Shown: piece by piece, positions 1 through 64,000 of the stretch
Position numbering within the stretch: position 1 is the stretch's first letter
Layout: each line of letters starts with the position of its first letter
Assembly: GCA_963848135.1 (NCBI GenBank)
Contig: CAWKCK010000004.1
Coordinates: forward strand, 1-64,000
DNA: 64,000 nucleotides
Source: an uncultured delta proteobacterium
GTDB lineage: Bacteria; Desulfobacterota; Desulfobacteria; Desulfobacterales; SG8-13
Reading direction: 5' to 3'
Position numbers and translations under genes: made by a program
The notes under the pieces: model-generated
Seen by the model: the letters and a program-made list of their open reading frames with translations, nothing else
Databases searched by the model: none
Told to the model about the DNA's origin: nothing

Positions 1-1818
1 AACTACATCTCCCATGAAGTGCCGAAAAATGGCGACGATGAGGTATCTGGCGGATTTGCCAAAACCGAACGCAGGGACAAAAAGAAAAAAGGAGATCCGC
101 TGGAAATGTTTACGGTGGATCTCGTCAAAATGGCGGCAGACGGCAAGCTGGATCCGCTCATCGGGCGCGAGCTCGAAATGGAAAGGACGATGCAAGTCCT
201 CTGTCGGCGGCGAAAAAACAATCCTGTTTTCGTGGGTGATCCGGGGGTCGGTAAAACAGCGATGGCCGAAGGTCTGGCACAGAAGATTAATAGCGGAAAC
301 GTCCCCGATATTCTCAATGATGTGCGCATTTACTCATTGAACATCGGGGGCATGTTGGCCGGTACCAAATTCCGCGGAGATTTCGAGCAGAGGCTGAAAG
401 GGGTCATAAAGGCACTGCAGCGACTAAACAAAGCGATAATGTTCATTGACGAAATTCAACCGTGGTCGGTGCGGGGGCAACCAGCGGCGGTTCCATGGAT
501 GCGTCCAAATATTGAAACCGGTTCTCGCCCGGGAAATTGCTGTATCGGTTCCACAACCCATGAAGAATACAAGAATCATTTTGAAAAGGACCGGGCCCTG
601 GCGCGCAGGTTCCAAAAAATTGAAATCAGCGAACCCCCATCCCGGAAACGATTGAAATTCTTAAAGGGCTCAAATCCCACTATGAAGACCACCATCAGGT
701 TTCCTATACGCCGGCTGCAATCAAATCGGCAGCCGAGCTGAGCCAAAGTCACTCAACGATTATTTTCTGCCGGATAAGGCCATTGACGTCATCGATGAAG
801 CCGGTGCAGCCCTGAACCTGCATCCGGACAGCGCGCCGAAGTACATTAACCCCGCATGATATCGAAAAGTCGTTGCGCGCATGGCCCGCATACCCACGCG
901 CAGCGTTTCAAGCTCCGACGGTAACAAGCTCGAAAACTCGAAAACCATTTGATGACCGGGTCTTCGGCCAGGACCCAGCCATTGCCAGCCTCGCACCGCC
1001 ATTAAGCGCTCGCGCGCGGGCTTGGGCCCGCCCGGAAAACCCATCGGCTCCTTTCTGCTCATGGGTCCGACCGGGGTCGGCAAGACCGAGGTGTCGCGGC
1101 AATTGGCACGAATTCTCGGGTTCAGTTCGTGCGGTTCGACATGAGCGAATATATGGAAAAACACACGGTGGCCCGGCTGATCGGTGCTCCGCCGGGATAC
1201 ATCGGTTTTGATCAAGGCGGGTTGCTGACCGATGGCATCCGCAGGCATCCCTTCAGCGTTCTGCTGCTGGATGAGATTGAAAAGGCCCATCCGGATCTGT
1301 TCAATATCTTGCTGCAAATGATGGACTATGCCACCTTGACGGACAATAACGGTAAAAAGGCCGATTTTCGCAATGTCATTATCATCATGACGTCGAATGC
1401 CGGGTCACGTGAGATGAGCAGCCGCTCCATCGGTTTTGGGGACAGCGACAAAGACGCCGAACATAAAGGGCAGAAGGCAATTGAGGGATTTTTTAGCCCT
1501 GAATTCAGGAACCGGCTGGATGCAACCATCTCATTTCATGCCTTGACCGTCGAAATCATGGAAAAGATCGTCGACAAGTTCATCAATGAACTGAACGAGC
1601 AGTTGGCAGCCAAGAAGGTGGTTTTGACGATCACTACTGACGTGCGTTTATGGTTGGCGAAAAAAGGTCACGATTCCACTTACGGGGCCCGACCTCTCAG
1701 CCGCCTGATCCAGTCCCAAATCAAGGACGGACTGTCCGATGAAATACTTTTTGGCCGGCTGACCAAGGGCGGCGTCATTACTGTCGATTTAAAGGATGAC
1801 AAACTGGTTTTTGTCTGA
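1..1818 (+). CDS. clpA: ATP-dependent Clp protease ATP-binding subunit ClpA (5' end outside window; several apparent frameshifts at ~455-1130)
   Basis: AAA1 motifs [24 protein letters not shown] and [15 protein letters not shown] in ORF 19-741. [13 protein letters not shown] and GPTGVGKT read in shifted frames. AAA2 C-terminus [25 protein letters not shown]...YGARPL in ORF 1129-1818. Followed by aat, as in the usual clpA-aat order. Confidence 0.9.
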
Positions 1819-1945
1819 TCCCCTATGCAATACAGGCTACCGAGAATTTGATCGCGGCTCGATGGACCGTTGAATTTGATCCTGGTTCGACTGCTTTTGA
1901 CCTTATTACTGTGTATCCGGTTCCCCGTCGCAGGCACTGATCGCC

Positions 1946-2656
1946 ATGCCCGTATTTCTCCTTTTTGAAAACGTTGCTTTTCCGCCCGCCCATTTTGCAA
2001 CCCCTGAAGGTCTGTTGGCCGTCGGTGGCGATTTGAGCCAGAAGCGGCTCCTTTCGGCCTATCGAAAAGGGATCTTTCCATGGTACGCTGATAACGAGCC
2101 GATTCTCTGGTGGTCACCTGATCCCCGCCTCGTACTTTACCCGCATGAACTCCATGTATCACGGACGCTTGACAGGGTTCTGCGCAAGAACACGTTTACG
2201 GTCACCATGGACAGCGCCTTCGAAGACGTCATCACGGCCTGCGCCAAGACACGGACCCAAAATGAAGAGGGAACCTGGATCGTCGATGACATGCAAGCGG
2301 CGTATTGCCGGTTATATGAAGCCGGCTATGCCCACTCGGTGGAATCGTGGCTGGATGGGCACCTGGTCGGCGGGCTCTATGGTGTTTCACTTGGGCGTTG
2401 TTTTTTCGGAGAATCGATGTTCTCAAACGTCAGCAATGCCTCCAGTGTCGCCCTTGTCGCATTGGCACGCTATCTCATGACCCTGTCCTTCGATCTTATT
2501 GACTGCCAGGTGACCACGGCTCATTTGATGCGGTTCGGGGCCCGGGAGATACCCCGGTCACAGTTTCTAAAAGAGCTACGAAAAGCGCTCACCTGTCCCA
2601 CATTAAAAGGCCAGTGGTCGCATAAATTCCAATACGGTAAAGATCCTTCCAATTGA
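1946..2656 (+). CDS. aat: Leucyl/phenylalanyl-tRNA--protein transferase
   Basis: GLLAVGGDL, AYRKGIFPW, WWSPDPR, GTWI, AHSVESW and FFGESMFS motifs. Confidence 0.95.
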   Translation: MPVFLLFENVAFPPAHFATPEGLLAVGGDLSQKRLLSAYRKGIFPWYADNEPILWWSPDPRLVLYPHELHVSRTLDRVLRKNTFTVTMDSAFEDVITACAKTRTQNEEGTWIVDDMQAAYCRLYEAGYAHSVESWLDGHLVGGLYGVSLGRCFFGESMFSNVSNASSVALVALARYLMTLSFDLIDCQVTTAHLMRFGAREIPRSQFLKELRKALTCPTLKGQWSHKFQYGKDPSN

Positions 2657-2800
2657 TTTCTACCCGCGGATGACGGCATCATTGTATCTCATGGCTTGAC
2701 AGAGCATCTGCGGAGACGCAATATAACCCCGCTTCACCGGTCTCTATCGAATGCCGTGAAATGCCAAGTTATACATGCAGCGATCTGAAAGGAGGTGCAC

Positions 2801-3139
2801 ATGGAAAAGGATTGCCTTTTCTGCAACATCAGCGCGGGCAAGACCGATACCCGGTTCCTGTATGAAGACGATCATCTGGTCGTTTTCAAAGACATCAATC
2901 CCCACGCCCCAGTCCACGATTTGATCGTTCCCCGACGACACATCCGCAGTATTAACGACCTGATTGACCAGGATGGAGAGATCATTTCCAGAATGATCAT
3001 GGCCGGGCGTGATATAGCCGAGCAGCGAGGTATCAACGAATCCGGTTATAAATTGGTGTTCAATGTGGAATGGGGGGGCGGGCAACGTATCTTTCATTTG
3101 CATATGCACCTTATCGGCGGATGGGAGAAGGGAAAGTAA
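2801..3139 (+). CDS. hinT: HIT family nucleotide-binding protein (HinT-like)
   Basis: N-terminal CLFC, DINPHAPVH, HLHMH histidine triad; GGAGG RBS before ATG 2801. Confidence 0.9.
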   Translation: MEKDCLFCNISAGKTDTRFLYEDDHLVVFKDINPHAPVHDLIVPRRHIRSINDLIDQDGEIISRMIMAGRDIAEQRGINESGYKLVFNVEWGGGQRIFHLHMHLIGGWEKGK

Positions 3140-3150
3140 ACATTTGCCGC

Positions 3151-4326
3151 ATGTCTGCAAGCAATAACCTATCCGAAAACACCGATGGTGGTGGTATATA
3201 CATCCACGTGCCTTTTTGCCTCAGAAAATGCCGTTATTGCAATTTTTATTCTGTTTCCGACGTGTCGTTGCAGCCTCGATACTTGGAGGCACTTATTAAT
3301 GAGATGAAATTGACCGCCGATGTTCACGCGGGCATGGAATTTGACACACTCTATATTGGTGGCGGTACCCCGTCGGTTCTGGATGACGATTGTCTTGCCG
3401 ATATTATCGCCTCGGCCCACACGATATTCGCCATAGGGCCGGGCGCCGAAGTGACCATTGAAGTTAATCCCGGGACGATCGGCCGCGACTCCTTTCGTCG
3501 ATACCGTTCTTTCGGCGTCAACCGGGTCAATATCGGTGTGCAGTCCTTTCAGGAACACAACTTGAATTTTTTGGACCGGATCCACACTACCGGAGAGGCC
3601 GAGAGCGCATTGGCATGGGCACGCAACGCCGGATTCGAAAACATTGGTTTCGATTTGATTTACGGTATTCCCGGCCAGACAGTTGAAAATTGGAAACAGG
3701 ATCTTGAAAGAGCCGCTGTTCACCACCAGCCAGACCATCTGTCTTGCTACACTCTTAGCTATGAACACGGAACACCGCTTGGAAGGGACCTGGCGAAAGG
3801 CAGGTTAACCCCGGCAGATGAAGATCTTGTGGCACAGCTTTACCTGACAACCGTTGAGGTGCTGCAGCGCTGCGGATATGAACAGTACGAGACATCCAAT
3901 TTTGCCCGCAACCTTGCGTTTCGGTCACGCCACAACTGCAAGTACTGGTATTTTTCCCCTTACCTGGGTTTGGGGCCTTCCTCGCATTCGTTCTTACCGC
4001 CCGAACGCTCATGGAACAAAGCGGACCTCTCTGCTTATCTTGAGGATCTCGAGCACGGTCGCCGCCCGGTTGCCGGGCGGGAGGCCCTGAGCCGTGAACA
4101 GCTGATGATCGAAGCCGTCTATCTCGGTCTGCGTTTGTGTGATGGGGTTGATATTGCCGGCTTCGAAAGGCGTTTCGGGGTAAAATTCGAGACGCAATTC
4201 GAGCGACCGCTATCGGTTTACGCGCCGGCGGGCATGCTGGAGGTCATCAACGGCAGATGCCGCTTAAACCCTCGAGGCATGCTGCTGCTCGACAGCATTG
4301 CCTCTTCTTTCATCGATCGGATCTAA
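3151..4326 (+). CDS. hemW: Radical SAM heme chaperone HemW (HemN-like)
   Basis: IYIHVPFCLRKCRYCNF (CxxxCxxC), IGGGTPS, YETSNFA, HNxxYW; start position approximate. Confidence 0.88.
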   Translation: MSASNNLSENTDGGGIYIHVPFCLRKCRYCNFYSVSDVSLQPRYLEALINEMKLTADVHAGMEFDTLYIGGGTPSVLDDDCLADIIASAHTIFAIGPGAEVTIEVNPGTIGRDSFRRYRSFGVNRVNIGVQSFQEHNLNFLDRIHTTGEAESALAWARNAGFENIGFDLIYGIPGQTVENWKQDLERAAVHHQPDHLSCYTLSYEHGTPLGRDLAKGRLTPADEDLVAQLYLTTVEVLQRCGYEQYETSNFARNLAFRSRHNCKYWYFSPYLGLGPSSHSFLPPERSWNKADLSAYLEDLEHGRRPVAGREALSREQLMIEAVYLGLRLCDGVDIAGFERRFGVKFETQFERPLSVYAPAGMLEVINGRCRLNPRGMLLLDSIASSFIDRI

Positions 4327-6236
4327 CCGGTTTTACGCAATTTGCGTATGTCGCCAATGCGAATGGTCAAGTTCTGGGAATCGAAGTATTCGATGAGAGG
4401 AATGACATATTTACGGGTGGCACCGGTCATTTCCTTAAACTGCGGCGTGGATATCTCGCCATTGGCCGTCAGAAAGTCAATCAGGTTCTGTTGGAGTCTT
4501 TTGATGGCCGCCTTATCGAAATAAAGTTCTTCCTTTACCTTAACGAGCCTGCCGTCTTCCACCAGCAGCATGAGGACATCTTTGGCCCGCTGAGTGCCAG
4601 TGTTCAATTCCTTACGAAGTTCTTTGAAATACGGCGGTTGGAGCTTGGTTTCTTTATAGACATTGAGGATTTTGTCACGAATGCCCTCCTGGTCGGCTTC
4701 CAAAGCAACCCTGTGTGACGCCAGGTGAACGGTGTCTTCCGCAATCGCAATGACCGCCTCCTTGAGCATCTGGTTCATCAGAAGGGTAAACAACTTGGGA
4801 CTTATATCCGGCGGCAGTTTTGTTTTCAGTTCCTCCTTTGGCATGCCGGCCTTCAATGGGTGGGCCTTATGATATTCTTCAAGATGTGTTTGCAAGCGCT
4901 GGCGGAGGTTTAGAAAGCCGCTGCTGTGGATGAAGATTCGGTAGTCACGGTCCACGAGCAGAATGTCTTTCTTCGACAGCAGACCCTGCAACATCTTGTC
5001 TAGGGATTTTTCCGTGATATTGGTCATCAGGATGAGATCGGCGAAAGATGCCCCCATATAGCCGGACTGGTTAATATAGTATGCTATCAGGTCATCCGGT
5101 GTTTTTTCAGGAATATCCATCAGGTCCTGAACGATGTCCGGTTTAAACCTCTTGTGCTTGGGAGGAATCGGATTGAGAACCCGGCCGCCACCGATCGTGC
5201 GAATCGGTGAGTAGCTCCTTATGACAAATCGGTCATCCTTGACCAAGGATACCGATGTGTCGAGCCGCAGTTGGACAGCGGTTTTTTCTCCTGGCGTCAA
5301 TTCCTCACAGTCGAGTAGGACCAGGTTGCCCAGGATTTCGCTGGTACCGGTATGGAAACGGATTCGAGTGCGGTTTCTGATGGGTTTCTTGTTGCTGGAC
5401 AGGTACTGTAGCTGGACATCGACCATGTAGCTCGGTTTTAGCGCGCCTGGAAACGCCAATACCTCCCCCCGATTTATGGCAGCCTTCTCCAAGCCCTGGA
5501 AATTTATTGCCGTGCGCTGGCCGGCTTCGGCGGCACTGACACTTTGGCTGTGAACCTGAATACCGCGCACTTTGGAGGTAATCATGGACGGATAGATCAT
5601 GATCGTGTCACCGGTCTGCACGCGACCGGAGACCAGAGAACCGGTGATCACCGTACCGAACCCTTTCATCGTGAAAACGCGGTCTACCGGCAGTCGGAAC
5701 AGGTTCGATTTGCTGCGCTCGGGAATTTTGGCGCAGATTTCCTCCAAGGTATGGACGAAATCCTGCAGCCCGTGCCCCTTGACCGCTGAAACCGGGACAA
5801 TCGGTGTATTATCCAGAAACGTTCCGGCGGTAAAATCGCGTACATCTTCAATGGCGAGTTCCAACCACTCCTCATCCACGAGGTCGGTCTTGGTCAGGAC
5901 AACGAAGCCATACTCAATACCCAGCAGGGTGCAGATTTCCATATGTTCCCGCGTCTGAGGCATAACGCCTTCATCAGCGGCAATGACCATGGCCACGATA
6001 TCGATACCGGTGGCGCCGGCCACCATGTTCTTGACGAACTTCTCATGGCCGGGCACGTCCACAATGCCGACGTGCTGCCCGCTTGGCAGATCCAGTGAAG
6101 CGAATCCCAACTCGATGGTGATACCGCGTTCTTTCTCTTCTTTCAGACGATCGGTATCCGTTCCGGTGGCCGCCTTGATCAATGATGTTTTACCATGGTC
6201 TATGTGACCGGCCGTGCCAAGTATGATCTGTTTCAA
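4323..6236 (-). CDS. selB: Selenocysteine-specific elongation factor SelB
   Basis: [33 protein letters not shown]-terminal winged-helix extension ending [16 protein letters not shown] start. Confidence 0.96.
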
Positions 6237-6580
6237 TGCTATAGCTCCTGATTCCGTGCGAACGGAAAGTAACCTCAGCGTTTCTTGCGGTTTCGCAGGT
6301 ATTCTGCGAAGTAGGCCAATCCGACCAGGATAACCCCCAGACCGATGATTTTTGGCAACGATACCTCACCGTACCACATGCGGGTGGCAAGAACGGCGAA
6401 AACAAGGCCGAGAATGGCTCTAATGACGAATCGCTGAAACCCGATCACATTCCGTTCCTTTCAATTGGACATGAGTGTAAGGTTTCATTTATAGTCACCC
6501 AGCCCTTTATCGTCAACACTCTTTTGATTTTCCGCTTGCAATGGTATGGGTGATCTGATAGACAGGGAGGGTTTCGATAT

Positions 6581-6657
6581 GGTGGGTGTAGCTCAGGTGG
6601 TAGAGCGCCAGGTTGTGGCCCTGGTGGTCGTGGGTTCAAGTCCCATCACTCACCCCA
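6581..6657 (+). tRNA. tRNA-His (GTG)
   Basis: Cloverleaf GGTGGGTGTAGCTCAG...CCAGG-TTGTGGC-CCTGG...GGTTCAAGTCCC...CACTCACCCCA; G-1 and encoded CCA. Confidence 0.95.
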
Positions 6658-6661
6658 AAAT

Positions 6662-6693
6662 AAAATTTTGGAAGCAAATACTTCCAAAATTTT
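6662..6693. repeat. Perfect inverted repeat in the tRNA-His/tRNA-Arg spacer
   Basis: AAAATTTTGGAAG-caaata-CTTCCAAAATTTT (13-bp arms). Confidence 0.75.
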
Positions 6694-6702
6694 TTAATTT
6701 CT

Positions 6703-6779
<77 letters not shown>

Positions 6780-6804
6780 GTGAAATCAAAATATTTTATA
6801 TTTT

Positions 6805-6844
6805 AAGGCCCTTGCAAGGAACTCTTGTGGGGGCTTTTTCTTTG
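6805..6844 (+). terminator. Probable rho-independent terminator after the tRNAs
   Basis: AAGGCCCTTGCAAG-gaact-CTTGTGGGGGCTTT stem (with G-U pairs) followed by a T-tract. Confidence 0.6.
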
Positions 6845-6981
6845 TAGCGCCGGCATAGCGACAGATTTATAGCGGTTGTCAAAAAAACGTCCCGTTATTC
6901 GATCGTATCTTTACCGTTTCAGAAACCCTTCGATCTTATCTCTATATCCCCATCGGAGGACGAGCATACCACTTTCAGCCT

Positions 6982-9900
6982 TTAGTCCATCTCCGAAAAG
7001 ATGGTTTTGATGCCGTCGTTGAAGTTGGCATTCACCTTTTTGAGAAAGGTATTCCAGTCGCCGCCGAACTTGTAAAAAGCCATGGCTGACATCTTTTTCG
7101 TGATGATGGCATCCCTGTATGGCTGCAACGCTTCGGCGTTCAGCGTGTTCATGACGGATTCTTTTCCAAGCACCTTGATCAGGATCTCAGGGATGTAGTT
7201 CTCCAACACTTTCCAGGCCAGCGACTCATCATCCAGGATGGCGGTAATATTCTGTTCACAGATCCTTTGCAGGGCAAAAATCTGTTCACTGGTTTTTTCC
7301 GATAGATCGAACAGGGGAACCGACGGGTCCGCATCATGGATCCGGATGAGCATTGCCGTCTCTGCCCGGGCGTACTTGTCCACCAGCATCATGATATTCC
7401 CTATCAGGGACCAGCGGGTTTGTGTGTCGTGCAGCAGTTTGGCCTCATAGTCGTCTGCAAGCAGAAAGGCAGTGAGCACCTCGGCGATGGAACTGGAGAA
7501 GACGCCGCCCTTGTTGGCCGTGGTGTCCTTGATATGCTTGATATCAGTGGTTGTGGCAATGGTCCGCCTGGCGGCGTCATCGAAGAAAACGTTAGCGCCG
7601 TCGACGATGAACCTCAGTTCCTTGAACAAGGAGAGAAAATTTTTGACGTTGCCGCGGTTTACAGTGTCCTTGAAGCCGCCGCAAGGAATAAAGGCCCGGA
7701 TGTCCGCTTGGCTGATGAATCGCCGGTTGTCGGGATCCGACAGGAAGGTGCGGTGGAACATGGCGCCGTCTTCGACAATCGTGCCGTCAGGCAGGGGGGC
7801 ATTTTTTGCGACGAGGGGGACCATGAAACCTTGGGCACTCAGTTTCTCCACGGGGAAATGCAGTGTATTGGCCCGGGGAGAGGAATGCCGCATCAAGGCG
7901 ATTTTCATAAGGGCTTTGCGGTCCAGTCCCTGGGGGTCGAACAGAATCGCTCCCCCGTCGATGACCAGACAGATTTTCCCCTTGTAGCACTGGATTTCGT
8001 TGGCTCCTAGATCGCCGTCCGGACCGCCGGTCATCATCAGGTTGAGGTCTTCTTCCTTGGCTCCATAGTGGGCGATCAAGGTCCTGAAAGCCCCCATGAC
8101 GCCGGTGGTGGTCATGCCACTGGTTTCGATCTTGCCGCCGATCTTCCCGTAGATGATGTCCATGTCTGTAGTGACGGCGACGGATGTGCCATTGACCTGC
8201 AGATCCGTCCCCTTTGCTTTGCGGTCGATGAGCCCGAATAGCTCGCCGTTTTCCAGCATGCCGTAGGTGTCGTGAGGGATGCCAATGCTTTTACCCGTTG
8301 TGAGGGTTCTCCAATAACGGTACCCTCGATCTCTCGAACGGTTGGCCACCGCATCCATCAGGGGCGCGGTTCCCTCGTCGGGGCCGAAAAATATCATCTC
8401 AGGCTTTCCGTAGTACTCGACGATGCTGTCATCGTCGAGTACCAGGTCGATGATCCCTTCCGTGTAGTCGTAAAGGGCATCCATGCCGTGGCTGGCGTAG
8501 ATGGCGTGGGGAACCACGACACCCTTTGATCCGCTTTCGCAGATGTCCTTGTGCTTCAGCCGCTGTGCTTTGGGGCCAAGGGCGTAGTTGAGCAGCACGG
8601 CATTGTCGATCTCAGTGGGGTAGTTGGAAGGGGAGACCCGGATCAACCGCAGCCCACCCCTGGCAATGTCCCCGGCCCGCAGATGGGTTCCGCAGGCGTA
8701 ATGGCCGTTGACGAAGAAGATGCCAAAGACGAATTGGTCGAAGACCAACGGGTCGAGAATGGCATTGTCGAAGCGGAAGGCGAAAGAGCGCTTCTCGGGT
8801 TTGTAGAAGTTGGTCTTGAGGGGGCAGGAGACCAGTTTGAACATGAAACGGAAAATGTCGCAGTAAAGCCAATTATCGATGAAACGGGAAGAGATGATCT
8901 TGTTAAACTCCTTGAATTTTTCATCTAACGCTTCCGCGCTGATGCGGATCTTTACTGCCGGGTGGAAGCGCCGTTCGAAGAGATCGTAGAGGAATTTCAC
9001 CAAGTCCGGGTTCTCGGTGGCCGCTTCCAGGATGGCCTTGTAGACATAGGTGGATTTGTTGGAACCGTGAATTCTTCCGGCAAAGGCATCCTTGTGGTCC
9101 TTGCTGGTCAGGCTTGCCAGAATCTCGCGATCCATGGCATTGTCGCGCTCTTTGAAGATGAACATGTGGGCAAAATCAATGGCGTTGCCGGCAAACAGCA
9201 TTTCGTTGAAGGTCAACCGGCCGTTCACGTAAAGGCCCGTGATGCGGTTAATGGCAAAAGAGAGATAGGCGCACAGGTCTTGCACCAGCTCGGCCTCCTT
9301 TTTACGGGAGAGCTCCCCCCGGATGTAAAGGGAGCAGACGGATGAAGGCACAGAGGATTTGCCCCAGTAGGGTTCCCAATAGGCCCGTTTGAGCACCAGG
9401 CCGTGGTCTTCGAACATCTTCCTGAGCACCGGCAGTTGAGGCGAAGCAAAATCGCTGTTAAACATCAACCGCGTCTCTCCTGTTTCGGGCAGGTTGAAAA
9501 CCTCGATCAAAGGGGTGACGGCACCCTCGGTGTCCTTGAGGAATTTCTCGTAACGCTGGCGAGTGGGCTCAGGGGTGGTCATGTAGTCCCCGGCCAGGGT
9601 GAACAGGAACCGGGAATCGGTGAAAGCCTCCCTGGGAAAATCACTGACCGTTTCGGGTCGGATAATGTAGGTGTAGTATTGGTTTGCCGCGCTATAGTAA
9701 TACTCGCGGCGGTGGCCGGAGATCATGTTCTCCAGGACCGCTTCCATGTTGTCTCGGGTCTCCAGAGTGGCGATGCGGACCCTCTGGACATTGTTCTCCT
9801 GTTCCAGGTCGAAATCTATGTGGGCCACCCGTCCCACCAGGACCACCTTGCCGTTCTGAACGGTGATGCTGGTGGCGATGGAGGCCAGGATCTGCTTCAG

Positions 9901-10122
9901 CGAGTCCTTTTTAATATTCTCGAAAAAATAGGTGGGAAGCCCCAGGTCTTGCAACAGGATCCCCGCGGCCATGTTGATACAGTTGGCGGTCAGGAGCCCC
10001 TCGGAGGAAAGATCCACCACTGCCTCGTAAAGGATACTGGGGTTGAGTTTAACACTCTGTGCCTTGTTGATGATATCGGCGCCTTTTGAAACGGGGCCAG
10101 GGCGGTTCAATAAGCTGTCCAT
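6982..10122 (-). CDS. Large (~1050 aa) NAD-specific glutamate dehydrogenase
   Basis: DIARGGLR, KHKDICESGSKG, FFGPDEGTA, TTGKS..IPHD, TGGPDGDLGANE, DGANVF and ANKGGV motifs; AAAGGAG RBS before ATG at 10122. Confidence 0.85.
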   Translation of the reverse strand: MDSLLNRPGPVSKGADIINKAQSVKLNPSILYEAVVDLSSEGLLTANCINMAAGILLQDLGLPTYFFENIKKDSLKQILASIATSITVQNGKVVLVGRVAHIDFDLEQENNVQRVRIATLETRDNMEAVLENMISGHRREYYYSAANQYYTYIIRPETVSDFPREAFTDSRFLFTLAGDYMTTPEPTRQRYEKFLKDTEGAVTPLIEVFNLPETGETRLMFNSDFASPQLPVLRKMFEDHGLVLKRAYWEPYWGKSSVPSSVCSLYIRGELSRKKEAELVQDLCAYLSFAINRITGLYVNGRLTFNEMLFAGNAIDFAHMFIFKERDNAMDREILASLTSKDHKDAFAGRIHGSNKSTYVYKAILEAATENPDLVKFLYDLFERRFHPAVKIRISAEALDEKFKEFNKIISSRFIDNWLYCDIFRFMFKLVSCPLKTNFYKPEKRSFAFRFDNAILDPLVFDQFVFGIFFVNGHYACGTHLRAGDIARGGLRLIRVSPSNYPTEIDNAVLLNYALGPKAQRLKHKDICESGSKGVVVPHAIYASHGMDALYDYTEGIIDLVLDDDSIVEYYGKPEMIFFGPDEGTAPLMDAVANRSRDRGYRYWRTLTTGKSIGIPHDTYGMLENGELFGLIDRKAKGTDLQVNGTSVAVTTDMDIIYGKIGGKIETSGMTTTGVMGAFRTLIAHYGAKEEDLNLMMTGGPDGDLGANEIQCYKGKICLVIDGGAILFDPQGLDRKALMKIALMRHSSPRANTLHFPVEKLSAQGFMVPLVAKNAPLPDGTIVEDGAMFHRTFLSDPDNRRFISQADIRAFIPCGGFKDTVNRGNVKNFLSLFKELRFIVDGANVFFDDAARRTIATTTDIKHIKDTTANKGGVFSSSIAEVLTAFLLADDYEAKLLHDTQTRWSLIGNIMMLVDKYARAETAMLIRIHDADPSVPLFDLSEKTSEQIFALQRICEQNITAILDDESLAWKVLENYIPEILIKVLGKESVMNTLNAEALQPYRDAIITKKMSAMAFYKFGGDWNTFLKKVNANFNDGIKTIFSEMD

Positions 10123-10230
10123 GACATCTCCTTTGTCCGCATTGATGGGTATTCCGGAGTGATCCGGATGACGTTGCGAGGAGAACGTGGCTGATCCCCA
10201 AGTGTCTATCAAGGTATCGGCTTAATTTTA

Positions 10231-10557
10231 TTATGTTTTTGTCCGTGAGATCTGGCTTTCCATGCCGGACGTTTGCTCCACCGGCAATACCATGGCAATG
10301 CCGGTGCCGGGCTCGCTGAATCGCCCGGCCTCTTTGATGGCTGTAAGGAGCGGCTCTACAATCGTGTCGTTGACCAGGAAGAGAATCAGGTCCGTGCGTA
10401 TGTCCAAACAAAGCCCGAAAAAAGTCTTCGCCTCGCCGGCACCGGTTCCGGAGGCGGTAATGATTGTCGCCCCGGTAGCACCGGCCTTCTTCGCCGAATC
10501 AACGACCTGGTCTGTTAGGTTCGGCTTCACCATTGCTATAATGCATTTCTGAGCCAT
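10231..10557 (-). CDS. P-II family signal transduction protein
   Basis: AGATGAT, GTG and C-terminal GTGIAMVLPVE PII-fold motifs; GGAGG RBS. Confidence 0.85.
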   Translation of the reverse strand: MAQKCIIAMVKPNLTDQVVDSAKKAGATGATIITASGTGAGEAKTFFGLCLDIRTDLILFLVNDTIVEPLLTAIKEAGRFSEPGTGIAMVLPVEQTSGMESQISRTKT

Positions 10558-10625
10558 ATTAGTTTTTCCTCCTTTGTCCGACGCGCAGCAAACATTCAAC
10601 AAATGTTGCAAAAAAGTATCGCATA

Positions 10626-11384
10626 TCATTTTTTCCTGTTTCGCCGTTTCACCAGCCATTGAACTAACTGGGCGTAACCCAAGACACTGATGATCGGGAA
10701 TAAACTGGCAAATGCAATCAGACCGAATCCATCCAACACCGGGCTTCGGCCGGGGACATTGGACGCCAGCCCCAAACCGAGAGCGGCCACCAGGGGAACG
10801 GTAACCGTAGATGTCGTCACCCCACCTGAATCATACGCCAACGGAATGATCATCCGCGGTGCTAAAAAGGTCTGGACGGCAACAATGACATAGCCCACCA
10901 AAATATATAAATAAAGCGGCGTTCCGGTAACAATGCGAAACGTGCCGAGTGTTATGCCAACGGCCACACCTATGGCAACCGCGATCCGCAATCCTAAGGA
11001 CGATATGGCCTTGTTTGAGGCCTCTTCCGCCTTGTTGGCGACGGCAATCAGCGACGGTTCGGCGATGGTGGTGGAAAATCCGACCAAAAAGGCAAACAGG
11101 TATATCCATCCATAAGCGGACCAGATGCCATTGCCGCCGTTTTGGGCTTCTTTGACCAATTGTAGCGCCATGGTCCTGCCCACAGGGAAAAGTGCCAGAT
11201 CCAGGCCTCCCAGAAAACAGGCCATGCCGACAAGCACCAGACAGAATCCGAAAATAATTCTACCAGGCCTCGGCAGGGGTCTTCTCAATACCACCATTTG
11301 GAACAACACCAGCAGTCCAATAACCGGCAACACGTCTTTGGCTGTGGCCAGCAACAATCTGATCGGGTCAAATAATAGTTCCAT
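10626..11384 (-). CDS. DUF1538 family membrane protein
   Basis: TIAEPSL, AYDSGGVTTSTVTVP and DGFGLIAFAS motifs. Confidence 0.85.
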   Translation of the reverse strand: MELLFDPIRLLLATAKDVLPVIGLLVLFQMVVLRRPLPRPGRIIFGFCLVLVGMACFLGGLDLALFPVGRTMALQLVKEAQNGGNGIWSAYGWIYLFAFLVGFSTTIAEPSLIAVANKAEEASNKAISSLGLRIAVAIGVAVGITLGTFRIVTGTPLYLYILVGYVIVAVQTFLAPRMIIPLAYDSGGVTTSTVTVPLVAALGLGLASNVPGRSPVLDGFGLIAFASLFPIISVLGYAQLVQWLVKRRNRKK

Positions 11385-11393
11385 AAAATAGTC

Positions 11394-12146
11394 CTAATGG
11401 ACAAACAAACCGAATACCATGACAAAGATCATCGGTGTAAGGGATGCCAGGGCAATCAACCCGAAGCCGTCCGTCAATGGGTCCCGGCCGCGAATGGTCC
11501 GGGCCAGTCCGACCCCAAGGGCTGTCACCAGCGGAACAGTGACGGTTGAGGTTGTCACCCCGCCTAAATCGTAGGCCAATCCCACGATCTCCTCCGGTGC
11601 GAACAACGTCATGATCATGATTAGAATGTAACCGCCCACGATGAGAATCGGTAACGGCCATCCCCGAAGTATCCTCAACACGCCGAGAATAATTGCGATA
11701 CCGACGGATAGGGCTACGGTCAATCGGACAAGGAAAGCGTATCGAATGATGGCGGTGGGAGAATTATCGATAAGGCCGGCTTCCGCCGCGGCTCTGGCTC
11801 CTTCACGGGTCACCGCAATCAGGGCCGGTTCGGCAACGGTTGTACCGAAACCCAAGGCGAAAGAGAACACCAGCAGCCAGAGAAGGCTGCCCTTGCGTGC
11901 AAACTCTTCGGCCAACGTTTCTCCGAGGGGAAACAGGCCCATGTCTAAACCAACGACAAACAACGCTAAACCGATGATAACCAACCCCAAACCCATCAGA
12001 GTTGTAAGAAGTTCCGGAAAGGGTTGGTTCAAGACCAGAATCTGAAATAAGGCAATGACGATAACGATAGGGGCCAAATCACGGCAGGCACCCAGCAGGG
12101 CACGGCTTAACGCTTTCACTATTTGGGAGAAGAATCCGAAGTTCAT
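11394..12146 (-). CDS. DUF1538 family membrane protein (paralogue)
   Basis: TVAEPAL, AYDLGGVTTSTVTVP and DGFGLIALAS motifs. Confidence 0.85.
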   Translation of the reverse strand: MNFGFFSQIVKALSRALLGACRDLAPIVIVIALFQILVLNQPFPELLTTLMGLGLVIIGLALFVVGLDMGLFPLGETLAEEFARKGSLLWLLVFSFALGFGTTVAEPALIAVTREGARAAAEAGLIDNSPTAIIRYAFLVRLTVALSVGIAIILGVLRILRGWPLPILIVGGYILIMIMTLFAPEEIVGLAYDLGGVTTSTVTVPLVTALGVGLARTIRGRDPLTDGFGLIALASLTPMIFVMVFGLFVH

Positions 12147-12852
12147 AGATCCCGCTGGCGGTTGGATTATATTATGAGCCGATTATAATTCAATGCCCGT
12201 ATGATTGCCCGGAATTGTATTTTCGAAAGACCGCCTTGACCGGTTTACAAACTATTCCTCCGGTTTAACCGTAGGTCATTGAATAGCGCCGATGAATATG
12301 TCCTTCTACAACAAGCTACGGATCGGTTTAGGACAATCTACCTGGACGGTGAATCCAGAATACTGTGTGCCATGTCATGTGAAGGCAAAGAATCGCAGAA
12401 ACGAAGTTCATGCGAGTAATTTTTGGGGGCATATGGTGGTTTGTAAATGGTCTTTAACCTGACATTTTGGCCATAACTTCCTGGCAATAGTATCATCGTA
12501 AAGACCTGCTGGCCGGTCAGAATGCTATTCCCATTTACCAATTGGACACTGTCTTTGGGAGCGTATTGGGTACGAGCCTTTACCCTTATCTGTTTTGGCA
12601 CAGTATTCCCGCTGCTGACCATTCCCATCAAAGTGGCCCGTCATCATGAAGGCATGTTTACATCTGTGTTCAAACGGTTGGCATAGGGGCCATTTGAGAA
12701 AGAACCTATCCACAAACTTCTGTCCAAATTCAATTTCCTCTCTGGGTACCATCGGTTATTGTCCTTTCAGATGTATTTCGCAGCGGAATGTGACTTAACA
12801 TACAGTAATAAAAAAGTTCGGAGAAAGCACTGAGAATCGTGTAATGAGTTTC

Positions 12853-13680
12853 TTATTTATGCCTCTGATCACTCCGTGAAAGATTAGGACACAAGCCGCG
12901 GTTATAAGGTGGTTTTGCTGCTAACACTTTACTGATAAAATCCCGAAAGCTCGCGGCCACTGGCCCCCAATCCGTCATTTTGTTCATCTCATCCGAGGCC
13001 TGTTTCAATCGATGGTCTGATCGATATGTTATTTTGAAGGCCTCTTTTATTTGCTTACGATCATTTAAAGAAATATCCGGTCTTCGCTTTAAACCAACCA
13101 CGTTAAGGGAAACCACATTATTGATACCCGCACAAGCCACAAGTGGTGGAACATGCATACTGACAAAGGTACCACCCTGAAACATGGCGTTTTCACCCAC
13201 CCAGCAGAACTGATGCACGGCACCGTTCGCCGGCAAGATTGCCCCTTTGCCAATGGTACAATTGCCGGCAACCAGGGCGCCATTGACCATAATGACATTG
13301 TCGTGGATCACAGAATTGTGACCGGCGTGAGAATTGGCCAACCATATCGTATTGTTCCCGACGACTGTTTTTTTCCCCTCACCTGTGGCGCGTGAGATCG
13401 TCGTTCCTTCTCTAAAGGTATTGTTGTCACCGATTTCCAGATAGGAAACGGTTTTTGTATCAAATTTTACATCCTGGGGTTCACCACCAAGAACCGCAAA
13501 GGAGTCCACATAGTTTTCGGACCCCATTGATGTATATTTCCTTACAACAGCGTGCGGACGAATAACCGAACCCGGTCCAATTCTGACATTATCCTCTATT
13601 ATCGCATAAGCACCGATGATGACATCATCTGCAAGTTCAGCCGTCGAGTGCACATCTGCCGTAGGGTGAATTTTAGCCAT
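12853..13680 (-). CDS. lpxA: Acyl-ACP--UDP-N-acetylglucosamine O-acyltransferase (LpxA-like), stand-alone copy
   Basis: IHPTA hexapeptide repeats, PQDVK, IGDNNTFRE, SHAGHN, VHQF, LNVVGLKR. Confidence 0.8.
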   Translation of the reverse strand: MAKIHPTADVHSTAELADDVIIGAYAIIEDNVRIGPGSVIRPHAVVRKYTSMGSENYVDSFAVLGGEPQDVKFDTKTVSYLEIGDNNTFREGTTISRATGEGKKTVVGNNTIWLANSHAGHNSVIHDNVIMVNGALVAGNCTIGKGAILPANGAVHQFCWVGENAMFQGGTFVSMHVPPLVACAGINNVVSLNVVGLKRRPDISLNDRKQIKEAFKITYRSDHRLKQASDEMNKMTDWGPVAASFRDFISKVLAAKPPYNRGLCPNLSRSDQRHK

Positions 13681-14012
13681 TGTATGCCTTTCTAAATTGA
13701 ATTTATCCGCAAGAAAAGTCGATCTATTAATGCTCGGCTTATTGAGGTCACCTGTTATCATCATGGGGATGCCAGTTCAACAGGACCAAAAGGCAATCCC
13801 CGGAGCACAGAATACCTGAATTTTTTCTCAATGTACCTTTTTTACTGGTTCTGGGATCGAAATGGTTCAGGACCAGCAAGATATGAATGTGCTTTTTTGG
13901 GACCTGACTGTGACAAAAAATGCGTTTTGTGTCAATATGAATGCAGGTACAGCATGTCTTAAAAAGACTTTATGTGACGTCTATATGATCCAGACAAAAT
14001 GGAGGAAATTGG

Positions 14013-15473
14013 ATGATCGTTTTAAATGATACCGCCCTATTCAAGCAGCAAGCCTTTATCGACAATTGTTGGACGGATGCCGGTAGTGGTGAAACCATTC
14101 CGGTTTACAATCCTTCCGATGGCAACCGGCTGGGGATAGTTCCTTCGCTGAGCGCGGTCGAGATTGACAGAGCCGTGGATGCCGCGCAAGGGGTTTTTGA
14201 CGACTGGCGGCGGAAAACGGCCAAGGAACGCGCGCTGCTTCTACGCCGATGGTATCAACTGATTATTGAAAATCAGGAGGATTTGGCCGTCATTATGACT
14301 GCCGAGCAGGGAAAACCACTGGCAGAGGCCAGAGGAGAGATCGCCTATGCAGCGGCTTTCATCGAATGGAATGCCGAAGAGGGGAAACGGGTCTACGGCG
14401 ACGTTATTCCGACCCATCAGGTCGGTTCGCGTATCGTGGTGCTAAAAGAGCCGGTGGGGGTTTGTGCGGCCATCACGCCCTGGAATTTCCCGGCCGCAAT
14501 GATCACCCGAAAGGCTGGACCGGCTCTGGCTGCCGGGTGTACCGTCGTGGTTAAACCGGCAAGCCAAACACCTTTTACGGCTCTGGCCCTGGCCGAGCTT
14601 GCCTTACGTGCCGGGCTGCCGGCCGGCGTAATCAACGTAGTGACCGGAAAGGCCGCCATCGTCGGTGAGACACTCCTCGGCAATCCCGCTGTGCGGAAAA
14701 TTTCTTTTACAGGCTCTACCGAAGTTGGAAAACGGCTCATGCGTCAGAGCGCCGACTCCGTTAAGAAGATATCATTGGAATTGGGCGGCCACGCGCCGTT
14801 TATTGTTTTCGACGATGCCGATGTGGACGCGGCGGTTGAAGGTGCAATAGCCTCTAAATACCGCAACAGTGGCCAAACATGCGTGTGCGCTAATCGACTG
14901 CTCGTTCAGAGGCGTGTGCACGATGAATTTGCTCGGAAGCTTGTGGATAATGTGAAGGCACTAAAAGTGGCCGATGGTTTCGAGACTGGTGCCCAGCAGG
15001 GGCCGCTCATCGACATGGCTGCGATCGAGAAGGTCGAATCACATATCGAAAATGCTGTTTCCTCAGGTGCGCAACTGTTGACCGGTGGCCGGCGACACGC
15101 CCGAGGCGGCACCTATTTTGAACCGACCGTATTGTCCGGTGTGACGGCCGAAATGCGCATTGCCCGAGAGGAAACCTTTGGACCGGTGGCTCCGATTATC
15201 CCCTTCGATGACGAAGCCGAGGCGCTCGGGTTGGCCAACGACACGGTTTTCGGCCTGGCGGCTTATTTTTACAGCCGGGACATTGGCCGTATATGGCGTG
15301 TTTCAGAGGGGTTGGATTATGGAATCGTTGGTATCAACACCGGAATTATTTCCACCGAAGTGGCACCGTTCGGCGGCATGAAACAATCGGGTATCGGACG
15401 GGAAGGAGGAAAATACGGCATCGAAGAGTACTTAGAGATAAAGTATCTCTGCATGGCCGGGATTGAATCGTAA
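14013..15473 (+). CDS. gabD: NAD(P)-dependent succinate-semialdehyde dehydrogenase
   Basis: ITPWNFPAAMITRKAGPALAAGC, FTGSTEVG, LELGGHAP, RNSGQTCVC, EETFGP. Confidence 0.9.
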   Translation: MIVLNDTALFKQQAFIDNCWTDAGSGETIPVYNPSDGNRLGIVPSLSAVEIDRAVDAAQGVFDDWRRKTAKERALLLRRWYQLIIENQEDLAVIMTAEQGKPLAEARGEIAYAAAFIEWNAEEGKRVYGDVIPTHQVGSRIVVLKEPVGVCAAITPWNFPAAMITRKAGPALAAGCTVVVKPASQTPFTALALAELALRAGLPAGVINVVTGKAAIVGETLLGNPAVRKISFTGSTEVGKRLMRQSADSVKKISLELGGHAPFIVFDDADVDAAVEGAIASKYRNSGQTCVCANRLLVQRRVHDEFARKLVDNVKALKVADGFETGAQQGPLIDMAAIEKVESHIENAVSSGAQLLTGGRRHARGGTYFEPTVLSGVTAEMRIAREETFGPVAPIIPFDDEAEALGLANDTVFGLAAYFYSRDIGRIWRVSEGLDYGIVGINTGIISTEVAPFGGMKQSGIGREGGKYGIEEYLEIKYLCMAGIES

Positions 15474-15956
15474 AAGGCGCTAAACTTTCACCCTTTAGGC
15501 AAAATGGAGGCTATCCTGGCCTATATTCTTCGCGTCTCGCGCTACCTGAAAAATACGCGATTAAGGCGGCACAAATAGATATTCGTTGTGGGCATAGCGC
15601 TGTTAACACAAAAAGTAACGGGGTTTCGTCGGCAAACGATACCCCGTTTTGTTTTGGCAGAGCGGCCCTTTCCAATCGAAAAGGGGTGTGCCTTTAATCC
15701 AAGACGCAACCACAGGAGCACTGGGCGTGCTCCATTTTGCATACGCTTTCGTGTTATTTGCCCTTCATACAGTCCCGGAGGGACGATTCACAATCCTGGT
15801 AACATTCCCTTGCTGGTCTTATACAACGAAAATTATCGAGAACCAAATATCAGTCTTGACAAAGGGGCGTGATCCTGGACGTGTGAAGAGTGCTAATCAA
15901 TTACAAAGCTTGTTGCTTCACAAAAATGGGTTGGAATTTTGCCGACTGAATAAAAA

Positions 15957-17114
15957 CTAGACCTTACGGTACATCATCGGTGTGACAACTCTTGAAACCG
16001 AAGCTGTTAATTTTTGAAAATAATGACGGACATAATGATTAACTATTTGGTAATATATAGAAATCCTGTCGCGGAGACGTTCTTTCATTTTAAGGTGGAT
16101 AATTTTTTCATCAATATAGGCCCCCGCCAGGTCAAGGAAATGACTCTTTCCACAGAGCAAACTAATAATTCTGTTGAATGCTTCAGAAACAAGTGAATCC
16201 ACTTGAGGGTGTGCTTTAATTTTTTGTAAAACTTCTACTGGCAGGTCGGTACCAAGCAGTTGATGGGATAATAAAAGACAGAGAAAAAGAATTCGTTGTG
16301 TTCCGCAAGTACCGGTCCGATTAATGACAGTTGGCCAATCCAAGTTGTGATGAATAACAATCAGATTTGCAATATCACTAATCTGAGAAAGTTTGTTCTT
16401 ATTAACAAAGAAATCTTTTGCAAAATTAACACTGAGGATTATTAACGTGTCTTCGATTGAAAGGCCTGGTGATCGAAAGGTACTAAATTCCGTCGGTTGC
16501 TGTCGATTGAAAAGTTGTAAGAAATCTAATTCAGTATAGAGACCGTGGTAGTCGAACCTTTGATGGAGGTCGACATTAATTTGGCTGAGTTCATGCTGAA
16601 AACCGGCCTCAAATCCAAAGTCATTTATTTTATTGTAGCCGAGTCTGCTTAAAGCGTTCTGGGCGCGATAATAGTCATTCTCGTGGACGAGGAGATCAAG
16701 ATCATTGAATTGCCGCAGAGCGATATTATCGTAAATCGAAATGGCCGATATGGGGCCTTTAAAAAAAATGATGGGAATTTTAAACCTCTTGAAGTACTCC
16801 GATATTCTTGAAAGTTCTCTTTCAAATACCTTATTATGTATTGTGTTTTGGTGAAACCAGTTACGAAGACGATCTAAAACATAAGTAGGTACAACTGTTG
16901 AAAAGTTTTCGGCAATATTTCTATATACAAGCGGGAGCACGCGATGCTGATCGGCTGTGTCAACAAAAAATGCCCAATCTAACGCTTCTGCAAGGAGGTT
17001 CTCTATTCGTTGTTTCTCTTTCGGGCCTATGTGGATTCGGGCCAAACTGATAATTAGGTGGATCTCAGGGCGAATAGTCTTTAAATTCTCATCTGAAAAC
17101 GACATGATACCCAT
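15957..17114 (-). CDS. Nucleotidyltransferase family protein (NTP_transf_5-like), RiPP tailoring
   Basis: HRVLPL, FKGP..A..IY....LRQFNDLDLLV (DxD), VDLH; last gene of the lasso-type operon. Confidence 0.8.
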   Translation of the reverse strand: MGIMSFSDENLKTIRPEIHLIISLARIHIGPKEKQRIENLLAEALDWAFFVDTADQHRVLPLVYRNIAENFSTVVPTYVLDRLRNWFHQNTIHNKVFERELSRISEYFKRFKIPIIFFKGPISAISIYDNIALRQFNDLDLLVHENDYYRAQNALSRLGYNKINDFGFEAGFQHELSQINVDLHQRFDYHGLYTELDFLQLFNRQQPTEFSTFRSPGLSIEDTLIILSVNFAKDFFVNKNKLSQISDIANLIVIHHNLDWPTVINRTGTCGTQRILFLCLLLSHQLLGTDLPVEVLQKIKAHPQVDSLVSEAFNRIISLLCGKSHFLDLAGAYIDEKIIHLKMKERLRDRISIYYQIVNHYVRHYFQKLTASVSRVVTPMMYRKV

Positions 17115-17115
17115 A

Positions 17116-19049
17116 TCATGATACCTTTAGAAGGCCGTCACTCGTTTCGTTTATTTTCAACGAAAAATTAACTGCTGCTGTAGCTTTTTTGTCACTCATA
17201 TCCGCCAATTTAGGGTTAGAATCAAATTGCGCATGCCACGAAGCGGCATAGCGACCCTTCATTGCCAATAATTCATCATGGTGACCCGATTCGACAATTT
17301 GACCTGCGTCCATTACATAAATTAAATCGGCATTCTTAGCGATGGTCAAGCGATGCGTAATGAGTATCGACGTACGCCCTGCAGCCAATTTCTGGAAGCG
17401 GTCGAACCAATCCATTTCACTCCAGGAATCTATCAAGCTCGTCGGCTCATCGAGTATCATGATTGGGGAATTTCTTAGATAGGCTCGAGCAAGCGTCAGT
17501 CGTTGTCTCTCCCCCCCGCTGATATTGCAGCCTTCGGGAAAATATTTACCTAAAAGGGTATCGTAGCCTTTCGGTAATTTTTTAATAAAATTATGGGCCC
17601 CAGCTTTTCGAGCTGCCTTTTCAATTTCAGCAGAGCTAAATTCGGAATTTAAATCGCCAATACCAATATTGTCTGCTGCTGTGGCCACGTGTACCAAAGG
17701 AAATTGAAACATGGCTGAAATCATACGACGGTAGTTAATTACCGAAAAAGACCTTATGTCGTGACCATCAACTTCGACAGAACCGGCGTCAGGATCATAG
17801 AGCCGGCAAAGCAGTTTCATCAAGGTCGTTTTTCCGGCACCATTAGCGCCAACAATGGCGACAATTTTACCTGCTGGGAAAGAGCAGGTGAAATTTTTTA
17901 GTGCCGTATTTTTACTGCCTGGATAACTAAATGTGACCTTACGGAAAGAAATTCCTTTTTTTAAACAGGATGGCGCTGAGATGGGATCTTTAGGTTCGGC
18001 AACATGGGGCTTTAATTCCAAAAACTCAAACAACCTTTCCAGGAAAAGAGTACTGTTATATACGTTTCCAATGTTCCCTATAAATGATGCCAGCAAACCC
18101 TGCCCTTTATTAAAGACCTGATAAAAAAGAGCCAAATCCCCTAAAGTCACTAGTCCTGAAAGGCCCGCCAAACCATCCAGGCCAATGCTCCGCTGGAAAT
18201 CAACAAACCAAATACGCTTGCCCAAAGTCGTGAAAAACCCTGCTTCTTAATGAGGTCAAGCTTCTCCTTACGAAGGACGCTTCGAAGGTCATGATACGCT
18301 TTTTGAATATAGGGACCAAATTCGAAAAGTCTTAATTCGGCGGCAAACACATCCTCGGTTAGGACGGAATCATAATAGTCAACCCAGCGCCGATTGGTGG
18401 TTGACTGTTTCCACCAAATATGAAAGCGTCTATTTGTTCGCAAGAGTACGTAAAAGGCTGGCAAAGTACTGCCGATAAGCACAAATGGCAACCAAACACC
18501 ATAGGGTATCAATAGAGCCCCCATCGATAACACAGTAATACCACTCTGAATCAGACCCCCCAAATTTTCCAGCAAAGTCAGCGGTCTGTTTTTTAGATCG
18601 TTGCTGACTTGATGCAGCCGGTCCAAACAATCAGGAATTTCGTAAAAGGACAGGTCAAAGCTAACTGATTTGGCATGAATCAAACTGCTTATATAATCTC
18701 CGGTTTGTTCAGCCTGGGCGGTACGCACCCATGTCATGGCGATCTGAAGTATGTGGGTAAGAGACAAAAGCCCCCCCATCAAGGAAGCCTGCAAGAAAAC
18801 AGGTTTTATGTTTTCCCAAGATGCGCCTGTGCCGACGACGGCTACTAAACTGTCAACCAAAATACGAGTTAAGTATACAACTGCGACTGGAACAAAACCC
18901 TGAAATATAAGAAGGATAGCCCAGAAAAGAGACAAGGTTCTGTTTGCCGTCCAAATGAGCTTTAAAGTTTGAGGAAGAAAAGATAGTTGTAAGATGATTT
19001 TACTAATCATTGATTTAAAGATAATGGACATAAAATTCTTATTCTTCAC
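17116..19049 (-). CDS. Peptide ABC exporter (TMD+NBD), split by a single-base frameshift near 18155
   Basis: TMD in ORF 18150-19049. NBD (GANGAGKTT, ISGGERQR, ILDEPT) in ORF 17116-18225. Adding one G at mRNA ttt-cag-g(g)a-cta restores RAFQGLVTLGDLALFY. Confidence 0.85.
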
Positions 19050-19061
19050 GAGGATTGTCTT

Positions 19062-20006
19062 TTAATATTGACCTTCAATCTGACAGGCCACCTCCGGCAA
19101 TATTTGCATAGATCTGGGTCTCTCTAAACGGAATACCGATGTACGGTTAACCAGTTTAGTGCACTGTTTAAAATGGTTTGAGAGGCCGAGATTTCGAAGA
19201 AATTCCGTACCGAAGCGTGCGCCATACCAATGAGGCATCAGACCCAAAAGGGCCTGCTGAGGTTGGAGCGTATTCACGGTCGTTTCGGGACCATTCTCTA
19301 AAATATAAATACTTTTGAGTGGCAGGGCTGTTTCTGAAAAACCATTAAAAAGACGATAGCTGCGTTTATCCAGTTCCGGTCGAAGCCGAGGCAAAGTGTC
19401 TGGGGAAAAACCCAAGGATTCTATGGAATCAGGCCAAAGCTTGAGATGCGGAAAGCCGGGAAGAGCGTTAACGTTACCTTCACTGATGTCAACCGCAAGG
19501 ATATCATCAGCGATTAATGTGTGCCCACGTCTGTGAAGTGTCCCGGCAATAGTTGATTTGCCGGCACCTTTATCGCCAACGAAGGCTATCGCCGCGCCAT
19601 TCATTGCCACGACACTTGCATGTAATACGATCGTATTTCTCCGCTGGTGAAGCAACATTGCCAGTGAGGTACCTAAAATAAAAAGACGTATGATACGCTC
19701 TTCTACCCCTTGAAATGGGTCTACAACCATTTCACAACCATTCCGAACCAAGAAGGCACCCACTCCTTCCCATGCGAGGTAAATACCATGGTCGGTCGCG
19801 TTATAATAGCTATAACATCCTGATGCTTCAGCAGGCATGTCTTCGATTATTCCTTTTCGAATAAACACATTTGCTTCGTCATCACTGGTGGTAAGTTCTG
19901 GTAAATAAAAATCTGAATATATAGTTAGGCCGTATGCCTTATACTTGTGGGAGTATTCAGATTTAGGATGAAAACGATATTTTTCTGAATAAGAATTTGC
20001 CAACAT
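19062..20006 (-). CDS. HPr-kinase-like lasso peptide kinase (PadeK/ThcoK type)
   Basis: LHASVV catalytic His, Walker A GDKGAGKST, IADD, LKLWPD; adjacent to a precursor ending in Ser. Confidence 0.85.
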   Translation of the reverse strand: MLANSYSEKYRFHPKSEYSHKYKAYGLTIYSDFYLPELTTSDDEANVFIRKGIIEDMPAEASGCYSYYNATDHGIYLAWEGVGAFLVRNGCEMVVDPFQGVEERIIRLFILGTSLAMLLHQRRNTIVLHASVVAMNGAAIAFVGDKGAGKSTIAGTLHRRGHTLIADDILAVDISEGNVNALPGFPHLKLWPDSIESLGFSPDTLPRLRPELDKRSYRLFNGFSETALPLKSIYILENGPETTVNTLQPQQALLGLMPHWYGARFGTEFLRNLGLSNHFKQCTKLVNRTSVFRLERPRSMQILPEVACQIEGQY

Positions 20007-20024
20007 AAAGTCATCTTCCTATAT

Positions 20025-20053
20025 ATTATTTGATTGAATTGATACCGTAAGTA
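20025..20053. repeat. Left arm of the 29-bp inverted repeat enclosing the precursor gene
   Basis: ATTATTTGATTGAATTGATACCGTAAGTA; 28/29 identical to the reverse complement of 20299-20327. Confidence 0.9.
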
Positions 20054-20093
20054 ATTTATTCTGTTTATTCTTGCAAAACTAAGAGATCGTCCC

Positions 20094-20252
20094 TTAACTA
20101 CCGCAAGGTGGCCTGCGTCGACCGCCATCGTTTTGTTTGCCCCCCCGGCCGTCACGAAAATCGAAGTCGCCCCAATCAAAACCTCTTGTTTGCGTAATAC
20201 TTTTTACGTCTCCATGGATAGTCAATTTTGGTGTGTCATAAGTCTTTTTCAT
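20094..20252 (-). CDS. Lasso-type RiPP precursor peptide, 52 aa (not in ORF track): MKKTYDTPKLTIHGDVKSITQ-TRGFDWGDFDFRDGRGGKQNDGGRRRPPCGS
   Basis: Translated by hand. AAGGAG RBS 7 nt upstream of the ATG; leader YxxPxLxxxGxxxxxT; Asp at core position 8; C-terminal Ser; lies between B2 and the kinase. Confidence 0.9.
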   Translation of the reverse strand: MKKTYDTPKLTIHGDVKSITQTRGFDWGDFDFRDGRGGKQNDGGRRRPPCGS

Positions 20253-20298
20253 GGTCTGTCTCCTTAAAACTGAAATGGATTCAATTCAAAGCGAGTTC

Positions 20299-20327
20299 TA
20301 CTTACGGTATCAATTCAACCAAATAAT
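20299..20327. repeat. Right arm of the 29-bp inverted repeat enclosing the precursor gene
   Basis: TACTTACGGTATCAATTCAACCAAATAAT. Confidence 0.9.
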
Positions 20328-20370
20328 GAATCCAAAAATGCAGAACGACCGACAAGAAACCACTATACAT

Positions 20371-20790
20371 TCACCCCAAGGACAGCAGAGCATATTTCTG
20401 GTAAAGCTCTGATTTTGAGCCACCGATTACAACAATACCATCACTTTCTGTCCAGGCATGTGCTTCAAAATTACCAAATTCATTCCGAGCAACTCCGATA
20501 CGAAATGTTGCCGGAAAAGTAGAAGATTTTAGCAATACAAAGGCTGCCAAGGCTTGCGTCAGACAGGTCGCTCTTGGCACATAGCGACTCGCACTAGCCA
20601 CATTAACGGCAATGTTTTTGATGTATACGTGTTTTTTCATTTTATGCTTAGCTGGCTTTGAAGGTATTTTATTTATTAAAGTCTGTACGATATGGAACGG
20701 CAAGAGCCATAAAGAAAGCCTGATAGTGCAAAGAAGAAATAATGTTTGGAGAAGGTGGTAATAGTGTGAAAAACTTTTTAATTTATTCAT
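20371..20790 (-). CDS. Lasso peptide biosynthesis B2 protein (leader peptidase, transglutaminase-like)
   Basis: ATCLTQALA catalytic Cys, RIGV, AHAWTE His, VIGG. Confidence 0.9.
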   Translation of the reverse strand: MNKLKSFSHYYHLLQTLFLLCTIRLSLWLLPFHIVQTLINKIPSKPAKHKMKKHVYIKNIAVNVASASRYVPRATCLTQALAAFVLLKSSTFPATFRIGVARNEFGNFEAHAWTESDGIVVIGGSKSELYQKYALLSLG

Positions 20791-20793
20791 TAA

Positions 20794-21096
20794 TCAATCC
20801 CTAACTTCAATGAGCCCTTTACTTGACAATTGTCGAATCAACTCATAGAGATCCTGTTCACATCGAACAAAGCCAACTTCATACTCAGAGAGGATCGCAT
20901 CTCGTATATCTTCCATTGCTTTAGGTTCCTGGATTAATTCCCAAATTCGCGCGCCAACATGGTCAAGACCAAAATACATTCCAGTTTTCGGATTGAGTAT
21001 TGCAACTTCGTTTGGCATTTCAGACGCGATTGGTTCTTTCGCCGCAATAATCACCGATGAATTAGAAAGGGTACTTTTTGACGACGCTGAATTCAT
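20794..21096 (-). CDS. PqqD-family RiPP recognition element (lasso B1)
   Basis: ILNPKTGMYFGLDHVGARIWELIQEP, EYEV...CEQDL...L...GLIEV; 100 aa. Confidence 0.9.
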   Translation of the reverse strand: MNSASSKSTLSNSSVIIAAKEPIASEMPNEVAILNPKTGMYFGLDHVGARIWELIQEPKAMEDIRDAILSEYEVGFVRCEQDLYELIRQLSSKGLIEVRD

Positions 21097-21242
21097 ACTT
21101 ATTTCTCCCTATGCTTGTCGAATTTTGGGTACTTGGAAATACTATTCTAATATTATAGAAACGTAATGACGAAAAATTAATCAGGGTACATTCATAAGAA
21201 TAGTAAAATAATGATTTTTTTAAAAAGATTATTGGTCTTATC

Positions 21243-21258
21243 TGCAATTAAAATGCCA
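21243..21258 (-). promoter_or_regulatory. Putative sigma54 (-24/-12) promoter of the RiPP operon
   Basis: Minus strand reads TGGCAT-TTTAA-TTGCA with canonical spacing, ~150 nt upstream of the B1 start. Confidence 0.7.
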
Positions 21259-21343
21259 TTATGCCCAAACGTAATATAATGGCCTGAAATAAATATAAAA
21301 TAAAATATTTTTTATGTTTAATTGGTATGGTCAGTTTTTTTAT

Positions 21344-21363
21344 TTGTGAAAGTAATTTCACAA
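21344..21363. promoter_or_regulatory. Palindromic regulator site (possible enhancer/UAS)
   Basis: TTGTGAAA-gtaa-TTTCACAA ~90-105 bp upstream of the -24 box; the same palindrome occurs at 63464-63483. Confidence 0.6.
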
Positions 21364-21690
21364 TAATGTTAATGCTTCGATACTTTTATATGTATTTTTT
21401 AACCCACTGATGTCGTTTACTTAGAAACTTTGAATTTGCTTGTTTTTGATTGTACGAGATAGGAAGGAGAGCAGAATGAAAGTTTGTTTCAAGGGGATAA
21501 AATAGTCACATAGAGAAATACAGGTAGAAGACAATAAATGGCTGAAACAAATAAAAGGAGCATATCTTTCAAGAAAGGAAAACGAATGCGTTTTGGAATT
21601 CTGAGCTGGTTTCCACAGGCTGTATTTTGCAAATTGTTATGGCAGTCTCGCGTATTTATTTTCTATATAATTTCAAGCAAAAATTAATGC

Positions 21691-22854
21691 TTACGGATTC
21701 GGCCGAACGTACCGCAGCAATAACAACCCGAACAGGGTTGCCCCGCCCAGGATGCCGATGCCCCAATTGAAACTGCCAATATCACCGGAATAGCCGATCA
21801 GGGTCGGAACCATCCCGGCACCGAAGAAATAACTGAAAGGAACGGTCAACGCCACAGCCATGTTGCGATTTTTGTCTGTAGTGATACGCGACAACACGGT
21901 AAATCCCAACGGGAAGAAACAAACGCTGGTCGTGGCTTGCAAGGCCAGGCTTACCGCCAGCAAACCCAAGGGCAGGGTTGCGATGGAAAAAGTGGCGACA
22001 GCGCTAGCGGCCACGCTTGCGAACAAAGTTTTCTTCAATCCGTATCTGTCGGCTAACCAGCCGGTCAACAGGGGCATCGCAAAGGCAACGACCCGAGACA
22101 CCGACATCAAATGATTAGCCTGGGTGGAATCCAACTGCCGCTCGGCTGTGAGATAGAGGGCCATGATGTTGAACAGTCCCTGATTTACGCCGATTGCAAG
22201 ACTAAACAGCAGAATCATGATCCAGATGGCCGGGTTGGACAGCAAACGGCCAATGCTGGCCATACTTGGCGCCTCGCCATAGGCCCTGTCGGTTTTACCC
22301 AGCAATTGGAAGAGTATCCCGGCCAATAGTGCGGAGACACCATAAACTGCCAAGGTGAAGCGCCAGGGATGTTGATGCAAAAAAAAATCGGCCAATAACG
22401 GGGAACAGATATAGGCAAGATTGGGGGCTAACTGATGAAAGGATAGCACCTTGCCCCAATGCTGACGGTCGACCAGGGATGTCAGGGTGGCCACGCCTGA
22501 TGGCAGATAAAGCCCGCCGGCGATTCCCAATACGACCAGTGTTCCTCTCAGCGACCACAGGTTGCTGGTGAACGACAACACCAGCAGACTCGTTCCAACG
22601 GCGATCGAAGACAGAACGATCTGGTGCTGTTGGCAAATACGCCCCGAGATGAAGGTGGAGCCGAAAAGGCCGCTGCCGTACCCCACGGAGACGAAAAGAA
22701 AAAGTGAACCGGCTGCCGTATGGCTCAGATTAAGCTCGTGCCCGATGTCGGGCAGAAGCGGCGCCAGGCCAAGTCGAGAGAGCATGTTGAGAAAGAAGAT
22801 GAGAAAAATGAATACTATCGTCCCGGGTACACCCCGACGGGTCTCCGGCATCAT
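21691..22854 (-). CDS. MFS transporter
   Basis: About 12 hydrophobic segments, GWLADRYG motif, APLLPDIGHELNLS. Confidence 0.85.
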   Translation of the reverse strand: MMPETRRGVPGTIVFIFLIFFLNMLSRLGLAPLLPDIGHELNLSHTAAGSLFLFVSVGYGSGLFGSTFISGRICQQHQIVLSSIAVGTSLLVLSFTSNLWSLRGTLVVLGIAGGLYLPSGVATLTSLVDRQHWGKVLSFHQLAPNLAYICSPLLADFFLHQHPWRFTLAVYGVSALLAGILFQLLGKTDRAYGEAPSMASIGRLLSNPAIWIMILLFSLAIGVNQGLFNIMALYLTAERQLDSTQANHLMSVSRVVAFAMPLLTGWLADRYGLKKTLFASVAASAVATFSIATLPLGLLAVSLALQATTSVCFFPLGFTVLSRITTDKNRNMAVALTVPFSYFFGAGMVPTLIGYSGDIGSFNWGIGILGGATLFGLLLLRYVRPNP

Positions 22855-22971
22855 TTTAATAAATGAATTGAGCGGGCTAACGACAGCGTCCTCCTGTCCA
22901 TAGGATTATAGTCTATGAGAAGGAGGACGTTTTGTTTACAAAATTCATAAAATCTTCAGAGCAGCTGATAT

Positions 22972-23307
22972 TCAAGCGTTACGTTGAGTCATCCGGGATT
23001 TGAGCGAAACAGAACTTTTCTCCTTCCTTTCAGGTACGATGAAATAAACCAGCAAACAAAATACGCTGACATATATCAAGACGGCGAATAGCGGCACCTG
23101 AACGAAATAACCAACGATGGTTTTTACCCAGAATGAAGGGATACTGCCTATCCATTCAAAGCTTTGCGTGCCGAAAAAGTCTAATAGACTTTTGGGCGAC
23201 TGTGAAAATACGGCCGAAGATCCAAAGCCCAGATAGACATCAAATACATTGAACAATAAGAACCCCAGTGCAAGAAAGAACGATGTAATGGCAAACTTTG
23301 ACCACAT
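22972..23307 (-). CDS. Small hypothetical membrane protein
   Basis: 111-aa ORF with two hydrophobic segments, co-oriented with its neighbours. Confidence 0.45.
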   Translation of the reverse strand: MWSKFAITSFFLALGFLLFNVFDVYLGFGSSAVFSQSPKSLLDFFGTQSFEWIGSIPSFWVKTIVGYFVQVPLFAVLIYVSVFCLLVYFIVPERKEKSSVSLKSRMTQRNA

Positions 23308-23449
23308 TTTAACTCACAATCTTTTTTCGTTCATGAAAGCAAGCGCAGTAATTACGGCCTCGTCGCCGCAAACGACGGAAAGAAAAATTTTCGGCTCTCA
23401 CCTTCAAATGTTTACGACCTTGCGAACAAAAACCCATGAAATTTGACGT

Positions 23450-24058
23450 TTAAAACCAGTAGGTATAACGGAGGCCTAATGTATCCAGGCCCTCATTGGG
23501 GTCGGCCAGGTAGGCGTTAGAAACATGCACGAACAGGACCGAAACGCCGTGGTTTTTGGCAAACCTCAAACCGAGTTCAACCGGTATGCGGAAAAGAACA
23601 CGGGAACCCAGAGCCTTTTTGTCATCATAACCGGGTTGCAATTCGCCATCATGCACTGCCAACCCGAGGCCGAAATTAAAAAACAAACCGGAATGGCGAG
23701 CGTACTCCCACAGCAGGCCGGAATAGAGAGTATTCGTATCACCCTGGTTGTTCAAGCTGAAGCCCAAGTTAGAGTAAAGCTTTCCAGTGAACAACGAAAT
23801 GTCAGGAAATTCAAAAATCACTTCGGCATTTAGATCAAATCCCCCCTCCGAACGAGTGCGGCTCCATAAGGGGACGTCATGAGCCAGAATGCCGATTCGA
23901 AGTCCATGGAGCCATCGGGTATGACCTGTGTTCTGTATTTCTTCTGCACGTATCACCTGGGCGCTGAATACGACAAGCAAAAAAAATAAGAAGGTCGATG
24001 TCAGAAATCGATTCATGAAAAGGTTTTGAAACCGCCTATCGGCAAAGTGTAAGATCAT
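23450..24058 (-). CDS. Acyloxyacyl hydrolase / lipid A deacylase (LpxR/PagL-like) outer-membrane beta-barrel
   Basis: GILAHD, GLGLAVHDG, LGSRVLFR, HVSNAYLADPNEGLD, C-terminal YxYWF; the true start could be ATG 24016. Confidence 0.75.
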   Translation of the reverse strand: MILHFADRRFQNLFMNRFLTSTFLFFLLVVFSAQVIRAEEIQNTGHTRWLHGLRIGILAHDVPLWSRTRSEGGFDLNAEVIFEFPDISLFTGKLYSNLGFSLNNQGDTNTLYSGLLWEYARHSGLFFNFGLGLAVHDGELQPGYDDKKALGSRVLFRIPVELGLRFAKNHGVSVLFVHVSNAYLADPNEGLDTLGLRYTYWF

Positions 24059-24774
24059 GCCTTACGCTTGTTGTTGGATAATTTATAGATTCTGGCTTTA
24101 ACATCGGAGGTGAGATCCGCAATATGCTTGGCTGGATACACGGCTGTCGGGCAGACGCGGCTGCAGGCCAATGCCCGTTTACACATGCGAACACCCCGTT
24201 CTCCATTCGATAATTTCAAAATGTCTTCCTTCCTGCGAGGCGATTTTAAGGTTTCACGATGCAACGCGGAAAGGCCGGCCGGACCGATAAAATCGCCATT
24301 TTGCTGCATAACCGGGCATGCGGATATGCAGCTGCCGCACTCGATACAGTTTTCAAAGCGGGTGAAAGAACGACCGATCAGCGGCAATGGATCGATTCCC
24401 AATGCTTTTGCGGGTTGCAGGTAAGTCCACTCTTCGGCGACATCATGGTATAAAGAATCCAGTTTCACCGCAAGGTCACCGATACGCTCGAAGCCTCTTA
24501 ACGGCTCCAGCACGATGGTTGAGCTGTCGAGCATCCAGGCATTGGTGGTGCAAGCGAGTCTTTCAGAGCCGTTTATAATGATGGCGCAGGTTCCGCAAGA
24601 GGAATGATGGCAGGAGTGCCGATACATGAGGGTGCGGTCCTGCTCTATGCGGATTTTTTCAAGGCAATCGAGCACTGTCATGGATTCAGTCACGGGTAGC
24701 CTGAAATCGTGAAATGCCGGCGGGTCGATCTGGTTGGGCTTGAATCGCGAGATTTGAAACGTGATTTTTTTCAT
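24055..24774 (-). CDS. Succinate dehydrogenase/fumarate reductase-type iron-sulfur subunit (SdhB/FrdB-like)
   Basis: SCHHSSCGTC...LAC [2Fe-2S], CIECGSCISACP [4Fe-4S], CKRALACSRVCP [3Fe-4S]. Confidence 0.85.
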   Translation of the reverse strand: MKKITFQISRFKPNQIDPPAFHDFRLPVTESMTVLDCLEKIRIEQDRTLMYRHSCHHSSCGTCAIIINGSERLACTTNAWMLDSSTIVLEPLRGFERIGDLAVKLDSLYHDVAEEWTYLQPAKALGIDPLPLIGRSFTRFENCIECGSCISACPVMQQNGDFIGPAGLSALHRETLKSPRRKEDILKLSNGERGVRMCKRALACSRVCPTAVYPAKHIADLTSDVKARIYKLSNNKRKA

Positions 24775-24795
24775 GACGCCTATTCTGTTGACCGA

Positions 24796-25965
24796 TTAAT
24801 TTTTGAAAAATCGACGATAATTGAGTAATTTGTAATCTTGCGTTCCGCAAGCAATGCGACGCCCGGTTTTGTTGCAAACCAGATCGGCGGCTTTCGCGGC
24901 CATGGCGCGCATGGTCGTGGCCTTACCGCCTAAAACGGAAATAAATCCATCCACGCCGTCTCGCACCGCGTGGTCGATGCAATCGAATGACCGTTTGATC
25001 TTGCTCGGATCCTCGTGATTATCGAAAACGATGAGCGGCCGCGAGGCACTCCAGACGGCATGGATCGGCAATTGAGCGATTTGCGGCACCATCTGTGCGC
25101 AAAGTTTTACGATTCGATGAACATGTTCCTTTTGATGCGCTATTATATCGTCGGGATCCTCGGCCAGCCAAACCGATGTCCCCAGAAGCGATAGCCCACG
25201 TTGCGGTACGATGATGTCGCCATCATCGGCTGGATGTAGGCGGTTAATAACCATATTGGTTAAACGTGCTGCTAAACTCACCATGACGCCGGGTGCCGGT
25301 TGCAAGGGAATATCAATCCCGAGCATAGCCGCCGTCTTGCGTGCCCACGGTCCGGTGGCATTAACGACAAGGTCTCCTTGCAACGCATATGTGCCCTGCG
25401 TCTTGTAATCGAAGATTTTCACACCGATGGCGCTCTTTCCGTCAGACATGATTTCCACCACTTCTGAGAAAGATCGAATATCGGCGCCATTCTCCTTGGC
25501 CGTGGCAAAAAAGTGCATGGGCAGGCGCCAGGCATCCATCGTCGCATCCGGCACCCTAACGGCCGTTTTAAGATTCGGATTCAAGTTGGGTTCGACGGCG
25601 AGGGCCTGGTCGCGGTTAAGTGGCAAGGCCGTAATACCCGCTGCTGCGCATCCTTCGAGAAACTCTTCAACAAATGCCACATCTTCGTTGCTTAAGGCCA
25701 CGAAAAGGCCATCATTCTGCTCCAAAGCTTCAGGAACGATGCGCTTTAAAATCTGGTTTTCTCGCATGCATTCCCGGGCCGTTTCGCTATCATGCAAAAC
25801 ATAACGGGCACCACTGTGAAGTAGACCGTGGTGCCTTCCCGTCGATCCGGAAAGCAATTCGCCCTTCTCGAGCAGTGTAACCCTAAAACCGCGCAAGGTC
25901 AGATCATGGGCCAGGGCACCGCCGATGCCGCCGCCGATGATGATGATATGTTCCAATTCAGTCAA
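24796..25965 (-). CDS. Short GlpA-like FAD-dependent oxidoreductase (lacks the C-terminal BFD-like domain)
   Basis: IIGGG, TGRHHGLLHSGARYV, NATGPW, GGKATTMRAMA; paralogue of 30007-31560. Confidence 0.8.
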   Translation of the reverse strand: MTELEHIIIIGGGIGGALAHDLTLRGFRVTLLEKGELLSGSTGRHHGLLHSGARYVLHDSETARECMRENQILKRIVPEALEQNDGLFVALSNEDVAFVEEFLEGCAAAGITALPLNRDQALAVEPNLNPNLKTAVRVPDATMDAWRLPMHFFATAKENGADIRSFSEVVEIMSDGKSAIGVKIFDYKTQGTYALQGDLVVNATGPWARKTAAMLGIDIPLQPAPGVMVSLAARLTNMVINRLHPADDGDIIVPQRGLSLLGTSVWLAEDPDDIIAHQKEHVHRIVKLCAQMVPQIAQLPIHAVWSASRPLIVFDNHEDPSKIKRSFDCIDHAVRDGVDGFISVLGGKATTMRAMAAKAADLVCNKTGRRIACGTQDYKLLNYRRFFKN

Positions 25966-27115
25966 TGGTCTTATGCAAGATGTTTTGGAGTTCTGTTGTC
26001 GAAAGCGTCACCGGGTTTGACTTCATGCTGCTGGCTTTTTGGGATCGGGTAATCAACTCCGGCAGGTGGTGATGCCCGAGGCCATAAGTGGACAGAGAAG
26101 GGATGTTTAATTCCCGACTCAACCCATGCAGCCATTGAACGAGTTCGGGCACTGTGGCTGAAGGTGAACCGGTAAGCCAGCGCGCCACATCCTTGAACTT
26201 CGACAGCGCTGTTGATTGAGGATTTTGCTCCTGCAATGCTTTCACATTGGCTGCAATAACATGGGGCAGCAATTTGGCACATACAGCACCGTGGGGCGCA
26301 GGGCACATACCACCCAGCGGTGCCGCAATACCATGAACGGCCCCGAGACCCGAATTGGCCAAAGCCAATCCACTGAAAAGACTGGACAGGGATAAATCGG
26401 TGCGGGCGTTCAAGTCTTCGGGATTGTGGTATGCGGGTCTGAGGGAACGGGCCGACCGCATAATCCCTTCCCGGCACACGCTTTCGGTCATCGGATTCGA
26501 TCGCTTGGACACATACGCTTCGATGAGCTGAGTCAGGGCGTCCATTCCGGTTGCGGCCGTGACGGCCGGGGGGAGTGAAAGGGTCAGTACGGGGTCGACA
26601 ATTGCAATGCGCGGAAACATCAGCGGGCTGCGCAGGCTGACTTTCACTTCATGATCAACTGATTTCAGTACGGCATTGCAGGTGACCTCGGCCCCCGTTC
26701 CAGCCGTGGTTGGGATGGCAATTACAGGGAGAGGGTCCTGCTGCAACGGTCGGCCTTCACCGATGACCTCCAAATAGTCGAGCACCGCACCGGGGTTGAG
26801 TGCCAGTGCCGCAATAGCTTTGGCGGTGTCGATGGCACTGCCTCCGCCGAACCCGATGATATATTCAGCAGCAACATTACGGGCCAGCGACAGGCCTTGC
26901 TCCAAAACGGAGACCGTTGGCTCGGAGTTAACACAGAAATTGCTGACGGCCCGATTTTTATTTGACAGCAGTTTCATTAGCGGTGTCACCCGCGCGCTAA
27001 AGTGACCGGTCACAACCAGTACCCGGTTTCCCAGATTGGCGACCAGTTGATCGACCGTCTCCAGTGATCCGGGGCCGAATAAAATGCGGTTTGCTGTGCT
27101 AAATTCGAAAAACAT
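25958..27115 (-). CDS. Iron-containing alcohol dehydrogenase
   Basis: GGGSAIDTAK, PTTAGTGAE, GMDALTQ, GLGAVHG, PHGAVC; ATG overlaps the glpK stop. Confidence 0.9.
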   Translation of the reverse strand: MFFEFSTANRILFGPGSLETVDQLVANLGNRVLVVTGHFSARVTPLMKLLSNKNRAVSNFCVNSEPTVSVLEQGLSLARNVAAEYIIGFGGGSAIDTAKAIAALALNPGAVLDYLEVIGEGRPLQQDPLPVIAIPTTAGTGAEVTCNAVLKSVDHEVKVSLRSPLMFPRIAIVDPVLTLSLPPAVTAATGMDALTQLIEAYVSKRSNPMTESVCREGIMRSARSLRPAYHNPEDLNARTDLSLSSLFSGLALANSGLGAVHGIAAPLGGMCPAPHGAVCAKLLPHVIAANVKALQEQNPQSTALSKFKDVARWLTGSPSATVPELVQWLHGLSRELNIPSLSTYGLGHHHLPELITRSQKASSMKSNPVTLSTTELQNILHKTID

Positions 27116-28626
27116 CAGACCATCCAATCGAATGTTTTTGATACCGCTTTTTTCCAGTTGCTGATACCGGATTGACGTTCGACCGTTTCCATTTCCGGCT
27201 CCCAGATTTTATCGACACTCCAGTTCTGTCTGAGTTCGTTGGTATCCGACCAGTAGCCGACGGCCAAACCAGCGGCGTAAGCAGCACCCAAGGCGGTTGT
27301 CTCGGTTACAGTGGGGCGAATCACCGGTACGTTCAATATATCCGCCTGAAACTGCATCAGAAGTTCATTGGCCACCATCCCACCGTCGACTTTTAGTTTT
27401 TTCAGTGCAACGCCGGAATCTTTGTTCATGGCCTCAACGATTTCAAATGTCTGGTAGGCACTGGCTTCGAGCACGGCGCGGGCGATATGGCCCTTATTGA
27501 CAAAGCGGGTGAGGCCGGCGATGACACCGCGGGCATCCGAGCGCCAGTAAGGGGCAAACAACCCTGAAAAAGCCGGCACGATGTATGTCCCGCCATTGTT
27601 TTGGACCGTTCGGGCCAGTTCCTCAATCTCCGGGGCGGCGGCAATCAAACCGAGGTTGTCCCTCACCCATTGAACCAGGGCCCCGGCAATGGCAATAGAT
27701 CCCTCGAGGCAGTAGACGGGCATTTCGCCTTTGATTTGATACCCCACTGTTGTCAAGAGACCATGAGTAGAGGGAACCGGGGTGTTACCGGTATTGAGCA
27801 ATAGAAAGCATCCTGTGCCGTAAGTGTTTTTAGCTTCCCCTATATCAAAACAGGCTTGACCGACAAGGGCAGCCTGCTGGTCCCCTAAAGCCCCACACAC
27901 CGGAATCGTTGAATTCAATGCGCCGTTTCTCAGTGTGTGCCCCCAGGTGTCGCGATCACTGGACGGGACAATGCGTGGGAGAACCTGTTGCGGAATACGA
28001 AGGGTTTTCAGGATTTCGTCGTCCCACTGAAGCGTCTGCAGGTTCATCATCAGGGTTCGACTGGCGTTGGTCACATCGGTAACGTGGGCCCCACCCTCTG
28101 GACCGCCGGTCAGCCACCAGATGATCCACGATTCGATGGTGCCGAACAGCGCTGTTCCTCTCTCGGCTGCGGTTTTGGCTTCGGGCACATTATCCAATAT
28201 CCAGCGAATCTTCGGACCCGAGAAATACGTGGCGATCGGAAGGCCGGTTATATCCCTAAAGCGGTCCTGGCCACCCTCGGATGACAACTGCCGGCAGAGT
28301 TCATCGGTGCGGGTGCACTGCCAGACGATGGCATTGTAAAATGGGCGCCCGGTGTGCTTGTCCCAGAATACAGCTGTTTCACGTTGGTTGGTGATGCCGA
28401 TGGCAGCCAAATCGTGTCCGGTTATACCGGTTTTGCCCAACGCTCCCCGAATGACGGTTTGGGTGTTGCGCCAGATTTCCATAGGGTCATGTTCCACCCA
28501 ACCCGGTTGGGGGAAAATCTGATCGTGTTCCATTTGGTCCAAACCCACGATACGGCCGGTGTGGTCGAAAATGATAAATCGATTGCTCGTCGTGCCCAGG
28601 TCCAGAGCGCCGATGTATTTGGCCAT
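27115..28626 (-). CDS. glpK: Glycerol kinase
   Basis: [57 protein letters not shown]. Confidence 0.96.
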
Positions 28627-28683
28627 GTTATGTCTCCTTATCCTCCAGTGTAAAGCAACAAGCGTGGTGCCGATCCAACCGGC

Positions 28684-29961
28684 TCAACGGTTTCGCAGAT
28701 AGGCGTTTACTGCGGCATGAGCGGTGGCAATGGCGAGTCCTGATCCACATTTCATCCGAATCCAGTCGGCATGCGCCAAGATTGACCCTGCAATATAGAG
28801 ATTCTGATATGCCGGCCGGCCTGTTGCGGTCAGTGGCTGGAAATTGTCATTGATTTCCAATCCGGCCTTATTGATGTCATGCCCTCTGGGGTCCAGCAGT
28901 CTTTCTCGATGCCATTTCGTTCTGCTCACCGGTTGAGTCACCGGTAACTCAAACAATGTTTCGCGGATACGTTTTCGATCCGCGGCCAGGCCCTGGCCGA
29001 TAAACCGGCCTGTGGCCAGAATAGCCGCTTGAGCCTCGATGACCAGCTCTTTTTGATTGTCGGCGACCTTAAAGACAAAAGACCCCTTTTCATTAATTTT
29101 CACTCGGGTCAGTATCTTTTGGTAAAGCGTCTGGACACCGAGGGATGGAAGAATCTTCTCAAACGCATTTTTCAGGCGCAATCCGTTAACGGCCGGCGGA
29201 AGGGTAGGAACTTCGAATACCGGAATTCCGATTTTTTTCTGCAGATCTGCCATTACTTCCATTGTATTGTAGATACCAAAAATTGCCGGAAACCCCAACG
29301 CTTTTGCGTCTTTGAGCAAGGGCAACACCATTGCGGCCAATCGTTCGCGGGCCGCCGGGAGTTCAAGTGTCTGGGCGAGCCGTTCCGGGTAAAGCTCGGC
29401 GTTTTGGTCAGGGAGTGTGATACGGGTGATCCGTAAAGCCGGCCATTTGTTCTTCAGCACCGCTTGAATCTGTCGAGCGCTGAATCCTTTCAGCCCATCA
29501 AAATCGACGATAAGGCAGGGACGTTTGTGACGCCAGGCAATAACGCCGTTCCACATGCTGCCTGGAACAGCATAGGTTCGTTTGATACTGCCGGCCGGAG
29601 AGACAACGTCAGCATTGCGGTTCTTGTAGCAGCGGTAGGGTAGGCCAGTGGTTTTTAAAGCGGTCAGACATTCATCGAGGGCGCCCTGAATGGCCGGCTT
29701 GGACATTCGCGCGTAGGGATGTTTCGGGATAGATTTGCTGACAGCGGCAATGGCTGACCAAGGATTACGCCATAGGCGTCGTTTTTCGATCGGGTGCACC
29801 CCGAGCAGGTCGATTAGTCCGCTGGCATAAAGGATTTCACCGGGTATTCCCACCTGGACAGTGGCAATGTTGCGCTTGGCGGCGAAGAGGGCCGCAGCCA
29901 TACCAGCCATGCCGGCACCGATCACTAGTAATTGACAGTTAATTTTCTCCGTTTGCGGCAT
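28684..29961 (-). CDS. glpB: Anaerobic glycerol-3-phosphate dehydrogenase subunit B
   Basis: VIGAGMAG, SGLIDLLG, FEVPTLPP, LATGRF, AGSILA, CGSGLA. Confidence 0.9.
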   Translation of the reverse strand: MPQTEKINCQLLVIGAGMAGMAAALFAAKRNIATVQVGIPGEILYASGLIDLLGVHPIEKRRLWRNPWSAIAAVSKSIPKHPYARMSKPAIQGALDECLTALKTTGLPYRCYKNRNADVVSPAGSIKRTYAVPGSMWNGVIAWRHKRPCLIVDFDGLKGFSARQIQAVLKNKWPALRITRITLPDQNAELYPERLAQTLELPAARERLAAMVLPLLKDAKALGFPAIFGIYNTMEVMADLQKKIGIPVFEVPTLPPAVNGLRLKNAFEKILPSLGVQTLYQKILTRVKINEKGSFVFKVADNQKELVIEAQAAILATGRFIGQGLAADRKRIRETLFELPVTQPVSRTKWHRERLLDPRGHDINKAGLEINDNFQPLTATGRPAYQNLYIAGSILAHADWIRMKCGSGLAIATAHAAVNAYLRNR

Positions 29962-30006
29962 TGAGCTGTTACCGTTAGTGACGTGCGCTGGTGAAAGAAT
30001 GGGAGG

Positions 30007-31560
30007 TTAGGCATTCGGATCGAGTTCCAAACCCAGAACGCCGCAATGCATGGCCTCCTGAAGTTCGGCCTGGATGAGCGGCGTGCCCCACATCAAGGGT
30101 TTTTGCCCCCGCCAGCGGGCCTCTATGAAGTTTTTGAGTTCATCGATTCCCTGCCTATCCTGGAATACGCCTTGATCGTAAAGATACGCCATCACGCGTG
30201 TGCTGCAGAACGCTCCCTGGCAAGGCCCCTTCCCCAGGCGGCTGCGCAATCCGATCGCTTTGAGGGAAGGGTGACCATGTTGTTCGCGGATTGATTCTAT
30301 GATGCTGTCGAACGCACTTTTGGGTATCATTTCGCATTCACACAGAATGATGTCTTCGGGGTTACGGTTTTTGAACCAGATGCGTGGTGACAGGCCGGGC
30401 GCGGTCCACTTTCCTGCTGTCGATTCCGGAAGAGGAACTGTTTTCGTGAGGCACGGAAGGGAAACACCGAGGCGATCACTGATGAGATCGGCTGTTTTTT
30501 CTGCCATTAATCGAAACGTGGTGAGTTTGCCCCCCGCGATCGTAATAAAATTTTCAACGCCGTCTGCAGTGTGATCAAGGAGAGCATAACCACGGCTAAC
30601 ACTGCGGTCATCTTCCGATGTTTGAACATTGACCAGCGGTCTTATGCCTGCATACGCCCTTATATAGCGGGTCTTGTCCAGGACTGGTATCATCGACGCG
30701 CCCTCAGAAATGATGTGATCGACTTCTTCGATGGTGGGTCGGAAATGATCGGGTGAATTAATGCGGACAGAGGTCGTGCCAAGGACCGAAACGGTTCCTC
30801 CGGGAACCAATATATCACCGTCGGCTGGCTGGCGCAGACGGTTGATAACCCGCGCGGCGAGTCGGCTCTGGGTGACAAGTAAACTACCCTTGGAATAAAT
30901 CATTTCCAGACGGATGCCGGCCAGATCGGCAACTTTACCGGCCCAGGCCCCGGATGTATTTACAACCTGTTTAGCCGTAATTGTAAATTCGCGGCCAGAT
31001 AGGGTATCCACCAAATGAGCGATCCTGACCTTTCGACGCCGGATATCAAAATTGACAGCCAAGGAGTGGGGTAGGAATGTGCTGCCGTGATGCTGTGCAT
31101 CGGTGATGTTTTCGATAGAAAGTTTGAAGGGGTCGATGGCGGCATCGGCAACCCTATAGGCGGCGATTATTTTTGGGGATAATTCCGGTTCCAGATCCAA
31201 CGCTTCTCGGACGTCGACGGATTCAGTTTGGATGCCGCAACTGGCGCACCTATCCGGAAATTCCGCCATGTACTTCTCATCATCACCTTTTACCGCAACA
31301 AACAGACCGCCGCATTCTTCGATGCAGCGTGGGGCCAGATGTTTAAGAAGTTCACCTTCCTTGCGGCATTCCTTGGCTGCCTGAGGGTCCGATACTACAT
31401 ATCGGGCGCCGCTGTGCAGGAGTCCGTGGTTTCCCCCGGAAGCACCGGCGTTAAAATCTCTTCTATCTACCAGTATACATTGAATGCCCCGCAGTGATAG
31501 GTCGCGAGCCAGACCTGTGCCGGTGACACCAGCGCCGATGATGAGCACCTCGGTTTTCAA
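30007..31560 (-). CDS. glpA: Anaerobic glycerol-3-phosphate dehydrogenase subunit A
   Basis: IIGAGVTG, NHGLLHSGARY, GGKLTTFRLMAE, C-terminal CECE...GPCQGAFC; TTG start. Confidence 0.92.
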   Translation of the reverse strand: MKTEVLIIGAGVTGTGLARDLSLRGIQCILVDRRDFNAGASGGNHGLLHSGARYVVSDPQAAKECRKEGELLKHLAPRCIEECGGLFVAVKGDDEKYMAEFPDRCASCGIQTESVDVREALDLEPELSPKIIAAYRVADAAIDPFKLSIENITDAQHHGSTFLPHSLAVNFDIRRRKVRIAHLVDTLSGREFTITAKQVVNTSGAWAGKVADLAGIRLEMIYSKGSLLVTQSRLAARVINRLRQPADGDILVPGGTVSVLGTTSVRINSPDHFRPTIEEVDHIISEGASMIPVLDKTRYIRAYAGIRPLVNVQTSEDDRSVSRGYALLDHTADGVENFITIAGGKLTTFRLMAEKTADLISDRLGVSLPCLTKTVPLPESTAGKWTAPGLSPRIWFKNRNPEDIILCECEMIPKSAFDSIIESIREQHGHPSLKAIGLRSRLGKGPCQGAFCSTRVMAYLYDQGVFQDRQGIDELKNFIEARWRGQKPLMWGTPLIQAELQEAMHCGVLGLELDPNA

Positions 31561-31655
31561 AAGCTATCCCCTTCCTGAAACCTAACGAAAAACACTCATT
31601 TTAGGTTAAAGAAAACGGTAAACATTGGGTGATGCTGGAAATTGCTTTCCTTTTA

Positions 31656-31815
31656 TTTTCACTTGCGAAAACAAATTCGCGGTGCTAATGAAATGGAATA
31701 AAAAAGATAAATTATCTTATATTCTTATTGCTTTTTTCGTAGCATAGCCGCTTAAATCTGTCACGTTATATTTTCACTATTGAATGATAGCTGCAACTAA
31801 TTTCATAAATGAAAA
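31656..31815. promoter_or_regulatory. Three TTTC-N6-GAA boxes, putative GlpR operators between glpA and glpR
   Basis: TTTTCACTTGCGAAAA (31656), TTTTCACTATTGAATG (31771), ATTTCATAAATGAAAA (31800). Confidence 0.6.
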
Positions 31816-31847
31816 TAATTACATATTAATGGCTGACTGGAGGCGGA

Positions 31848-32699
31848 ATGAATTCAGGATATAGCCCTTCCGATACAGCCCGTTCCGGGCCCCACCCAAC
31901 TGGCGACCGGAAATCGAGTGGAACAAACGGAAAGGCCGGACAGGTTCGAGATCGACATGAAAAAATCCACGGACTGATTCAGTCCAAAGGCTATGTCACG
32001 ATCGAATATTTAGCTCAAGTGTTCAACGTGACCCCCCAGACGATCCGTCGTGACATCAACACACTCAGTGAGAAGGGATCGATTAACCGTTATCACGGCG
32101 GGGCCGGGATAGCGTCCAGTACAGAAAACGTCGCTTATACGGAACGAAAAATCTTGTGCCACAAAGAGAAGATGCTTATTGCAACCATGGTGGCCCAAAG
32201 AATACCGAATAATTCATCTCTATTTATCAATATTGGAACCACTACAGAGGAAATTGCCAAAGCACTGTGCAATCACCGACGTCTCAAAATTATAACGAAC
32301 AACCTCAATGTTGCCTCTATACTCAGCGGTAATGATAACTTCGAGGTCATCGTTGCCGGTGGATTGGTGAGACCGCGTGACTGCGGTATTATTGGTCCCC
32401 TGACCATCGATTTCATTCAACAGTTTCGCGTCGACTACGGCATTATCGGCATCAGCGGCATCGATCTGGATGGAACGCTGCTCGATTTCGATTACAGGGA
32501 AGTCCGTGCCTCGCGGGCCATTATCGATAATTCACGCAAAGTCTTCCTGGCTGCCGATCATACCAAGTTCGGCCGCAACGCAATGGTTCGGTTGGGCAGT
32601 ATTGCCGAGATCGATGGCTTGTTTACCGATAAGACGCCGCCGCCTGTCATGTCCGATGTCTTCAAAGCCACTGAAGTTGAGCTTTACGTCGCTTCTTAG
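31848..32699 (+). CDS. glpR: DeoR/GlpR family transcriptional repressor
   Basis: VTPQTIRRDIN HTH, RYHGGA, INIGTTTE, LLDFDYRE, DHTKFGRNA. Confidence 0.9.
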   Translation: MNSGYSPSDTARSGPHPTGDRKSSGTNGKAGQVRDRHEKIHGLIQSKGYVTIEYLAQVFNVTPQTIRRDINTLSEKGSINRYHGGAGIASSTENVAYTERKILCHKEKMLIATMVAQRIPNNSSLFINIGTTTEEIAKALCNHRRLKIITNNLNVASILSGNDNFEVIVAGGLVRPRDCGIIGPLTIDFIQQFRVDYGIIGISGIDLDGTLLDFDYREVRASRAIIDNSRKVFLAADHTKFGRNAMVRLGSIAEIDGLFTDKTPPPVMSDVFKATEVELYVAS

Positions 32700-32825
32700 G
32701 ATTGCTCGAATGCACGGCCTCGAGCTGCGGGCGCCTTGTTCTCGAGGGAACCGATTCGGCCGGTCCCGCTGTAAAGGCGATTGATAACTATATTGTTTTC
32801 TCTGTTAAATAAGAAGTCAAAATCG

Positions 32826-32851
32826 CTATATTTTCACTTGTGAAAATATAG
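32826..32851. promoter_or_regulatory. Perfect palindromic operator upstream of the glycerol ABC operon
   Basis: CTATATTTTCAC-tt-GTGAAAATATAG; same core as the boxes at 31656-31815. Confidence 0.7.
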
Positions 32852-32959
32852 GCGCAATGCTATTGCAGAACCATACTGATGATGAACTGATTGAAACACA
32901 ACCGGGGTATCCTGCCTTCCCGGTAAGGACTCGCTCACGTTGACAAAGGGAAACTGCTT

Positions 32960-34060
32960 ATGAGCTTATCCCTTGAGAGGATCGACAAGGTTGTCGGTCG
33001 CGAAATCCATTTGAAGGACATCAATCTCGAACTTGAGTCTGGGTCTCGCAATGTCATATTGGGCCGGACTCTGGCCGGCAAAACGTCGCTGTTGCGGATC
33101 ATGGCCGGCATCGATCGGCCCAGCCGCGGCAGAATTCTCACCGATGACACGGATGTCACCGGTGTATCGGTGCGCAAACGCAGCATCGCCATGGTCTACC
33201 AGCAGTTTATCAACTATCCCTCCCTCACGGTGTATAAAAACATCGCATCGCCGTTAAAGATTGCCGGCGCCAAAAAAGCGGAAATCGACCGCCGGGTTCG
33301 CGAAACTGCAGAAATGCTCCATATCGAGGATCTGCTGACGCGCCTGCCCGCCGAACTTTCCGGCGGTCAGCAGCAACGTATCGCGATTGCCCGGGCATTG
33401 GTGAAAAACGCCGACCTTCTTTTAATGGATGAACCCCTGGTAAATCTGGATTACAAACTGCGCGAAGAACTGCGGATTGACCTTCAGGAAATTTTTGAAC
33501 GGCGCGAGGCCATCGTTGTATACACAACTACTGAACCGGCCGAGGCGCTCATGCTGGGCGGCAATATTGTGATCATCGATGAGGGACGTATTTTACAAAC
33601 CGGCCTCACATCCGATGTTTATCACAATCCCTCGACCACCAAAGTGGCTGAAGTATTCAGCGATCCACCGATTAACTACCTCGCTGGATCCGTTCAGGGC
33701 GCGAGGGCACGCCTCGCCGGCGGGATCGAGTTTGCTTTGATCGATCATATGCAGGGGCTGCCGCCCGGTCAATACACTTTCGGCGTGCGCTCCAATCACC
33801 TGTATCTCTCCCGGTCGACCGATAATGATACCGAACTGCGCGGCAAGGTGGAGTTGGCCGAAATCAACGGCTCTGAAACCTTTATTCATGTTCAATACGA
33901 CCATAGCCGACTGGTGGTGCAGGAAGACGGGGTACATCACTACCGGATCGGATCGGAAATTTCCATATTTGTCAGCCCGTACCGCTTTTTCATATACGAC
34001 ACCGACAATAGACTGGTGGCATCCCCTTCACGGCAATTTACCCCGAATTTGCGAGCATAA
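32960..34060 (+). CDS. glpS: Glycerol ABC transporter ATP-binding protein (GlpS-like)
   Basis: GRTLAGKT, MVYQQFINYP, LSGGQQQR, DEPLVNLDYKLREE. Confidence 0.85.
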   Translation: MSLSLERIDKVVGREIHLKDINLELESGSRNVILGRTLAGKTSLLRIMAGIDRPSRGRILTDDTDVTGVSVRKRSIAMVYQQFINYPSLTVYKNIASPLKIAGAKKAEIDRRVRETAEMLHIEDLLTRLPAELSGGQQQRIAIARALVKNADLLLMDEPLVNLDYKLREELRIDLQEIFERREAIVVYTTTEPAEALMLGGNIVIIDEGRILQTGLTSDVYHNPSTTKVAEVFSDPPINYLAGSVQGARARLAGGIEFALIDHMQGLPPGQYTFGVRSNHLYLSRSTDNDTELRGKVELAEINGSETFIHVQYDHSRLVVQEDGVHHYRIGSEISIFVSPYRFFIYDTDNRLVASPSRQFTPNLRA

Positions 34061-34069
34061 GAGATTGGC

Positions 34070-35155
34070 ATGGCCCATATACAATTAAATCAAGTCGCTC
34101 ACAGCTATTTAAAAAATCCCCGGGATGAATCGGATTACGCCCTCAAGCGGATTCATGACCAGTGGGAAGACGGCGGCGCCTATGCCCTTCTCGGCCCTTC
34201 CGGTTGTGGCAAAACCACTCTGCTTAACATCATTTCCGGTTTGTTGACGCCCAGTAAAGGAAGGGTGTTTTATGACGGAACGGATGTCACCGGACTGCCG
34301 CCGGAAAAGCGCAATATCGCCCAGGTTTTTCAATTTCCCGTCCTGTATGACACCATGTCGGTATTTAATAACCTGGCGTTTCCTTTACGCAATCGGGGAA
34401 TCGAAGAATCCGAAGTAAAAAAACGTGTCCTGGAAGTTGCCGAGATTCTTGACCTGGCACCGTTTCTCAATAAAAGAGCTGCCGGTCTGGCGGCAGATGC
34501 CAAGCAAAAAATTTCATTGGGAAGGGGGTTGGTTAGAAGCGATGTGGCGGCCATTTTGTTCGACGAGCCGCTGACGGTTATCGATCCCCATTTGAAGTGG
34601 AATCTCCGGCGCAAGCTCAAAGAGGTTCATGAACAACTCAAGTTGACCCTGATTTACGTTACCCACGACCAGGTGGAGGCCCTGACATTCGCCGATCAGG
34701 TCATGGTGATGTACGAAGGAGAGCTTGTCCAGACCGGCACACCCCAGGAACTTTTTGAAAACCCGAAGCATAAATTTGTCGGTTATTTTATCGGCAGTCC
34801 CGGCATGAATTTTTTACCTTGTACGCTGGACGGTAATGCTGCTCAGATCGATGGCGCCATCATCGAGTTGGATGACGAAACGGCCGCACTTGGAAACAAA
34901 ATTAAGGCAAAGATGGAGATCGGCATTCGTCCCATGTTTCTGGAGTGTCACGCAACGTCCATAGAGGGCGGTATAGCGACACGGGTCAGGGCCGTGGAAG
35001 ACCAGGGCAATTTCAAGATCGTTACCGTAACCCTCGCCGGCCACACCTTACGGGCCAAACTGCCCGAGGACCAGGCCGTGCCGGGAAATGAGGCCTGGTT
35101 ACGATTCCCGCCTCAGTGGACCAAACTATTCGCCGATGGGCGCCTGGTGAAATAG
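34070..35155 (+). CDS. Glycerol ABC transporter ATP-binding protein (GlpT-like, ABC type)
   Basis: GPSGCGKTT, ADAKQKISLGRGLVR, DEPLTVIDPHLKW. Confidence 0.85.
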   Translation: MAHIQLNQVAHSYLKNPRDESDYALKRIHDQWEDGGAYALLGPSGCGKTTLLNIISGLLTPSKGRVFYDGTDVTGLPPEKRNIAQVFQFPVLYDTMSVFNNLAFPLRNRGIEESEVKKRVLEVAEILDLAPFLNKRAAGLAADAKQKISLGRGLVRSDVAAILFDEPLTVIDPHLKWNLRRKLKEVHEQLKLTLIYVTHDQVEALTFADQVMVMYEGELVQTGTPQELFENPKHKFVGYFIGSPGMNFLPCTLDGNAAQIDGAIIELDDETAALGNKIKAKMEIGIRPMFLECHATSIEGGIATRVRAVEDQGNFKIVTVTLAGHTLRAKLPEDQAVPGNEAWLRFPPQWTKLFADGRLVK

Positions 35156-35301
35156 GGGTTTACGTCCCGGGTTTGCAGGTTCAGCGCAAGTGTTGAATAA
35201 ATCACGGCACGCCGGAAATGTATCCGGCAATGCTTTCGAAACAGGTGTTAGATCACTACGGCCGACCATGGGAATCTACCGATTGTAGGAGGAGCATCGC
35301 T

Positions 35302-36171
35302 GTGGAAAAGTGGGAAAACAATAAGGCCTGGTTTCTGGTTCTACCGGTTTTTATCATCGTCGCATTCAGTTCCATCCTTCCGATTATGACAGTAGTGAAT
35401 TATTCACTGCAGGACATCTGGGGGCCGGGCCAGAGCGTATTTGTCGGCACCGAGTGGTACGAGGAAATGCTGGCCAACGAACGCCTGTACGACGCCCTGT
35501 GGCGTCAATTTTTGTTCTCCGGACTCGTGCTGTTGATCGAGATGCCGCTGGGCATACTCCTTGCCCTGGCGATGCCCAAGCGCGGTTGGGGTGTCTCTCT
35601 CTGCTTGGTGACCATATCGCTGCCGCTGCTCATTCCCTGGAATACGATCGGGACCATTTGGATTATTTTTACCCGGCCGGATATCGGTCTATTTGGTGCG
35701 GCCGTCAACCAGTTCGTCGAATTCGACCACACCGCCCGCCCGCTCGATGCCTGGATCACTTTGATGTTGATGGAGGTCTGGCATTGGACTCCGCTGGTTA
35801 CCCTGCTGGCCTATGCCGGGCTGCGGGCGATCCCGGAGGCCTATTACCAGGCAGCCAGAATCGACGGCGCGTCGACCTGGTCAACATTCTGGTACATCCA
35901 GCTGCCGAAGATGCGCGGTGTACTCACCATCGCCTTTTTGCTGCGCTTCATGGATAGCTTCCTGATCTACGCCGAGCCCTTCGTGCTGACAGGCGGCGGT
36001 CCCGGTAATTCAACCACATTCCTTTCCATTTATCTGGTCAAGATTGCCCTTTTGCAATTCGATCTGGGTCCGGGCGGTGCCTTCTCGCTCATCTACTTTG
36101 TCATCGTACTGCTGTTCAGCTATATTTTTTACCAGGCACTTCAGAGAGTCGGACGGGGAGAAAAGGTATGA
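35302..36171 (+). CDS. Glycerol ABC transporter permease (GlpP-like)
   Basis: NNKAWFLVLPV, YYQAARIDGAS EAA loop; GTG start after AGGAGG. Confidence 0.85.
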   Translation: MEKWENNKAWFLVLPVFIIVAFSSILPIMTVVNYSLQDIWGPGQSVFVGTEWYEEMLANERLYDALWRQFLFSGLVLLIEMPLGILLALAMPKRGWGVSLCLVTISLPLLIPWNTIGTIWIIFTRPDIGLFGAAVNQFVEFDHTARPLDAWITLMLMEVWHWTPLVTLLAYAGLRAIPEAYYQAARIDGASTWSTFWYIQLPKMRGVLTIAFLLRFMDSFLIYAEPFVLTGGGPGNSTTFLSIYLVKIALLQFDLGPGGAFSLIYFVIVLLFSYIFYQALQRVGRGEKV

Positions 36172-36971
36172 AGGTAAAGAAAAAAACAGTTGGTCTGGCC
36201 ATATACTTCGTTCTGCTGTTGATGCCAATCTACTGGATGCTCAGCATGTCCTTGCGGACCAACGCGGACATACTCGGATACTTCGCCCTGTACCCCAAGG
36301 ACATAACATTCGTAAACTACATAAAAATTTTCACGGATTCATCCTGGTATTCCGGTTATATCAATTCCATGATCTATGTCAGCATGAACACTGTCATCTC
36401 ATTGGTAACGGCTCTGCCGGCGGCTTACGCTTTTTCCCGGTATCGGTTCCTGGGTGACAAGCATTTGTTTTTCTGGTTGCTCACCAACCGGATGGCGCCG
36501 GCGGCTGTTTTTGCGCTGCCCTTTTTCCAGCTGTATTCCTCCGTCGGTCTCATGGATACGCACATAGCGGTAGCGCTGGCCCATTGTCTTTTCAACGTAC
36601 CCCTGGCGGTGTGGATATTGGAAGGCTTTATGTCCGGGATTCCCAAGGAAATCGATGAGACCGCCTTTATCGACGGATACAGCTATCCGCGCTTTTTTAT
36701 AACGATTTTCATTCCGTTGATCAGGGCCGGGGTGGGAGTGACGGCCTTTTTCTGCTTCATGTTCAGCTGGGTCGAACTGCTGATTGCCCGCACCCTGACG
36801 GTAACGAATGCCAAGCCGATTGCGGCCATCATGACGCGAACCATCAGCGCGACCGGTCTCGACTATGGTCTTCTGGCCGCGGCCGGTATGCTGACGATCG
36901 TACCGGGTATGCTGGTGATCTGGTTCGCGCGCAATCACATGGCCAAGGGCTTCGCTCTCGGACGAGTTTAG
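36168..36971 (+). CDS. Glycerol ABC transporter permease (GlpQ-like)
   Basis: FFWLLTNRMAP, IDETAFIDG, C-terminal KGFALGRV. Confidence 0.85.
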   Translation: MKVKKKTVGLAIYFVLLLMPIYWMLSMSLRTNADILGYFALYPKDITFVNYIKIFTDSSWYSGYINSMIYVSMNTVISLVTALPAAYAFSRYRFLGDKHLFFWLLTNRMAPAAVFALPFFQLYSSVGLMDTHIAVALAHCLFNVPLAVWILEGFMSGIPKEIDETAFIDGYSYPRFFITIFIPLIRAGVGVTAFFCFMFSWVELLIARTLTVTNAKPIAAIMTRTISATGLDYGLLAAAGMLTIVPGMLVIWFARNHMAKGFALGRV

Positions 36972-36982
36972 GAGGTATAAGC

Positions 36983-37267
36983 ATGACGCTGACCTTGGAA
37001 TGGATGGAGTGGACGCTTCCGACGGCCATTTTCTTTTCCACCATATTCCTGATCCTGGTTGCCATGACCATATGGCAAGTCGTTGCGCCCTCCATTGAAC
37101 GACGGGGTTTCCTGCCGATTCCCACCACACCGGGCGATCGGCTCTTTATCGGGTTGTTGGGCAGTGCCTACCTCTTTCTCGCATGGCTCGGGTTGACCGA
37201 TTTCAGCCTATGGATAATGCTTGTCATTGCTATCGTCTGGATGATAGTTGTCATGCGTTGGGGTTAA
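36983..37267 (+). CDS. DUF2160 family small membrane protein (GlpU-like)
   Basis: WMEWTLPTAIFF...TTPGDRLFIGLLGSAY. Confidence 0.8.
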   Translation: MTLTLEWMEWTLPTAIFFSTIFLILVAMTIWQVVAPSIERRGFLPIPTTPGDRLFIGLLGSAYLFLAWLGLTDFSLWIMLVIAIVWMIVVMRWG

Positions 37268-37375
37268 GTGTTTTGCATCACATAAGTCAGTCGTAAGTCG
37301 TGCACGGCCTTCACGCTTGCGATATCAACCGGGTTACCGGCAGAATACCACCGAAGGCCCCAAGGAGGAGAGCAT

Positions 37376-39119
37376 ATGAAAAGTTTGATGCCACGCAAGA
37401 GAACCGGTTTGATGCTTATGGGGGGCATTGTTGCGGCCGTGCTCCTGTTCTGCGCTGGTTCCGCAAGTGCGGATATGGCTGCGGCAAAAAAATGGGTCGA
37501 AACGGAATTTCAACCGTCGACGTTGACAAAAGAGCAGCAGATGAAAGAAATGGAGTGGTTCATCAATGCGGCCAAACCCTTCAAGGGCATGAACATCAAA
37601 GTCGTCTCCGAGACCATTCCAACGCACGAATATGAAGCAAAGGTGCTGGCCAAGGCCTTTGAAGAGATCACCGGCATCAAGGTCTCCTTCGATCTGATTC
37701 AGGAAGGAGATGTGATCGAGAAGCTGCAAACACAGTGGGCATCCGGCAAAAACATCTATGACGCCTATATTAACGACTCCGACCTGATCGGTACCCACAT
37801 GCGTTACGGGTTTGTGGTTCCCCTGGACGACTTTATGAAGGGCGAAGGCAAGGACGTGACCCTGCCCACGCTCGATGTGGACGATTTCATGGGTAAATCC
37901 TTCACCACCGGTCCAGACGGCAAGCTCTATCAGCTTCCCGATCAGCAGTTTGCCAACCTTTACTGGTTCCGTTACGATTGGTTCAAACGTCCGGACTTCA
38001 AAAAGAAGTTCAAGGAACTCTACGGCTACGAGCTGGGTGTGCCGGTCAACTGGTCGGCCTACGAGGATATCGCCCAGTTCTTCAGTGAGCATATCCAGGA
38101 AATCGACGGCAAGGCCATTTACGGTCACAACGACTACGGCAAGAAGGCCCCGGACCTGGGCTGGCGTTTTACCGATGCCTGGCTGTCGATGGCCGGTGCC
38201 GGGGACAAGGGAATTCCCAATGGCAAACCGGTTGATGAATGGGGCATCCGCGTCGAGGGCTGCCGCCCGGTAGGGGCCAGTGTGGCCCGCGGCGGCGCCG
38301 CCAACGGACCGGCAGCCAAGTACGCGCTCAGCAAGTACATGGAATGGCTCCGTAAATACGCCCCACCGGGTGCGCTGGGGATGGATTTCTACACCTACCT
38401 GCCAGTGCTGGCCAAGGGTCACGTGGCCCAGCAGATCTTCTGGTACACGGCATTCGTCTCGGCCATGGTCGAGCCGGGTCCGACGGTCAACGCCGATGGC
38501 ACGCCGAAATGGCGCATGGCCCCGTCGCCCCACGGTCCCTACTGGGAAGAGGGGATGAAGCTGGGCTATCAGGATTGCGGTTCCTGGACCCTGATGAAGA
38601 GCACACCGCTGGATCGTCGCAAGGCCGCATGGCTCTTTGCGCAGTTCTGCGTGGCCAAGACCACATCGCTGAAGAAAACCCACGTGGGCCTGACGCCCAT
38701 CCGAGACAGCGATATCAGGACACGCATCATTTACCGAGCGGGCACCGAAGCTCGGCGGGCTGGTCGAATTTTACCGCAGTCCGGCGCGCGTTGCCTGGAC
38801 ACCGACCGGAACCAATGTGCCGGATTATCCGAAGCTGGCCCAACTGTGGTGGCAAAATGTCGGCGAGGCCGTTTCCGGTGAAGTGACTGTCAGCACGGCC
38901 ATGAACAATCTGGCTCGCGAACAAGATCGGGTGCTGCAGCGCATTGAACGCTCGGGTACACAGGGCGATTGCGGTCCAAAGCTAAACCCGGAAAAAGACG
39001 AGTCCTACTGGTTGAACCAACCCGGTTCGCCCAAAGCCAAGGTCAATGAGAAACCGCAAGGTGAGACCATCGATTACGACGAGCTCATCAAGGCCTGGCG
39101 CGAAGGCCGGGTAAAGTGA
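37376..39119 (+). CDS. glpV: Glycerol ABC transporter substrate-binding protein (GlpV-like); +1 frameshift near 38719
   Basis: EFQPSTL, VVSETIPTHEYE, LPDQQFANLYWFRYDWF. Removing one base in atcaggacac restores DIRHASFTERAPKLGGLVEFYRSP and joins ORF 38817-39119. Confidence 0.85.
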
Positions 39120-39245
39120 TCACGTAAACCGGGCAGTTATAATTTTGCCGGCATCGGGCCGCGCTCAGGCTCTAAAAAACGAGCAAGACCCGGAACTCCA
39201 TGCGGTTGCAAAATTATATTCATTTAGCGAATTTTGTATGCATTG

Positions 39246-39273
39246 GGGGGCTAAAGCAGCGACTTTAGCCCCC
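39246..39273. terminator. Hairpin between convergent glpV and the TPR gene
   Basis: GGGGGCTAAAG-cagcga-CTTTAGCCCCC. Confidence 0.7.
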
Positions 39274-39326
39274 TGATTTATTGCCTGAATATAGCATGAA
39301 AATACAACCGATATCGCAGGTATGAT

Positions 39327-41039
39327 TTATCCCTCATCCATAATACGCGAGGCCGGCAAGGTTACATCCGCATGACGCCAGGCTTCTTCGAATCGCGCTT
39401 CGACTGCAGCCGCTTGCTCTTTCTTGCCCTGGGCGCGAAGGCTCTGCGTGAGGCCAAATAAAGACCAGCCGTTTTCCGGGTTTTGCTGTAGATCCAGCCA
39501 GTATACGGATTCGGCTTCAGTGGGTCTGCCGGCGTCGAGCAGAACAGCACCCAGCGATTGTCGAACCGGTATATGCCAGTCCGGTGGTTCATTGTAGATC
39601 AAATTGTCTTCAAGCAATGCGCCACGATGAAGGCGGGCGATGGCCAGATCGAAGTCTCCCCGTTTCGCAGCCAGTTCTCCTGCCAGTACTTCGCTGGCGA
39701 TGTCCAAAATCGCCTTGGCACCGTTTCTGGAAAAGGTGACCCGGTAGTCCGCCAGGGATTCCTGCCCGGCGATGCGCTTGAGACTGTCGAGTTCCCGGGA
39801 GGCATCATCCAGATTGCCCCGGGCAGTGAAAGCCAGACCCCGCGCGTAGTGCCAGACGCCGGTCCAGAAAGGGCTGTCTTCCGGTGGTTGAGGTTCCTGG
39901 AGAATAACATCCCATTTCCCGAAACGTGCGTAGGCAAAGAGTGGTGCCACCAGAAACTGGTGTAGCAGCGGCACATCGCGCCAGGCACCTTCCGGAATTC
40001 TGGTTGATGCCTTAACTGCGGATTCAATGGCCATTTGGCTGCGGCCTTCCATGGTTGTCGAATCCCAGAGGAAATGAATGTTGTGGGGGTAATAGGCCAG
40101 CGGGTAAACTCCTTGTGCCCGGCATTGGGTAATGTAGCCCTCGTCAGCTATAATGGCATCTTGGTTACTTTTTGAAGCATCATTGTAACGACCGACCCGG
40201 CGGAATATGTGGGACGGCATGTGGACAAGGTGCCCGGCACCCGGTGCCAACTTCCAAAGTCGTTCGGCGCCTTTTTCGGCGATCTCAGGTTGTGCATACT
40301 CCACAATGTGGATGTAAAGGTGGATGGCACCGGGGTGATTCGGGTTTTGGGCGAGAACCGTTTCGAGAACACGCATTGCTTCCACGGTTTCCGGATATGG
40401 CTGTTTATCCCGCGACCAGTAATCCCAGGGCCGCAGATCCATAACCGCTTCGGCGTAAAGCGTTGCCGCATCGAGGTCATCCGGGTTACGATCGCTCAAA
40501 TCACGCATTGCCGTTGCATAGGCTCGGTCGAGTTCAGCTCGGTTGGGCATCGGTGAATTCGAGTATCTTTTTGCCAGGGCATCGATGTAGGCTTGCTCCT
40601 TTTCTGAGGCAGAATTTTTCAATGCAATCGCTTTTTGGATTAAATCATACGCTTTGGTTTCGGCATCAGGCGCCATTTCCATGTTGATATTGGGTCCGAG
40701 AATCAACGCCATACCCCAATATGCCATAGCGCTATTGGGATCGAGCCGCGCGACTTCGCGAAAAGATCGTTCCGCCTCGGCGTGATTAAAGCCATACGCC
40801 AGCATCATCCCTTGATCCATAAACAGCTGGGCGCGCTCAGATTCGGTTGTAACGGGGAATTTATGGTGGCCCAGGTTTTGAAGGCGAGGCGCCAGTTGCC
40901 CCGGCACCGTGGCTGATTGGGTGTCTTTCTGGGGATTCGTTTTTGCTTGCGCCAACCACATTTGGGCCGCCATTCCGATCGCAATAGCCACAAATGTCAG
41001 AAAAAATATATAGACGGTTTTAAACCTTAGGATTTTCAT
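39327..41039 (-). CDS. Secreted TPR-like conserved hypothetical protein
   Basis: Signal-like N-terminus, YGFNHAEA, HPGAIHLYIH, GHLVHMPSHIF, YNEPPDW, NGWSLFGL; GGAGGT RBS before ATG 41039. Confidence 0.75.
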   Translation of the reverse strand: MKILRFKTVYIFFLTFVAIAIGMAAQMWLAQAKTNPQKDTQSATVPGQLAPRLQNLGHHKFPVTTESERAQLFMDQGMMLAYGFNHAEAERSFREVARLDPNSAMAYWGMALILGPNINMEMAPDAETKAYDLIQKAIALKNSASEKEQAYIDALAKRYSNSPMPNRAELDRAYATAMRDLSDRNPDDLDAATLYAEAVMDLRPWDYWSRDKQPYPETVEAMRVLETVLAQNPNHPGAIHLYIHIVEYAQPEIAEKGAERLWKLAPGAGHLVHMPSHIFRRVGRYNDASKSNQDAIIADEGYITQCRAQGVYPLAYYPHNIHFLWDSTTMEGRSQMAIESAVKASTRIPEGAWRDVPLLHQFLVAPLFAYARFGKWDVILQEPQPPEDSPFWTGVWHYARGLAFTARGNLDDASRELDSLKRIAGQESLADYRVTFSRNGAKAILDIASEVLAGELAAKRGDFDLAIARLHRGALLEDNLIYNEPPDWHIPVRQSLGAVLLDAGRPTEAESVYWLDLQQNPENGWSLFGLTQSLRAQGKKEQAAAVEARFEEAWRHADVTLPASRIMDEG

Positions 41040-41499
41040 GTTCACACCTCCGGTTGCTTCTGTTTCAAAAAATGATAGGCTACCGTATTGACCTTCACGG
41101 TAGAGTTTTGACAGTTTGAAGATTTCGGATGCAGGCAGGTGGCTGAAAGAGTCCTGAGAGAACTTTTGGAAGATTAGGCCGAGACAGGTGAGCAACCGCT
41201 CAGCATGGCTGAATGGAATGAGCTGGTTGACTTTCCCCACGAAGGGGCGGTACCGCATCCACGGTTATAGAATAGTACCACTTTGTAGCAAATCAAGATA
41301 CCATTGAACAAGTTAGCCTCATTCTGTTATGAGTGTTTTGTGATGCCAGCAGGGAAGGGTACCTGATCTCAGAACTTGAAAATTTATTTAAAGGTTCAGG
41401 AATATGTGTCACCAGTGATTCGGGCATGAAGCCGGTGCGGCTAATATAAAGATATGGCCATGTGATTGTGTGAAAATCTGATTCAAGGAGAATAGGTAA

Positions 41500-42291
41500 A
41501 TGGGCGCTTTTTGCAGATACATGATGATTGCATGTTGTCTTTTTGCGGCCTTGGCCGCCGGTTGTGCCGGCCCGGAACAGTTAGAGAAACCGTCGCAAAC
41601 CATACCGCCGGATGAGAGCATCCTGAGGGTCGGTGTTTCTGTGAAAGCACCGCCGCTGGTCTTCAAAGACAACCAGCAGATCGTCGGGCTCGAAGCCGAT
41701 TTTGCGCGCGAACTGGCGGATTACCTCGGAAAGAAGCTGGTATTTGTCGAGTTGGAATGGAAGGACCAGATCCCAGCTCTATTGGACAACCGCATCGATA
41801 TCATCATGTCCGGCATGACGATCACCGAAGAGCGCATGATGCGCATTAGCTTCTCTGATCCCTATTTTGTCAGCGGGCAAATGGCCATGATCCGCAGCGT
41901 GGATGTATTAAGATTTGTCACCATGCGGCAGGATGGACGATTCGGTTACGTCAGGCGCACAACCGGAGAGGATTTTATCAAGAAATATTTTCCCAGTGTG
42001 CCAAAGAGCGGCTTTGCCATTTCCGAAGACGGTGTCAAAGCGCTGATCGATAAAAGGATCGATGTTTTGGTTCATGATGGTCCGATAATTCTGTACCTGG
42101 CATCCAAGTATGCAGCAGAAGGCGTCACGCCAGTTTATAATGTTTTTACCGAGGAATATCTTGCTTGGGGTATCCGGCGGGAAAATGTGGAATTAAGGGA
42201 AAACGCCAACAGTTTTCTTGAATCAATCAAAAAAGACGGTCAACTGGACGCCATTATTGAGAAATGGATTCCGCTGGTTAAGAAGAGATAG
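41500..42291 (+). CDS. Polar amino-acid ABC-type substrate-binding lipoprotein (orphan)
   Basis: Lipobox AAGC, IDIIMSGMTITEER, FSDPYF. Confidence 0.85.
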   Translation: MGAFCRYMMIACCLFAALAAGCAGPEQLEKPSQTIPPDESILRVGVSVKAPPLVFKDNQQIVGLEADFARELADYLGKKLVFVELEWKDQIPALLDNRIDIIMSGMTITEERMMRISFSDPYFVSGQMAMIRSVDVLRFVTMRQDGRFGYVRRTTGEDFIKKYFPSVPKSGFAISEDGVKALIDKRIDVLVHDGPIILYLASKYAAEGVTPVYNVFTEEYLAWGIRRENVELRENANSFLESIKKDGQLDAIIEKWIPLVKKR

Positions 42292-42349
42292 TTCTTTTTG
42301 GCACCACGCGGATGGAGTATAGCCGTTCAAGTTCTGTGATCGGCAGCGT

Positions 42350-43492
42350 CTATTTTAATAGCGATTTTGCCACAATCGTTTTTTCGATTTCTTTCGTACC
42401 CTCATATATTTCCAGGATCTTGGCATCCCGGTAAAGCCGCTGGACTTTGTATTCATCGATGTATCCATATCCGCCATGAAGCTGAAGGGCCTCGTCGGCG
42501 CTGTCCACGGCCACTTTGCCTGAAAACCATTTGGCCATGGCCACCAACGAATGGTCGAGTTTTCCCTTGTCGGCCAAACTGGCGGCTTCGTAGTACAGAT
42601 TTCTTGCGGCACGGATGCGGGTGGCCATTTCGGCCAGCTTGAACTGCGTTACCTGAAATGCGGCCAGTGGCTTGCCGAATTGGTGACGGCCCTTGGTGTG
42701 ACGAATGGCTTCTTCCAGGGCCCCCCGCGCCAAACCGACCGCCTGGGCACAGACATGCAGGCGTGTGCGGTTGAAAAATTCCATTAGCTGATAGAATCCC
42801 TCGCCTGACTTACCCACCAGATTGGCCTGCGGTACCCGAACATCTTTTAGCACGAGTTCTGCGGTATCCGAGGCGCGGATGCCCAATTTGCCCTTGATCT
42901 TGACTGCTCTGAATCCCGATGTGTCGGTCGGTACGAGGATAAAGCTGTGGCGTCGATGTGGGGATTCATTGGTCGGGTCGGTTTGGCAGAACATCAGCAT
43001 GTAGTTGGCGACGGTGCCGTTGGTGGCAAACATCTTTGTGCCATTGATGACCCAGGAGTCGCCGCTATTGGCGGCGGTGGTGACGGCACCGGTGACATCA
43101 CAACCGGCATCCGGTTCGGTGATGGCCGTTCCCATAATGGCATCGCCGGATACCAGTCGGGGAAGCACCGTCTCTTTCTGATTTTCGGTCCCGTACAGGG
43201 AGAGCAATTCGGAACCGAAAGTTGTGGACAGAATGGCACTGCCGATACCCGGATCGACGGCCCAGAATTCCTCGTTCAGCAGGCAGTGCTCGAAAAATCC
43301 GTAACCTGCGCCGCCGTATTTTTCATCGATGAAAACCCCCACGAAGCCGAGTTCGCAGGCTTTCTTCCATAGGGTGTAATCGAAAGTTTCATTCCGGTCG
43401 AATTCCACGGCCCGATTGGGAAATTCCCCCAGTGCGAATTTGCGGGCCGCCTTAACGATGTCCTGCTGTTCTTTTGTCAGACTGAAATCCAT
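42350..43492 (-). CDS. Acyl-CoA dehydrogenase
   Basis: AITEPDAGCD, NGTKMFATNG, KLGIRASDT, RHQFGK, QLHGGYGY, EIYEGTKE. Confidence 0.92.
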   Translation of the reverse strand: MDFSLTKEQQDIVKAARKFALGEFPNRAVEFDRNETFDYTLWKKACELGFVGVFIDEKYGGAGYGFFEHCLLNEEFWAVDPGIGSAILSTTFGSELLSLYGTENQKETVLPRLVSGDAIMGTAITEPDAGCDVTGAVTTAANSGDSWVINGTKMFATNGTVANYMLMFCQTDPTNESPHRRHSFILVPTDTSGFRAVKIKGKLGIRASDTAELVLKDVRVPQANLVGKSGEGFYQLMEFFNRTRLHVCAQAVGLARGALEEAIRHTKGRHQFGKPLAAFQVTQFKLAEMATRIRAARNLYYEAASLADKGKLDHSLVAMAKWFSGKVAVDSADEALQLHGGYGYIDEYKVQRLYRDAKILEIYEGTKEIEKTIVAKSLLK

Positions 43493-43529
43493 TTTGTATT
43501 CCTCCTGCGATCGCCCCATTTCTCCCGCA

Positions 43530-45176
43530 TCAAGTTTCTTTACGGCGTTGTTCTTCGTCCCGGATTTCGCGCCGGAGGAGTTTGCCGACTTTCGATTTGG
43601 GAAGCATGTCGCGGAACTCGATATACTGGGGGACTTTGTAGGCGGCCAGCATTTTCCGACACCACTTGATCAGCTCGTAGCCGGTGATTCCTTTGATGTC
43701 GCCTTTCAAGACGACAAAGGCCTTAATCCGCTGGCCCACATTTTCATCCGGGATGCCGACAACGCAGGCGTTGATCACCGCCGGGTGTTCCTGAATGACC
43801 GATTCGATTTCAGATGCCGAAACACGGTAGCCTTTGTGCTTGATGGTGTCGATGGTCCGGTCGACGAAATAGAGATTGCCGTCCGTATCCATGCGCATGA
43901 TGTCAGCCGTGCGGTACCAGAGGCGGCCATTCAATTCGATGAATGACGAGCGGGTCTCTTCAGGTTTTTTCAAATAGGTGGTCACCATGTGGGGTGATGA
44001 GACCAGAAGTTCTCCTGGTTCCCCCGGTTTGACCGGTTCCAGCAACGTCGGATCGACGATTTTTACCTTTTTACTGGCCACGATGCGCCCGACGCTGCGC
44101 GGTGGGTTATCGGTGTCGGTGGGGCACATGGAGACGCCACCACAGGTTTCCGTGGCGCCATATCCCTGATAGATCGGTTTGCCGAATATATCCTTCCAAC
44201 GATTGCCGACTTCCACTGGCAGGACGTCTCCGGCGCTGTACCAGTAGTCAACCGACTGCAGATCGTACTGGTCAAGACGGTCATGTTCCAGGATCATTCG
44301 GTAGAGGGCCGGGACGCCGATCATGGTTCGGGCTCTGAAGCGTTGGATGGCATCGAAGGTGGCATCCAAATTGATCCTGGGTTGCACCATGAGCGTCCCG
44401 CCCACCAGGAGGGTGGCCAGACTGCAGGTTTGTCCCAGGATGTGGAACAGAGGGGCGTTGCCCATGACAACGTTCTCTTCCGGCGCAAAAAGTGGCGTGC
44501 TGACCCGTATCTGTTCGAAGGCCGAAACGAGAAAAAGATCGTGGGAAAAAGGAACGCCCTTGGGAAACTTGGTGGTACCGCCGGTGTAAAGTATTTCCGC
44601 CGGGTGGTTGCCTTCGGCTGGCGGTGACTTGTCGACCGACGGTGATCGATTCGATCGGATCAGTTTTCGGAATGAATAGACATTCGATGCGTAGCTGACG
44701 GTACCACGGGGAACGACATTGAACAGGTATCCGAAACCGCGTTTCCACCAGGGGAGAAGATCGGCCATCTTGACGATGATCACACGCTGCAGCGGGGTGT
44801 CGTCGAAAACTTTACGTACATACCCATAGTTTGTGTCGGCGCATATAATGGTTTCGGCATCGCTGTCAGTGGCGATGTACTTCAGGTCATGGGGGGTGTA
44901 GATCGGTGTGATGGGAACACTGACCCCGCCCGCCCGAAGAATTCCCAGCCAAGCGACGACCCACTGGATGCTGTTGGGAATGTAAAGCATAGTTTTGCGG
45001 CCGTTGCCGGCATTCATGTCAATTAGTGCGGCAGCCAAGCGCTCTGCCATGTCCGCTACGCGTCGGTAAGTGAAGCGGTTGCCGAGGTAAATGACGGCCG
45101 TATGCGAGGCGCGAGTTTCGGCGGTCGATTTGAACGCCTGATAGATATGATTGAACTTTTGTGATTCCATACGCAT
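43530..45176 (-). CDS. AMP-forming acyl-CoA synthetase (carboxylate--CoA ligase)
   Basis: YTGGTTKFPKG, QGYGATE, YRTAD, LPKSKVGK. Confidence 0.9.
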   Translation of the reverse strand: MRMESQKFNHIYQAFKSTAETRASHTAVIYLGNRFTYRRVADMAERLAAALIDMNAGNGRKTMLYIPNSIQWVVAWLGILRAGGVSVPITPIYTPHDLKYIATDSDAETIICADTNYGYVRKVFDDTPLQRVIIVKMADLLPWWKRGFGYLFNVVPRGTVSYASNVYSFRKLIRSNRSPSVDKSPPAEGNHPAEILYTGGTTKFPKGVPFSHDLFLVSAFEQIRVSTPLFAPEENVVMGNAPLFHILGQTCSLATLLVGGTLMVQPRINLDATFDAIQRFRARTMIGVPALYRMILEHDRLDQYDLQSVDYWYSAGDVLPVEVGNRWKDIFGKPIYQGYGATETCGGVSMCPTDTDNPPRSVGRIVASKKVKIVDPTLLEPVKPGEPGELLVSSPHMVTTYLKKPEETRSSFIELNGRLWYRTADIMRMDTDGNLYFVDRTIDTIKHKGYRVSASEIESVIQEHPAVINACVVGIPDENVGQRIKAFVVLKGDIKGITGYELIKWCRKMLAAYKVPQYIEFRDMLPKSKVGKLLRREIRDEEQRRKET

Positions 45177-45254
45177 TATCGCTTGTCCGCTGCATTCGTA
45201 TCGTGAGAAAGACGGGGAAATAACATACGAATAGACAGACGATCGGCTAAGGCA

Positions 45255-46001
45255 TTACACCCCGAAATAGGCCGATTTTACTTCCGGGTTGGCCATCAAT
45301 TCCCGGCCGGTGTCCGTCAGGGTCAACATGCCGTTTTCGATGACATAGCCGCGGTCGATAACCGGCAGTACCGGTCGGGCAAACTGCTCGCTCAGAACGA
45401 CAGTGATCCCGGCCGTGTCCCGCAGCGCAACGATGGCATTGACCACCGTCTGCTGAATCATCGGGCTCAATCCCAACAGCGGTTCATCCAGTAAAAGCAG
45501 TTCAGGGCCAACCACAAGGGCCATGCCGATGGCGAGCATTTGTTGCTCGCCACCGCTGAGAAATCCGGCTTTGCGGGATTTCAAATTCATTAAAACCGGA
45601 AACAGGTCAAAGACACGATCAATGGCAGCTTTCGTTTCCAGTTTCGTCCGCAGGTACCCGGCGATCTTCAGATTTTCCAGAACACTGCTTTCCGGGAACA
45701 CCGGGTGGCGTTCCCGGGAGAGGACAATTCCCTTTTTCACGCGCTCGCTCGGTTTCAAGTTGGTGATGTTTTCTTCTTTGTATAGTATATCCCCATAGAC
45801 AGTGATCCGTTCGCCACCCTTGCGGAGTTCCTTGATGCGCATGTCGATGATCAAGCCAGAGAGGGCGTTCATCAGAGTGGTTTTTCCGGCGCTGTTCGAG
45901 CCAATCACACCAATGATCTCTCCCTGTTGGACCGCCATTGAGAAATCATTGAGCGCCAGGGCGTTTTCAAAGAAAACCATGAGGTTTTTTACTTGAAGCA
46001 T
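45255..46001 (-). CDS. HAAT-family ABC ATP-binding protein (LivF-like)
   Basis: GSNSAGKTT, LSGGEQQM, LDEPLLGL. Confidence 0.88.
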   Translation of the reverse strand: MLQVKNLMVFFENALALNDFSMAVQQGEIIGVIGSNSAGKTTLMNALSGLIIDMRIKELRKGGERITVYGDILYKEENITNLKPSERVKKGIVLSRERHPVFPESSVLENLKIAGYLRTKLETKAAIDRVFDLFPVLMNLKSRKAGFLSGGEQQMLAIGMALVVGPELLLLDEPLLGLSPMIQQTVVNAIVALRDTAGITVVLSEQFARPVLPVIDRGYVIENGMLTLTDTGRELMANPEVKSAYFGV

Positions 46002-46107
46002 ATTTTTCTAATGGCTGTAATTTTGAACCAGAGTCATTGATTGATCACAGAGGGGGCAGCAACTGTGTATGATGTACTATTGTTCTCAGGGCCTCTCTTC
46101 ATTCCAT

Positions 46108-46140
46108 CCCGCAACTCGCAACCCGCACCCCGTAACCCGC
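46108..46140. repeat. Degenerate heptamer tandem repeat (CCCGCAA, ~5 copies)
   Basis: cccgcaa-ctcgcaa-cccgcac-cccgtaa-cccgc between the livG-like and livF-like genes. Confidence 0.7.
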
Positions 46141-46143
46141 TCT

Positions 46144-46893
46144 TTACTCGCTTCCTAGATAAGCGTTTTTCACCGCCGCACTATCCATAACGTCCGCGGC
46201 GGTGCCGTCGGCGATTTTCTGACCGAAGTTGAGCACGATCACGCGATCGGCTATTCGGAAAAGCTCTTTCAGACGGTGCTCGATCATGATGATCGTTTTG
46301 CCCTCTATACGTAATTTTTCGATAATGGGCAGGATGCTGGCGACCTCGGCCAGGCTCAGGCCCGAGAAAAGCTCGTCCAGAATCACCAAGTCTGGTTGTA
46401 ACGCAATGGCCTTGGCCAATTCCAGGCGTTTTAAATACCCTTGGGGTAGCACGCTGGCGACCTTATAGGCCACGCGGGCGTCCCGCTCAAAGCCGACCTC
46501 TTCCAATAAGTCGAGCGCAACCGCATCCCTGTCGCCATATTTACCCCCGACCAGTTTTTTAACCCGGGGCGAATACAAGGGTATGATCATATTTTTGTAG
46601 GCCGGCAGTTGATAGAAGGGCTTGACCATCTGAAATGTCCGGGCGATACCGATCCGCACAGTTTTGTAGGCCGGTTGCCCGGTGATGTCCTGTCCCTTGA
46701 AGAGCACCTTACCACTCGAGGGTTTGACGAAACCGGTGATCAGGTTGACGGCCGTTGTTTTTCCCGAGCCGTTAGGACCGATAATCCCAAGGAGTTCGCC
46801 CGGGGCGAGTTCGAAAGTCAAATCGCTGATGGCCTGTACTCCCCCGAAATTCTTGTGCAGACCGGTAACGTCGAGGAGAGGCGCGGTTGTCAT
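46144..46893 (-). CDS. HAAT-family ABC ATP-binding protein (LivG-like)
   Basis: GPNGSGKTT, GIARTFQ, LDELFSGL, AYLG. Confidence 0.88.
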   Translation of the reverse strand: MTTAPLLDVTGLHKNFGGVQAISDLTFELAPGELLGIIGPNGSGKTTAVNLITGFVKPSSGKVLFKGQDITGQPAYKTVRIGIARTFQMVKPFYQLPAYKNMIIPLYSPRVKKLVGGKYGDRDAVALDLLEEVGFERDARVAYKVASVLPQGYLKRLELAKAIALQPDLVILDELFSGLSLAEVASILPIIEKLRIEGKTIIMIEHRLKELFRIADRVIVLNFGQKIADGTAADVMDSAAVKNAYLGSE

Positions 46894-47894
46894 TGATCCA
46901 CCTCCACCCAGCGCTCGAACTGGTGATACTTGCGTTGAAAAAAATGAAAAATTCCTTCGGGCAGGGCGACGATAAATATCACTAAGAAAACACCGTAGAA
47001 CACGATACGCAGTCCGCCGGCGCCACGCAGGAGTTCTGAAAGCGGTACCAGGATAAAAGCGCCCAGGGTGGCACCGGCCAGGGATCCGGGACCGCCGACC
47101 ACAGCGGCGGCTATCGGTAATATCGAATAGTCGAGCGCGAACACGGGCATACCGACAAACATGTATACATGGGTCAAAAATGCACCGGCGAAGGCGCCGA
47201 TGGCGCTCGCGATCAGCAGTGCCTGGGTTTTGTACCAGTATATGTTGATACCGGCATTGAGGACCGAGCGGTCGTTGTCGCGGATGCCCTTAAGGACCAG
47301 GCCGTAATCGGCGCTCAGCATGCGACGGAACCCGAACAGGGCCACCAGCATGGCACCGATGATCACATACAGCTCCAGCCATTTGGACGGAATTGGGGTC
47401 ATTCCGGTCAGGCCTTCGGTTCCACCGAAAATGCGCGTGGCCTCAATCAATCGTACCAGCATCAGCGGCAGGATCAACGTCACCATGGAAAAATAGATCC
47501 CCCTGAGGCGTAGAACCGGCAGCAGTAGCGCCGTGCAAATCAATCCTCCGCCCACCGCAGCTATCGGTATCGTCACCACCGGTGGCATCTCCCAATAGTG
47601 GTTGAGGATGCCCGTGATGTAGGCGCCCATGCCGAAAAAGAGTGCTTGCCCCAAGGATATCATACCTGTCTGGGCCAGAATGTCCCAACTGATAGCCAGC
47701 AGGGCGAATACGGCCACCGAGAGCAGGACTTTCTGCCAGTAGGTGCCCAGCACCAGAGGCAGTAAAAGGCAAATCAAGACCGGAAGAAACCGCGGGCCGG
47801 CGAGATAGAGCATTTCGCGCCAGCCGCACAAGGCGAACACGTCGCCGGATCTGACGTTGATTCCACGGTCAATGCGTTCCTTGCGCTTGGGCAC
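46890..47894 (-). CDS. HAAT-family ABC permease (LivM-like)
   Basis: SLGQALFFGMGAY, LRLRGIYF, VVGGPGS; probable GTG start at 47894. Confidence 0.85.
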   Translation of the reverse strand: MPKRKERIDRGINVRSGDVFALCGWREMLYLAGPRFLPVLICLLLPLVLGTYWQKVLLSVAVFALLAISWDILAQTGMISLGQALFFGMGAYITGILNHYWEMPPVVTIPIAAVGGGLICTALLLPVLRLRGIYFSMVTLILPLMLVRLIEATRIFGGTEGLTGMTPIPSKWLELYVIIGAMLVALFGFRRMLSADYGLVLKGIRDNDRSVLNAGINIYWYKTQALLIASAIGAFAGAFLTHVYMFVGMPVFALDYSILPIAAAVVGGPGSLAGATLGAFILVPLSELLRGAGGLRIVFYGVFLVIFIVALPEGIFHFFQRKYHQFERWVEVDQ

Positions 47895-47898
47895 GCTC

Positions 47899-48771
47899 TT
47901 AAATCCTTTCTTCCAGTTCCTTTTGATCACCGAACAGTCCGGACGGTTTGACGGCGAGAACGACAAGTATGGCGGCCAGGCTGACGATCATCGTCCAATG
48001 GGAACTTACATAGGTGTCGGTGAACCGTTCGGCAAAACCGATCAGAAAACTGGCTGCCAGAACGCCCCCCGTACTGCCCAACCCGCCGATAATGCACACG
48101 GCCAGGGCTTTGATCAGCACGTCGTATCCTTCAGCGGGCGCAATGCTGCCGAGTGGGATAATTATCGTTGCGGCAAACGCGGCCATTCCGGCGCCCATGG
48201 CGACACTCAGCAGGGCAATTCGGTCAGAATCGATACCGAGCGTCAGGGCGGTGCGTTCGTCCTGGGCGATTCCGCGAAACGCCAACCCCAGCCGAGTGTG
48301 ATGCGTAAACCACCAGAGCAAGAAAATGACCGCCGTGCCGATGATGACGATCAACAGGCGTTGCATATCGATGTAGACACCGGCAATGATAATGCTGTCG
48401 TCTATGAAGACCGGAAGGGTATATTCGAATCCGACAAAACCGAGGTAACGGAAGATTTCCAGTATCGCCAGCCCAATGCCAAATGTGGCGATGACTTCCG
48501 ATAGTGCTTGGCCCCGAACGCGCAGCAGGACAAACCGGTACATGGCCGCTCCGACCAGCATGGTCAACAGGACGGAGAACACGGCGGCAACGGGGTAGGG
48601 CAGTCCCGCCAGATTAAGACCCATCCAAGTGGTGTAGGCTGAAAAGATATACAGTGCGCCGTAGGCAAAGTTGGCCACTCCGCTGATGCCAAAGGTCAGG
48701 TTAAACCCGATGGCCATCAATGCCAGGATAACGGAATTGATGATGGCGTAAATAACGGTACCCAGGAACAT
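47899..48771 (-). CDS. HAAT-family ABC permease (LivH-like)
   Basis: GFNLTFGISGVANFAYG, IIGGLGS, KPSGLFG. Confidence 0.88.
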   Translation of the reverse strand: MFLGTVIYAIINSVILALMAIGFNLTFGISGVANFAYGALYIFSAYTTWMGLNLAGLPYPVAAVFSVLLTMLVGAAMYRFVLLRVRGQALSEVIATFGIGLAILEIFRYLGFVGFEYTLPVFIDDSIIIAGVYIDMQRLLIVIIGTAVIFLLWWFTHHTRLGLAFRGIAQDERTALTLGIDSDRIALLSVAMGAGMAAFAATIIIPLGSIAPAEGYDVLIKALAVCIIGGLGSTGGVLAASFLIGFAERFTDTYVSSHWTMIVSLAAILVVLAVKPSGLFGDQKELEERI

Positions 48772-48920
48772 GAGTGCAGCAGTCGTCGTAAGTGTATGGG
48801 TTCAGGTTAGCGATCGTCTTCGCGCGGATTGTCCGTGGTAGGGTCAAAAGTGTGCTATCCGCGGTGGCCGTCCGTTATTCCTGGCCGGGTGTACAACCGC
48901 AAATGACAGGGCTACGGGTG

Positions 48921-50195
48921 TCATTTCAACGATTTGAGTCCGGCAGGCAGTGTTATTTTGCCTTCGGCGATGGATTCCGGGAACACGATGACGCGTTGCC
49001 CGCTGTCGGTCCACTGAAAAACAGCGGCCACAGCCGTTTCTGCAGGGTCAAAACCGTACACGGCTTGATGCCCTTCATCATAGCGGATACGGCCCATGAC
49101 GCCGTTGCGGTCCGTTTTTTCAATAGCTGCGACAAGGGCATCGGGATCGATGCTGCCGGCACGTTCGATGGCCTCTGCCAGGATGTAGACAGATTCGTAT
49201 GACGGCGCGGGACCGTGGCCGGCCTGCAGCGGTTTTTTGTAGGTCTTTTTATAAGCATCGTCGAATTTGACAGAGGCTGGAACTTTGTCGCTGGCGATGG
49301 CGCTGCCGAGTTCGAAGATGCTGTTCATGGCGCCACCGATTTTCTTGTCGAAGGTCTTCCAGGCGTCGGATCCGGCTAACGGCGAGATGAACCCGGCCAT
49401 AATGGCGGGTACTTTCATTGCCTTCCACTGTTTGACCAGGATGCCACTCTGGGGCATGTCGAAAATCGGCATTATCACCTGGGCGCCACTGGCGCGGGCT
49501 TTCATCAATGCGGAAGAAAAATCGGATGTGCCGGTGGGGTAGGCCTCTTCTCCCACAACCGTCCAGCCGGCCTTGTCAAAGTACATCTTTTTCACAAACC
49601 CCGCCGTTGCCCGGGCCCAGGCCACATCCTGATACAGCACATAGACTTTGTTGAACCCGTATTCCTTGTTGATCAGCCCCATGGTTCCCGCCAGGTATTT
49701 GACCAAATGGACGGCATTCAGGCAGGTCCTGAAAATGTATTTGTATTTGTCCGGATCTTCTTTGAGCTTTTTTTCCGACCCAGGGCTCATGGCAATGGTG
49801 CCGAGCATGGGGACCTTATATTTGGCAATGATGTCCATTCCGGCCATCAATGCTTCGGAACGGAAAGGACCGATCACGATGGCGGCCGGTTTCTTTTCGA
49901 GAATGATTTTTTCAATACCGAGCAGGGCTTCCGGCACCGGCACCCCGGGCGCCGCATCGCGGATGTCGATGGCGGCGACTTGCAGGGGGCGCATCTCGCT
50001 CCCCACCTTGACCCCGCCTTTGGCATTGATCTCACTGACAGCCATTTGCACGGCCTTGTGAGACTCTTTGCCCTCCAGGAATCCCAGTGACGTGGGAACG
50101 GCGATGATGATCGGTTCTGCAGCAAAGAGATCCGCCGCGGGAGAGTGGAAACCAAAAAGCACGATGGCCAGAAAACAAATCGTTAGTCTTCTCAT
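48921..50195 (-). CDS. HAAT-family ABC substrate-binding protein (organic/aromatic acid ligand possible)
   Basis: Signal peptide, EINAKGGV, YIFRT, LAEAIERAGS; AGGAG RBS. Confidence 0.85.
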   Translation of the reverse strand: MRRLTICFLAIVLFGFHSPAADLFAAEPIIIAVPTSLGFLEGKESHKAVQMAVSEINAKGGVKVGSEMRPLQVAAIDIRDAAPGVPVPEALLGIEKIILEKKPAAIVIGPFRSEALMAGMDIIAKYKVPMLGTIAMSPGSEKKLKEDPDKYKYIFRTCLNAVHLVKYLAGTMGLINKEYGFNKVYVLYQDVAWARATAGFVKKMYFDKAGWTVVGEEAYPTGTSDFSSALMKARASGAQVIMPIFDMPQSGILVKQWKAMKVPAIMAGFISPLAGSDAWKTFDKKIGGAMNSIFELGSAIASDKVPASVKFDDAYKKTYKKPLQAGHGPAPSYESVYILAEAIERAGSIDPDALVAAIEKTDRNGVMGRIRYDEGHQAVYGFDPAETAVAAVFQWTDSGQRVIVFPESIAEGKITLPAGLKSLK

Positions 50196-50347
50196 GTCGG
50201 GTCTCCTCGAGAGGTGCCCAAGGTCAGGCGGTTGAAATTGAATATGATTCATAATATGATGGCTATACAGCTAAAATGTAGCTATATGACTATCCGGGGG
50301 ATGTCAAGCAAATTTTGATGTAACAGCGTGGTATATTAAATAGCCGG

Positions 50348-51775
50348 TCAGACCGGTTGGTCCCACCAGGATACCCAGGAGTTTTGGCGGGGATAACTCA
50401 GGCCGGTTTCGCCTTCGAGCGCCCGAATCCAGTCACCGAGGGCCGAGGCGTGGTGGATAATAAGGGGTGTGCTGTGATTCGGCAGAATGTCTGCAGCCAG
50501 GTTGTTAGCAGCAATCACATTTTGAATCCTGGCTTCGGATTCGGGTGTATCCCAGGGCGTCGGATGGATGAATCCATGATTACCGCCCTCGTGCCTGAGG
50601 TAGCCAAAATCATCAGGATAATCGTTTTTTAACTGCCGCATCAATTCGACAGCGGCCAGATTCGTGTCAACGCTGATCCCTTTGTTCAAATTTCGAAGGA
50701 TCCTGTTGTCGAAAGATTCAAACCCGACCGAGGACAGGACGATACGCAGTCCAAACTCACGGGCCTTGCGAAGGGCCGCTCGCAAATGAGATTTCCCGCG
50801 CAGCAGCCAGTCGGCCCGCAAGGTCAAGTGGATTTCAGACAGCATCAATCGGGCCTCTGCAGTCGCGCGAAGAAGATGGGGCAGTCCGGGAAGGGGATTT
50901 TCATTGATCAGTTCAAAGGGTATCTTACGTTGCCCGGCAGTTTCGGGCAGACACCTGATCTGTGAAAGGACGGATTCAACATCGAGCGCACCCTGAAAGC
51001 CCTTGTCGATGGCCACATCGCAGAAACTGCAGCCCGCGGTTTTGGTGCGGATACTCCGGGTTCCTGGGGCGGCGAGTGCCGTTGGATAGTCGATATCGAC
51101 CGCCAGAGATCGTTTAGCGTGCGGACATCCGATCTGCTGCAGCACCTGAGCGGACGAGGGCGCCAATGCTTTTAGGGATGTGCCGTCCAGCCGGAAGAGT
51201 GTGTTCCAGTCGACATGACCCAGAAATTTCCGATTCCATCGTTGCATGGAGACACTGCCAATACGACCGCCATCCTTTCGGCGAACGAACCCCGGCAGGC
51301 GCTTTCCCACGCGAGCATCAATGTTCGTTAGAAACGGCCTTATCTGTTCGGCCGGTCCTTGGAGGGCAAATGAAAATTGGTTCGAGTGGCCTTTGAAACG
51401 ATGGGGGTGTTTGATGTGACCCGGCTCGCCCCTGAAGTCCGTTTCCGCTTGGGGTCCTGCCAGCAAGGTGGTGGCGCCGTCTTGTTTCAGGACTCCGGCC
51501 AAGGAGACCAGAATCGATGCTCCGCTGAGCAGGGAGAACCCGATGACGGGTCGTTGTGACCCGAAATGCCCGCCGAGGACCTCTAACAGCCTTTTCGGAT
51601 CATCTTCCCTCGCAACGCCGATGACAATGCACTCATACGGGGTGGTGTCGCGTATGATCGTAGCAGCCATTTGGGGTCCCAGAAGTCCGTAAGACGCTCC
51701 GGAAGCGTAACTGGTAAGGATGACCATCTTCGGTCGGTCTTTGGCAGCAGCCATCGAATGTTTTATTGATGTCAT
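50348..51775 (-). CDS. Atypical radical SAM protein (Cx31CxxC), N-terminal domain resembling B12-binding radical SAM proteins
   Basis: YGLLGPQ..A, IGFSL, LAGPQA, GCPH...GCSFC, VGFESF...LNKG, GFIHPTPW. Confidence 0.65.
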   Translation of the reverse strand: MTSIKHSMAAAKDRPKMVILTSYASGASYGLLGPQMAATIIRDTTPYECIVIGVAREDDPKRLLEVLGGHFGSQRPVIGFSLLSGASILVSLAGVLKQDGATTLLAGPQAETDFRGEPGHIKHPHRFKGHSNQFSFALQGPAEQIRPFLTNIDARVGKRLPGFVRRKDGGRIGSVSMQRWNRKFLGHVDWNTLFRLDGTSLKALAPSSAQVLQQIGCPHAKRSLAVDIDYPTALAAPGTRSIRTKTAGCSFCDVAIDKGFQGALDVESVLSQIRCLPETAGQRKIPFELINENPLPGLPHLLRATAEARLMLSEIHLTLRADWLLRGKSHLRAALRKAREFGLRIVLSSVGFESFDNRILRNLNKGISVDTNLAAVELMRQLKNDYPDDFGYLRHEGGNHGFIHPTPWDTPESEARIQNVIAANNLAADILPNHSTPLIIHHASALGDWIRALEGETGLSYPRQNSWVSWWDQPV

Positions 51776-51928
51776 ATTTGAGAGAGTCCAACAGATCGGG
51801 TTACGACTTGCTTTACGGGCTGAAGCAGGTTATTGAAATCGTGAGCATCCGGCAACAGTTTGCTTTCTTGATTATATAACCTATTCATGAAATATGCGGG
51901 CAGATCAATAGGGGAACAGGAGTCGCCT

Positions 51929-52201
51929 GTGAGTGTCACCATACATCTTCACAAGACCCATCGTCAATTCGCTGATGGTTTGGCGTCGGTCGATGCAGAG
52001 GGTCAATCGGTTGGCGAGTGTCTCAAGAATCTTGTCGGGCGTTATCCGCAACTGGAGCCGCAGGTTTTCGATTCCAGCGGCAAACTTCTGCGAACAATTG
52101 AAATATATCTGAACATGGCGAGCGCCTATCCGAATGAATTGGCTAAACCGACCAGGGATGGCGACCAAATGCATATCACCCTAATGCTGGCCGGCGGCTG
52201 A
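51929..52201 (+). CDS. MoaD/ThiS-family sulfur carrier
   Basis: ~90-aa ubiquitin-like pattern ending LAGG; GTG start after AGGAG. Confidence 0.85.
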   Translation: MSVTIHLHKTHRQFADGLASVDAEGQSVGECLKNLVGRYPQLEPQVFDSSGKLLRTIEIYLNMASAYPNELAKPTRDGDQMHITLMLAGG

Positions 52202-52232
52202 TCCGAATCGGCCAGCGTATCGGATCATCATA

Positions 52233-53168
52233 ATGTATCGCGCCCAACTCCGCTGGCAACCGGTGATTGTTCTGATTGCGATTGCCATGACTTGGGGAGC
52301 CAACATGGCATTCATCAAGTTTGCCGCTCGGGATGTGGCGCCTCTTTTCATGGCTGGCCTGCGCTCCCTCGTTGCCGGGTTCGTCATATTTCTCTGGATG
52401 AGATTCCGAGGTGTCACCCTTTTTCCTAAAGCGGCTATCGTTGCTCATGGAGCGGTGGCCGGTCTGCTGTTTGGACTCGAGTTTGCCCTCATCTACCTTG
52501 GGCTTCAAAATACATCGGCATCCCGCACCTATGTTTTCGTTTATACGGCGCCTTTATTCGTTGCTTTGGGGGCACATTTTTTTCTTAAAGGCGATCGGCT
52601 CAACCGGTGGAAGGTGATGGGGCTCCTCCTGGCGTTCGCCGGCGTGGCTTTCCTGTTTCTCAGAAACATGGAGCCGTTGGCAAAAGGCATGTTGCAGGGT
52701 GACTTGATGGCCATTGGCGGCGGCGTGCTCTGGGCCGCAACCACCATTTACATCAAACGATTTCTGGTTGACAGAGCCCTGCCGTTACAAATGGTGTTCT
52801 ACCAGCTGATCTTCTCGGCGCCGCTTCTTCTCGGTCTCAGTTTTTTTGCCGAGGATCCGGTTATCTCCGGGTTTTCCTTTCTAACCGGTGTCTCGCTTTT
52901 CTATCAATGTATAATCGTTGCCTCTATCTCATTTATTATCTGGTTTGAAATGGTTTACCGATATCCGGTCAGCCTCCTGCATGCTTTCACTTTTTTTGTG
53001 CCGGTATTCGGTGTATTGATAAGCGGAGCACTTATGCTCGGCGAAGTCATAACGATTCGGCTGATCCTTGCTTTAGGCATGGTCGGTGTTGGAATGGTCC
53101 TGGTAAATTACCGTCCGGCGGGGACGCCTGCAGCGGGTCGTCATTCCGTACGACGGGGGATTGGTTAA
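52233..53168 (+). CDS. DMT/EamA family transporter
   Basis: WGAN...K, about 10 TM segments in two EamA repeats, YTAPLFV, LGE. Confidence 0.88.
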   Translation: MYRAQLRWQPVIVLIAIAMTWGANMAFIKFAARDVAPLFMAGLRSLVAGFVIFLWMRFRGVTLFPKAAIVAHGAVAGLLFGLEFALIYLGLQNTSASRTYVFVYTAPLFVALGAHFFLKGDRLNRWKVMGLLLAFAGVAFLFLRNMEPLAKGMLQGDLMAIGGGVLWAATTIYIKRFLVDRALPLQMVFYQLIFSAPLLLGLSFFAEDPVISGFSFLTGVSLFYQCIIVASISFIIWFEMVYRYPVSLLHAFTFFVPVFGVLISGALMLGEVITIRLILALGMVGVGMVLVNYRPAGTPAAGRHSVRRGIG

Positions 53169-53211
53169 GCGACGAGGACAGAATCGATGACACCCATTAT
53201 CCAAAAGGGGG

Positions 53212-54261
53212 ATGATCATGAAATATCGTTTCCTGGGATCGTCAGGTTTGCTGGTTTCCAGAATATCCCTGGGCACTATGACCTTCGGAACGGCCGACTG
53301 GGGCTGCAGCGAAGCAGAGGCCCAGGCCATCATGAAGGCGTATATCGACGCCGGAGGCAATTTCATCGATTGTGCGGATGTCTATGCCGCAGGGCGCTCC
53401 GAGGAGGTTGTCGGCACATTTTTGAGCCAGGTGAAACGGGATGATCTTGTCATCGCCTCGAAGTGCTACTTCCCCATGGGGCAGAAACCGAATCAGTTCG
53501 GCGTATCGCGCAAACATATCATTGCCTCCTGCGAAGACAGCTTGAAGCGCTTGAAGACCGACTATATCGATCTGTACTACATCCACGGCCCCGATCCGAT
53601 AACGCCCTACGAAGAAACCCTGCGTGCTCTGGACGATCTGGTGCGACAGGGAAAGGTCCGCTACATTGGGTGCAGCAACATGTTCGGCTGGCAGATGGCA
53701 AAGGCTGCCGGAGTATCGACGCGGTCCAACCTCGAGCGCCTGGTGGCGGGGCAGTACATCTATAGCCTGATTCACCGCGAACTTGAACGCGAAGTCATTC
53801 CCGCGGCCATCGACAGCGGCATCGGCCTCACCGCTTACAGTCCCCTCGGTGGTGGTCTCTTGACCGGGAAGTACAAGGGTATGACGGACCCAGCCGAGGG
53901 CACCCGGCACGCATTCCGCACCCAGGTGGATGGTCCCCGATTCTGGACTACTCAAGGTTTCAAAACCGCTGAAATACTGGAAGAGGTTGCGAAGGAAGCG
54001 GGCATACCCATGGCGAAACTGGCCATCGGTTGGCCGCTCGGCCGGAATTTTGTCAGCGCGGTTATTATCGGGGTCAGAAAACTGGACCAGCTGAATGCAA
54101 ACCTCGAGGCTGCTGACTGGGATGTGCCCGTCGACATTTGGCGTACACTGGAGAAACGTACGCGACCGGCAGAGGAGTATATGAGCTGGTTTGGCAAATT
54201 CAATTATGCGCGGTTTTTCGAAGCGGCGGAATTTTACGACGAGAGGGTTGAGCTACCGTAA
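53212..54261 (+). CDS. Aldo/keto reductase
   Basis: LGTMTFG, IDCADVY, SLKRLKTDYIDLYYIH, GKVRYIGCSN, YSPLGGG. Confidence 0.92.
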   Translation: MIMKYRFLGSSGLLVSRISLGTMTFGTADWGCSEAEAQAIMKAYIDAGGNFIDCADVYAAGRSEEVVGTFLSQVKRDDLVIASKCYFPMGQKPNQFGVSRKHIIASCEDSLKRLKTDYIDLYYIHGPDPITPYEETLRALDDLVRQGKVRYIGCSNMFGWQMAKAAGVSTRSNLERLVAGQYIYSLIHRELEREVIPAAIDSGIGLTAYSPLGGGLLTGKYKGMTDPAEGTRHAFRTQVDGPRFWTTQGFKTAEILEEVAKEAGIPMAKLAIGWPLGRNFVSAVIIGVRKLDQLNANLEAADWDVPVDIWRTLEKRTRPAEEYMSWFGKFNYARFFEAAEFYDERVELP

Positions 54262-54300
54262 ACCGAATTTATTACCTGAAGGATAGATTCGAGATTGCCC

Positions 54301-54828
54301 ATGCAAAATAAGGCGTTTATCATCCGTGAAGAAATCCCCGTTGACATTCCAGCCATCCGGAATGTCAACGAGCATGCTTTCGGTCAGCCGCAGGAAGCCG
54401 GAATCGTGGATGCACTGCGCAAAAATTGTGAAAGGTTGCTATCGCTCGTCGCGGAGGTTGATGGTGTCATTATCGGGCATATACTTTTTAGCCCGGTAAC
54501 CGTCGAGGATGACCTTGAGGAAGCCGTCGGTATGGGGCTCGCGCCAATGGCGGTTTTGCCTCAGCGTCAACGTGAGGGGGTCGGTTCCGCTCTGGTCGTG
54601 CGTGGCCTGGAATTGTTGAAAGTCAAGCGCTGCCCCTTTGTCGTCGTTCTCGGCCACGTGGGCTACTATCCCCGATTTGGGTTTGTGCCTGCGTCGACAC
54701 TGGGACTCAAATGCCAGTGGGAAGGCGTGCCCGATGATGTTTTCATGGCCCTCGTCTTCGCCGCTAAAGAATTTGAGAACATTCGCGGTGTGGTGCGATA
54801 CAGACACGAATTTGACGGGGCCATTTAG
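54301..54828 (+). CDS. GNAT family N-acetyltransferase (YhbS-like)
   Basis: GHILFSPV, LAPMAVLP..Q..GVG, VVLGH..YYPRFGF. Confidence 0.88.
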   Translation: MQNKAFIIREEIPVDIPAIRNVNEHAFGQPQEAGIVDALRKNCERLLSLVAEVDGVIIGHILFSPVTVEDDLEEAVGMGLAPMAVLPQRQREGVGSALVVRGLELLKVKRCPFVVVLGHVGYYPRFGFVPASTLGLKCQWEGVPDDVFMALVFAAKEFENIRGVVRYRHEFDGAI

Positions 54829-55023
54829 GTACTGGTATTGAAAGAGGGATTCGAATGAAACGAATAGGGATAGACCCGGCCCAAAGTTCGAGTATCATTC
54901 TAACGACCGGAACCGATGTTATGGGCTTTTTGGCATTCCTGGGGTTTGCTGTATTGTTTCAGAATTTTCTTGTTTCATAGCGCGTTTCCATCCATACTGA
55001 GTTTAAGAAAGAAGGGTGTGATT

Positions 55024-55722
55024 ATGAAAGAAAAATTCCGAGTTCAAAGATTTTTTTCTTGGGCCGTCATTGGGCTGCAAGTTATCGTTCTGGTCGCATG
55101 TTCCAGCACCTCCAACAAATTGGCCAAAAATTATTATGAACAGGGACAGATATTTTATGAGAGAATGGAGTACGATCGTTCAATCGACAATTTCACCCAG
55201 GCCCTGGAAATCGAACCGAACGACCGCGAAAACTACAAAATCTATTTCGACCGGGGACGGGCCTATTTTAAGAGCAGGGATTATGAAAAGGCGATATATG
55301 ATTACACGCGAGCTTTGGAGTTGTCCCCAAACAGCGAAACGGAATCGAGATTCATCATCTTGGAAGCCCGTGGTCACGCCTATCTGCTCAATAAGCAGTA
55401 CGAGCTATCGATTAAGGATTTCTCCCACGCCCTTGCCTTGAAACCGAGGCACTCATACGCAAAATACATTTACAACAATCGTGCTTGGGATTATTACAAC
55501 ATGCAACAATTCGATAAAGCCATAGCCGATTTCACCAAGGCCATTTCTATCGATTCTAAATTTGATTCGGCCTATTACGGCAGGGGGCAGACCTGGTTTC
55601 AAAAAGGGGATTTGGAGCGGGCCATGTTTGATGCTAAAGAGGCCCTCCGGCTGAGCCCGGGAGTGAAAAAATATGACGATTTCCTGTTCGATGTTAAGTC
55701 ATCGATAAAGACCGACAAGTAA
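55024..55722 (+). CDS. TPR lipoprotein
   Basis: Lipobox LVAC followed by ~5 TPR repeats. Confidence 0.85.
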   Translation: MKEKFRVQRFFSWAVIGLQVIVLVACSSTSNKLAKNYYEQGQIFYERMEYDRSIDNFTQALEIEPNDRENYKIYFDRGRAYFKSRDYEKAIYDYTRALELSPNSETESRFIILEARGHAYLLNKQYELSIKDFSHALALKPRHSYAKYIYNNRAWDYYNMQQFDKAIADFTKAISIDSKFDSAYYGRGQTWFQKGDLERAMFDAKEALRLSPGVKKYDDFLFDVKSSIKTDK

Positions 55723-55786
55723 GAAACGCCTGGGGGAGATGATGGTTCGCGGCGACTGAAAAGTAATTTCAGTCGCAGCAATATTA

Positions 55787-56245
55787 TTAGTGCAGAACCG
55801 CTGAACTTTCAGCCCGCAATTCTTCGAATACCCTGCCTATGTATTGTCCAGTTCGTTCGTAGCCTTCCTGGGACTGATCGGAAAGTATCGACAACATTCC
55901 GTATATTTCAAGGTATTTCTGGTCCAAAGCGTCGGCACCCTCCAATATTAGATGCCAGCGGATGTCATCGTTCGCCTTTCTATGGTGCATAATTTTGACG
56001 GCACCTCGATTGGTTTCGTTGGCCGATTGCAGCAATGTCATGCCGTTGGCGTCGGACAGGTTGGAATCGCTGATGATGATGTCAAAGCCCATTAATGCGA
56101 TCAGACTCGAGGCATCCTTGGCCGAATTGACCGCAAAGAGGGTGCAGCCTGTATCGATAAGCTTCAGGTGAATGTCATCCCATAAGTCATCCTGATTATG
56201 GACCAAAAGGACACGGTAGCCTTCGAATTTAAACGCGACATTCAT
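55787..56245 (-). CDS. Degenerate response-regulator receiver domain protein
   Basis: RVLLV, FDIIISDSNLSDANG; acidic DD pair replaced by HN and conserved Lys not evident. Confidence 0.55.
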   Translation of the reverse strand: MNVAFKFEGYRVLLVHNQDDLWDDIHLKLIDTGCTLFAVNSAKDASSLIALMGFDIIISDSNLSDANGMTLLQSANETNRGAVKIMHHRKANDDIRWHLILEGADALDQKYLEIYGMLSILSDQSQEGYERTGQYIGRVFEELRAESSAVLH

Positions 56246-56460
56246 ACAGCCCTCTTTTGTTATGCATTGTATGACAAATGTATTATATATAAAAAATAGG
56301 ACCGGCGTCAACACAATACGTTTATACCGCTATCAGGAATACATTCTGCAATACGGAAGGGTGGTATATGTGGTCATCAAAAAACGTTCGAATAACCGAA
56401 TGTTTTTTTAATAACCACTTAAGTATATTCGGGGATTTTGAGAAAGAAGGGATTTAATGA

Positions 56461-56512
56461 TAAACGGCAGACGCCTCGATTTAACAAAAGGAAAAGGGCC
56501 GTCTGCCGTTTA
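56461..56512. terminator. Inverted repeat downstream of the AOR operon
   Basis: TAAACGGCAGACG...CGTCTGCCGTTTA (13-bp arms), 11 nt after the Fe-S gene stop. Confidence 0.6.
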
Positions 56513-56523
56513 ATAGACTCAGG

Positions 56524-57018
56524 TTACTCGGAATGTATGGCGGCTGACCTGTTTTCGGCACTGTACAGTCGCTGCGCGGCCTCTCTTTTCTTCAGAATGC
56601 TCACATCCCCGGCATTCACGAAATCTACGGCCTTGACTTCGCAGAACCTGACGCACTGTGGATCGCCGTCGCAGAGATCACACTTGATCACTTTGCGGTC
56701 GACGGTGTTAAAATTCATCGCGCCGAAAGGACACACTGACACGCAGGTACGACAGCCGATGCAAGTGGTGTAATCGACCACCACGCGTCCCAGCTCTTCG
56801 TCGTGGGATATGGCCCCAACCGGGCAACCGATCTGGCAGGGGGCGTCTTGGCACTGCTGGCAGGACATGGGAATATAAACGCCGTCGGCTTCCCACTTAA
56901 CAACCCTGATCCGGCTGCGGACCGGATTGGAAATACCGTCATGTTTAACCGCACACACCAGTTCGCACAGGCGGCATCCAGTGCACTTTTCATGGTCGAT
57001 CATTAGAACTTTTTCCAT
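56524..57018 (-). CDS. 4x[4Fe-4S] electron-transfer subunit (AorA/DmsB-like)
   Basis: CTGCRLCELVC, CQQCQDAPC..GCP, CIGCRTCVSVCP, KCDLC....CVRFC. Confidence 0.9.
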   Translation of the reverse strand: MEKVLMIDHEKCTGCRLCELVCAVKHDGISNPVRSRIRVVKWEADGVYIPMSCQQCQDAPCQIGCPVGAISHDEELGRVVVDYTTCIGCRTCVSVCPFGAMNFNTVDRKVIKCDLCDGDPQCVRFCEVKAVDFVNAGDVSILKKREAAQRLYSAENRSAAIHSE

Positions 57019-57050
57019 TTCGTTCTCCTTTCGCAATTCGACCCGCAGGG

Positions 57051-58991
57051 CTATAGCAGGTGGGACGGTTCGTTTTCCAGGTCGAGCCGTTTAAGAGTCT
57101 CTGGTTTCGGAACACCGTTTTCATCGAGGCCCTTGTGTGCGTAAAATTCGTCGATCATCCGGTTAAATTTCTCACGGTCGATCACGCGGCCCACCACGTC
57201 TGGGGCCCCGCGCTGGCAGGGTTCGTCGAAATAGCGGTGGTTGAGCATATCGCCTTTCTTTAAGTCGGAGCGCGAGAGTCCTTCCCTTAGATTAAAGAGG
57301 CGCTCTATCATGTTGCACCGTTCAGCGATGTCCCATATTTCGTTGGATGTCAGTTCCAGACCGGTATTGTAGTAAATCACCTTGGGCCAGTCTTCGAAGT
57401 TCGGCAGGGTCGCTCCTAGAAATACGGTGTGATACTTGCAGATTCCAAGGCAATCCACAGCCATGTAGCAGTTTTCCTGCCAGAAGACCTGCCAGGCCTT
57501 GCCGTCATAGGCGGTGTGTTCGGAGCTGAGGGGGCCGTCGTAGGGAACCGGATTGCTGTAGATTTTACGCAGGACCGGTTCGGGCAAATGATAGAGGTCG
57601 ATGGCTGGGCGGCTGCGCAGATGGTCCGAACCCCTCGAGGCGGTGGCAATGTTGAGAGCCAGGGCCGGGGTGGCCCGTTCGTCCGAGTGCAGGTTGTTCA
57701 TGCCCTTGACCTGTATGAGATAATCGAAGGCATTTTTCCCAATTTTTTCGGCTGCCGGAATGCCGCCGTCGGCCAGAGTGTCCCCCAGCCACCCATCGCG
57801 CATACAGATGCGGTGGATCATTTCGAGGACGACTTCATCGTTGCCGAACCTCAGGTCCAATCCTTCGGCCTGTTTGTCGGTAATAATGCCTTTCTCGCGG
57901 AGCTCCATGGCCCAGGCGATCATGCTGCCGATTTCCAGATTGTCGACACCATATTGATTCACGAGGTGGTTACCAGCAAGGACAGTCTCGGCACTGGTGC
58001 AATCCGGTAGGGAGCCAAATGCGCCTTGACTCGTATACTCGGGACCTTCGTCGTATTTACCGGCATAGGGTCCTGTCGGTATTTTGTACTGTGCGCGGCA
58101 ATGCACCTGGCAGGCAAAACAGCCGGTCATGTGGTGCGGACCGATGGTCTCCTCGGCGATTTCATCGATACGTTCGGGTTCGATATCATCGGCGTATTCG
58201 CACTGGTTGTACTGGAAATTACGGGTGCGCAAGCCGCCCCAGGAGTTTGTCGCGCCCCAAATGAACGGTGTTCCGAGGGTGCCCTGGGTCTGATTGACCT
58301 TGGCGCTGGTGATCTGATCGATGAAACGTTTGTTATATTCGAGGGCCTCTATCGGGTGGGCAATCTTTATATCCAAGGTGCCCCGGGCAGCGACAGCCTT
58401 GAGATTCTTGGATCCCATGACACAGCCCATGCCCGTCCGACCGGCGGCATTTTTGATGCCGGTCATGACGTTGGCGTAGCGAACGAGGTTTTCCCCCGCC
58501 GGTCCGATGACACAACTCTTGATTTCCTCGTCACCGAGTTCCTCGCGAATACCCCACTGGGTATCGGTGGTTGTTTTACCCCACAGGTGGCCGGCATCAC
58601 GGATGTCAATCCGACCGTCGTGGGCGTAGATATAGACAGGTTTTTCGGCTTTACCCGTGATCACCAGGTGATGAAATCCGGCCCAAGCCAGTTCGGGAGC
58701 AAAAAACCCGCCCATATTGGCGCTTCCCAGCAGACCCGTGAGCGGTGATTTTGCCATGATATGGGTACGGGCCGTGGCCGAGGCGCATGTGGCGGTCAGA
58801 ATACCGCCGCTGATAATCAGTGCGTTACCAGGACCCAGTGGATCACAGCCCTTCTTGGTGTGATTATAAAGCAGATAGGCATCGAGACCGCGTCCGCCGA
58901 GATATTTTTTACGCACTTCCGGCGAAATAGGCTTGATGTCAACGTCGCCGGTAGAAAGGTTGATGAAGGCAATTTTCCTATTTAACGGCAT
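57051..58991 (-). CDS. Aldehyde:ferredoxin oxidoreductase family (W/Mo bis-pterin) catalytic subunit
   Basis: YLGGRG, KSPLTG, IGPAGEN, AAGRTGMGCVMGSKNLKA, CFACQVHC, GPEY, RGSDH, LGIC. Confidence 0.9.
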   Translation of the reverse strand: MPLNRKIAFINLSTGDVDIKPISPEVRKKYLGGRGLDAYLLYNHTKKGCDPLGPGNALIISGGILTATCASATARTHIMAKSPLTGLLGSANMGGFFAPELAWAGFHHLVITGKAEKPVYIYAHDGRIDIRDAGHLWGKTTTDTQWGIREELGDEEIKSCVIGPAGENLVRYANVMTGIKNAAGRTGMGCVMGSKNLKAVAARGTLDIKIAHPIEALEYNKRFIDQITSAKVNQTQGTLGTPFIWGATNSWGGLRTRNFQYNQCEYADDIEPERIDEIAEETIGPHHMTGCFACQVHCRAQYKIPTGPYAGKYDEGPEYTSQGAFGSLPDCTSAETVLAGNHLVNQYGVDNLEIGSMIAWAMELREKGIITDKQAEGLDLRFGNDEVVLEMIHRICMRDGWLGDTLADGGIPAAEKIGKNAFDYLIQVKGMNNLHSDERATPALALNIATASRGSDHLRSRPAIDLYHLPEPVLRKIYSNPVPYDGPLSSEHTAYDGKAWQVFWQENCYMAVDCLGICKYHTVFLGATLPNFEDWPKVIYYNTGLELTSNEIWDIAERCNMIERLFNLREGLSRSDLKKGDMLNHRYFDEPCQRGAPDVVGRVIDREKFNRMIDEFYAHKGLDENGVPKPETLKRLDLENEPSHLL

Positions 58992-59250
58992 TTTGACCTC
59001 CCTTCTTCTTCAGTGCATCCTGGGCCAGCTTGCGGTTGACATCCCAGACCGGGCCACGGATTCGCGGAAAATCGGGCCGAATCCAATAAACGCGGAATTC
59101 CAGGCTGCATTCTGGGCATTTGACCTGTGTCTGACCGGCTTCGGGTTGAAGACGGCCCATGCAACTCGGATTGTGGCACCTGAATTTGCCGTAAGTCCGG
59201 GTTTGGCGGAGGCTTTCGGCAGTTGACTTTTGCTCTCGTTCGATGGCCAT
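58978..59250 (-). CDS. Small Zn-ribbon-like protein, first gene of the AOR operon
   Basis: CHNPSC...CPEC; AAGGAG RBS; overlaps the AOR start. Confidence 0.7.
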   Translation of the reverse strand: MAIEREQKSTAESLRQTRTYGKFRCHNPSCMGRLQPEAGQTQVKCPECSLEFRVYWIRPDFPRIRGPVWDVNRKLAQDALKKKGGQNAVK

Positions 59251-59289
59251 GGCAATCTCCTTTTCGGAAGGTGAAAGCAATTTTTAAGT

Positions 59290-59305
59290 GTTCATCATAA
59301 TGAAC
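59290..59305. promoter_or_regulatory. Putative IclR operator (AOR side)
   Basis: GTTCAT-cata-ATGAAC, just downstream of minus-strand TTGACA(59342-47)-N16-TAAAGT. Confidence 0.65.
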
Positions 59306-59444
59306 TAATAATTTTTATCACTTTACCAGAACCGGCATTCTTGTCAAGTTGAAAAGTGGGATATTTAATATTATAATGATTTTTATATAGGTTTTACGGT
59401 TGACAATCATCTCTGCCAAGGTATACGATAATACCAAAATAAAC

Positions 59445-59460
59445 GTTCAGTATAGAGAAC
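59445..59460. promoter_or_regulatory. Second putative IclR operator abutting the iclR start
   Basis: GTTCAGTATAGAGAAC (GTTC-N8-GAAC), downstream of plus-strand TTGACA at 59400. Confidence 0.55.
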
Positions 59461-59461
59461 A

Positions 59462-60244
59462 ATGACAGAGAAATACAAAGCCCCGATCGTCGGCAAAGCC
59501 TTTCAGGTCCTGCGCCTCATTTCCAGAAACCCCCGGGGAATGAAACTCAGTCACCTGGCCAGGGAGTTGGGATTCGGCAAAAGCACTGTTTTCGGCATTG
59601 CCTCGGCCCTTGAAGATGTGGGCGCGGTCATCCGTGATCACCGGACAAAGAAATACACTTTGGGAGTCACACTCTTCGAACTGGGCCGGTCGGCCTACGC
59701 ACGGATCGATTTGAAAGACGTGGCCCGGCCATACCTTGAAGACCTCATGAACGACACGCGGGAATCCGTTTTTTTTGGCGTCAGAAACATTGAGCACGTA
59801 ACGATCCTGGATATCGTCGAATCGAATCAGGACCTGAAGATCACATCACCTGTGGGCACGACGCTCCCAATTTTCGCCGGAGCTACCGGAAAGGTTTTTC
59901 TGGCGGCTATGACCGGTGAGAAGGCCGCGAAGATCATTCGCGACAGGGGCTTGCCCCGTTTCACGGAGCGATCGATCGTCGATCCCGCGCAATACTTAAA
60001 AGAGCTGCGTGACGTCAAGATAAACGGATTTGCCACTGACGATGAAGAATACATCTCCGGGGTTCGGGCCGTGGCGGCGCCGATCAAGGCCGCCGACCAA
60101 CCCTTGTCGGCCATTTGGATCGTCGGATTCAAACCGCGTATGAGCGACGATAGAATGAAACAGCTCGTGGACCAGACCAAATCGGCGGCCGAGGCCATCA
60201 GCCGTCAGATCGATCGCAGGGGGAAGGCCTTCGAGAAAGAATAA
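59462..60244 (+). CDS. IclR family transcriptional regulator
   Basis: HTH LARELGFGKSTV, YTLG..LFELG, GATGKVFLA, GVRAVAAPI. Confidence 0.92.
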   Translation: MTEKYKAPIVGKAFQVLRLISRNPRGMKLSHLARELGFGKSTVFGIASALEDVGAVIRDHRTKKYTLGVTLFELGRSAYARIDLKDVARPYLEDLMNDTRESVFFGVRNIEHVTILDIVESNQDLKITSPVGTTLPIFAGATGKVFLAAMTGEKAAKIIRDRGLPRFTERSIVDPAQYLKELRDVKINGFATDDEEYISGVRAVAAPIKAADQPLSAIWIVGFKPRMSDDRMKQLVDQTKSAAEAISRQIDRRGKAFEKE

Positions 60245-60287
60245 AACATTGTATCATGCCGTTTTGCGGCGAATTGGAGATTGATTA

Positions 60288-60767
60288 ATGCCAAGACGCG
60301 TGCTCGTAACAGAACCAAAGAATTGCAATGGTTGCCGCCTCTGCCGTCTGGTATGCTCCATGGTGAAATCAGGGGCGCGTAATCCGGCCCGGGCCCGCAT
60401 CCGGATTTTACAGCTGGAAAGCGAGGAAAAATATCTGCCGGTTATCTGCCAGCATTGCCAGGATGCGCCCTGTATGGCGGTCTGTCCCCGGGAAGCGATC
60501 TACCGTGACAGTGAACTTGATCGTGTCATGGTCGACTACGAGCGGTGCATCAGCTGTCGGATGTGCAGTGCGGCCTGCCCGTTCGGGGCGATCGGTTTCG
60601 ATGCGGAACGCCAAAAAGTGTTCAAGTGTGACCTTTGCGGCGGTAAGCCGCTGTGTGTGGATTATTGCTTTTCCCGTGCCCTGGATTTCCGTGAAGACTA
60701 CCTGATGCCGAGTCAGCGGCTCAGAAAATCGGCTGCGCGAGCAGCTCTTGGAAAATCGGCCCGATAA
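60288..60767 (+). CDS. 4x[4Fe-4S] dicluster protein (paralogue of 56524-57018)
   Basis: CNGCRLCRLVC, CQHCQDAPCMAVCP, CISCRMCSAACP, KCDLC. Confidence 0.88.
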   Translation: MPRRVLVTEPKNCNGCRLCRLVCSMVKSGARNPARARIRILQLESEEKYLPVICQHCQDAPCMAVCPREAIYRDSELDRVMVDYERCISCRMCSAACPFGAIGFDAERQKVFKCDLCGGKPLCVDYCFSRALDFREDYLMPSQRLRKSAARAALGKSAR

Positions 60768-60790
60768 CAGCAACGGAGCGGAGGGAGTCT

Positions 60791-61189
60791 ATGGCGTACT
60801 TTCGCGTAAACGATAAATGTAACGGCTGCTTGTCTTGCGTCCAGAACTGCCCGGCCACTGCTCTGGGCTACGAAGACCGGGATCAACAAAGGACGCTGCG
60901 GCACAACATGGCACTGTGTGCCCGCTGTGGGCAGTGCTGGCGTGTTTGTCCTCAAGAAGCCATCGAATTTCAGCATTTTCTGCAAGCTCCCTGGGAGGAC
61001 GTTACCACACTCGATCTTGTTCGCTGCAACGTTTGCGGCGAACCGCTTTACACCGTGGAGTTCAAAAAAACAGTTGCCGATGGGGGCGGGGATGCGATTG
61101 AACCATTTTGTCCCCGACACAGACAGGAAGTAAACCAATTGGCCAAGGCCCATTTTTATCCCGGCCGATCGAATGACGAGAGGTTTTAA
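60791..61189 (+). CDS. 2x[4Fe-4S] ferredoxin with extra CxxC...CxxH motif
   Basis: CNGCLSCVQNCP, CARCGQCWRVCP, CNVC...FCPRH. Confidence 0.85.
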   Translation: MAYFRVNDKCNGCLSCVQNCPATALGYEDRDQQRTLRHNMALCARCGQCWRVCPQEAIEFQHFLQAPWEDVTTLDLVRCNVCGEPLYTVEFKKTVADGGGDAIEPFCPRHRQEVNQLAKAHFYPGRSNDERF

Positions 61190-61190
61190 A

Positions 61191-61880
61191 ATGATCGTTG
61201 GGGACAACAAACCGTTGGAAGAAATCGCGACCAGTCTGTCTGGATACAGAAAGGTAATGGTTCTTGGTTGTGGGAGCTGCGTGACGGTCTGTCTTTCCGG
61301 GGGTGATCGCGAAGCCCGTCAGTTGGCGCTCGAGTTGACCCGGAGTACCCTTTTTGGCGGATCGCCACCGATTTTTGAAACGGGCACGATTGTCAGGCAA
61401 TGCGAGCGGGACTTGGTTGCCGTCCACCAAAAACTGCCGGCCGGTACAGATGCGATTTTGTCTTTGGCCTGCGGCTGCGGCGTGCAGACAGTTGGCGATG
61501 TATTCGAACCGTTGCCGGTTATACCGGCGTTGAACACAACTTTTTTCGGGGCGTCAAACGATGTGGGCATTTGGCAGGAAGTGTGTCAGGGCTGCGGAGA
61601 CTGTGTCCTCTCACATACCGGTGGCATTTGTCCGGTGGCCCGTTGCGCCAAGAGTCTGTTCAACGGGCCGTGCGGAGGGTCCCAAAATGGAAGCTGCGAG
61701 ATTTACGCCGATGTCCCCTGTGCCTGGGCATTGATTTACTATCGCTTGAAAAAACAAAACAAACTTCATTTGCTTCACACCGTCCGTCAGCCCCGTGACT
61801 GGCGGCCGGCCGGCGGTGCTGGGCCGCGTGTCCGCCGCCGGACCGGCGTTGGCAGCGGGGCCGGGGATAACAGAATGTAA
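61191..61880 (+). CDS. Methylenetetrahydrofolate reductase small-subunit-like protein (MetV / MTHFR_C domain)
   Basis: GCGSCVTVC..GG, RQCE, ACGCGVQ, CQGCGDC, GGICPVARCAKSLFNGPCGG, CAW. Confidence 0.85.
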   Translation: MIVGDNKPLEEIATSLSGYRKVMVLGCGSCVTVCLSGGDREARQLALELTRSTLFGGSPPIFETGTIVRQCERDLVAVHQKLPAGTDAILSLACGCGVQTVGDVFEPLPVIPALNTTFFGASNDVGIWQEVCQGCGDCVLSHTGGICPVARCAKSLFNGPCGGSQNGSCEIYADVPCAWALIYYRLKKQNKLHLLHTVRQPRDWRPAGGAGPRVRRRTGVGSGAGDNRM

Positions 61881-62299
61881 CTTGAATCTTGCAGAAAATA
61901 GCACATCTCGGGACCGGGAATTGATCAATGCTCCTTATAAAAGGCTTGAATAGATACGATTCAGGAGAGGTTGCCATCCAGCGTTTCATGCTTAATATTC
62001 TTTAAATTTAGAATCCAATTCAGTTAATACCCATCGGTAAATCCCCAAACTTTTTGGAGTGACTCCCAGAGCCCGCCAGTTACAGGAGTTACTTTTCAGG
62101 CTGTTAAGAACGTCATGAACGCCGGCAAAACAAGGCAAAATCCTACAAAAAAGCAAAGTTTATGTGCAATAAATGAGCATATTGACGAAGATTTTAACGC
62201 CGTATTGTCGAGCGTAATAGTTTGTCAACTTTGAACGGATTACAATCAATTCCTCCGGCTTTTCGGGGGGTGAAGGGGATACTCGAGCGAGGAAGAGAT

Positions 62300-63358
62300 A
62301 TGAAGAGAGACCTGATAACACGGTTGGACGAGGATGGTATTGTCTGCGCTGAAGGCTACCTGTTCGAAATGGAACGTAGAGGCTATCTGACTGCCGGAGA
62401 ATTCGTTCCCGAAGTTGCTCTGGAGCATCCCGAAGCTCTCAAAGCGTTGCACAAAGATTTTCAGCATGCCGGTTCGGACGTGATCCAGGCCTTCACCTAC
62501 AATGCCCACCGGGAAAAGATGCGGATTATCGACAAAGAGTACTTGCTGGAGCCCTTAAACCGGGCGGCATTGAAAATTGCCAGAGAAGTTGCCGGTGAGG
62601 TCGATGAAGGGCAGGAGCCAAGCCTGGTCGCTGGAAACATTTCCAACTCCAATATTTGGAACCCCGTAGATAAAAATAGCCATAATCAGGTCCGTGAAAT
62701 GTTCGAAGAAATGGTCAACTGGTCGGCTGAGGAGGCGGTTGATTTCATTATCGGCGAAACATTCTACTTTGCGGAAGAGGCTTTCTGTGCTCTGGATATC
62801 ATCAAAAAGACCGGCTTGCCGGCAGTAATCACTATTGCTCCGATGGGCGAGAATATCATGCGGGACAACTGGAAAATTGCCGATACGTGTAAGGAATTGG
62901 AGCAGAGGGGCGCTGACGTGGTCGGGATGAACTGTTTTCGGGGTCCGGTAACCATGGTGCCTTACTTAAAAGATATCCGCGATGCGGTCAGATGCCATGT
63001 GGCGGCGCTGCCGGTTCCCTACCGGACGACGCCTGAGCAGCCGACCTTTTTCAACCTCGACGACAACAAGGGTTGCAGAGTTCATTCACCCCATAATAGA
63101 AATTTTCCAACCGCCCTTGATCCGCTCTACTGCAATCGATATGAAATCCGTGATTTTGCCGAGGAAGCCTGGAAGATGAGCATACGTTATATTGGTGTAT
63201 GTTGCGGTGCGGCTCCGATGCACATCCGTGAAGTTGCCGAGGCGATGGGTCGTAAACCCAAAGCGAGCCGGTACTCGGAAAACATGCAGAAACATTTCAT
63301 GTACGGCAGTGATTCGCGACTTCCCGAGCACATTACCGCGTATGGCAGAAAGGCTTAA
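62300..63358 (+). CDS. Homocysteine S-methyltransferase family (BHMT-like)
   Basis: AEGYLFEMERRGY, AGSDVIQAFTY, IGETF, GMNC, GVCCG Zn ligands. Confidence 0.88.
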   Translation: MKRDLITRLDEDGIVCAEGYLFEMERRGYLTAGEFVPEVALEHPEALKALHKDFQHAGSDVIQAFTYNAHREKMRIIDKEYLLEPLNRAALKIAREVAGEVDEGQEPSLVAGNISNSNIWNPVDKNSHNQVREMFEEMVNWSAEEAVDFIIGETFYFAEEAFCALDIIKKTGLPAVITIAPMGENIMRDNWKIADTCKELEQRGADVVGMNCFRGPVTMVPYLKDIRDAVRCHVAALPVPYRTTPEQPTFFNLDDNKGCRVHSPHNRNFPTALDPLYCNRYEIRDFAEEAWKMSIRYIGVCCGAAPMHIREVAEAMGRKPKASRYSENMQKHFMYGSDSRLPEHITAYGRKA

Positions 63359-63463
63359 CCGTTTGTTCGGAAGAGTAAATAAAAAATACTGTCAATATGT
63401 GACACTTTAATTCGTTGGTGGCGTAATTTGATGAGGTGATTTTGTGAAATGAACTGCCAATTA

Positions 63464-63483
63464 TTGTGAAAAGTATTTCACAA
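63464..63483. promoter_or_regulatory. Palindromic regulator site, arms identical to 21344-21363
   Basis: TTGTGAAA-agta-TTTCACAA upstream of the phosphoesterase gene. Confidence 0.6.
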
Positions 63484-63757
63484 TTTAAACTCAATCATTT
63501 TTTGTAGATATGATTGATTCTGGAGGCAATCAAGAGTACAATACCAAAAACACGTTAGCTCGGCTCTGACGGCATATCCCTTAACTAACAATTATTACAC
63601 AGTATTTTATGAATCGTTCAATACATCGCCTCATAAAGATGCCGGCCTTGGCAACGTTTAATGGGGTCACAGGGGTGAGTTGGCACGAAAAAAGAATGAA
63701 ATAGTCTATTTGGGAACGGATCATGGCATTGAACCCAAGCTACCAAACCTTGAAAAA

Positions 63758-64000
63758 ATGATAAGAAAAACACGCAAATCATCTACCAATACATTCCCCC
63801 GAGCATGTTTTTTCGGCTTGGTGGTGTTGGTGTTCATCGCAGCGACAATATCAAGCCTTTGCGTTCCTATCCCCGCTCAGGCAGCTGATGACTTTACGAT
63901 TGTCGTGTTGCCAGACACCCAATACTATTCCTGGACGTATCCGGATATCTTTTTAAATCAAACCCAATGGATTGCCGGTAATCGGGGGCTCAAGAATATC
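63758..64000 (+). CDS. Secreted calcineurin-like metallophosphoesterase (partial, runs off the window)
   Basis: Hand translation gives a signal peptide ending AQA, then DDFTIVVLPDTQYY...QTQWI. Confidence 0.7.
   Translation, partial: MIRKTRKSSTNTFPRACFFGLVVLVFIAATISSLCVPIPAQAADDFTIVVLPDTQYYSWTYPDIFLNQTQWIAGNRGLKNI

Follow-up and report, generated by a model that had tools for sequence, protein, structure and literature searches.

An inverted repeat enclosing the precursor gene of a kinase-containing peptide cluster: a probable long-range mRNA stem around a single cistron

In gene clusters for peptide natural products, a single operon has to yield precursor in large excess over enzyme, and the locus described here raises the question of whether such a disproportion can be built into the operon transcript itself. 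In the 64,000-nucleotide stretch of DNA that was analysed (referred to throughout as the window), a minus-strand cluster with the order B1-B2-A-K-D-N contains a small precursor gene, A, that is bracketed by a long inverted repeat. What does this repeat do, and does it act as DNA or as RNA? The features that bear on the question are collected in Table 1. The cluster stands apart from its surroundings in base composition (G+C of ~0.40, against ~0.53 in the flanks), and a DNA search of 40 related genomes did not find the cluster DNA in any of them, the sole match being 32 nt in one genome (G022).

Table 1. Features of the cluster, of the predicted RNA structure and of related loci; positions are those of the window unless a locus is named.
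Feature	Location	Strand	Basis
B1, PqqD-like leader-binding protein, first gene of the operon	20794..21096	-	PF05402, E = 5.3e-17
B2, transglutaminase-like leader peptidase, directly upstream of the 5′ arm	20371..20790	-	PF13471, E = 2.6e-20
A, precursor peptide gene, 52 aa, C-terminus ...PPCGS, inside the 245-nt loop	20094..20252	-	ORF list; leader conserved in relatives
RBS of the precursor gene, AAGGAG, in the loop	20260..20265	-	read from sequence
K, HPr-kinase-like gene, directly downstream of the 3′ arm	19062..20006	-	PF07475, E = 1.9e-8; 114 homologues
Kinase Shine-Dalgarno sequence AGGAAG; kinase ATG	20015-20020; 20004-20006	-	read from sequence
D, ABC transporter, two overlapping ORFs (18150-19049, 17116-18225)	17116..19049	-	ORFs and profile search
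N, NTP_transf_5 nucleotidyltransferase, last gene of the cluster	15957..17114	-	PF14907, E = 2.8e-49
5′ arm of the predicted stem, 29-nt core	20299..20327	-	repeat search; all 29 positions paired in MFE
3′ arm of the predicted stem, 29-nt core	20025..20053	-	repeat search and fold
Weak outer extension, 5′ side (helices 20334-20340, 20345-20347, 20349-20355)	20330..20355	-	window fold; not conserved
Weak outer extension, 3′ side; overlies the kinase SD in part, together with the ATG and the first codons	19997..20022	-	window fold
Local hairpin (7 + 10 bp), predicted to overlap the precursor stop	20070..20107	-	fold
Overlap of cyclase stop and 5′ arm	L018 3506-3513, L016 794-801, L091 3523-3530, L093 3652-3654, L094 3636-3638

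The core arms of the repeat are reverse complements at 28 of 29 positions, and a repeat search extends them to 42 nt each (20012–20053 and 20299–20340) with 83% complementarity and the same 245 nt between them. There are several features of the arrangement. First, the loop contains the precursor ORF, its ribosome binding site and untranslated sequence, and nothing else, as the preliminary description of this DNA had stated. Second, both arms fit between genes: the B2 stop codon lies 43 nt before the 5′ arm and the precursor ATG 46 nt after it, and the 3′ arm begins 40 nt past the precursor stop and ends, at position 20025, only 4 nt ahead of the kinase Shine-Dalgarno sequence. Third, the single mismatch in the core reads as G-U on the minus, coding strand (G at 20319, U at 20033) and as C-A on the plus strand, an asymmetry to which the preliminary description had drawn attention and which a reading of the sequence bears out.

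The repeat is rare in both the window and the genome. Allowing three mismatches at most, a 24-nt arm pattern matches the window at two places, namely the two arms, where 100 shuffles give an expectation of 0.00. Within the 6.03-Mb genome there are 24 inverted repeats with a score of at least 20 and a loop of 40–500 nt; the precursor repeat is ranked sixth, and the majority of the others are members of multi-copy families. When the segment 20000–20360 was compared with the genome by BLAST, the locus itself and the arm-to-arm matches were recovered and no others, and neither a target-site duplication nor a direct repeat outside the arms was seen by eye in the window or the related loci. A MITE, present in many copies and flanked by target-site duplications, had been put forward as one alternative; the repeat is single-copy in 6.03 Mb and is therefore not a MITE, and we rejected a mobile element on the same grounds. 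A search of 19500–21800 against Rfam gave no relevant match at E values up to 1.

Folding of the minus-strand RNA, as the preliminary description had proposed, here over 19990–20360, gives the 29-bp stem in the MFE structure and again in the centroid (−109 kcal/mol; z = −5.9 relative to 100 shuffles), whereas the plus strand of the same region reaches a z score of only −2.75. Every one of the 29 arm positions is paired in the MFE structure of the window, with a mean pair probability of 0.99. Outside the core the fold adds a weak outer extension, and within the loop it forms a local hairpin over the precursor stop codon (Table 1). This hairpin is of the classical repeat type found after lasso precursor genes; no U run follows it, and no terminator-like site is called there.

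Related clusters were reached through the kinase gene. The protein collection holds 114 homologues of the kinase, the nearest 69% identical, and an alignment of 45 of them led to 80 metagenome loci and 52 genome loci (the homologues P0002 and P0004–P0010, 58–68% identical in the alignment, are on contigs outside the scanned locus set). An ungapped inverted-repeat scan of the 690 nt that end 40 nt into the kinase gene was applied to 114 targets, comprising 113 loci and the window, with 19 of 133 omitted for having fewer than 300 nt upstream; nine targets stand clearly above their own shuffles. A second scan, of the sequence on either side of recognisable precursor ORFs, covered 54 loci and recovered the same 9 with a 23–29-nt repeat at the two equivalent sites, weak candidates in 2 and none in 43. 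The stem is missing from 43 of 54 related clusters and is therefore not needed by the peptide class. Nonetheless, arms in homologous clusters, whose absence the preliminary description would have counted against its reading, are present in eight further clusters, and their recurrence at the same intercistronic sites supports its claim that a duplex in the sense RNA is under selection.

The placement of the arms follows one plan at all nine loci. The upstream gene is followed by the 5′ arm, which is 36–62 nt ahead of the precursor start, and the 3′ arm lies past the precursor 3′ UTR, 8–48 nt before the kinase ATG. The stem appears in the MFE structure of the sense RNA in nine of nine cases (23–29 arm pairs, with mean probabilities of 0.92–1.0), and each loop, of 201–410 nt, holds the precursor cistron together with its RBS. 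Duplex energies range from −35 to −51 kcal/mol, and all of the duplexes run uninterrupted for at least 20 bp, with 29 bp including one G-U pair in the window and 23–29 bp at the other eight loci.

These nine loci belong to two families. Family 1 consists of the window, L011, L012 and L013, with kinases 68–69% identical and a common arm sequence of 23–29 nt (complementary at 26 of 26 positions in L012), and its upstream gene is B2. Family 2 consists of L016, L018, L091, L093 and L094, the last three of which carry record titles naming Anaerolineae or Caldilineaceae MAGs; its kinases are 52–56% identical, its upstream gene is a cyclase gene, and its 24–27-nt repeat has an arm sequence unrelated to that of family 1. 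A FastTree phylogeny of 25 kinase fragments recovers the two families as separate groups (support of 1.00 for family 1 and 0.98 for family 2), with L014, L015, L017 and L092 branching between them with poor support. With the intermediate branches so poorly supported, the stem may either have arisen twice or have had one origin followed by sequence turnover and loss.

The two weak candidates also have their arms at the equivalent sites. In L092 (2923–2938 and 3305–3320) the arms are complementary at 14 of 16 positions and represent a third sequence; the stem is in the sense MFE structure with 14 of its 16 pairs, at a mean probability of 0.78, and is missing from the antisense one. In L035 (995–1005 and 1327–1337) there are 11 perfect pairs and a few more, of different sequence again. 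L015, with a kinase 55% identical, has no long-range repeat, and inspection by eye reveals a short local hairpin just past its precursor stop. Two more distant clusters carry perfect inverted repeats: L045 has one of 15/15 (3635–3649 and 3736–3750) with an 86-nt loop about 190 nt upstream of the kinase, and L110 has one of 14/14.

At the boundary with the upstream gene in family 2, the stop codon of the cyclase gene falls at or within the first 8 nt of the 5′ arm (Table 1). Terminating ribosomes would therefore open the stem, which counts against the reading proposed below, and its formation could be linked to cyclase translation. At the corresponding boundary in two members of family 1, L011 (646–661 and 718–733) and L012 (1302–1317 and 1373–1388), a segment spanning the B2 stop codon has 75% complementarity to the 5′ arm, which is near the noise level, and represents a possible competing hairpin.

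Is it the sequence of the arms that has been retained, or their capacity to pair? Pairwise identities, calculated with one near-identical pair per family excluded, are 0.84 for the 5′ arm and 0.90 for the 3′ arm in family 1, compared with 0.53 in the upstream segment, 0.55 in the RBS spacer, 0.35 for the 3′ UTR and 0.57 for the stretch that separates the arm from the kinase ATG; within the precursor gene the leader is at 0.82 and the core coding region at 0.49 with many gaps. The arms of family 2 also score 0.84 and 0.90, against 0.56, 0.64 and 0.50 in the adjacent non-coding segments. By this comparison the arms are islands of conservation under purifying selection. They are conserved beyond what pairing needs, which leaves room for sequence-specific recognition.

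The same identities bear on two further explanations in which the arms act, or once acted, as DNA. One, akin to the swappable cassette named in the preliminary description, is that they are handles through which precursor cassettes are exchanged between clusters, so that arms and leader stay conserved around a hypervariable core. The family 1 values have the pattern that this predicts, core coding region and 3′ UTR being far more diverged than arms and leader, but fast-evolving cores are usual in such peptides without any cassette mechanism. Moreover, exchange requires homology that is flanking and not inverted, inverted arms leading instead to inversion; the arms have no other match in the genome; and a G-U bias on the sense strand, described below, is not expected of a DNA function. 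Inverted geometry and single-copy arms thus contradict the cassette, which we consider very unlikely. The other explanation is that the arms are two operators to which a DNA-binding regulator attaches, or else have no function and are what is left of a dead mobile element or of chance. High conservation of the arm sequence within each family is what an operator pair would show, yet the two families have unrelated arms at the same positions, compensatory changes preserve complementarity and not sequence, and there is no regulator gene in the clusters. A mobile element has the lack of other genomic copies and of visible target-site duplications against it, and a neutral remnant would not hold 0.84–0.90 identity with neighbours at 0.35–0.64. 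Of all the readings weighed here we give this one the least credence, and regard it as highly improbable.

Direct evidence on pairing comes from the alignments of the two arms. Standard pairs occupy 94.0% of cells in family 1 and 97.7% in family 2, and 25–63% when the partner column is slid. There are three compensatory pairs: one in family 1, which is C-G in two loci and U-A in two, and two in family 2, where A-U alternates with G-C, in one case by way of a G-U intermediate. The families have four and five sequences, and their covariation scores were matched by 28 of 500 and 14 of 500 shuffles, respectively, a moderate margin over the control. The stronger argument for pairing is the one between the families, whose arm sequences are fully replaced with length, complementarity and position kept.

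The departures from Watson-Crick pairing indicate which strand may matter. All such positions in the core are of transition type, and they yield G-U on the sense strand in nine events and C-A in three, a ratio of independent column events (counted manually) for which a one-sided binomial test gives p of ~0.07. At four of the nine loci the sense duplex has the greater stability, by 4–12 kcal/mol over the antisense one, and at a fifth it is slightly ahead; at three the two are equal and at one the sense duplex is the less stable. In L016 pairing as RNA is complete, at 27 of 27 positions, and only 23 of 27 are Watson-Crick matches, a pattern that suits an RNA helix and would make a poor DNA recombination site. 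The covariation analysis called for in the preliminary description has given compensatory pairs together with a lean towards G-U on the sense strand.

This pattern is also informative about a third DNA-level explanation, an inverton, in which a site-specific recombinase acting in trans would flip the 303-bp segment and so turn the precursor off, with the other genes staying on. Arms of 29 bp with 245 bp between them have the geometry of known invertible elements, the genome contains 23 tyrosine-recombinase matches, and recombination could make the arms evolve in concert and so imitate compensatory change. Several observations speak against it. First, precursor and kinase point the same way in nine of nine loci. 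Second, and more weakly, DNA contigs that cross the 5′ arm (20211–20361 and 20223–20448) and the 3′ arm (19935–20085) have the reference order without joints, at depths of 2–2.8 in one study and as assembled contigs, which drop rare variants. Third, there is no recombinase in the window, L013 or L093, and no dedicated invertase beside the segment in the cluster, the window or either of these two loci; the nearest match on the contig is at ~252 kb, and the sole serine recombinase match carries a stop codon. Finally, the arms tolerate up to four transitions in 27 positions (in L016), all of them G-U in the sense RNA, which weakens a DNA site and not an RNA helix. We regard inversion as unlikely.

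If the arms act in RNA, their position next to the kinase gene suggests one more role, that the stem mainly gates translation of the kinase and the genes downstream, either by occluding the start region or through coupling with the gene upstream. In the window this has some basis: the outer extension is predicted to pair over the kinase Shine-Dalgarno sequence, the ATG and the first codons, and the kinase start region has a predicted accessibility of 0.48 without the 5′ arm and of 0.32 with it. However, the extension is not conserved in relatives, the spacing from the 3′ arm to the ATG varies, and accessibility drops by at least 0.08 in only two of the nine loci (the window and L018) and rises in L011. 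We therefore rejected gating as the general function and think it quite unlikely to be the main one. The interpretation first offered for this repeat thus divides: selection on base pairing in the sense RNA is supported, and kinase gating is predicted for the window without holding for the group.

How the precursor gene is transcribed bears on what a stem in the mRNA could achieve. No sigma-70-like promoter is called on the coding strand in or beside the repeat, and a promoter of the precursor's own was rejected, there being no minus-strand promoter-like site at the repeat; the precursor therefore depends on the operon transcript, and its level relative to the enzymes is accordingly set after transcription. 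Promoter-like sites are found upstream of B1, at 21320–21292 and 21172–21144, at a frequency equal to that expected by chance. Parts of the window occur in five sequencing runs, four of which were mapped, as contigs. The sole RNA-library contig that maps to 19000–21200 is 151 nt long, with a depth of 2 and no differences, and lies at 20093–20243 inside the precursor ORF; it comes from a metatranscriptome with possible DNA carry-over and was retrieved with a query centred on the precursor gene. An RNase III gene is encoded in the host genome (G000:C3:504657-505037), and RNase III cuts perfect or near-perfect duplexes of 23–29 bp.

We therefore propose, with moderate confidence, that the repeat forms a long-range mRNA stem that isolates the precursor cistron and is probably an RNase III or nuclease-barrier element setting the stoichiometry of precursor to enzymes. 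The arms would pair within the polycistronic B1-B2-A-K-D-N transcript to form the 29-bp stem, so that the precursor cistron and its own RBS would be set off in the loop as an RNA domain of their own. In length the duplex matches an RNase III substrate, and it might be either cut or left in place as an obstacle to exonucleases. Cleavage at mid-stem would free a precursor RNA of ~270–300 nt, both ends of which would be held together and protected by the inner half of the helix, and would leave the B1-B2(-C) message with an unprotected 3′ end and the K-D-N message with an unprotected 5′ end; an uncut helix would still block exonucleases from both sides. In either event the precursor message would be expected to outlive the enzyme messages, giving more substrate peptide than enzyme from a single promoter. 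Cleavage may instead act on the precursor message in the other direction, destabilising it as in icaR (see below). A more specific form of the proposal, which we put forward only tentatively and think somewhat doubtful as it stands, is a cistron-excising 'panhandle', an mRNA equivalent of the stems through which rRNA is processed: one small ORF would be cut from the operon transcript as an end-protected mini-mRNA, setting substrate-to-enzyme stoichiometry, by a device that arose twice or survived complete sequence turnover.

Several known systems resemble this arrangement. Long-range RNase III processing stems flank 16S and 23S rRNA. The mRNA targets of RNase III in B. subtilis are typically long-range intramolecular duplexes spanning hundreds of nucleotides, according to the accessible text of one study (PMC11780869). 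The stem described here resembles both in joining segments hundreds of nucleotides apart, in a duplex of more than 20 bp, in enclosing a functional RNA and in the presence of RNase III in the host; it differs from them in enclosing a small protein-coding cistron within an operon transcript, and cleavage is in this case presumptive.

Within lasso clusters the known device is a local one. A terminator-like inverted repeat between gene A, which encodes the precursor, and the downstream genes is said, in the available portion of PMC5974421, to be present in many clusters. As far as that text describes it, it shares with the present stem the kind of cluster and the presumed uncoupling of precursor from enzyme expression, but it is a local hairpin downstream of A, whereas the arms here flank A and are 201–410 nt apart. 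The window arms, separated by 245 nt, accordingly do not form a short-loop hairpin lying wholly between A and the next gene.

Pairing across a single ORF has also been reported, in mRNAs from two other bacteria. In icaR of S. aureus, the 5′ and 3′ UTRs pair to give an RNase III substrate in which the message's own Shine-Dalgarno sequence is covered and expression repressed (PMC3868564, accessible text), and in hbs of B. subtilis a 14-bp interaction between the two UTRs modulates endonucleolytic cleavage by RNase Y (PMC5737220, likewise). Going by these parts of the two papers, the resemblance is that sequences upstream and downstream of one ORF pair. Unlike the icaR site, the precursor AAGGAG sits in the loop, 34 nt inside the 5′ arm, and unlike both examples the duplex is one of 23–29 bp and not a short motif, and the cistron is internal to an operon.

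We found no description of a repeat bracketing the precursor gene in the full-text literature on lasso peptides, RiPPs and bacteriocins, as represented mostly outside subscription journals; the preliminary description had likewise remarked that the architecture was unfamiliar from described lasso clusters, and no precedent emerged from the accessible texts. What we rate as new here is the apparent application of a long-range mRNA stem of the RNase III type to the stoichiometry of precursor and enzymes. A local hairpin after the precursor gene is the accepted device, and a stem enclosing the whole cistron would, if the proposal is correct, be a second and cleaner solution, as well as a rare case in which long-range mRNA pairing marks off an internal cistron. 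The stem could be of use in engineering, as heterologous yields from lasso clusters depend on this intergenic region (PMC5974421, in the part available), and it suggests a search rule for precursor genes, namely complementary segments flanking a small ORF.

The nature of the product is a separate matter. Paeninodin and pseudomycoidin are phosphorylated or glycosylated lasso peptides from clusters of the kinase type (PMC8498205, accessible portion). Their clusters, as presented there, have in common with this one B1, B2, an HPr-kinase homologue, a nucleotidyltransferase, an ABC transporter and a precursor ending in Ser (CGS in the present case), and differ in that neither the window nor L011–L013 contains a cyclase gene. 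Specifically, no asparagine-synthase-like cyclase gene (C) lies between B1 and N in the window, and none was detected in L011–L013 by tblastn with the L093 cyclase as query; elsewhere in the genome that query finds asparagine-synthase paralogues 25–27% identical, and nothing closer. There is one copy of lasso-type B2 in the whole genome. In the precursors of L011 and L012 the first Asp is ~10–11 residues past the likely cleavage site. The family 1 clusters may specify not a lasso but perhaps a linear peptide that is leader-cleaved and C-terminally modified.

Other observations were made in passing. The two transporter ORFs of the window overlap by 76 nt, and L013 has a single ORF of 644 aa in their place; the split may reflect a frameshift, a pseudogene or an error of assembly. 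The genome-wide census of inverted repeats brought to light several multi-copy families of short hairpins, with loops of 41–53, 92–98 and 171–172 nt (examples of census repeats are C5:176815-176917, C4:128469-128571 and C3:815680-815782), and a single-copy 38-nt repeat with a 434-nt loop at C2:267446-267955.
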